32,000 nt of DNA from Crocosphaera subtropica ATCC 51142 (GTDB lineage: Bacteria; Cyanobacteriota; Cyanobacteriia; Cyanobacteriales; Microcystaceae): positions 870,001-902,000 of the forward strand of contig NC_010546.1 in the NCBI RefSeq assembly GCF_000017845.1, read 5' to 3'. Under the pieces are notes generated by a model that was not told the origin of the DNA, did no database searches, and worked only from the letters and a program-made list of their open reading frames with translations. The position numbers and the translations under genes were made by a program. Below are positions 1 to 32,000 of the stretch, one piece after another (the first letter of the stretch is position 1; the number at the start of each line of letters is the position of its first letter).

Positions 1-41
1 TGATAATTAAGGTAGAGTGATTATCAGGGGAAAATTGAGCG

Positions 42-614
42 ATGACAGCAGTAATTTTAAACTTAGATACCGTTAACCTAACGGATGAACAATTTTACCG
101 TCTTTGTCAAGTTAATCAAGATTGGCAACTGGAAAGAACTGCTAAAGGAGAATTAATTGTTATGCCACCAGTTGGGGGAATTAGTGGTAATAGAGAAGCG
201 GATTTTATCATTGACTTAGGAATATGGAACCGTCAAACTAGACTGGGAAAAGTGTTTAGTTCTTCAACTATTTTTCGATTACCAAAAGGTGGCGATCGAT
301 CTCCCGATGCTGCTTGGATTAGTTTAACCCGTTGGCAATCTTTGAGTCGACAAGAACAAGAAAAGTTTCCTCCTATTTGTCCTGATTTTGTTATAGAATT
401 ACGTTCTCGTACTGATTCATTAGAAACACTTCAAGAGAAAATGCAAGAGTATCTAGATAGTGGTTTACAGTTAGGTTGGTTAATTAATCCTCAACAACAA
501 CAAGTAGAAATTTATCGTCAAAATCAACCCGTAGAAATTAAAGAATTACCAACAGATTTAAGCGGAGAAGATATTTTACCAGGGTTTAATTTATCTTTAT
601 CTCCTTTTGAATAA
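42..614 (+). CDS. Uma2 family (DUF820) PD-(D/E)xK-type putative endonuclease, copy A
   Basis: 190-aa ORF. It shows the family-typical layout: N-terminal LTxEQFxxL, then MPPxGGxSG, SPDAAW and PDFVIELRS (D...E-x-R/K-like nuclease core). It is nearly identical to the ORF at 1713-2285. Confidence 0.8.
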   Translation: MTAVILNLDTVNLTDEQFYRLCQVNQDWQLERTAKGELIVMPPVGGISGNREADFIIDLGIWNRQTRLGKVFSSSTIFRLPKGGDRSPDAAWISLTRWQSLSRQEQEKFPPICPDFVIELRSRTDSLETLQEKMQEYLDSGLQLGWLINPQQQQVEIYRQNQPVEIKELPTDLSGEDILPGFNLSLSPFE

Positions 615-649
615 ACATTTTGATAATTATATAATGGGGATAAATATTT

Positions 650-901
650 ATGACTTTTAGACAAAAATCAACAGAGGAAATGGAACATTTAGTAAAATTT
701 GAAACCAAAGTAAAACAAGGTATGATTGATATACCAGAAGAATACAAACATCAACTTGAAGAAGGAAGTAAAGTCATGGTTATTATCAATCCTGTTGACG
801 ATGAAAGTAAAACAACAAGGTTAATGGATAAATTAGCAAAAAATCCTATTAGTGTAAAAGGTCAAAAGAAACTAACAAGAGAGGAAATTCATGAAAGATA
901 A
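650..901 (+). CDS. AbrB/SpoVT-like antitoxin (VapB-type) of a VapBC module
   Basis: 83-aa ORF with a swapped-hairpin-like segment (KVKQGMIDIPEEYKHQLEEGSKVMVII). Its TAA stop overlaps the ATG of the downstream PIN gene by 1 nt (TAATG), the usual toxin-antitoxin coupling. Confidence 0.6.
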   Translation: MTFRQKSTEEMEHLVKFETKVKQGMIDIPEEYKHQLEEGSKVMVIINPVDDESKTTRLMDKLAKNPISVKGQKKLTREEIHER

Positions 902-1341
902 TGATGAGTGATCCAAAAATATTCATTGACTCTAATATTTGGTTATACCGTTTTCTCGCTGATCAAGATCCCGATCCCCAAGAAGATGCTAGAAAACGTA
1001 AAATAGCAGTCTCATTAACTAATGAGAAAGAGATTGTAATTAGTACACAAGTAATTAATGAGGTTTGCTCTGTCTTAAAGAGAAAAACTAACCTTGCAGA
1101 AGAGGATATCTATCAACTTATTGAAGAATTTGAAGAACAATGTAATGTTATTAATGTAACTACAGTTATCCTGAAAAAAGCATCTTTTTTAAGAACTAAA
1201 TATAACTTATCCTTTTGGGATAGTTTAATTGTGGCAACTGCTCTATATGCAGAAGTAGAGAGTCTTTATTCAGAGGATATGCAAGATGGATTAATTGTTC
1301 AAGAGCAATTAACGATTATTAATCCATTTAAAATACAGTAA
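901..1341 (+). CDS. vapC: PIN-domain ribonuclease toxin VapC
   Basis: 146 aa. The acidic PIN residues sit at the expected spacing: FIDSN (D), VINEV (E), FWDSLIV (D), SEDMQDG (D). The gene is translationally coupled to the upstream small antitoxin ORF. Confidence 0.8.
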   Translation: MMSDPKIFIDSNIWLYRFLADQDPDPQEDARKRKIAVSLTNEKEIVISTQVINEVCSVLKRKTNLAEEDIYQLIEEFEEQCNVINVTTVILKKASFLRTKYNLSFWDSLIVATALYAEVESLYSEDMQDGLIVQEQLTIINPFKIQ

Positions 1342-1475
1342 AAAGTAACTTTTTAGCTGGAATACATGGTTATTTCTATACAAAATATTAAATTCTATCA
1401 AAATACTTGACTTCCCCCCCCCAATGTTAAGTTTTGTTGTGCAATAATAACTTTCTTACATCTTGAGGAGTAACA

Positions 1476-1607
1476 ATGAGTACAAAACAATTGTCTGAAA
1501 GAACAGAAAAAACAGCTGTTCCTGAACCTTTAACCATTTTAGGTGCTGGATCTGCCATTGCTTTTGGTACAGCGTTTAAGCGTAAATTAGGCAAAAAGAA
1601 AGCATAA
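1476..1607 (+). CDS. 43-aa mini-protein made almost entirely of a PEP-CTERM sorting signal
   Basis: This ORF is not in the supplied track because it is too short. Translation: MSTKQLSERTEKTAVPEPLTILGAGSAIAFGTAFKRKLGKKKA. VPEP, a hydrophobic helix and a basic tail make up the PEP-CTERM architecture, and the sequence closely matches the C-terminus of the 12484-13131 protein. GAGGAG lies 5 nt upstream of the ATG, and a hairpin terminator follows. Confidence 0.5.
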   Translation: MSTKQLSERTEKTAVPEPLTILGAGSAIAFGTAFKRKLGKKKA

Positions 1608-1637
1608 ATTAGCTTAACTTTTTAATAAATCTTTGTA

Positions 1638-1668
1638 GGGGCTTAATAATATTAAGCCCTTGTTTATT
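1638..1668 (+). terminator. Intrinsic terminator after the PEP-CTERM mini-gene
   Basis: GGGCTTAATA (1639-1648) and TATTAAGCCC (1650-1659) form a perfect palindrome, followed by the T-rich run TTGTTTATT. Confidence 0.5.
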
Positions 1669-1712
1669 GGCTACAATTAAAACTAGGGTGATTTTTGGGA
1701 CATAATTAAGCC

Positions 1713-2285
1713 ATGACAGCAGTAATTTTAAACTTAGATACAGTTAACCTAACGGATGAACAATTTTACCGTCTTTGTCAAGTTAATCAAGATTGGCAAC
1801 TAGAAAGAACTGCTAAAGGAGAATTAATTGTTATGCCACCAGTGGGGGGAATTAGTGGAGGTCGAGAAGCTGATTTAATCAGTTTACTATGGTTATGGAA
1901 TCATCAAACTGGACTGGGTAAAGTATTTAGTTCTTCGACTATTTTTCGTTTACCAAAGGGTGGCGATCGTTCTCCCGATGCTGCTTGGATTAGTTTAACC
2001 CGTTGGCAATCTTTGAGTCGACAAGAACAAGAAAAGTTTCCTCCTATTTGTCCTGATTTTGTTATAGAATTACGTTCTCGTACTGATTCTTTAGAAACCC
2101 TTCAAGAGAAAATGCACGAATATCTTGATAGTGGGTTACAGTTAGGTTGGTTAATTAATCCTCAACAGCAACAAGTAGCAATTTACCGTCAAAATCAACC
2201 CGTCGAAATTAAAGCGTTACCGACAGATTTAAGCGGAGAAGATATATTACCAGGATTTAGTTTAACTTTGTCTACTTTTGAATAA
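1713..2285 (+). CDS. Uma2 family (DUF820) putative endonuclease, copy B
   Basis: 190 aa, with 176 of 190 residues identical to copy A. Similarity also extends about 40 nt upstream of the ATG and ends just after the stop codon. Confidence 0.8.
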   Translation: MTAVILNLDTVNLTDEQFYRLCQVNQDWQLERTAKGELIVMPPVGGISGGREADLISLLWLWNHQTGLGKVFSSSTIFRLPKGGDRSPDAAWISLTRWQSLSRQEQEKFPPICPDFVIELRSRTDSLETLQEKMHEYLDSGLQLGWLINPQQQQVAIYRQNQPVEIKALPTDLSGEDILPGFSLTLSTFE

Positions 2286-2541
2286 ATATCTCAATTCAAC
2301 CTATATACAAAAAATATGATGAATAAAATATTCTCTGAAAATTTAAAATGGCTTAATGGTGAGTAAAGTTAACCATTGACTTTATTGCAAAATAATCGTA
2401 TTGTGAGATTAGTAAATATCGATACGTCTAGCTCAAGTTAGGGTATATATGGCTATTTATTGAATTTCAAAACTCGTCTAAAAATGGTAATTAAGCGAGA
2501 TTGAAATTCTTGAAATGCAAATCCTTTTCAGGAAAAAAATC

Positions 2542-3153
2542 ATGGCCACAACTGAAAATTCTGCCCCTAGCTTTTTAAGAGATGCTTTTGAGTCTTATGC
2601 TCAATATACAGCCGATCAAAAGCAAGATGCTCAACAAAGAGCATTACAATGGTTGCAAACTCATATCGAATCTGACTTATCAGACAAAACCATTCTGACT
2701 CAATTTGCACAAAAATGGCGTACCGGCAACAATACGCCCTCTGAAGCGGATCAATCTCCTTTAAATTGGGCAAATTTACCCCGTTCTTATAAAGGAAATA
2801 AGTCCATCAATTCTCATCAAGAAGAAGCACTTAAGTTTTTAGAAGAAACCATTCCTCAAGAACTGCAAGATGACTTTAAAGCAAGGTGGGAAGTCAAAAC
2901 AAAATTAAAGGTATCTAATACTTCTGGAACCCCTCTGAAAGTAGATGAAACGGATCTAAAAGCTTTACAAGAAAATGACCCCAATGGCGAGGGTAAAAAT
3001 TGGTATCAAGTTAATAAAGGCGATGTTTATTATCTTCTTTCTAGTGAAGAAAAAGACGATCATTACCGCATCGTCACAACTGAAGAAATCGGTTCAGATA
3101 ATCGCAATACTTGGTATGTTTCCAAGGAAGACGTTAGTATCTCTGGTGTTTAA
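2542..3153 (+). CDS. Hypothetical protein with an internally repeated helical motif and a beta-rich C-terminus
   Basis: The ORF is open from 2515. The ATG at 2542 (MATTENS...) is the more plausible start. I recognise no family. A terminator follows the gene. Confidence 0.5.
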   Translation: MATTENSAPSFLRDAFESYAQYTADQKQDAQQRALQWLQTHIESDLSDKTILTQFAQKWRTGNNTPSEADQSPLNWANLPRSYKGNKSINSHQEEALKFLEETIPQELQDDFKARWEVKTKLKVSNTSGTPLKVDETDLKALQENDPNGEGKNWYQVNKGDVYYLLSSEEKDDHYRIVTTEEIGSDNRNTWYVSKEDVSISGV

Positions 3154-3194
3154 TCAGCTATCTTAGTAAGAATCGGGAAACAAAAAATAAACTA

Positions 3195-3225
3195 CCCTGA
3201 CTCGTGATAAGTCGGGGTTTTATTA
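3195..3225 (+). terminator. Intrinsic terminator
   Basis: CCCTGACT (3195-3202), a 7-nt loop and AGTCGGGG (3210-3217) form the stem-loop, followed by TTTTATTA. Confidence 0.55.
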
Positions 3226-3299
3226 TGTGTCCTCCTTATTAATACAAAGATTTGTTAAGCTATAAATAGCCAGGGAAAATTACAACCACCATAAACTTT

Positions 3300-4565
3300 A
3301 TGGTTATTAAAAATCGCATTCAAGCTGTATTAGTCTTAGCTAGTATTTTAATGTTAGGGTCAGTAGGCTGTAAAATTGTCCCTGATACTGAAGCAAAAGA
3401 AGAAGAAACCGCCAATCTTGAGGAAACACTACCCTCTGTTGATGTAACGATCGCCCGTACCGACTCGATCCGAGATGCCATTGAATACATCGGAACCACT
3501 CAACCGGTGCAAACCGTTGCCTTGCGATCGCAAGTAGAAGGACAATTATTAAGATTAACCGTAGATGTAGGCGATCCTGTGACCCAAGGGCAATTATTAG
3601 CCCAGTTAGATGATAGTTTATTACAAGCAGAAGTGGGCAGAGCAGAAGCAGAGTTAGCTGCGTTAAACTCAGAGGTGATCCGCGCCCAAGGAGAGGTGAA
3701 ATCAGCTATTTCTGCCGTAGCATCGGCAAAAGTCCAACTAGAACAGGCCAAAACCGACGCAGATCGCTTAGAACAATTATATGAACAAGGAGCGATCGCT
3801 TTACAAGAGGTAGAGTTAGCTCGTACAGAATACCGTACCGCACAACAGGCTTTATCCTCGGCACAATCAGAGGTTAATGTGCGTCAATCTGCCGTAGAAG
3901 CAGCCAAAGGACGAGTAATTGCCCAACAATCTTTAATCCAACAAGAACAAGAAAGATTATCTTATACTCGTCTTCAATCTCCCATCACTGGTTATGTGTT
4001 GCAACGGGTGATAGAAACGGGAAATTTAGTACAACCTGGTAGCGAAATTCTGCGTTTAGGGGATTTTAGTCAGGTTAAGGTGGTGGTTCCGGTTTCCGAG
4101 TTAGACTTAGCTAATATCCGTGTTGGCCAGTCGGTGAGGGTGCGTTTAGATGCCTTTTCCCGTGACACTTTCGTAGGCCGAGTCAGTAATATTTCTCCTG
4201 CGGCCGATCCCACCAGTCGGCAAGTTCCTATCGAGGTTATTTTAGCCAATCCTGAGCAGAAAATCAGCAGTGGATTGTTAGCAAGGGTGAGTTTTAATCA
4301 AAGTGGTTCGCAACCGGTGGTGATTCCTGAGACTGCGTTACAAGCGTCTGGAAATGCAACGACAGAAGAACGGGGAACTGTGTTTGTGGTGACAGGAGAT
4401 AAAAACAATGCAACCGTCACAGAGAGAATGGTGAGGTTAGGGGAACGGGTTGATGGCCAAGTGGAAGTTTTAGGAGGTTTGCGGCCTGGGGAACGGTATG
4501 TGTCTCGTAGTAGTGATACTTTGGAAGATAATCAATCTGTGAAGTTGAGTGTTTTGTCAGAGTAA
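3300..4565 (+). CDS. Efflux transporter periplasmic adaptor subunit (HlyD/membrane-fusion protein family)
   Basis: 421 aa. It has an N-terminal signal or anchor ending in GC. A long alanine/glutamine-rich coiled-coil hairpin (AEVGRAEAELAAL...QQEQERL) is flanked by lipoyl-like and beta-barrel segments (SPITGYV, VKVVVPVSE), as in MFPs. Confidence 0.85.
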   Translation: MVIKNRIQAVLVLASILMLGSVGCKIVPDTEAKEEETANLEETLPSVDVTIARTDSIRDAIEYIGTTQPVQTVALRSQVEGQLLRLTVDVGDPVTQGQLLAQLDDSLLQAEVGRAEAELAALNSEVIRAQGEVKSAISAVASAKVQLEQAKTDADRLEQLYEQGAIALQEVELARTEYRTAQQALSSAQSEVNVRQSAVEAAKGRVIAQQSLIQQEQERLSYTRLQSPITGYVLQRVIETGNLVQPGSEILRLGDFSQVKVVVPVSELDLANIRVGQSVRVRLDAFSRDTFVGRVSNISPAADPTSRQVPIEVILANPEQKISSGLLARVSFNQSGSQPVVIPETALQASGNATTEERGTVFVVTGDKNNATVTERMVRLGERVDGQVEVLGGLRPGERYVSRSSDTLEDNQSVKLSVLSE

Positions 4566-5273
4566 CGTAATTTTTCCGGTTTCTAAATTAGAGTAAGCAC
4601 CCACAATTTTTAGTTTATTTTCCGCTTTTAATTGAGCAAGAATCGGAGACTGATTCAGTTGTTGAACCTGATATAAAACATTGGCCTCTGTTGCTTTTTG
4701 TATCGCTTCTTCTTCAGTATCTTTACCTATATAATTGCTGATGGCCGGTTTAATATTATCAAGAATAAGTCCAATATTACCAGGAACCTCTGCTTGTTTC
4801 ATAGTCGAAATAACAGCCCCACAGTCTTGATGTCCGATAACCATTAACACCTTTGCCCCTAACACTAGCGTACCAAATTCAAGACTAGCGATCGCTCCTT
4901 CGGTAGCCACATTTCCTGCATCCCGAACCACAAAAATGTCACCAATACCCCTATCAAAAATAATCTCCACAGGAACTCTCGAATCAGCACAACTTAAAAC
5001 CGCAGCAAAGGGGTTTTGTCCTGAAACCACTTCCGGCAGACGAACGACAGTTTGATTAGGATTTTTTTGTTTATTATTAACAAATCGTTGATTACCTGCC
5101 ATTAATGCGGTCAATGCTTCATCAGGAGTCCCCTTATTTTGGCCTAAAACGGGTTGAGGTTTCATCACCTCATTAGTCAAGACAGTGGCCATGAAACTGG
5201 TACCGATAAGTCCCCCCCCGTATTTGATTAATTGACGGCGAGACACAGGAGGTTGCGCTGATTGATCGTTCAT
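4557..5273 (-). CDS. Beta-class carbonic anhydrase with twin-arginine signal peptide
   Basis: 238 aa. The Tat motif SRRQLIKYGG lies near the N-terminus. Beta-CA zinc ligand motifs are present: SCADSRVP (C-x-D-x-R) and GHQDCGAV (H-x-x-C). The 3' end overlaps the convergent adaptor gene by 9 nt. Confidence 0.85.
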   Translation of the reverse strand: MNDQSAQPPVSRRQLIKYGGGLIGTSFMATVLTNEVMKPQPVLGQNKGTPDEALTALMAGNQRFVNNKQKNPNQTVVRLPEVVSGQNPFAAVLSCADSRVPVEIIFDRGIGDIFVVRDAGNVATEGAIASLEFGTLVLGAKVLMVIGHQDCGAVISTMKQAEVPGNIGLILDNIKPAISNYIGKDTEEEAIQKATEANVLYQVQQLNQSPILAQLKAENKLKIVGAYSNLETGKITLL

Positions 5274-5296
5274 AATTGGCTTAAATTCTATTAATA

Positions 5297-5788
5297 TTAA
5301 ACTTCGGGACTAAAATGTTCTTTGAGTTTTTCTTCTTCCTCATTAGATAAATTGGACTGAATTAATTCCCCAGTGATGCCACCGAGAGCTTCTTCTACTT
5401 TATCAACGGTGACATCCCCAGTTAGTAAGAAAAGAGCGGATGTCCCTTCGGTGACTTTGCTTCTAACATCTTTAATAAAATCATCGTTGATACCATAATC
5501 CCGTAGAGAACCTCCTAACGCACCCATTCCAGCGCCCACTGCAATGCCAAAAATGGGACAGAAAAAGAGTAATCCGAATAATAAACCCCAAAAAGCCCCA
5601 TCTAATGCACCTATTCCCACTAAATTAATGGCTTGTGTTGTTTTTGGTTTCTTTTTTCCTTCTGGCCAAGAAACGGTTGCTGCGTCTCTGATTTCAATAA
5701 TATGTTCTTTTTGTAATGGAACCAGTTTATTTAATGCTTCTTGGGCCCCATTGGCAGTATCAAATTTCCAAACTGTAAGTGCTGTCAT
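5297..5788 (-). CDS. DUF1269-like membrane protein
   Basis: I prefer the start at MTALTVWKFDTANGAQEAL; the track ORF extends 17 codons further upstream. A glycine-rich TM segment (GALDGAFWGLLFGLLFF...GAGMGALGG) is typical of this family. Confidence 0.6.
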   Translation of the reverse strand: MTALTVWKFDTANGAQEALNKLVPLQKEHIIEIRDAATVSWPEGKKKPKTTQAINLVGIGALDGAFWGLLFGLLFFCPIFGIAVGAGMGALGGSLRDYGINDDFIKDVRSKVTEGTSALFLLTGDVTVDKVEEALGGITGELIQSNLSNEEEEKLKEHFSPEV

Positions 5789-6001
5789 CTTTTTTTTGTC
5801 GTAAGGAACTGACTTAAGTTTATTAGAGTTTTTGATCAACTAAGTTTAAGAAAAAATTATTATCATTGTAAATCCAGATTAAGCGATCGCTATCTTTGAA
5901 TAACTATGTCAAAATATAATCAAGAATAAAATGACTCAATAATTAAAAATTGATAAATAGAAACTACTATAGCTACTCTATTTGAATCCTTAACGTACTT
6001 T

Positions 6002-6243
6002 TTGAGAGGAGTTAATAGCGAACGGGGAACGGGTAACAAACTTTTCACAACATATTTAAACTGGCTATATGACGATGAAATATTAGTGTTTAAAGCCGAC
6101 AATATTAGCAATATTAGTCATATAGAAAAAATAATCGATGAACTCAGAACAAAAAGAATTAATGAATTAATATCGTGGTAAAAGCTTTATTTGACACCAG
6201 TATTTTAGTGGCAGCTGTTTGGAGTAATCATCCTAAACACTGA
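6002..6243 (+). pseudogene. Relic of a toxin-antitoxin pair: start-less antitoxin-like frame plus a 22-codon PIN N-terminal stub
   Basis: GTG at 6175 opens VVKALFDTSILVAAVWSNHPKH*, a canonical PIN N-terminus with the first catalytic Asp, and the frame stops at 6243. It overlaps (GTGGTAA) the end of an upstream open frame (...IEKIIDELRTKRINELISW*, stop 6179-6181) that has no ATG. Confidence 0.3.
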
Positions 6244-6399
6244 CCTTGTATTACACGATATTAAGCTAAAATACTTACCACAAAGAACAGTGGGGCAATT
6301 GTCATGGTTTTCTGTAATGCTTCTTAATATACTCTTGTCTTGACTTCTGTAACATTTTATACAAAAATTAGGTTAGATAAAAAATTCCTGATATTTCTT

Positions 6400-6732
6400 A
6401 TGAATCCATCCTTTTTACCTCCCGATGATTTACCCTGTTGGGTTCCCAGTGATCTCGAATTATGTTGGGAATTCAATGATATTGTTAGCCGTTTATTTTA
6501 TAATTCTTGTGACGAACAAACCCAAAAATTATTATCAAAATGTGGTTGGAATTTAACCACTGGTCGTGATGGGTTAACCTTAGTATTAATTTGTCCTAAA
6601 AATGGCTTAACTTGGCAAATTTTGAAATCCTTGGAAACGGTGAGTACCTATTTGCATCAATTAGGAAAACAAGCAAGAATTCGCATTTATCCCCCACCAC
6701 AAAGTGGAACTCCTATGGAAGTGATTGTTTGA
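6400..6732 (+). CDS. Hypothetical protein
   Basis: 110 aa counted from the ATG at 6400. The track ORF starts at a TTG at 6340. I recognise no family. Confidence 0.45.
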   Translation: MNPSFLPPDDLPCWVPSDLELCWEFNDIVSRLFYNSCDEQTQKLLSKCGWNLTTGRDGLTLVLICPKNGLTWQILKSLETVSTYLHQLGKQARIRIYPPPQSGTPMEVIV

Positions 6733-6910
6733 GTCAAGGATAATGATTCAAGGATAATGATAGGGTGGGCAATGCTCACCTTAATTAATTCTTATGGTAA
6801 TTGATATGAGATTGTATCAAGCGTTACAGTAGTTTAACCTCAATTCGGGATACGGTGAGAAGTTAATCCAATCGTTGCCTAAAACACCCATTATTTCGTT
6901 GCATATGCTC

Positions 6911-6945
6911 TAACTCCGACCTCCGAACTCCTAACTCCGAACTCA
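6911..6945. repeat. STRR-like heptamer array (TAACTCC/GACCTCC/GAACTCC x5)
   Basis: Five contiguous 7-nt units can be read directly. The array runs straight into the motif CCGAACTCAGGTT (6937-6949). Confidence 0.8.
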
Positions 6946-7134
6946 GGTTAGTTTATACCCTTTTAACAGTTTTGATCGTTTCTACGCTGCAATTAGAAAC
7001 TTTAAAATAAGAGTGTTAATTATTCATTATTTTCTCATCAAATTTTAAGTAATGATGATTATAGTGTGAGATATAGTTTTAGGTAAGCTGTTAATCACTT
7101 AAATTGACCTGAGTTCGATATAGCGTTATCAATT

Positions 7135-7791
7135 ATGAAACCTGTTGATTTTTTGCTCATTATTCATCCTACATTAGCAATTATTTTTGTTTTTCCTTTG
7201 ATTGGTATTGTCTCTTATTATTCTTGGCAAACCCGTCAAAGACGCTTAGCTATTCTTGACAAGAATAAAAGTAAAATTCCCCCTATTGTTGGTCGAGAAC
7301 ACGTTAAAGTAGGGCGTTGGTTATCGAGTTTTGTGGTAGCTGTTACTTTATTTGGACTCGCTTATCCTATTGGGGAAAATATTATTAAAAATCAAATGTG
7401 GGCAAGTAACTTTTTACAATTTATTTTCCTGATTTTAATATTTATTTTAACGGCTGTTTCTCTCTATCTACTTCATGTTGCCAGACAGAAACATTGGCGA
7501 GGCATTTTTGCCACTTTAACAGGGATGGGAATTGTCGTTTTAGGATGCCAAGAGGGAGTATTTCGGCGTACCAATGAGTGGTATATCTCCCATTATTATT
7601 ATGGAATTACTGCTGCTTTATTAATGATTTTTTCCTTAGCTATTATCGAAGATATTTATCAAGATAAGTCAAATCGTTGGCGTAATTTGCATATTTTTCT
7701 TAATTGTTTTGCTTTGTTATTATTTATGGGACAAGGCATAACAGGCACGAGAGATTTATTAGAAATTGGAAAATATAAGTTAGGGGGATGA
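7135..7791 (+). CDS. Polytopic membrane protein (DUF4079-like)
   Basis: 218 aa with about 5-6 hydrophobic helices and conserved histidines at helix starts (HPTLAIIF, HYYYGITAAL, HIFLNCFALL). The family assignment is from memory only. Confidence 0.55.
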   Translation: MKPVDFLLIIHPTLAIIFVFPLIGIVSYYSWQTRQRRLAILDKNKSKIPPIVGREHVKVGRWLSSFVVAVTLFGLAYPIGENIIKNQMWASNFLQFIFLILIFILTAVSLYLLHVARQKHWRGIFATLTGMGIVVLGCQEGVFRRTNEWYISHYYYGITAALLMIFSLAIIEDIYQDKSNRWRNLHIFLNCFALLLFMGQGITGTRDLLEIGKYKLGG

Positions 7792-7818
7792 AGAGTTATA
7801 TGAAATCTCTTTGAATAC

Positions 7819-7931
<113 letters not shown>

Positions 7932-7936
<5 letters not shown>

Positions 7937-8132
7937 TACTTTTCTTTAATAACCAAGGGGTCGGATTATTAATTATTTTGACTAAAATCCCTATGATTTC
8001 ATCGTATATTCCTGATAATTCTCGACCAACTTCTGGCTGTAAGTATTTGCACTCTACAGCAAAATCTAACCATGTAGAAGTTTCGGCTGCTTCTCCTTCA
8101 CTATCATTGTGCCGTAAGTTGCAATAACCTGC
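7932..8132 (-). pseudogene. C-terminal fragment of a four-helix-bundle (23S rRNA IVS-type, TIGR02436-like) protein gene
   Basis: The open frame has no start codon. It reads AGYCNLRHNDSEGEAAETSTWLDFAVECKYLQPEVGRELSGIYDEIIGILVKIINNPTPWLLKKSI*, which resembles the last two helices of that family. The family match is recalled from memory. Confidence 0.35.
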
Positions 8133-8148
8133 CTAACTCATCACTGAG

Positions 8149-8184
8149 AAAAAAAATTGGGATGAAGGGTTAACCCCATCCCAA
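8149..8184 (-). terminator. Intrinsic terminator of sigA
   Basis: On the minus strand, TTGGGATGGGGTTAACCCTTCATCCCAA forms a stem-loop followed by T8. It lies about 58 nt after the sigA stop codon. Confidence 0.6.
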
Positions 8185-8241
8185 TTAAACTGACTTTTGT
8201 TATTCATTTCTTCCTCAAGATAGAGGATTTTGTGAGTTAAT

Positions 8242-9492
8242 CTAGCGAATATATTCTTTAAGAATACTATTACGGTTGGGATGACGTAACTTCCGCAATG
8301 CTTTCGCTTCAATTTGGCGAATGCGTTCACGGGTGACGTTGAAAATCTGCCCAATTTCCTCTAGGGTTTTCATCCGTCCATCATCCAATCCATAACGTAA
8401 CCGCAGAACATCTCTTTCTCTGGGGCTTAAGGTATCGAGAACATTCTCTAAATCTTCCCGTAAGAGATTCTTAGATACCTCATCTTCTGGGGTTTCTCCA
8501 TCCGCTTCAATAAAATCCCCCAAACGGGAGTCTTCTTCTTTCCCGATGGGGGTTTCTAGAGAGATAGGAAGTTGTGCGGACTTAGCGATGAACCGTAACT
8601 TCTCAATGGTCATTTCCATGCGAGTCGCAATTTCTTCTTCGGTGGGTTTACGACGCATTTCTTGAGACAGCAGTTTGGTGGTTTTCTTAATACGGGAGAT
8701 GGTTTCGTAAAGATGGACGGGAAGACGAATGGTACGGGATTGATCAGCGATCGCTCTAGTAATGGCTTGACGAATCCACCAAGTGGCGTAGGTAGAGAAT
8801 TTATAGCCTTTCTCATGGTCAAATTTTTCAGCAGCACGGATCAAACCTAACGACCCCTCCTGAATCAAATCTTGGAAAGACAAACCCCGATTCATGTATT
8901 TTTTAGCAATGGAAACCACTAAACGGAGGTTAGAGTGAACCATTTTATCCTTCGCTTTGCGTCCCAAATACAAACGACGCTTAAACTTAGGAAGATAGGC
9001 TTTAGACTCTAGTTTCCAAGTCTTCTCTAAATCTGAAATAATGTCGGCCTGTTGTAACATAGTGGTGACTTCAGACCATTTGGGATCTTTGTCTTTGGCC
9101 GATTGAGCGCGCAGCATTTGCTCAATATTTTCCCATTGAAAGATTCGTTTTCCCCATTGTTCGTCGGTGGGTTCTTGATCAAGTTCTTCCCATAGGGCTT
9201 CTCTAATGCGCTCAAGTTGGAGTAGATCAGCAATTTTTCGAGCCAGTTCAATTTCTTCTTCAGCCCGTAAAAGTCGAATGCGACCTATTTCTTGTAAATA
9301 AACCCGAATCGAATCCTCGGTGTAAGGTTTTTTCTTACTAGGATCTCGACGACGAGAAGCACTAATCTTGCGCGTTTTTTTAGTTTCTGTTTCAGCAATG
9401 TCATTGCCGGATGATTCTATGTCTTCATCAACAAAGAATGCGACTTCCATCTGAGATTCAGTAAGGGTTAATAGGTCGTTAGCCTGCGTCAT
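8242..9492 (-). CDS. sigA: RNA polymerase sigma-70 factor, principal (group 1) SigA/RpoD type
   Basis: 416 aa with an acidic N-terminus. Region 2 reads [41 protein letters not shown]. Region 4.2 reads [30 protein letters not shown]. The C-terminus [11 protein letters not shown] is typical of cyanobacterial SigA. Confidence 0.85.
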
Positions 9493-10126
9493 GCCGTTTT
9501 CCTCTTGCTCCTTCGGTGCAAAACTAGAAATAATGGTGAATTATTAGTTGAGTTAGTTAGATGAGTCTCGGTGGACTCTTTTTAGGATAGACTTAAATTC
9601 TCTTAGACGGTATCAAATTATCCAGATTTTTCACGATGGGAGGTAGTTCATTCCCTTATCATCAAAATCTCACAGTTCTCAGTCAAGAAAATTAAAGACT
9701 TATCCGATTGTAGCCTTGATTACTAAAAATCGGGGACAGTTTTTGCTTTAATGGCATCAAGATTTAGGCAATCTTGAGTGATAGTCCCCCCAGTTTAGGG
9801 TTAAAAGACTCAAAGCATAGGTCAACCGCTCAACTATTCTAGGGTAATTTCCGTCTGAGATTAGGTTTACCAAGGTAGAATTGGTTAACAAAAAGTGGTA
9901 TTTTTGTTTCTAACAGACGGAAAAATTTAGTTCTTTTACTCATACGTTAGCAAAGTTTTTGAGGGATCGATCTACTTTGGTGTAGCAAACAGCGATGAAA
10001 TATCAAAGTTTGATGACCCGTGATCCTTTCAAGGCAACTGATTGCCCTTGTAATAAAGAATAAGTGAAGATTGTAGTGTTTCCCCTCACCCTTTTAGTGA
10101 AAAAATCTTCAATGAGTTAAGTTTAT

Positions 10127-10585
10127 TTAAAGGACAGATAGGGTCAATAGACAGACCCCTATCCCCCAAGTGAGGCCAATCACAACTTGAAAAGGGGTAT
10201 GTCCGAGTAACTCTTTCAACCGCTCTTCTGTATTGAGGTGATGGGTATCGTGTATCAATTCGTCGAGCAATTGATTGAGTATCCGTGCTTGTTTGCCGGC
10301 TGCTTGACGGACTCCGGCCGCATCGTACATGACGATCACAGCAAATAAACAAGCAATGGCAAATTCTGGACTTTCCCAACCCCTAGTTAGGCCAACCCCT
10401 GTAGCCAAAGCCCCCACTAAAGCCGAATGTGCGCTAGGCATTCCCCCGGTGGTCACTAGGTAACGAAAGTTAATTTTGCGATGACGAATTAACTCAATAA
10501 TTAGCTTTAACCCTTGCGCCGAAAAGCAAGCGATCAAGGACACCAACAGTATTTTGTTGTGAAATATTATTGCAAAATCCTGCAT
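10127..10585 (-). CDS. Divergent PAP2 family membrane protein (DUF212, acid phosphatase/vanadium haloperoxidase-related)
   Basis: 152 aa with 4 TM helices and the family motif GGMPSAHSALVGAL. Confidence 0.8.
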   Translation of the reverse strand: MQDFAIIFHNKILLVSLIACFSAQGLKLIIELIRHRKINFRYLVTTGGMPSAHSALVGALATGVGLTRGWESPEFAIACLFAVIVMYDAAGVRQAAGKQARILNQLLDELIHDTHHLNTEERLKELLGHTPFQVVIGLTWGIGVCLLTLSVL

Positions 10586-10603
10586 GATTAATGGTGAAAA
10601 AGT

Positions 10604-11533
10604 TTAGTTTTTGCGAGCAACAATAAATTGAGCGATCGCTGTTAGGGGTTGAGCAGATTGGCCGTAGGGACTCAGTTGGGCGATCGCATCGTCAATCAGG
10701 GCTTGGGCTTGTTTTTGAGATTCTTCTAAGCCCCATAAACTGGGATAGGTGGCTTTTTGGTCCCGTTGATCTTTTCCTGCGGTTTTGCCTAATTCTTCGG
10801 TACTAGCGGTTACGTCTAAAATATCATCGATGATTTGGAAGGCTAAGCCAATGTTCTGAGCGTAACGAGATAGCCGTTCTATGTCTTCTGGCTTGGCTCC
10901 GGCTAAAATGGCTCCAGACACCACAGAAGTCTCTAATAATGCCCCTGTTTTATGGATATGGATAAATTTTAAGGTATCGACGGTAACATCGGCTCTGCCT
11001 TCCGATTCTAGGTCTAATACTTGACCCCCCACTAATCCAGCAGCCCCCACGGTTCGTCCTAAACGGGCAATGACATCCATGAGATTAGCTAAATCGACGT
11101 TACGGGTTTGGGTTGCAACATATTCAAAGGCGTAGGATAAAAGAGCATCTCCTGCTAAAATGGCAATATCTTCCCCATAAACCTTATGATTGGTCAATTT
11201 TCCCCGTCGGTAATCATCGTTATCCATAGCAGGGAGATCGTCATGAATCAAAGACATGGTATGAATCATTTCTAAGGCGCAAGCAGTGGGGAGAGACATT
11301 TCTCTAGTGCCTCCCATTAGCTCACAGGTAGTTAAGCAGAGAATGGGGCGTAATCGTTTTCCCCCCGCCAACAGAGAGTAGCGCATCGCTTCGTAGATTT
11401 TTTCGGGACGGGTAATGGGAAGGGACTGATCGAGGGCTGCTTCCACCAACTGTTTTTTTTCTTTAAGATAGGACGCAAGATCAAAATCCGATGTTTCTGT
11501 CTGCGTCACACGGTCTTCACCTGTCATAACCAT
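10604..11533 (-). CDS. crtE: Geranylgeranyl diphosphate synthase (type II polyprenyl synthase)
   Basis: The first aspartate-rich motif is [17 protein letters not shown] and the second is FQIIDDILD. The length is about 305 aa. Confidence 0.85.
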
Positions 11534-11619
11534 GTCTGAGTGCCTGTAATCAACTATTATTTTGTATCATTTCTATCAGTTTACTTTACCGCAAGTCTGC
11601 ACTCAATGGAGTCCCCAAA

Positions 11620-12093
11620 ATGATCGCCATTTATCCAGGAAGTTTTGATCCCATTACCCTTGGTCATCTCGATATCATTGAGCGAGGGGTTGTGTTATTT
11701 GAAAAAGTGATCGTGACGGTGATGTATAACCCCAATAAACGGCCGTTGTTTCCTGTAGAAAAAAGAATTGAGCAAATTACTAAATGTACCCAACATTTAC
11801 CTGGGGTTGAGGTGGACAGTTATAAGGGGTTAACGGTAGATTATGCAAAATTACGGAAAGCTCAAGTGTTATTACGGGGTTTACGGGTATTGTCGGATTT
11901 TGAAAAGGAATTACAGATGGCTCACACCAATAAAACTTTGGCTGAAGATGTGCAGACCATTTTCCTAGCCACTAACAAAGAGTATAGTTTTTTAAGTAGT
12001 AGTACGGTCAAAGAAATTGCTCAATTTGGGGGATCGGTTTCTCACATGGTTCCTGAAAATGTGCTGCGGGATCTGAGGGAGTATTATCGGTAA
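11620..12093 (+). CDS. coaD: Phosphopantetheine adenylyltransferase
   Basis: 157 aa. It carries [14 protein letters not shown] (the nucleotidyltransferase HxGH motif) and the ISSTxVREI-like motif SSSTVKEIA. Confidence 0.95.
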
Positions 12094-12102
12094 AAGTAAA
12101 CT

Positions 12103-12259
12103 GTCATTGCGAGGAGGCAAAACTTTGACTGAATCTTAGTTTTAGTCTGATTTTTGCCTCCGAAGCAATCTCTAACAACACTCAACATAACAATAGATTG
12201 CTTCGGGGTATTTTTAGTGAGAGTTCAAGGTTAAAGTTGAGTTTCCCCCTCGCAATGAC
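12103..12259. repeat. 157-bp nested inverted-repeat element (MITE or structured RNA)
   Basis: The outer pair is a perfect 12-bp IR, GTCATTGCGAGG (12103-12114) with CCTCGCAATGAC (12248-12259). Inner hairpin 1 is GGAGGCAAAA (12113-12122) with TTTTGCCTCC (12152-12161). Inner hairpin 2 is CCGAAGCAATCT (12160-12171) with AGATTGCTTCGG (12195-12206), followed by GGTATTTTT. Confidence 0.6.
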
Positions 12260-12483
12260 CATCAAGAAATTATGAGTTTTTGGGGGGAAACACTAGGTCA
12301 TCCGTAGATTTGAGGATGTTAGCGATATCCACCACCAAAATATACACGAAGTTATACATTGCGCTAACACTAACCCTAACATCCAGTCTTTATCATTAAT
12401 GGTGATGGGAAAAATACATAAGTATAATCCCTATATCAGTTAACTTTTATGGGTTAACGGCTTACATATAAACGGAGTAAATC

Positions 12484-13131
12484 ATGAAAAAAGTTCTTTC
12501 TACTTTAGTTGGGGCTTCTGTATTAGCGACTGGTGGTATTAGTCTATCTGCTACTGATGTAGGTGCTTTGACTCTTGCTAATGGTACCACTACTTGTAGT
12601 ATTAGTAATCTTGATGGGGCTACTCATTGCGAAGGTGCATATGCAGGTAATGATTCTAATCAGAGTCTTGATGGTTTATTTGGTATTAACGGCTGGACAG
12701 AAGTTGTCAAAACAGAAGATGATACAAACGAGGGTAACGTATTCGATTCAATGGATGGCAGTTGGTCTAACACTGGCATGGGAGTAACATTGACTGTAAA
12801 TACTATTGGTGGGACATCAGGGACTTGGAGTGCTACTGGACTTGACTATTCTAACTACGACTATGTAGCAGTTTTAAAAGGTGGCCCAACTTTTTCTGCG
12901 TATAAGTTAGCTGATTTTACTATTGGCGGTAACTGGGATACATCAGGAATTCTAACAGGTGGCCAAAACCCTCAACCTAGTCCTGGTCTTTCTCATTTCA
13001 CACTTTATAAAACGCCTGGGACAGCCGTTCCCGAACCCCTCACCATCTTAGGTGCTGGTGCTGCCATCAGTTTCGGAACTGCGTTCAAGCGTAAGTTAGG
13101 TAAAGCTAAAAAGAGCAACGAAAAAGCATAA
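12484..13131 (+). CDS. Secreted PEP-CTERM sorting-domain protein
   Basis: 215 aa with an N-terminal signal peptide and a G/T/S/N-rich mature region. The C-terminus VPEPLTILGAGAAISFGTAFKRKLGKAKK is a PEP-CTERM anchor. Confidence 0.8.
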   Translation: MKKVLSTLVGASVLATGGISLSATDVGALTLANGTTTCSISNLDGATHCEGAYAGNDSNQSLDGLFGINGWTEVVKTEDDTNEGNVFDSMDGSWSNTGMGVTLTVNTIGGTSGTWSATGLDYSNYDYVAVLKGGPTFSAYKLADFTIGGNWDTSGILTGGQNPQPSPGLSHFTLYKTPGTAVPEPLTILGAGAAISFGTAFKRKLGKAKKSNEKA

Positions 13132-13144
13132 ATTTTACCTAAAT

Positions 13145-14628
13145 AACACGGGAGCATGAAAGCCATCGTCATTTATGCGATGGATGAAATGCGACTCGAT
13201 TGACGGGGCTTATAAAGTCCGCCCGCAGGTGCCAGACACAGCCCCTCGTTTTAACCAATTGTATCTTATTTTGCACACCTATGTAAGATATGTGTTAGGA
13301 TGTGTTCATGGCTATTTTAACCCTGACACTTAAACTTCCTTTTTATCGGTTAAACCAATGCAAATCGCAAGAGTTTGACCGATTAACTAAGTTGAACACG
13401 GGTATTGGTAATCAATTATTAGAAATCCCTAAAACAGATAGAAGAAAATACACCAGTAAAGATTTCAATCACGTTGAAATTGGATCGGGTTGGATTAATC
13501 AAACTATCCGTAATAGCTGTGCTGCAACGAAAGTCAAGAAGTTTAAATATTTGCCACTAGAGGTTAATAATCAAGGATGGCGGATTGAGAAAAAAGGTGA
13601 TATTTATTCAGTTGCTTTCTCAATTATTAGAGGGGTTAAAAAACGTATTCCTCTAGCTATTCATCAATCTAATCATACTGATGTTTTAGATAAAATCATA
13701 GCTAAATCTACCAAAAAAGGTAGTCTTAAGTTATGGAAATCTAAAAAGCGAGTGCGTAATTTGCCGTCGCACGGCAAATGTAAGACGCACTCAAGACAAG
13801 GTATTTGGTATGTTTTGTTATCGGTATCAATGGAAGTTCCTGATGCTGAACCAGTTAAAAATTGGATTGGAGTAGATAGAGGACAAAATCAAATTGCTGT
13901 TGCTAGTTTGCCTGATGGGTTTGGAAAGTTTTGGAATGGTCGTCAAATTAAACATTTAAGGCGACGTTATCAAAAACTTAGAAAACAACTCCAAAAAGCC
14001 AATAAACGCAAGGTAATTAAACGGTTAGAATCAAAAGAAAGACGAATCATAACCTATATTAACCATTGCATTTCTAAGCAGTTAGTCCAGTTTGCGTCAT
14101 ATTATGGTATGGGGTTAAGATTTGAAGATTTATCTAACATTAGACAAACTTCAAAACAATCCAAAAAAGTCAGGTCTGATGCAGGAAATAGTCGCCATGC
14201 TTGGTCATATTTCCAGTTAGAAACACTAACTCGCTATAAAGCTATTAAAAATGGTGTTCCTTTTGAATTAGTGCCAGCCCCATACACTTCTAAATCAGAT
14301 CATCGTAATGGTGTAATTGGCAAAAGAAATGGGCATTGGTTCAGAGGTTTTGACGGTTATCAATGCAATTCTGATTGGAATGCTAGTCAAAATATAGGTC
14401 AATGGTTAGGTTTTTCATGTCCTTTAGACCTTCAGAAAACTGTATTTGTAATGGATGCAGACGGTTTAAAGGATGGGGTCAATGGGAGTCCCCCCTCGCG
14501 CGTTCCCATGCGCCGTGCAACGGCGCGGGGTTGCTCGTCTTAACTAGAGTAATGTCTAATCAGGTGGATTTATCCCCTGATTAGATAACCTCTAGAATCC
14601 CTGTCAATTTATTGCAGGGAGTCTCAAC
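13145..14628 (+). mobile_element. IS200/IS605-family element carrying tnpB only (no tnpA); ends approximate
   Basis: The TnpB ORF is flanked by locally GC-rich structured DNA on both sides (13150-13250 and 14480-14628) within an otherwise AT-rich context. The boundaries are inferred, not proven. Confidence 0.45.
13308..14543 (+). CDS. tnpB: TnpB (IS605 OrfB-type) RNA-guided endonuclease-like protein
   Basis: RuvC-I is IGVDRGQN, RuvC-II is GLRFEDLSN, and RuvC-III is NSDWNASQNI (the NAAxNI-like motif). An arginine/lysine-rich helix (RRRYQKLRKQLQKANKRK) is present. The ATG at 13308 is preferred over the GTG at 13302. The last ~20 codons (GSPPSRVPMRRATARGCSS) run through a GC-rich RNA-structure region and may not reflect selection on the protein. 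Confidence 0.85.
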   Translation: MAILTLTLKLPFYRLNQCKSQEFDRLTKLNTGIGNQLLEIPKTDRRKYTSKDFNHVEIGSGWINQTIRNSCAATKVKKFKYLPLEVNNQGWRIEKKGDIYSVAFSIIRGVKKRIPLAIHQSNHTDVLDKIIAKSTKKGSLKLWKSKKRVRNLPSHGKCKTHSRQGIWYVLLSVSMEVPDAEPVKNWIGVDRGQNQIAVASLPDGFGKFWNGRQIKHLRRRYQKLRKQLQKANKRKVIKRLESKERRIITYINHCISKQLVQFASYYGMGLRFEDLSNIRQTSKQSKKVRSDAGNSRHAWSYFQLETLTRYKAIKNGVPFELVPAPYTSKSDHRNGVIGKRNGHWFRGFDGYQCNSDWNASQNIGQWLGFSCPLDLQKTVFVMDADGLKDGVNGSPPSRVPMRRATARGCSS

Positions 14629-14648
14629 TATCAGAGCAAACCTTTGAC
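14480..14648 (+). ncRNA. Putative omega-RNA (reRNA) scaffold plus flank-derived guide of the TnpB element
   Basis: The region overlaps the tnpB 3' end and contains several hairpins: GCGCCG/CGGCGC (14510-14526); CTAGAG...CTCTAG (14544-14595) enclosing the perfect 10-bp stem TCTAATCAGG/CCTGATTAGA (14555-14585); and CCCTG/CAGGG (14599-14619). It then reads GTCTCAAC (14621-14628). The position and architecture match known TnpB omega-RNAs. No expression data are available. Confidence 0.35.
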
Positions 14649-14651
14649 TGT

Positions 14652-14677
14652 TGCAGGTAAGTAATACCTGCATTTTT
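14652..14677 (+). terminator. Intrinsic terminator just beyond the TnpB element
   Basis: TGCAGGTA, loop AGTAA and TACCTGCA form a perfect 8-bp stem, followed by TTTTT. Confidence 0.55.
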
Positions 14678-14699
14678 CATAACACGATGTATTATGGTT

Positions 14700-14759
14700 A
14701 GGACATTAATGAGATTCCTTGTTCCTCGGAATGACAAATAAGGAAATGAATAATGTCCT
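14700..14759. repeat. 60-bp imperfect palindrome (hairpin element)
   Basis: AGGACATTAATGAGATTCCTT (14700-14720) pairs with AAGGAAATGAATAATGTCCT (14740-14759). The loop contains CCTCGGAATGAC, one mismatch from the terminal repeat CCTCGCAATGAC of the 12103-12259 element. Confidence 0.5.
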
Positions 14760-14816
14760 AATTAATTTTTGTACTCTTTGACAAGTTAAGTTTCTAATAA
14801 CTTTTGAGAATTGGTA

Positions 14817-15281
14817 TTAACTCCCATAAAAATCTTCATCAAGAATCTGTTCAATAGAAAAAGGACAATTAATAGGATAGTCACGTTCTTTGGGAACTCG
14901 TACCCCAAATTTGGCCAGTTTCCCTTCTTTTATAGCTAACTTTCTTCCATCTCCATAAGCTTTTTCCACTGCTTCTGGTAAAAAACGTCTCAAAGATGGG
15001 GTATCTGCTAAATTATCAAGAACACGCTGACGATGTTCTAATACAGAACTATACCAGCTTGCTTTCATGGTTTCAGGGGCATCTGACTGGACTTGCAACT
15101 TGAGTAAATGGCCTAACAAAATTTTTAGATTGCTTTTGAGTGCATTTTTCTCGGACTTACCCAAATCAACTAATTCCTCAATCAAATGCTCAATATCCAA
15201 GGATGCAAACTCACCATTTTTCAAGTGATTAATGGTTTGCTCGATCCACAGTTGTAAGTCTCGCTCATAAAGTTTGTTGGC
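14817..15281 (-). CDS. DUF29 family protein
   Basis: I prefer the start at MANKLYERDLQLWIEQTI, which removes the overlap with pstB. The motifs LDIEHLIEELVDLGKSEKNALKSNL...LLKL are characteristic of DUF29. Confidence 0.75.
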   Translation of the reverse strand, partial: ANKLYERDLQLWIEQTINHLKNGEFASLDIEHLIEELVDLGKSEKNALKSNLKILLGHLLKLQVQSDAPETMKASWYSSVLEHRQRVLDNLADTPSLRRFLPEAVEKAYGDGRKLAIKEGKLAKFGVRVPKERDYPINCPFSIEQILDEDFYGS

Positions 15282-15297
15282 CATTATATCTCTTAAA

Positions 15298-16092
15298 TTA
15301 ACCAAATCGTCCGCTAACATAGTCCCTAGTGGCTTCCTCCGCAGGATTTTGAAAGACCACCTCAGTTTGATCATATTCTACTAAATAACCCACTTTACCC
15401 CCTTTAGGAGTGGCTTCTGCGTTATAAAACGCCGTTAAATCTGATACCCGTGACGCTTGCTGCATATTGTGGGTAACAATCACAATGGTGTAATCTTTCT
15501 TGAGTTCGTGGATTAATTCTTCAATTTTTAGAGTAGAAATGGGGTCTAACGCTGCACAAGGTTCATCCATTAAAATAACATCTGGTTTAACGGCGATCGC
15601 CCGTGCAATACACAATCGTTGTTGTTGTCCTCCAGACAAGGCTAACCCACTTTGATGCAATTTATCTTTCGTTTCATCCCATACCGAGGCTTTTTTTAAG
15701 GAGGTTTCCACTAACTCACTCATATCTCCTTTATACCCGTTCAATCTAGCACCAAAAGCAATATTTTCGTAGATAGACTTGGGGAACGGGTTAGGTTTTT
15801 GGAATACCATACCAATGCGACACCGTAAGTCTACAGGGTCAACTTTTTTGGTATAAATATCCTTCCCGTGATAGGTAATTTTCCCGTCGATTCTCGCACT
15901 AGGAATGAGATCATTCATCCGATTAAAACAGCGTAAAACCGTACTTTTTCCACATCCCGAAGGACCAATAAACGCCACCACTTTATTAATAGGAATGTCT
16001 AAGGTAACATCCCTAACAGCTAAATTAGAACCGTAGAAAACGTTTAAGTTTTCAGTTCTTAAGACGGTTTCCGTTGCTACATTAGTCATCAT
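15298..16092 (-). CDS. pstB: Phosphate ABC transporter ATP-binding protein PstB (second copy)
   Basis: Walker A is GPSGCGKST, the ABC signature is LSGGQQQRL, Walker B is ILMDEP, and the C-terminus is YVSGRFG. The ATG at 16092 (MMTNVATE) is preferred over the TTG at 16110. Confidence 0.9.
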
Positions 16093-16138
16093 TTTTTTGT
16101 TGAACCTCAATAATTAAGTAACAATAATTCTCTAAAAA

Positions 16139-16954
16139 TCAACCAAAACGGCCACTGACATAATCTTTAGTATCCTGATGCTTAGGATCACCAAAAATTC
16201 TCTCTGTATGATCATATTCAACCAGAAAACCCACTTTACTTCCCTTGTCGGTGGCTTCTGCATTGAAAAAGGCTGTGTAATCAGCTACCCGTGTGGCTTG
16301 CTGCATATTATGGGTGACAATAACAATAGTATAATTTTCCTTTAATTCGTGCATTAATTCCTCAATTTTTAAGGTTGAAATCGGGTCTAATGCTGAACAA
16401 GGTTCGTCCATTAATACCACTTCAGGTTGAGCAGCAATGGTGCGAGCAATACACAATCTTTGTTGTTGTCCTCCAGACAAGGAAAAGCCACTTTCCCCTA
16501 ATTTATCCTTAACTTCATCCCACAAAACCGCTCGTTTTAAGGAAGTTTCTACTAACTCATCCAAATCTCCCTTAAAATTATTCACCCTAGCACCATAAGC
16601 AATATTATCATAGATGGTTTTAGGAAAAGGATTAGGTTTTTGAAACACCATACCGATGCGTTTTCTAACCTCAATAGGATCGATATCTGAGTCATATAAA
16701 TCCTGTCCGTGATAGTTTATTTTCCCATTAAGATGAAAACTATCAATGAGATCATTGAGTCGATTAAAACAGCGTAATATGGTACTTTTTCCGCATCCCG
16801 AAGGACCGATAAAAGCGGTTACTTTATTTTTAGGAATAGTAAAGGTAACGTCACGAACCGCCCGATAGTTTCCGTAATAAATATCGACGTGATCCAGGGA
16901 AAAAACTGTCTCTAAATTTTCTAATGGTATTGTATCTTGTTCCATATTTCCCAT
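16139..16954 (-). CDS. pstB: Phosphate ABC transporter ATP-binding protein PstB (first copy)
   Basis: It carries the same motif set as the other copy: [31 protein letters not shown]. The start at MGNMEQD (16954) is preferred over the extended track ORF. Confidence 0.9.
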
Positions 16955-17093
16955 GATAATTGACTCCTTAAATAATTCATAGAACTCTGCATTTTTTTTG
17001 CTAATTAAGTGAATAATCAACTGATAACAGTTAATCTGTTGTACATTTAAACAGGCTATTTAAAGTTTTAGTACAAAGGCTTAAACGCTTTCT

Positions 17094-17142
17094 CCCTGCT
17101 CCCTACTCCCCACTCCCTACTCAGAAGCTCCCTGCCTTGCCC
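17094..17142. repeat. C-tract heptamer-like array in the pstA-pstB spacer
   Basis: The sequence is CCCTGCTCCCTACTCCCCACTCCCTACTCAGAAGCTCCCTGCCTTGCCC. It abuts CCGAACTCAGGTT (17141-17153), which overlaps the pstA stop codon. Confidence 0.75.
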
Positions 17143-17151
17143 GAACTCAGG

Positions 17152-18033
17152 TTAATAGGTTTTCTGACGAGTGGCCAAACGTGCTGTAACACTGGTAATT
17201 AACACCAATAACACTAAAATTAAAGATCCTGCCCAAGCCAGTTCCTGTTGGGGTTTAAACGGCACAATAGCGTAGTTATAAACCAATACGGATAGGGTAG
17301 CAATGGGTTCGAGGAATCCTTTTGGGGGAGGACTTGGCCAGAAATTGGAGTAAAGTGCCGTAAAAATAAGAGGGGCGGTTTCTCCAGCAGCACGGGCAAT
17401 GGCTAAGGTAACCCCTGTCAAAATGGAAGGAATAGCAGCCGGCAAGACCACTTTTAACACCGTTTGGTAATTATAAGCCCCAATACCGAAGGCCGCCCAA
17501 CGCACGTCTTGAGGAACAATTTGCAGGGCTTCATCCGTTGTTCTAACGATGGTAGGTAACATCAAAACCGCTAAGGCAACCCCCCCGGCAATGGCCGAAA
17601 AACCCACAATACCGGTAGCCACCAATAAACCATAGGCAAATACCCCGGCAATAATGGAAGGAACCCCACTTAAAACATTAGTGGCAAACCTAACCCATTT
17701 GGCAACTTGGTTATCACGGCTAAATTCAGACAGATAAACTGCAGCTAATACCCCAAAGGGAACAGAAATAATCGCACCAATGGTCACTGTAATTAAGGTT
17801 CCAATAATCGCATTGGCAATACCTCCTTCTGAAAGTCCAGGGGGAGGAGGTAACTGAGTAAATAAGTCTAAATTAATCTGACGAAACCCTTGAAGTCCAA
17901 CAAAGATTAACACCGCAAACAGAGGAATGAGAGTGACAATCATACAGAGAGAAGCAATACCCGTCCAGAAGCTATCAAATAAGGCACGGGAAGACGTAGG
18001 CTTTTTTTTAAGACTTAATCCCTTGTTTTCCAT
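17152..18033 (-). CDS. pstA: Phosphate ABC transporter permease PstA
   Basis: Polytopic permease with GGIANAIIGTL and the EAA-loop-like segment RTTDEALQIVPQDVRWAAFGIGA. The start at MENKGLS (18033) is preferred. Confidence 0.9.
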   Translation of the reverse strand: MENKGLSLKKKPTSSRALFDSFWTGIASLCMIVTLIPLFAVLIFVGLQGFRQINLDLFTQLPPPPGLSEGGIANAIIGTLITVTIGAIISVPFGVLAAVYLSEFSRDNQVAKWVRFATNVLSGVPSIIAGVFAYGLLVATGIVGFSAIAGGVALAVLMLPTIVRTTDEALQIVPQDVRWAAFGIGAYNYQTVLKVVLPAAIPSILTGVTLAIARAAGETAPLIFTALYSNFWPSPPPKGFLEPIATLSVLVYNYAIVPFKPQQELAWAGSLILVLLVLITSVTARLATRQKTY

Positions 18034-18111
18034 AACTAATAAGTATCTCGATAAAATAAACGTTACGGTTAAGATGAAGCAGAAGACAAAAGGCAAAAGG
18101 CAAACATAAGT

Positions 18112-18169
18112 AACCTAAGTTCGGTGTTAGGGGTTCGGAGTTAGGATTTTTTTATATCGAACTCAGGTT
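18112..18169. repeat. Inverted pair of the CGAACTCAGGT motif enclosing a (GTTMGGN)x4 heptamer array
   Basis: AACCTAAGTTCGG (18112-18124) pairs with CGAACTCAGGTT (18158-18169). The heptamers at 18119-18146 are the complement of the 6911-6945 family. Confidence 0.65.
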
Positions 18170-18220
18170 TAGTGAGTGTTAGAGGGGTGGGAAGTGTGGA
18201 AAGAAAATTAACATTTTTCT

Positions 18221-18295
18221 CCCTCTGCTCCCTATTCCCTATTCCCTACTCCCTACTCTCGTCTCCCTACTCCCTACTCCCTACTCCCTACTCCC
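18221..18295. repeat. STRR-like heptamer array (CCCTACT / CCCTATT), ten C3 tracts
   Basis: Read directly from the sequence: CCCTCTGCTCCCTATTCCCTATTCCCTACTCCCTACTCTCGTCTCCCTACTCCCTACTCCCTACTCCCTACTCCC. It lies in the pstC-pstA spacer. Confidence 0.9.
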
Positions 18296-18331
18296 ACACA
18301 GTCTCGACTAGCAAATTCGATAATAAACAGC

Positions 18332-19294
18332 TTAATATTTCGCTCGAACTTGACTAACGATATAATCCGCAGCAATATTCACCACTAACGTTAAAAGCAT
18401 TAACACTAACCCTGCATACATGAGGGCTGCCACCTGCATTCCCGAAGCTTCAGCAAACTGGTTAGCAATTAAAGATGAGATGGTATTAGCCGGTTCTAAA
18501 ATAGAAATACTAATTCGATTGACATTCCCAATAATCATGGTCACGGCCATGGTTTCTCCCATTGCCCGACCCAATGCTAACATAATACCCCCCACAATAC
18601 CGGAAAAAGCAGCCGGGATGAGTACACGAAAAATGGTTTCCCAACGGGTTGCCCCTAATCCTAAAGAGGCTTGGCGTAAGTCAGGGGGAAGGGCAGCCAA
18701 AGAATCACGGGAAATCGCCGTAATAATCGGTAAAATCATAATCGATAGCACAATACCCGCAGGAAACATTCCCGGTCCACCCGCCGGAGGGGTACTAAAC
18801 AGAGGAATCCAACCAAAATTATTGTGTAACCACATAGCCAAAGGTTGAACCACGGGAATTAAGACAAAAATCCCCCACAGTCCATAAACCACACTGGGAA
18901 TGGCTGCTAATAACTCTACTAAGAAAACTAAGGGGGTCCGAAATTTTAAGGGGATAAAATTTTCACTTAAAAATATAGCCGTTCCAATGCCTAGGGGAAC
19001 CGCAATGACCAAAGAAATTAAAGAACTCACTAACGTTCCATAAATAACCGGCAATGCGCCGTATTGTTCTCGGCCTTTAACCGGATTCCAAGAACTACTA
19101 AATAGGAAACTTAAACCATATTCTTGAATGGCTGGCCAAGCACGCCAAGCAATAATAAAAGCGATCGAAATAAGAATTAAACCGATACCGAGAGCGAAGG
19201 CTAAGGTTAGCCAAATAAACCAATTATCAACGGTTTTTTCCATGGCCGAGCGAAAGCCCACGCCGGTTTGTCGTCTAGAAGATGATGCAGTCAC
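18332..19294 (-). CDS. pstC: Phosphate ABC transporter permease PstC
   Basis: 320 aa, polytopic, with the W-N-P motif region (SSSWNPVKGREQYGALPVIYGT) and an EAA loop (RDSLAALPPDLRQASLGLGATRWE). Confidence 0.9.
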   Translation of the reverse strand: MTASSSRRQTGVGFRSAMEKTVDNWFIWLTLAFALGIGLILISIAFIIAWRAWPAIQEYGLSFLFSSSWNPVKGREQYGALPVIYGTLVSSLISLVIAVPLGIGTAIFLSENFIPLKFRTPLVFLVELLAAIPSVVYGLWGIFVLIPVVQPLAMWLHNNFGWIPLFSTPPAGGPGMFPAGIVLSIMILPIITAISRDSLAALPPDLRQASLGLGATRWETIFRVLIPAAFSGIVGGIMLALGRAMGETMAVTMIIGNVNRISISILEPANTISSLIANQFAEASGMQVAALMYAGLVLMLLTLVVNIAADYIVSQVRAKY

Positions 19295-19426
19295 AATAGG
19301 TTAAGCAAGCTAAGTTACTCAGAAAAACAACAGTGAAAAAAAGTGAGGAGAGAACGAAAGATGGGAGCATCAGGGGAAATCATGGGTTTTTGTGAGGCCT
19401 TTTCCCCTCACTGATTATGTGATTAA

Positions 19427-20584
19427 TTAGTTAACTTTTATTTCATAATCAGGGCTAATGACATCGGCTGCAGCGGCCACTTTCTCTCTAACACTAGGAG
19501 GTAAAGGAACATAACCTAACTGTTTACTTTGTTCTTGACCTTCCGTTAAAGCATATTGAATCATGGCTTCCATAGCGATCGCTTTTTGGGGATCATCGTA
19601 GGTTTCGTACGCTAAGATCCAAGTGTAGGTAACGATGGGATAGGATTGATCGCCTTCGGGATCGGTAATAAAGGCCCGTAAATTCTCAGGTAAGGTTACC
19701 GCATCTAATGTAGCTGAGGCACTCTCATCGGTGGGGGCAATATAGTTCCCGGAAGCATTTTCTAACTCAGCCACAGGAATACTATTTTGTTTGGCGTAAC
19801 CATATTCAATGTAACCAATGGAACCTTCGTTTTGCTGAATGGATGCAGTTACCCCTTCATTGCCTTTTCCCCCAATAAATTTACCTTTATCGGTTGGCCA
19901 TTCAACACTTTTTCCTTGACCAATGCTGGCTTCCCATTCTTGGCTGATGGAACTAAGATGCTTGGTAAATACCCCTGTGGTACCACTGCCATCGGAACGG
20001 TGAACCACGGTAATGGGTTGATCGGGTAATTGGAGATCCGGGTTAGCTTCCGCAATAATGGGATCATTCCAGTTGGTAATTGTCCCATTGAAAATGCCCA
20101 CATAGGCTTCTCTAGAAAGTTTCAGTCCTTCAACACCGGGCAAATTATAAGCCATCACAATACTGCCGGCGGTGACAGGCAGCAAAAGAGTGCCTCTTTC
20201 AACTGCGGCCATTTCTTCGTCTGTCATGGCTACGTCACTGGCTCCAAAATCCACGGTTCCGGCGGTAAACTGTTCGACTCCAGCACCACTTCCTACGGAC
20301 TGGTAGTTAACTTGGAGACTAGGTACTTCCTTGTTTAGCTGTACAAACCAGTTTTGATATAAGGGTGCAGGGAAAGAAGCACCCGCACCGGTTAAGGCCA
20401 CATTCCCTTCCAGGGGAGGGTTCAACGCAGTGGTTGTTCCTTCGCTTCCACTATCGGGGGTGGTTGTGGTGGTATCTGGGGTATCAGAAGACCCACCTCC
20501 GCAAGCCCCTAAACTGACTGCTAAACTCAAAATTGATAAGGATGTTATTATGGTGCGTTTACTTGATTTCACAGGTGTGAACAT
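19427..20584 (-). CDS. pstS: Phosphate-binding lipoprotein PstS
   Basis: 385 aa with the lipobox LGAC, a T/S/G-rich linker and PstS motifs (TGAGASFP, YQSVGSGAG, HRSDGSGTT). Confidence 0.9.
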   Translation of the reverse strand: MFTPVKSSKRTIITSLSILSLAVSLGACGGGSSDTPDTTTTTPDSGSEGTTTALNPPLEGNVALTGAGASFPAPLYQNWFVQLNKEVPSLQVNYQSVGSGAGVEQFTAGTVDFGASDVAMTDEEMAAVERGTLLLPVTAGSIVMAYNLPGVEGLKLSREAYVGIFNGTITNWNDPIIAEANPDLQLPDQPITVVHRSDGSGTTGVFTKHLSSISQEWEASIGQGKSVEWPTDKGKFIGGKGNEGVTASIQQNEGSIGYIEYGYAKQNSIPVAELENASGNYIAPTDESASATLDAVTLPENLRAFITDPEGDQSYPIVTYTWILAYETYDDPQKAIAMEAMIQYALTEGQEQSKQLGYVPLPPSVREKVAAAADVISPDYEIKVN

Positions 20585-20632
20585 AGGGCTTCATTGTTAA
20601 TTGGATAAACTAAACAAATCTTAAAGCAGAAT

Positions 20633-20674
20633 CTAACAATTTATGGTAAACATTAGGTTAAGAAAATCATAAAC
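20633..20674 (-). promoter_or_regulatory. Candidate Pho-box array (SphR/PhoB sites) upstream of pstS
   Basis: The minus strand reads TTTATGAT-ttt-CTTAACCT-aat-GTTTACCA-taa-ATTGTTAG. These are 8-bp units at 11-bp spacing resembling the cyanobacterial Pho box PyTTAAPyPy(T/A). A TAAGAT -10-like hexamer (20618-20623) follows. Confidence 0.4.
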
Positions 20675-20840
20675 TCTGAACATTTAAGACTTTTTTTTCT
20701 TTATAAAACTGCTTATATAAAAAAAAGATTAATTTTTTTATTTCCCTAGTAATGAAGGATTATGATTGCTTCATTATCAGTAAAGGCCTCGTTTCTCTTC
20801 AAAGTACCGTAGCTAAGGACTAGATCAGAAAAGTTAATAG

Positions 20841-20881
20841 TTTAAGTTCTAGTTAACTTGTGGTTTCAAATTAATTGCTAA
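20841..20881 (+). promoter_or_regulatory. Candidate Pho-box array upstream of sphX
   Basis: The plus strand reads TTTAAGTT-cta-GTTAACTT-gtg-GTTTCAAA-tta-ATTGCTAA with 11-bp periodicity. The array ends about 30 nt before the ATG at 20913. Confidence 0.4.
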
Positions 20882-20912
20882 TTTCTGTCATTTAAAAAAG
20901 GTAAAACTAGAG

Positions 20913-21950
20913 ATGATAACGAATATTTATAAAATTTTCAAGGTCAGAAGTTGGGGTGTCCCTTTTATCTCGTTGTCTTTATTATCTGCTTGTGGTTCTG
21001 TTCCTGAATCAGTGATTGAACCCATAAAAATTGACGGGTCGAGTACGGTTTTTCCCATTACAGAACGGGTCTTAGAAAGCTATAAAAGCGAAGCAGTCAA
21101 CCCATCTATCAAAGAACTTAAAATCGAAGGAGAATTTTCGGGAACCACTCAGGGTTTTGAGAAATTTTGTACCGGGAAAACGGACATTAATGCAGCGTCT
21201 CGTCCCATTTCGACTGAGGAAATGACAGCTTGTAGTGGCAATGAAATCCGTTATATAGAGCTTCCCATTGCCTTCGATGCTATTACCGTCGTCGTTAATC
21301 CTAACAATGATTGGACTCAAACCTTAACCGTTGAACAATTGAGAAAAATGTGGGAACCTACCGCAGAAAATCAGGTGAGTCAATGGAATCAAGTGGATCA
21401 GACTTATCCTAATCGTCCTTTAACTTTGTACGGACCAGGGGAACTCTCAGGTACCTACGACTACTTTACCAAAGCGATTGTGGGAGAAACTGGTGCCAGT
21501 CGTCAAGATTATGTCAAAAGTGAGGATGATGAGGTTTTAGTTACAGGGGTAGCTCAAGATCCTAACGCTCTTAGTTATTTTGGCTTTGGTTATTATCAGC
21601 AAAATCAAGATAAACTCAAAGCTGTTGCTGTTGATAATGGTAAGGGTGGGGTCATTCCTTCGATAGAAACGGTAAAAGATGAGGCGTACCAGCCTTTATC
21701 TCGTCCTCTGTTTATTTATGTTAACGCCAAGCGAGCGCAAGAAAATCCGGCCTTAGAGGTTTTTGTGGAATACTATTTAGATAAGGCTCCAGAATTAGTA
21801 GCAGATGCCGGTTATATTCCTTTGCCCCCAGATGCTTATCATCTGGCTAAAATCCACTTACAACGGTTTGATGTGGGGAGTGTCTTTGAAGGCAAACCCC
21901 AAATTGGCCTTACTATCAGCGATTTAATGCGTCAACCTGCTAAGTTTTAG
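20913..21950 (+). CDS. sphX: PstS-family phosphate-binding lipoprotein, SphX-like
   Basis: 345 aa with the lipobox LSAC and motifs IDGSSTVFP and GPGELSGTYDYF, which are typical of the SphX/PstS-II subfamily. It is divergent from the pst operon. Confidence 0.75.
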   Translation: MITNIYKIFKVRSWGVPFISLSLLSACGSVPESVIEPIKIDGSSTVFPITERVLESYKSEAVNPSIKELKIEGEFSGTTQGFEKFCTGKTDINAASRPISTEEMTACSGNEIRYIELPIAFDAITVVVNPNNDWTQTLTVEQLRKMWEPTAENQVSQWNQVDQTYPNRPLTLYGPGELSGTYDYFTKAIVGETGASRQDYVKSEDDEVLVTGVAQDPNALSYFGFGYYQQNQDKLKAVAVDNGKGGVIPSIETVKDEAYQPLSRPLFIYVNAKRAQENPALEVFVEYYLDKAPELVADAGYIPLPPDAYHLAKIHLQRFDVGSVFEGKPQIGLTISDLMRQPAKF

Positions 21951-22049
21951 TTTAACCCTTATTTAAACGTGAGGGTCCGACGAATCTGTCACCGATGACA
22001 AATAATGTGTCACTGTACAACAAAATATGCTTTCTATATGAATGTCAAA

Positions 22050-22121
22050 AGCCCGTGACGAGGATTGAACTCGTGACCTCACCCTTACCAAGGGTGTGCT
22101 CTACCACTGAGCCACACGGGC
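22050..22121 (-). tRNA. tRNA-Thr (anticodon GGU)
   Basis: The reverse complement folds as a cloverleaf. The acceptor stem is GCCCGTG/CACGGGC, the D stem GCTC/GAGC and the anticodon stem CACCC/GGGTG with loop TTGGTAA. The T stem is ACGAG/CTCGT with loop TTCAATC. Confidence 0.9.
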
Positions 22122-22133
22122 ATAGGTTTTAGG

Positions 22134-22218
22134 TGGTGGGCCGAGCTGGATTTGAACCAGCGTAGGCATAGCCAGCGGATTTACAGTCCGCCCCCATTAA
22201 CCACTCGGGCATCGACCC
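22134..22218 (-). tRNA. tRNA-Tyr (anticodon GUA), long variable arm, encoded CCA
   Basis: The reverse complement is 85 nt. The acceptor stem is GGGTCGA/TCGGCCC and the anticodon stem GCGGA/TCCGC with loop CTGTAAA. The T stem is GCTGG/CCAGC with loop TTCAAAT, and the 3' end is ACCA. Confidence 0.9.
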
Positions 22219-22386
22219 ATTTATCTCACAATTATTAATATTAGCATAGGGATCTGACAATTTCAACCATTCAAAAAAAATTTATTTTTTTAGTTAGTTT
22301 CCGATTCTACCCCTAGGCTCTTGACGGGTTAAGATAATATGGTAAGGAAGTAATTGTATGTTACAAAATCTTAATGTAAGTTAGCC

Positions 22387-24423
22387 TTGTTCAATCTCCT
22401 AGCCAAAATCAAAGAGATTCTCAGACGGTGGTGGTCAGAATTTACCCTGCAAACCAAGTTAATGGCAGCAGCAACCCTGGCCGTCTCCTTATTCATGAGT
22501 GGTTTAACCTTTTGGGCGGTTAATACCATTCAAAAAGATGCACAGTTAAATGATACGCGCTTTGGTCGAGATTTGGGGTTATTACTAGCTTCTAATGTTG
22601 CCCCCCTCATTGCTGAGGATAATTTAACCGATGTCGCCCGTTTTTCCAGTCGTTTTTATCAGAGTACCTCTAGTGTCCGCTACATTATTTACACAGACGA
22701 AACGGGACAGATTTTCTTTGGTATTCCCTATTCGTCGGCTGAGGTTCAAAATTCCTTAACGATTGAACGTCGTTTACAACTGCCGAACTTTCCGGTGGAT
22801 CATGATACCTTACCCCTAGTCAGACAGCATAAAAGTCCTAACGGCGAAGTCACCGACGTTTTTGTTCCCCTTAAACACGAAGGGAAACACTTAGGTTATT
22901 TAGCCATTGGCATTAATCCTAATGCTACGGTAGTCAACTCGTCGAATTTAACCCGTGATGTTACCATCGCTGTGTTTGTGGCGATTTGGGCGATGGTTAT
23001 TTTAGGGGCAGTTTTTAATGCTTTAACCATCACTCGGCCCATCAAAGAATTGTTGGTGGGGGTAAAGAATATTGCAGCCGGAAACTTTAAACAACGGATT
23101 AATCTTCCTTTTGGTGGAGAGTTAGGAGAATTAATTTTTAGCTTCAATGAAATGGCGAAACGTCTTGAACGTTACGAAGAACAAAATATTGAGGAATTGA
23201 CCGCAGAAAAAGCGAAATTAGATACGTTGGTTTCTACCATCGTCGACGGGGCAATTTTATTAGATACTCATCTCAATTTACTGTTAGTGAATCCTACAGC
23301 AAGACGAATGTTTGTCTGGGAAGGAAAAGATGTCATTGGGGAAAATATTCTCCAACTTTTACCCGCAGAGTTAACCACTCAATTGCAAACTCCCCTAGAA
23401 CAAATGATACAGCAAAATGCTACGGAGTCTAACGAATCAGAACTAGAGAAAAACCCAGAAACGACATCCTTACAACAAAAAATTAGCCCCGGAGAATACC
23501 GTATTAGTCTCAGTCAACCTACATCAAGAATTGTTCGGGTTCTTTTAACCCAAGTATTTGATCAACACCGAGGAACCTTAAAAGGTATCGCAATGACGGT
23601 ACAGGATATTACCCGTGAGGTGGAATTAAATGAGGCAAAAAGTCAATTCATTAGTAACGTATCCCATGAATTAAGAACCCCCTTATTTAATATTAAATCT
23701 TTTATCGAAACCTTATCAGAATTCGGAGAAGATTTAACCGAAACCGAACGCAAGGAATTTCTAGAAACGGCTAATCATGAAACTGATCGCCTTACTCGTT
23801 TGGTCAACGATGTTTTAGATTTATCTCGTTTGGAATCTTCTAAAACTTATCATCTCAATGGAGTAGATTTATCTCAGTTAATTGAACAAACTTTAAGAAC
23901 TTATCAACTGAATGCTAAGGACAAAGAATTAGTTTTAAATAAAGAAGTTGAACCTAATTTACCTTTAATCTTAGGACATTATGATTTATTGTTACAAGTG
24001 ATGACTAATTTAGTGGGGAATGCTCTCAAATTTACCCCTTCTGGTGGTATTATTGTTATTCGTGCTTATCATTTTAAAACAAAATCCAAACAATTTAATG
24101 ATAAATCCTGTGTAAGAGTTGAGATATCAGACACAGGAATTGGCATTGCCCCTGAAGATCAAGCAGCCATTTTTGACCGCTTTTTCCGTGTAGAAAATCG
24201 AGTTCATACCCTCGAAGGAACAGGGTTAGGATTATCCATTGTCAAAAATATTATTGATAAACATCACAGTCAAATTCATCTCATTAGTGAAGTGGGCATC
24301 GGTACAACCTTTTGGTTTGATTTAGCCCTTTATCAAGATAATTGTTCCCCCTCAGAAGGCTGTAACAACGAAACCATACTACCGAGAACCGTTGATGTCC
24401 ATCCCAATAGTTTACTCTTTTAG
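22387..24423 (+). CDS. nblS: Membrane sensor histidine kinase, Hik33/NblS (DspA)-like
   Basis: 678 aa with two TM helices around a periplasmic loop. The HAMP domain reads RPIKELLVGVKNIAAGNF...FNEMAKRL and is followed by a PAS-like segment. The H-box is SHELRTPL, the G1 box SDTGIGI and the G2 box GTGLGLSIV. The start is a TTG at 22387 and is uncertain. Confidence 0.75.
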   Translation: MFNLLAKIKEILRRWWSEFTLQTKLMAAATLAVSLFMSGLTFWAVNTIQKDAQLNDTRFGRDLGLLLASNVAPLIAEDNLTDVARFSSRFYQSTSSVRYIIYTDETGQIFFGIPYSSAEVQNSLTIERRLQLPNFPVDHDTLPLVRQHKSPNGEVTDVFVPLKHEGKHLGYLAIGINPNATVVNSSNLTRDVTIAVFVAIWAMVILGAVFNALTITRPIKELLVGVKNIAAGNFKQRINLPFGGELGELIFSFNEMAKRLERYEEQNIEELTAEKAKLDTLVSTIVDGAILLDTHLNLLLVNPTARRMFVWEGKDVIGENILQLLPAELTTQLQTPLEQMIQQNATESNESELEKNPETTSLQQKISPGEYRISLSQPTSRIVRVLLTQVFDQHRGTLKGIAMTVQDITREVELNEAKSQFISNVSHELRTPLFNIKSFIETLSEFGEDLTETERKEFLETANHETDRLTRLVNDVLDLSRLESSKTYHLNGVDLSQLIEQTLRTYQLNAKDKELVLNKEVEPNLPLILGHYDLLLQVMTNLVGNALKFTPSGGIIVIRAYHFKTKSKQFNDKSCVRVEISDTGIGIAPEDQAAIFDRFFRVENRVHTLEGTGLGLSIVKNIIDKHHSQIHLISEVGIGTTFWFDLALYQDNCSPSEGCNNETILPRTVDVHPNSLLF

Positions 24424-24785
24424 TTAGATAAAGCGATGGCTAAACTAATACCAATCAATCCTAATATTAATAATACCCCCCGATAACGATAACACCAGCG
24501 TTTAATCACAGTTAGAGGGTTTCCTGGTGTTAATTTAATCGTTTCTTCTGTAATTAGGGGTTCAGTTTTATCGTGGTATAAAGTGCAAGTTTTGGCGTAA
24601 GGACGTTTATCGTAAGTACAGCTATCATCGTCGTGATATAAACAGCGATCGCATAAAAATTCTGTTTGTGTTGCTTGATACAAGGGAATTCCAGGATGTC
24701 CAAAAGCTTTTAAAGGAGTTCGACAATGGGGACAGTCAATAGCTTGACTATTAACAAGTTGTTGACATCGGGGACAAGTAATCAT
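24420..24785 (-). CDS. Zinc-ribbon protein with C-terminal transmembrane anchor
   Basis: 121 aa. It begins MITCPRCQQLVNSQAIDCPHCRTPL (CxxC...CxxC), has a second cysteine cluster (CDRC...C) and ends in a hydrophobic tail (GVLLILGLIGISLAIAL). Confidence 0.6.
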   Translation of the reverse strand: MITCPRCQQLVNSQAIDCPHCRTPLKAFGHPGIPLYQATQTEFLCDRCLYHDDDSCTYDKRPYAKTCTLYHDKTEPLITEETIKLTPGNPLTVIKRWCYRYRGVLLILGLIGISLAIALSN

Positions 24786-25009
24786 TTAGACTTTCCGTTT
24801 TGCTGTACTTTGAGTTGCCAACCGAGAAAGGCAAATCGACTGATGGAGTTGACGAGTTTAGTTTCACTTTCTTTGACTTTTAGTCCTCTATCTGCCAGGA
24901 ATTTCTCTATTTCCTAAAGACAGAGTTTGATAGCTTTAGGAGCTATGACCCTTTCCATGAGGGAAGTGTGGTTAATCCTATTAAAACACTTTTCTAAGTA
25001 GTCGGACAT
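24782..25009 (-). pseudogene. Relic of a group-II-intron-type reverse transcriptase ORF (internally deleted, in-frame stop)
   Basis: A single frame reads SDYLEKCFNRINHTSLMERVIAPKAIKLCL*EIEKFLADRGLKVKESETKLVNSISRFAFLGWQLKVQQNGKSK*. The first part resembles the RT-3 block (DIxKCFDxIxH). The second resembles the post-palm block (FLxxRGLxLxxxKTxI...GFxFLG). The YADD palm between them is missing. Confidence 0.4.
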
Positions 25010-25305
25010 AAATATAATTAACTGTCCTAAGAAATGTAAATTAAGACCTTCCCCTCCTGCCTCCCCTGCTCCCCCTGCTTACTCTACAGTAACGTTTATT
25101 TTTGTCCAGGTACTTATATTTAGCTCAACTATTGTCTTTTTTATTCCATTTTAACCCCTATCTATCCTCTCAACAGCATACTTCCAAGATAATATCAGAA
25201 GCGAAAGTGAAAAAACTTCTGGCAAAACTACTATCATAATCTCCAATTTGACGGTAGAGTATGTCAAAATCATAAAGTGGCAAACAAGGGAACACAGAGT
25301 TAAGA

Positions 25306-27456
25306 ATGCGAATTTTATTTGTAGGGGCAGAAGTCGCTCCTTTAGCCAAAGCAGGCGGAATGGGAGACGTTATCGGAGCTTTACCGAAAGTTTTACATCA
25401 GTTAGGGTATGATGTGCGAATTATCATGCCTTATTACGGATTTCTAGACGATAAAATAGAGATTTCCTCAGAACCTATCTGGCACTCCAATGCCATGTCT
25501 CAAGAGTTTTCTGTTTATCAAACCACGCTTCCTAACAGTAATGTTCCCCTTTACTTAGTGAAACATCATAGTTTTGCCCCTCGCCGAATTTATGGAGACA
25601 ATGAATATTGGCGGTTTACCTTCTTTTCTAATGCCGCAGCAGAGTTTGCATGGAATTTCTGGAAGCCGAACGTGATTCATTGCCATGACTGGCATACAGG
25701 AATGATTCCTGTATGGATGCACGAAACTCCTGATATCACCACTGTTTTCACGATTCATAATTTAGCGTATCAAGGGCCGGGTCGTGGCTTTATAGAACAT
25801 AACACCTGGTGTCCTTGGTATATGGATGGAGATAATGCTATGGCCGCAGGGATCAAATTTGCCGGACGCATTACCACTGTCTCTCCAACCTATGCTCAAC
25901 AGATTCAAACGCCAGCCTATGGAGAAAGACTGGATGGATTATTATCTTATATGAATCAAAATTTGGTGGGTATTCTCAATGGCATTGACATGGAACTGTA
26001 CAACCCTGCCAAAGATCAGTTAATCTATCAACCGTTTACCCCCTATACTCTTGAAAAACGTATCGCTAATAAAGTCGGTCTGCAAGAAGAAACTGGACTA
26101 GAAATCAATAAAGATGCCTTTTTAATGGGTATGGTGACCCGTTTAGTCGAACAAAAGGGAATTGATTTAATTCTTCAAGTGTTAGATCGTTTTCTGGCTC
26201 ATACAGATTCTCAATTGGTCATTTTGGGCAGTGGAGATCATTATTACGAAAATCAGTTATGGCAGTTATCGGCTCGTTACCCTGGCCGCGTATCAGTCCA
26301 AATCCTCTACAATGATGTTTTATCTCGACGGATTTTTGCTGGTTCTGATGTATTTTTGATGCCGTCTCGGTTTGAACCCTGTGGCATTAGTCAACTGTTT
26401 GCTATGCGTTATGGTTGTGTGCCTATTGTTCGACGCACAGGAGGATTAGGGGATACAGTCACTTTCTATGATCCGATTCACCAAGAGGGAACGGGTTATT
26501 GTTTTGACCATTATGAACCCTTAGATTTATTAGTTTGCATGATTCGTGCTTGGGAAGGATTCCGCTTTAAGGCAGATTGGACAAAACTTCAACAACGGTG
26601 TATGAACCAAGATTTTAGTTGGTATCAGTCAGCAGCCGAATATATTAAAATCTATAAAGAATTATCAGGGCAAGCGGCACAGTTAACCCCTGAAGAAGAA
26701 GACAAAATTAATGTTTTAATTCAAAAAAATCTTGCGTGGGATATAAATAAAAATGGAAATCTAAATCAAGAAGTGACAGAAGATAAACCTGAAAATGCTA
26801 ATGAAATAGCTGAGAAAGAAAAAACATTTGTTCAACAAGAAACCACTAATCTTGAAAAGACCAACCCAGAAGACTCCTCATCGGAAATAACTGCTTCAGA
26901 AAGCCAAACCTCAGAAGAAGATAAAGCTAAATCAGAAAATAACAGTAATATTGAGGAAGAAAACCCTGACAAATCCTCATCAGAAATAACTACTTCGGAA
27001 ATGAAAACCTTAGAAGCAGAGAACAAAAAAGAAGAAGAACCCAATGGGAAAAATAAGGAAGAAAAATCCGAAAATTTATCATCGGAAATAACTGCTTCGG
27101 AAATGAAACCCTCGAAGGTAGAAAATAACAATAAAATTGAGGATAAACAACCAGAAGACTCTTCATCTGAAACCATGACTTCAAAAATAGAGTCATCAGA
27201 AACAACGATGCAAAAATCCCCCATACAAACAGAAAAAATAGAGAGAGAAACCCCCTTACCTAACCCTAGTTCTACCCATCATTTGACAACAGAAACAGCA
27301 GGGAATCAAGAAATTACCAACAACAAACAGACCTCGGTACAAAGGTCTATGTCTTCTATTTCTAATTCTATGATAGAGTCTTCTCAAACTGAAATCGTGA
27401 CTTCAGAAAAATACCATTCACAAACAATGAATATCAAACAAGATATAGAATACTAA
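25306..27456 (+). CDS. glgA: Glycogen (starch) synthase GlgA with a long low-complexity C-terminal extension
   Basis: The N-terminus is MRILFVGAEVAPLAKAGGMGDVIGALPKVL (the KxGG motif). It also has HDWHTGMIP, and RFEPCGISQL with RRTGGLGDTV. The catalytic domain ends near AAEYIKIYKELSG (about aa 455), and 260 more residues follow. Confidence 0.9.
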   Translation: MRILFVGAEVAPLAKAGGMGDVIGALPKVLHQLGYDVRIIMPYYGFLDDKIEISSEPIWHSNAMSQEFSVYQTTLPNSNVPLYLVKHHSFAPRRIYGDNEYWRFTFFSNAAAEFAWNFWKPNVIHCHDWHTGMIPVWMHETPDITTVFTIHNLAYQGPGRGFIEHNTWCPWYMDGDNAMAAGIKFAGRITTVSPTYAQQIQTPAYGERLDGLLSYMNQNLVGILNGIDMELYNPAKDQLIYQPFTPYTLEKRIANKVGLQEETGLEINKDAFLMGMVTRLVEQKGIDLILQVLDRFLAHTDSQLVILGSGDHYYENQLWQLSARYPGRVSVQILYNDVLSRRIFAGSDVFLMPSRFEPCGISQLFAMRYGCVPIVRRTGGLGDTVTFYDPIHQEGTGYCFDHYEPLDLLVCMIRAWEGFRFKADWTKLQQRCMNQDFSWYQSAAEYIKIYKELSGQAAQLTPEEEDKINVLIQKNLAWDINKNGNLNQEVTEDKPENANEIAEKEKTFVQQETTNLEKTNPEDSSSEITASESQTSEEDKAKSENNSNIEEENPDKSSSEITTSEMKTLEAENKKEEEPNGKNKEEKSENLSSEITASEMKPSKVENNNKIEDKQPEDSSSETMTSKIESSETTMQKSPIQTEKIERETPLPNPSSTHHLTTETAGNQEITNNKQTSVQRSMSSISNSMIESSQTEIVTSEKYHSQTMNIKQDIEY
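26866..27186 (+). repeat. Four in-frame imperfect repeats inside the glgA tail
   Basis: 36-nt cores start at 26866, 26965, 27067 and 27151, giving spacings of 99, 102 and 84 nt. They encode PEDSSSEITASE, PDKSSSEITTSE, SENLSSEITASE and PEDSSSETMTSK. Confidence 0.75.
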
Positions 27457-27672
27457 ATAGGCATCCCCCATCATTGATTGGCGTTGATAGTGGTTAGCTT
27501 TCTCCTAGAAACATTCAAAGAAGTAAGTGGACTTCAAAACTAACAGGATCAGATGCTAACATAAATTGAGTTGAGATTGAGTGGATTATTACCTTAAATT
27601 TCTTCCACTTAACTCTAACTTTTTCAATTCTATTATCATTTAGTTGGTTAACGAAACTCTCTGATAAACATT

Positions 27673-29352
27673 ATGTTTGTTCTACGTTATTGTGTGTGTG
27701 CGAGTGTTAGTCTGTTGTCGGCCTTATCTTGGAATACAGGTTTAATGGCCCAAACCGTATCTTCTGTCGAAGGAGAATCTGAAGCTGCTAAGTTGCTCTT
27801 ACAACCCAACAGTAGCCTCAAATCCCAACCCCGTGTCAGTGATATCAAACGGATGAAAGACGCTTCTGTCTCATCTGAAACCAAGAAAAAAACCACAACC
27901 CCCCTCAAAGCTAAGAAAAACTTAGACCAGAGAATGAGAATGGTTTCCCAGTCCACAACGCCTCCCAGTCTCGAAGCCTCTGAAGCCTATTCAGAAACAA
28001 TTCTTGAACAATTACCCCCCAATAACCTGAATCCTAATGGGAATCCTTTGTTGTTTCCTACTAAACCAGAGAATGTGGAAACAACCATCAACCAACCTGT
28101 GACCTTAGGAGAAGTGATTGCTCTTGCGCTTCAAAATAATCGAGAAATACAAGAGGCTCGTATCGCAGTCGAAGAAGTTAAAGCCCGTTTAGTCCAAGAA
28201 AGAGCAGCTTTGTATCCAACTATAGATGTAGATTCGAGGATTAACCGTGACTTTATTGAACGACAGACCGGAGACTTTACTAGAGGAATTCCTGAGACTG
28301 TAGTTGAGTCAAGGCAAACCACAGGAATTTTTAATGTTGCTCTACAATATGATATCTATTCTGGTGGGGAACGGGATGGCAGTATTAAAAGAGCAGAACG
28401 GGAAATTCGCGATCGCCAATTAGAGTTAGAACGCATTTCTGAACAAGTCCGCTTTGAAGCCACAGATAACTATTACCTTTTACAAAATGCCGATGCTCAG
28501 GTAGCCATCGCCCAAGCAGACGTAGAAAATGCCTCTCAAACCCTACGAGATGCCCAACTTTTAGAACAAGCAGGGTTAGGAACTCGATTTGATGTACTAC
28601 GGGCTGAAGGGGATTTGGCCGCAGCCAATGAGGAGTTAACAAGGGCGATCGCTGAACAACGAACGGCAAGACGTAGGTTAGCAGAAACCCTGAGCGTAGG
28701 ACAGCACGTTCAATTAGTGGCGGCCGATGAAATTACAGAATCAGGAAACTGGAAGCTTTCCCTTGAAGAAACCATCGTTCAAGCCTACAAGAATCGTGCT
28801 GAATTAGAACAACAGTTAGTACAACGGGAAATTGGCCAACAAGATCGTCGTATTGCCATGGCGGGCATTATTCCCCAATTAGATTTCCTGGCTCAGTATG
28901 GGTTTGATGATGACTTGGATAATGGTCTGGGGGCTTTGGTGAATTATCGCTTTGAAACCCGCTTAACTTGGCGATTATTTGATGGGGGACGAGCTTTTGC
29001 TGGTGCTAGAGCGGCCGAACGTCGTATGGATCAAGCCAATATTCGATTTGCTGATCTTCGCAATGAAATTCGCTTTCAAGTCGAAGAAGCTTATTATAGT
29101 TTGATTGCTAATCAGGAAAATATTAGCAGCACCCGCCAAAATGTGGCTACTCGTGAAGAAGCCCTCAGACTAGCCAGATTACGGTTCCAGGCAGGGGTAG
29201 GGACTCAAACAGATGTCATTAATGCTCAAAGAGACTTATCCCAAGCACGAGGCAATTTTCTACAAGCTATTATTCAATATAATCAGTCCCTCAATGCTCT
29301 GCAACGAGCAGTGAGTAACTATCCCGATAACCGTCTCTTTGAAATGAGGTAA
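27673..29352 (+). CDS. tolC: TolC-family outer membrane efflux protein
   Basis: 559 aa with a signal peptide and an S/T/P-rich N-terminal linker. Two tandem OEP repeats follow, with long alanine/glutamine/arginine-rich helices (e.g. AQADVENASQTLRDAQLLEQAG and QRDLSQARGNFLQAIIQYNQSLNALQRA). Confidence 0.85.
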   Translation: MFVLRYCVCASVSLLSALSWNTGLMAQTVSSVEGESEAAKLLLQPNSSLKSQPRVSDIKRMKDASVSSETKKKTTTPLKAKKNLDQRMRMVSQSTTPPSLEASEAYSETILEQLPPNNLNPNGNPLLFPTKPENVETTINQPVTLGEVIALALQNNREIQEARIAVEEVKARLVQERAALYPTIDVDSRINRDFIERQTGDFTRGIPETVVESRQTTGIFNVALQYDIYSGGERDGSIKRAEREIRDRQLELERISEQVRFEATDNYYLLQNADAQVAIAQADVENASQTLRDAQLLEQAGLGTRFDVLRAEGDLAAANEELTRAIAEQRTARRRLAETLSVGQHVQLVAADEITESGNWKLSLEETIVQAYKNRAELEQQLVQREIGQQDRRIAMAGIIPQLDFLAQYGFDDDLDNGLGALVNYRFETRLTWRLFDGGRAFAGARAAERRMDQANIRFADLRNEIRFQVEEAYYSLIANQENISSTRQNVATREEALRLARLRFQAGVGTQTDVINAQRDLSQARGNFLQAIIQYNQSLNALQRAVSNYPDNRLFEMR

Positions 29353-29483
29353 ACCTTATCCTTGATTAGTTTTCTTCCTCATATCCCATCTCCACTGTTG
29401 AATCCTTTGGTCAAATTTCTTATAATTTCTTAACATTATAAGTAATGGTTGTTTTATTGATCGGCATAATGCAAGGAGGGCAG

Positions 29484-29780
29484 ATGACTATTAATTTTGT
29501 TAAGGAAAATAAAGAAGTTGTGTCAGCGCAAGGAGCTAACCTACGGGAGAAAGCTTTACAAAATAAGGTAGATATTTATACCTTGAAAGGTAAACTCATG
29601 AATTGCGGCGGTTATGGACAATGTGGAACCTGCATCGTCGAAATTGCCGAAGGGATGGAAAATTTATCGCCCCGTACTGATTTTGAAAAACGAGTCCTCA
29701 AGAAAAAGCCTGATAATTACCGTCTCGCTTGTCAAACCATTGTTAACGGCCCCATCAAGGTAGTTACCAAGCCGAAATAA
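29484..29780 (+). CDS. 2Fe-2S ferredoxin-like iron-sulfur protein
   Basis: The ATG at 29484 is preceded by AAGGAGGG (29473-29480). The cysteine cluster is [10 protein letters not shown] with a distal cysteine in RLACQT. Confidence 0.7.
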
Positions 29781-29867
29781 TAGATAGGACTGATTGCAGT
29801 CATTGACCGTTGTGATGATATTCTAAGAGTTGTTGTTTTGATTTGATAACATAGAGGCCTATTACTT

Positions 29868-29975
29868 ATGGAAGTTAACGATCTTGGCTTTATTGCGACT
29901 ATTCTTTTTGTTCTCGTTCCTACCGTATTCCTACTTATTTTATACATCCAAACCCGTGAGGAAACGGAATCTTAA
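29868..29975 (+). CDS. psbM: Photosystem II reaction-centre protein M
   Basis: This ORF is not in the track (35 aa). Translation: [35 protein letters not shown]. It closely matches the conserved PsbM sequence MEVNxLGxIATxLFVLVPxVFLxILYxQT. Confidence 0.9.
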
Positions 29976-30008
29976 GCTATTTTTCATTAATGCTTAATTC
30001 AGGCTAGT

Positions 30009-30045
30009 GGGGAAATTTCAATTATAGAAATTCCCCTCTTTTTTT
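30009..30045 (+). terminator. Intrinsic terminator after psbM
   Basis: GGGGAAATTTC, loop AATTATA and GAAATTCCCC form the stem-loop, followed by TCTTTTTTT. The T tract overlaps the stop codon of the convergent yebC. Confidence 0.55.
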
Positions 30046-30814
30046 AACTTTCTACAGTTAACAACATTAATTCATCAGCCATTTCAAAGTTAGTGGTCAC
30101 ATTCTGTACATCATCCAAAGATTCTAAGGCTTCGATGAGTTTAATAATGGATTTTGCCTGTTCATCATTCTCAATGTAAATGAGATTATTAGGTATCCAT
30201 CGTAATTCTACTTCTGTGACATTAAAGTTTTTATCATTCAATGTCTGACTTAATGTATCTAAGTTAGTCATCTCTGTAAAGACTTCTGCTGCTTGATCGT
30301 CGTCTTCTTCGTATAATTCATAACTGTCGGCTTCTCCTTCCATAGAAGCTTCTAATAGGGCATTTTCATCGATGTTACCTTCTATTCTCACCACCCCTTT
30401 TTGTTCAAACATCCAACTGACACAACCGGTTTCCCCTAAGTTGCCCCCGTTTTTATTAAAGGCAGACCGCAAGTCGGCTGCCGTACGATTTCTGTTATCG
30501 GTAAAGGCTTCAATGAGAATAGCAACCCCCCCAACGCCATACCCTTCGTAGCGAATTTCTTCATAAACCGTGTCATCGTTTTCGTAGGTTCCGGCACCTT
30601 TAGCGATCGCCCGTTCTATATTATCATTGGGTATGCCGGCTGCTTTGGCTTTTTCGATAGCTGTTCGTAGTTGAAAGTTTCCGGCTGGATCAGGAATGCC
30701 GTGTTTCGCTGCGACAATAATTGCACGGGATAATTGAGCAAAGGTTTTCCCTTTTTTGGCATCTACTCTTTCTTTTTGGCGTTTAATATTTGCCCATTTA
30801 CTATGTCCTGCCAT
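30044..30814 (-). CDS. yebC: YebC/PmpR family DNA-binding transcriptional regulator
   Basis: The N-terminus MAGHSKWANIKRQK is invariant in this family. The length is 256 aa. Confidence 0.9.
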   Translation of the reverse strand: MAGHSKWANIKRQKERVDAKKGKTFAQLSRAIIVAAKHGIPDPAGNFQLRTAIEKAKAAGIPNDNIERAIAKGAGTYENDDTVYEEIRYEGYGVGGVAILIEAFTDNRNRTAADLRSAFNKNGGNLGETGCVSWMFEQKGVVRIEGNIDENALLEASMEGEADSYELYEEDDDQAAEVFTEMTNLDTLSQTLNDKNFNVTEVELRWIPNNLIYIENDEQAKSIIKLIEALESLDDVQNVTTNFEMADELMLLTVES

Positions 30815-30857
30815 AAGAATATTTTTAATAACTATCTTTATTATATTTTAGCTTATT

Positions 30858-32000
30858 TTAGAGTTTGTATTGTTCTTGAATTGATAAGAATTTTTGGTTA
30901 ACTTCCTTTGCATTTTTAGCAATTTTACCAAACTCTACAAATCGTTTTAACTCTTTTCTTAATAAGTTTCGTTCTACTTCCCAAGTTTCTCGATCTAAAT
31001 CGGGAGGCATCACTATCATATCATAGATGATCGCTTGTTTTTTATCAGGATAAGGTCGCAACACTCTGCCTCTTCTTTGAATAAATTGATGGGGATTTCC
31101 ACTACTGGCTAAAATTACTGCTTGTTGAATTTCTGGGATGTCTATCCCTTCATCTAAACAACGAATAGAGACTATGCCTTGTAAGTCTCCTTTTTGCAAT
31201 TGTTGACGAATTTTTTCCCTTTCTGCTAAGGTATTTTCGGCGGTATAAGTGTTGACTCGATATCCTAATTCTCTACCTAAAATGTGAGTCACTGCCGAAA
31301 TTTGTTTTTGATAATTGTTCGGTTCATTTTCTAAATAGCCATCCCCACAATAAAATAGAGTATGTTTAGTTTCTAATAAGGTTTTCATCAATTTTCTGAG
31401 GGCGGTTAATTTATTTTCTGCGGTTCCAATTAAACGCGATCGCTGAATTAATAAGGAGGTTAAGTTATCATTATTTTTTAGATTATCATTTTTTCCTAAT
31501 GCCCAACCAATACGCTGAGTTAATTTAGCATAGGTAAAGGCTTCTGATTCGGTTAAATTAACAAATATAGGGTAGTATAAATAAGGCACTAAGGCTTGTT
31601 TTTTGATGGCATCAGCTAAGGTAAATTCTGGTTTTATGATGTCTCCAAAATAGTTTAATAAAGCGTCGGTTCCTTCTTCATCAAAATAGCGTTCTGGGGT
31701 AGCTGATAAAGCTAATCTTAAGCCAATATTACGGGGTAAACTAGATTCTAAACGAGGGGACCCTAAATGATGCGCCTCATCGCCAACAATTAAGGTTTTC
31801 TCAGGAAAAAATTTAACTTGTGATTGAAATCCTTGATTAATTAAAGTAGAATTAGTGGTAATAATAGTTAAAAAAGGTTTTTGTTTACACTGTATATTAT
31901 AGAGTTCCGTTGCTAGTTGACTTTGCCAATTATACACACTTTCAAAGGCTAAAATAGGATTAAGATTAAACTTTTTACATTCTCTTTCCCATTGAAGAAC
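30858..32000 (-). CDS. Superfamily-2 DEAD/DEAH helicase (type III restriction Res-subunit-like), N-terminus beyond the window
   Basis: Motif II is VGDEAHHLG, motif III LSATPER and motif VI QFIQRRGRVLR. The frame appears to continue upstream of the track Met to the window edge, so the gene is partial. Confidence 0.7.
   Translation of the reverse strand, partial: VLQWERECKKFNLNPILAFESVYNWQSQLATELYNIQCKQKPFLTIITTNSTLINQGFQSQVKFFPEKTLIVGDEAHHLGSPRLESSLPRNIGLRLALSATPERYFDEEGTDALLNYFGDIIKPEFTLADAIKKQALVPYLYYPIFVNLTESEAFTYAKLTQRIGWALGKNDNLKNNDNLTSLLIQRSRLIGTAENKLTALRKLMKTLLETKHTLFYCGDGYLENEPNNYQKQISAVTHILGRELGYRVNTYTAENTLAEREKIRQQLQKGDLQGIVSIRCLDEGIDIPEIQQAVILASSGNPHQFIQRRGRVLRPYPDKKQAIIYDMIVMPPDLDRETWEVERNLLRKELKRFVEFGKIAKNAKEVNQKFLSIQEQYKL

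Follow-up and report, generated by a model that had tools for sequence, protein, structure and literature searches.

The gene at positions 13308–14543 of the stretch of Crocosphaera subtropica ATCC 51142 DNA analysed here (32,000 nt in total, hereafter the window) encodes a TnpB-like protein that, according to a preliminary description made by eye, keeps the RuvC D-E-D triad but has no cysteine at any of the four zinc-ligand positions between RuvC-II and RuvC-III. This raises the question of whether the gene represents a zinc-finger-less lineage of RNA-guided nucleases, a host-domesticated derivative or an early stage of decay, all of which had been put forward. The open reading frame and its catalytic codons, the latter assigned by alignment to solved Cas12f and TnpB proteins, are:

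13308–14543, plus strand: tnpB open reading frame, ATG start, 411 residues
13875–13877, plus strand: codon of RuvC-I D190, motif GVDRGQN
14124–14126, plus strand: codon of RuvC-II E273, motif LRFEDLS
14373–14375, plus strand: codon of RuvC-III D356, motif NSDWNASQNI

An alternative upstream GTG start is present at 13302, and the ATG at 13308 is the likely start because homologues begin MAILTLTLK. Membership of the TnpB family is borne out by profile searches, in which the protein scores above the cut-offs of NCBIfam NF040570 guided_TnpB (132.5 bits, cut-off 100) and Pfam Cas12f1-like_TNB (PF07282; 37 bits, cut-off 26.3); it falls under that of OrfB_IS605 (PF01385; 23.7 bits, cut-off 30.5). The NCBI annotation of the locus is already that of a TnpB family protein. 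All three catalytic acidic residues are in place, as had been described: D190, E273 and D356 align with their counterparts in the solved proteins, and none of them varies in any of the 121 aligned sequences. As far as sequence can tell, the open reading frame is by family a genuine TnpB RNA-guided nuclease gene.

We assigned the register of the zinc ligands by aligning the protein, residue by residue, with CnCas12f1 (8HR5) and a solved TnpB (9NZP): TSKSDHRNG aligns with TSQTCSKCG and FRGFDGY with FICKKCGY.

14286–14375, plus strand: TNB stretch, equivalent to the zinc ribbon, without zinc ligands
14298–14300, plus strand: ligand position 1, D331 (D in 121/121 family members)
14307–14309, plus strand: ligand position 2, N334 (N in 117/121)
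14343–14345, plus strand: ligand position 3, R346 (K, R or T in the family)
14352–14354, plus strand: ligand position 4, D349 (D in 118/121)

Counting the register from RuvC-III also places the fourth ligand at D349. In a MAFFT alignment with sister clades the third falls on G347 instead of R346, and neither residue is a cysteine. No alignment restored the CxxC pairs, so the reported absence of all four cysteines holds. A frameshift or mis-translation masking such pairs is ruled out, since the Cys-less motif is present in 121 of 121 intact relatives.

The relatives were taken as the best 120 protein clusters of 698 matches at E ≤ 1e-5. The same Cys-less motif occurs in all of these best 120 clusters, which are cyanobacterial wherever a source is named, and the 121 aligned Cys-less proteins come from Crocosphaera, Rivularia, Scytonema, Microcoleus, Okeania, Nostoc and others. 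The nearest Cys-bearing clades that we found (for example P0121, P0271–P0284 and P0317) are 51–62% identical over the full length and keep a normal C4 ribbon. They share with the window clade the N-terminal LTLKLPF start and the motifs GVDRGQN, EDLS and ADWNASQNIG, but read TSKSCCKCG...C(xx or xxxx)C...HADW (in one rendering TSKSCCKCG...C..KRC...HADW) where the window clade has D, N, K/R/T and D, and the window clade is one residue shorter in this stretch. The DRG-type RuvC-I that the preliminary description had associated more with Cas12 proteins is indeed present as GVDRGQN; because it is common to the Cys-bearing sister clades, it is not linked to the loss of the cysteines.

The Cys-less state is also maintained under selection. 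The median dN/dS of tnpB is 0.10 (range 0.06–0.22), pN/pS in the TNB stretch is 0.08, and the window copy compared with its closest relatives gives dN/dS values of 0.08–0.11. Internal stops occur in 4 of 58 full-length copies and a few others are frameshifted or disrupted, indicating that some copies are decaying. A private loss in a single pseudogene copy is ruled out, as no close relative with cysteines was found and near-identical paralogues do not keep them. On these comparisons of sequence, the lack of cysteines is an old trait, conserved throughout a large lineage of cyanobacterial TnpB proteins, rather than a sign of decay. All four C4 ligands would have been replaced in the common ancestor of the lineage, which would have retained the RuvC triad, a ribbon-like fold and the omega-RNA.

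Structure prediction bears on that fold. An AlphaFold2 (AF2) model from 88 diverse sequences has a pLDDT of 86.7, with 89–96 in the TNB and three short strands at residues 339–354. From a family-only alignment of 21 sequences, pLDDT is 61 overall and about 30 (below 35) in the TNB; the high confidence of the larger run in this region may derive from homologues with a zinc finger among its input sequences. The best structural matches of the model are AsCas12f (TM-score 0.64–0.70) and ISDra2 TnpB (8H1J; 0.54–0.60). The TNB would presumably fold without metal.

We delimited the surroundings of the gene by comparing copies, using 80 loci kept from GTDB representative genomes. The copies define the following element:

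13135–13138, plus strand: TTAC directly before the left end (5′), presumed to serve as target site and TAM; YTAC across the family
13139–14627, plus strand: IS200/IS605-type element of 1.49 kb without tnpA, from comparison of copies
13139–13307, plus strand: left end (LE), with conserved blocks in 57 aligned upstream regions
13163–13183, plus strand: LE subterminal hairpin CCATCG...CGATGG, from the upstream alignment
within 13139–13307, plus strand: second LE hairpin, split by an insertion, from the upstream alignment
within the LE, plus strand: conserved palindrome ahead of the tnpB ATG, with a −10-like box, from the upstream alignment
14624–14627, plus strand: TCAA, terminus of the right end (RE), from 58 aligned downstream regions

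TTAC or CTAC directly precedes the start of element similarity in all loci, the sequence upstream being unrelated, and blastn similarity of the window to Crocosphaera copies begins at about 13131–13135. At the other end, GTCAA or CTCAA terminates 58 of 58 aligned downstream regions, with complete divergence beyond. Neither the loci nor a metagenome pattern scan yielded an unoccupied site, and the exact ends and the TAM therefore rest on the comparison of copies, which suggests that TTAC acts as the TAM.

The right end overlaps a predicted omega-RNA, for which RNAalifold and covariation support these parts:

14420–14627, plus strand: omega-RNA scaffold, overlapping the 3′ end of tnpB
14420–14430/14463–14473, plus strand: helix
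14440–14447/14453–14460, plus strand: helix
14483–14487/14622–14626, plus strand: long-range helix
14554–14568/14573–14586, plus strand: helix
14598–14607/14612–14620, plus strand: helix that is also the RE hairpin
14628–14647, plus strand: presumed guide segment, flanking host DNA CTATCAGAGCAAACCTTTGA, placed by its position directly after the RE

The consensus structure from 52 sequences has 45 pairs, 33 of them with compensatory changes, and 96% of alignment cells are paired. Its covariation score is 0.49, compared with 0.196 after shuffling (0 of 500 shuffles reached the observed value) and 0.06–0.13 after sliding. An Rfam search of the window gave two tRNAs only and no omega-RNA match. 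The guide segment, whose length is assumed, presumably follows the RE as it does in characterised TnpB elements; its sequence is found once in the window.

The element is dispersed, and its copies occupy unrelated sites. Among the 80 loci, 14 genomes carry 2 to 7 copies each, and apart from orthologous insertions, some shared by four Microcoleus species and some by species of Nostoc, the flanks are unique to each copy. Two Chamaesiphon copies lying 1.2 Mb apart in one genome are 99.2% identical over 1,410 bp, and their identity begins at CTAC and is bounded by TCAA. Most within-genome copies are 8–30% diverged, so recent activity is rare. The sequences after the RE, at the guide position, differ at every independent insertion. 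As the preliminary description had stated, no tnpA is present in the window: no Y1 or serine transposase domain was detected in its open reading frames of at least 110 residues. Nor did any of the 80 loci show a tnpA within 6 kb, and no neighbouring gene, small ones included, recurs around them; the gap from the LE to the tnpB ATG is only about 170 nt in all of them. With no transposase in the element or its neighbourhood, the element is non-autonomous. We consider it probable that 13139–14627 is an IS200/IS605-type insertion sequence, non-autonomous and carrying tnpB only, that belongs to a Cys-less cyanobacterial TnpB lineage with an omega-RNA.

The window copy differs from its relatives in carrying three small hairpin insertions, one each in the LE, the open reading frame and the omega-RNA:

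13202–13247, plus strand: G+C-rich LE insertion of 46 nt, in the window only within the upstream alignment
13749–13799, plus strand: in-frame palindromic insertion of 51 nt (RVRNLPSHGKCKTHSRQ), in a loop before RuvC-I; a gap in 119 of 121 proteins
14493–14538, plus strand: G+C-rich 3′ insertion of 46 nt (uncertain by about 2 nt), in the omega-RNA scaffold

The insertion in the open reading frame contains the inverted repeats GAGTGCGT/ACGCACTC and ATTTGCCGT/ACGGCAAAT, and the 3′ insertion swaps the C-terminal residue of tnpB for SRVPMRRATARGCSS. The three show no similarity to one another and have no extra copies in the window, and the LE insertion has none in the loci either. Any of these insertions could disable the copy, and they lend some weight to the possibility that the lineage is functional while this copy is an immobilised or inactive relic, a reading that we regard as the less probable one but take seriously. 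Both the LE and the 3′ insertions are missing from every other full-length aligned copy, and the former interrupts a conserved hairpin of the LE. The 3′ insertion, absent from all 51 other aligned copies, recurs only in a Crocosphaera watsonii copy (L070), whose identity to the window is 96.6% across a 59-nt segment that includes the insertion; L070 is itself disrupted by about 2 kb of other DNA. Against this, the open reading frame of the window copy is still open and has the low dN/dS given above. The insertion within it keeps the frame, falls in a loop of low confidence (pLDDT < 50 at residues 157–159) and is shared with one other of the 121 aligned proteins, an intact C. subtropica homologue of 93% identity (P0001). 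The 3′ insertion folds as an independent hairpin, so that all five conserved omega-RNA helices can still form. Whether the window copy itself is active is uncertain. The suggestion of early decay thus fails for the lineage, which is conserved and under purifying selection, and retains some force for this copy with its three insertions.

Two further readings concern the lineage as a whole. The Cys-less clade might have given up double-strand DNA cleavage and be kept for another purpose, for instance to bind DNA under RNA guidance, to process the omega-RNA or to control transposition. What the C4 zinc finger does in TnpB and small Cas12 proteins is described as unclear in PMC10691335, and its loss could alter substrate loading (PMC10691335, PMC10097598); the rarity of recent activity would also fit. 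We nevertheless consider this reading improbable: none of the 121 sequences departs from the catalytic D, E and D, in contrast to TldR and Cas12k, which are nuclease-dead relatives; copies differ from one another at the guide position; and both the structure and the ends of the element match a canonical homing element. More improbable still is domestication by the host, which would give a TnpB derivative one fixed target in the cell. The absence of a nearby tnpA, the conservation of some insertions between species of Microcoleus and of Nostoc, and the housekeeping neighbours in the window (coaD, a gene with a PEP-CTERM-like tail, DUF29 and the pst operon) could be read in its favour. However, genomes carry several diverged copies with no recurrent neighbour, flanks and guides are unique to each copy, and the IS ends (TTAC and TCAA) and the RuvC triad are intact; neither a conserved guide nor a single-copy syntenic locus was seen among the loci compared. 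In TldR and other nuclease-dead exaptations, RuvC is inactivated or truncated and the guide, which is conserved, is directed at a host promoter. Like the window gene, TldR is TnpB-derived and lacks tnpA, but a TldR-like nuclease-dead TnpB is ruled out by the invariant triad and by guides that differ at each independent insertion. The proposal of domestication therefore gives way to an insertion sequence with defined ends, present in multiple copies at unrelated sites, whose guide is plain flanking DNA. The zinc-finger-less lineage, the remaining suggestion of the preliminary description, is upheld by the fixed Cys-less state, the strong purifying selection and the covarying omega-RNA.

Apart from its Cys-less TNB, the locus is an ordinary tnpB-only insertion sequence. 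It shares the split RuvC D-E-D with tnpB-only members of IS200/IS605 (IS1341-like; ISDra2, IS608), and, as in the ISDra2/IS608 type, its omega-RNA runs over the 3′ end of the open reading frame and the RE, with subterminal hairpins at both ends. Insertion 3′ of a short target motif is likewise an IS200/IS605 trait, here represented by TTAC with an RE ending in TCAA, which we take to be the same tetranucleotides as those of IS608. The differences from ISDra2 are that the window element has no tnpA and that its TnpB lacks the C4 zinc finger of the TNB, for which the ligands of ISDra2 TnpB are C331, C334, C351 and C354 (PMC10097598). By sequence the window protein is nearer to Cas12f-type proteins: in a PDB profile search ISDra2 was unmatched at E ≤ 0.01, and Cas12f, especially AsCas12f, was the best solved-structure match by sequence (E = 8e-15) as well as by fold. 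The RuvC/TNB organisation is that of Cas12f, but the window protein is without the first zinc-finger domain of Cas12f as well as the TNB cysteines. A Cas12f effector is ruled out: the window contains no CRISPR-like array or repeat family and no cas genes, and the protein scores 78 bits with NCBIfam Cas12f2 (NF049972), far under the cut-off of 450.

The novelty implied by the preliminary description was overstated. According to Altae-Tran et al. (2023; PMC10691335), the C4 zinc finger of the TNB is typical of TnpB but not universal and has been lost in large TnpB branches, for example RIIIr-4. The loss in RIIIr-4 affects the same interval between RuvC-II and RuvC-III as in the window clade, but that branch is defined by a relocated RuvC-III catalytic residue. 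Membership of RIIIr-4 is ruled out, as D356 of the window protein is canonical within N(A/S)DWNASQNI in 121 of 121 sequences. Beyond the statement in PMC10691335, we found no dedicated account of zinc-finger-less TnpB proteins or of cyanobacterial TnpB biology.

On the model of ISDra2 and IS608, the element that we favour, a non-autonomous insertion sequence, would be mobilised by a TnpA acting in trans. A Y1 TnpA would excise it at TTAC|...TCAA|. The omega-RNA would be transcribed through the 3′ end of the open reading frame and the RE, taking as its guide the host DNA after the terminal TCAA. The complex of TnpB and omega-RNA would then cut the resealed site, consisting of TTAC and the guide sequence, and recombination would restore the element. 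The invariant triad suggests that the clade has nuclease activity. That the clade is fully active as an RNA-guided nuclease, with a TNB ribbon that folds metal-free, is, in this combined form, a tentative and rather doubtful proposition.

The lineage indicates that a TnpB can drop four zinc ligands together and long keep its triad, its omega-RNA, strong purifying selection on the former ribbon and at least occasional mobility. The loss of cysteines may have been favoured in oxygenic phototrophs or in zinc-poor marine hosts. Together with its C4 sisters at 51–62% identity, the clade offers a clean pair for swaps. If it does prove to be an active, metal-free nuclease, this pair would constitute a natural experiment on what the zinc finger does for TnpB and Cas12 proteins, and the clade could supply compact editors that are insensitive to redox state and zinc.

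The tnpB ORF lies on the forward strand, starting at GTG 13302 or ATG 13308 and ending at 14543. The ATG is the likely start, giving a protein of 411 amino acids, because close homologues begin MAILTLTLK. The protein passes the cut-offs of the NCBIfam model NF040570, 'RNA-guided endonuclease TnpB family' (132.5 bits against 100), which is also the name that NCBI already gives to these proteins, and of Pfam Cas12f1-like_TNB (37 bits against 26.3); it is sub-threshold for the OrfB_IS605 model and scores far under the cut-offs of the Cas12f2 and Cas12k models. Among solved structures, Cas12f proteins and one TnpB (9NZP) come nearest to it in sequence. In HMMER alignments to CnCas12f1 (8HR5) and 9NZP, TSKSDHRNG of the window protein faces TSQTCSKCG and FRGFDGYQCNSD faces FICKKCGYKVNAD, which puts D331, N334, R346 and D349 at the four ligand positions. 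With MAFFT the third position becomes G347, again not a cysteine. The zinc ligands of ISDra2 TnpB are C331, C334, C351 and C354 (PMC10097598). RuvC-I, -II and -III of the window protein hold D190, E273 and D356, respectively. The preliminary description, in which the RuvC triad was kept and all four zinc-ribbon cysteines were absent, is right in every detail on the alignments to 8HR5 and 9NZP.

We searched 5.8 billion proteins for homologues, obtaining 698 hits at E <= 1e-5. Among them, the top 120 clusters are 60-93% identical to the window protein, and all those with an organism name are cyanobacterial, from genera that include Crocosphaera, Dapis, Lyngbya, Rivularia, Scytonema, Microcoleus, Okeania, Brasilonema, Calothrix and Hassallia. 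When these clusters are aligned with the window protein (n = 121), D190, E273 and D356 are invariant, and the ligand positions are D in 121/121 (D331), N in 117/121 with H in the others (N334), K, R or T (346) and D in 118/121 (D349). Codon alignments of 54 intact tnpB genes gave a median dN/dS of 0.10 over 313 pairs with dS 0.1-1.5, and pN/pS is 0.08 in residues 323-356, the zinc-ribbon-equivalent (TNB) stretch between RuvC-II and RuvC-III. The former ribbon is constrained as much as the remainder of the protein. The invariant triad and the median dN/dS lead us to reject decay as a reading of the lineage, and the earlier proposal of a zinc-finger-less lineage is borne out by the clade-wide Cys-less motif and the low pN/pS of the TNB stretch.

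We ran a profile search against 1.84 billion representatives and then a search that started from the top hit outside the family. These recovered sister clades with 51-62% full-length identity, which have GVDRGQN, EDLS and ADWNASQNIG in common with the window clade. They carry a complete C4 ribbon (TSKSCCKCG...F.C..KRC...HADW, or C-VNPxC); remoter relatives, at 42-45% identity, have HxxC...CxxC. Because the sisters retain the ribbon, the Cys-less state arose once, as a derived change at the root of one clade in which the TNB stretch also became one residue shorter. The DRG-type RuvC-I, which had been associated with Cas12 proteins, is present, but it is common to the Cys-bearing sisters and unrelated to the cysteine loss. 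Two cysteines outside the ligand positions, C353 (codon 14364-14366) and C371 (14418-14420), occur in 121/121 sequences of the Cys-less clade. The C4 sisters likewise keep C371, but at position 353 they have mostly H or N.

AlphaFold2 run with family members only gave a pLDDT of 61 overall and about 30 in the TNB stretch. An input of 88 diverse sequences, C4 relatives among them, raised pLDDT to 86.7 (pTM 0.79), and to 89-96 in the TNB stretch, with three short strands at residues 339-354, a confidence that may be inherited from the zinc-finger homologues in the alignment. The C-terminal 40 residues, co-encoded with the omega-RNA, are disordered in this model. Foldseek matched it to AsCas12f (TM-score 0.64-0.70), ISDra2 TnpB (8H1J; 0.54-0.60), other Cas12f proteins and ISFba1 TnpB. 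The model fits a TNB stretch that would be ribbon-like with no further need of zinc.

In GTDB species representatives, a scan picked up 105 stretches that code for a relative, and 80 loci were retained. Nucleotide similarity to the window spans approximately 13131 to 14627-14633 and goes no further. On the 3' side, about 90 nt after the stop codon are common to 58/58 aligned copies, conserved above the coding sequence (76-92% against 65-71%), and end in G(T/C)TCAA before total divergence; on the 5' side, similarity starts right after TTAC or CTAC. The position of TTAC in the window therefore delimits the element, within which the final 190 nt, aligned across 52 copies, gave an RNAalifold consensus for the omega-RNA.

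Element ends and omega-RNA helices
13135-13138, forward strand: TTAC 5' of the left end, at the start of similarity among copies
13139-14627, forward strand: insertion sequence, with TTAC before its left end and TCAA at its right end
14420-14473, forward strand: two omega-RNA helices inside the ORF (consensus)
14483-14487 with 14622-14626, forward strand: long-range omega-RNA helix (consensus)
14554-14586 and 14598-14620, forward strand: two omega-RNA stem-loops downstream (consensus)

In IS608, TTAC is the left target tetranucleotide and TCAA the right cleavage tetranucleotide; by analogy, the ends would fit an IS608-like Y1 mechanism. The left end lies about 170 nt from the tnpB ATG, too short for tnpA. 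As previously described, the window genes include no tnpA, and none recurs in the 80 loci, so that the elements are tnpB-only and non-autonomous, and the window object an ordinary tnpB-only IS200/IS605 element. Host domestication, another earlier suggestion, is contradicted by the presence of 2 to 7 copies per genome in 14 genomes, by flanks that differ at every locus save orthologous insertions in sibling species, and by the lack of a recurrent neighbour gene among the 80 loci. Two Chamaesiphon copies 1.2 Mb apart on one contig (L026:5817-7226 and L034:5817-7226) have 99.2% identity across 1,410 bp, with CTAC at one edge and TCAA at the other, which points to recent transposition. This is the only such sign in the 14 multi-copy genomes, the other within-genome pairs being 67-93% identical. 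Four Microcoleus species (L014, L015, L020, L062) and two Nostoc pairs (L045/L049, L055/L068) share insertions with the same flanks; some copies have thus been stable since before these species diverged. Just upstream of the left end of another locus, L050 (~5890-5935), four tandem ATTACGA units multiply the TTAC motif.

The window copy is flanked on one side by a gene whose product has a PEP-CTERM-like tail and on the other by a DUF29 gene, with coaD and the pst operon close by. The 84-nt stretch for this tail (VPEPLTILGAG...FKRKLGK) occurs twice at 80% identity, at 1512-1595 and at 13021-13104, the latter being the end of ORF 12484-13131, which is directly upstream of the insertion sequence and has no Pfam match. 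Elsewhere in the window, two Uma2-family (putative restriction endonuclease) genes (42-614 and 1713-2285; 88% identity over 300 nt) enclose a PIN-domain gene (901-1341), and tandem heptamer repeats of the CTCCCTA / CTACTCC type (17087-17121 and 18223-18292) lie between pst genes.

The omega-RNA consensus has 45 pairs in five helices, with compensatory changes at 33 pairs and standard pairs in 96% of cells. It scores 0.49 for covariation; shuffles score 0.196, with 0/500 reaching the observed value, and slid partners 0.06-0.13. No Rfam model matches it. The last stem-loop (14598-14620) probably doubles as the right-end DNA hairpin. Host DNA starting at 14628, a sequence that occurs once in the window, would serve as the guide. 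A terminator-like hairpin (14652-14672; TGCAGGTA...TACCTGCA, then a T run) lies 25 nt past the right end; from its position it would stop an omega-RNA transcript soon after a guide-length segment, or it may be a plain host terminator. Upstream, a palindrome (ATCTTACA-N5-6-TGTAAGAT, 13266-13291) 20-40 nt 5' of the tnpB start codon has an equivalent in nearly all loci. It is conserved and covarying (ATCCTACA/TGTAGGAT), with a TATAAT-like box after it and a degenerate left arm in the window copy, and may act on tnpB expression as an operator or as a 5'-UTR hairpin.

The window copy has three small G+C-rich hairpin insertions, with no sequence similarity among them, that are missing from relatives except where stated.

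Hairpin insertions in the window copy
13202-13247, forward strand: 46 nt in the left end; relatives lack it
13749-13799, forward strand: 51 nt in frame in the ORF, RVRNLPSHGKCKTHSRQ; common only to a 93% identical C. subtropica protein
14493-14538, forward strand: 46 nt at the 3' side; also in a disrupted C. watsonii copy

Early decay, wrong for the lineage, is a caveat for this copy, whose left end, ORF and omega-RNA scaffold each hold an insertion and which might be an inactive relic. We consider this rather unlikely: the ORF is open, dN/dS against the nearest relatives is 0.08-0.11, and the 3' insertion, which lies within the scaffold and turns the C-terminus into SRVPMRRATARGCSS, folds as a separate hairpin that leaves the conserved helices undamaged. 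Insertions of 27-51 nt of the same kind, often in frame and at sites that vary by copy, are also found at L003, L010, L040, L043, L049 and L056; their in-frame products are KRCDPGDSQSPRECAPR (L003), PLDSATTYVTLREQGK (L010), WRYRATLRY (L040 and L056) and SEAVASLRAS (L043 and L049, from different genomes). In appearance they resemble the tiny, palindromic mobile repeats that cyanobacteria are known to carry.

According to Altae-Tran et al. 2023 (PMC10691335), a C4 zinc finger of unclear function sits between RuvC-II and RuvC-III in most TnpBs and some Cas12s; some TnpB branches have lost it (Fig. S3), and clade RIIIr-4 is without it. The window clade shares this lack, but its RuvC-III is canonical, and we rejected its assignment to RIIIr-4 on that ground; it could well correspond to another zinc-finger-less branch in Fig. 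S3 of that paper. Our literature search found no paper specifically on this cyanobacterial Cys-less clade. The lineage thus shows a known kind of variation, and its main value is as a natural comparison, between a Cys-less clade and C4 sisters at 51-62% identity, for the role of the TnpB/Cas12 zinc finger.
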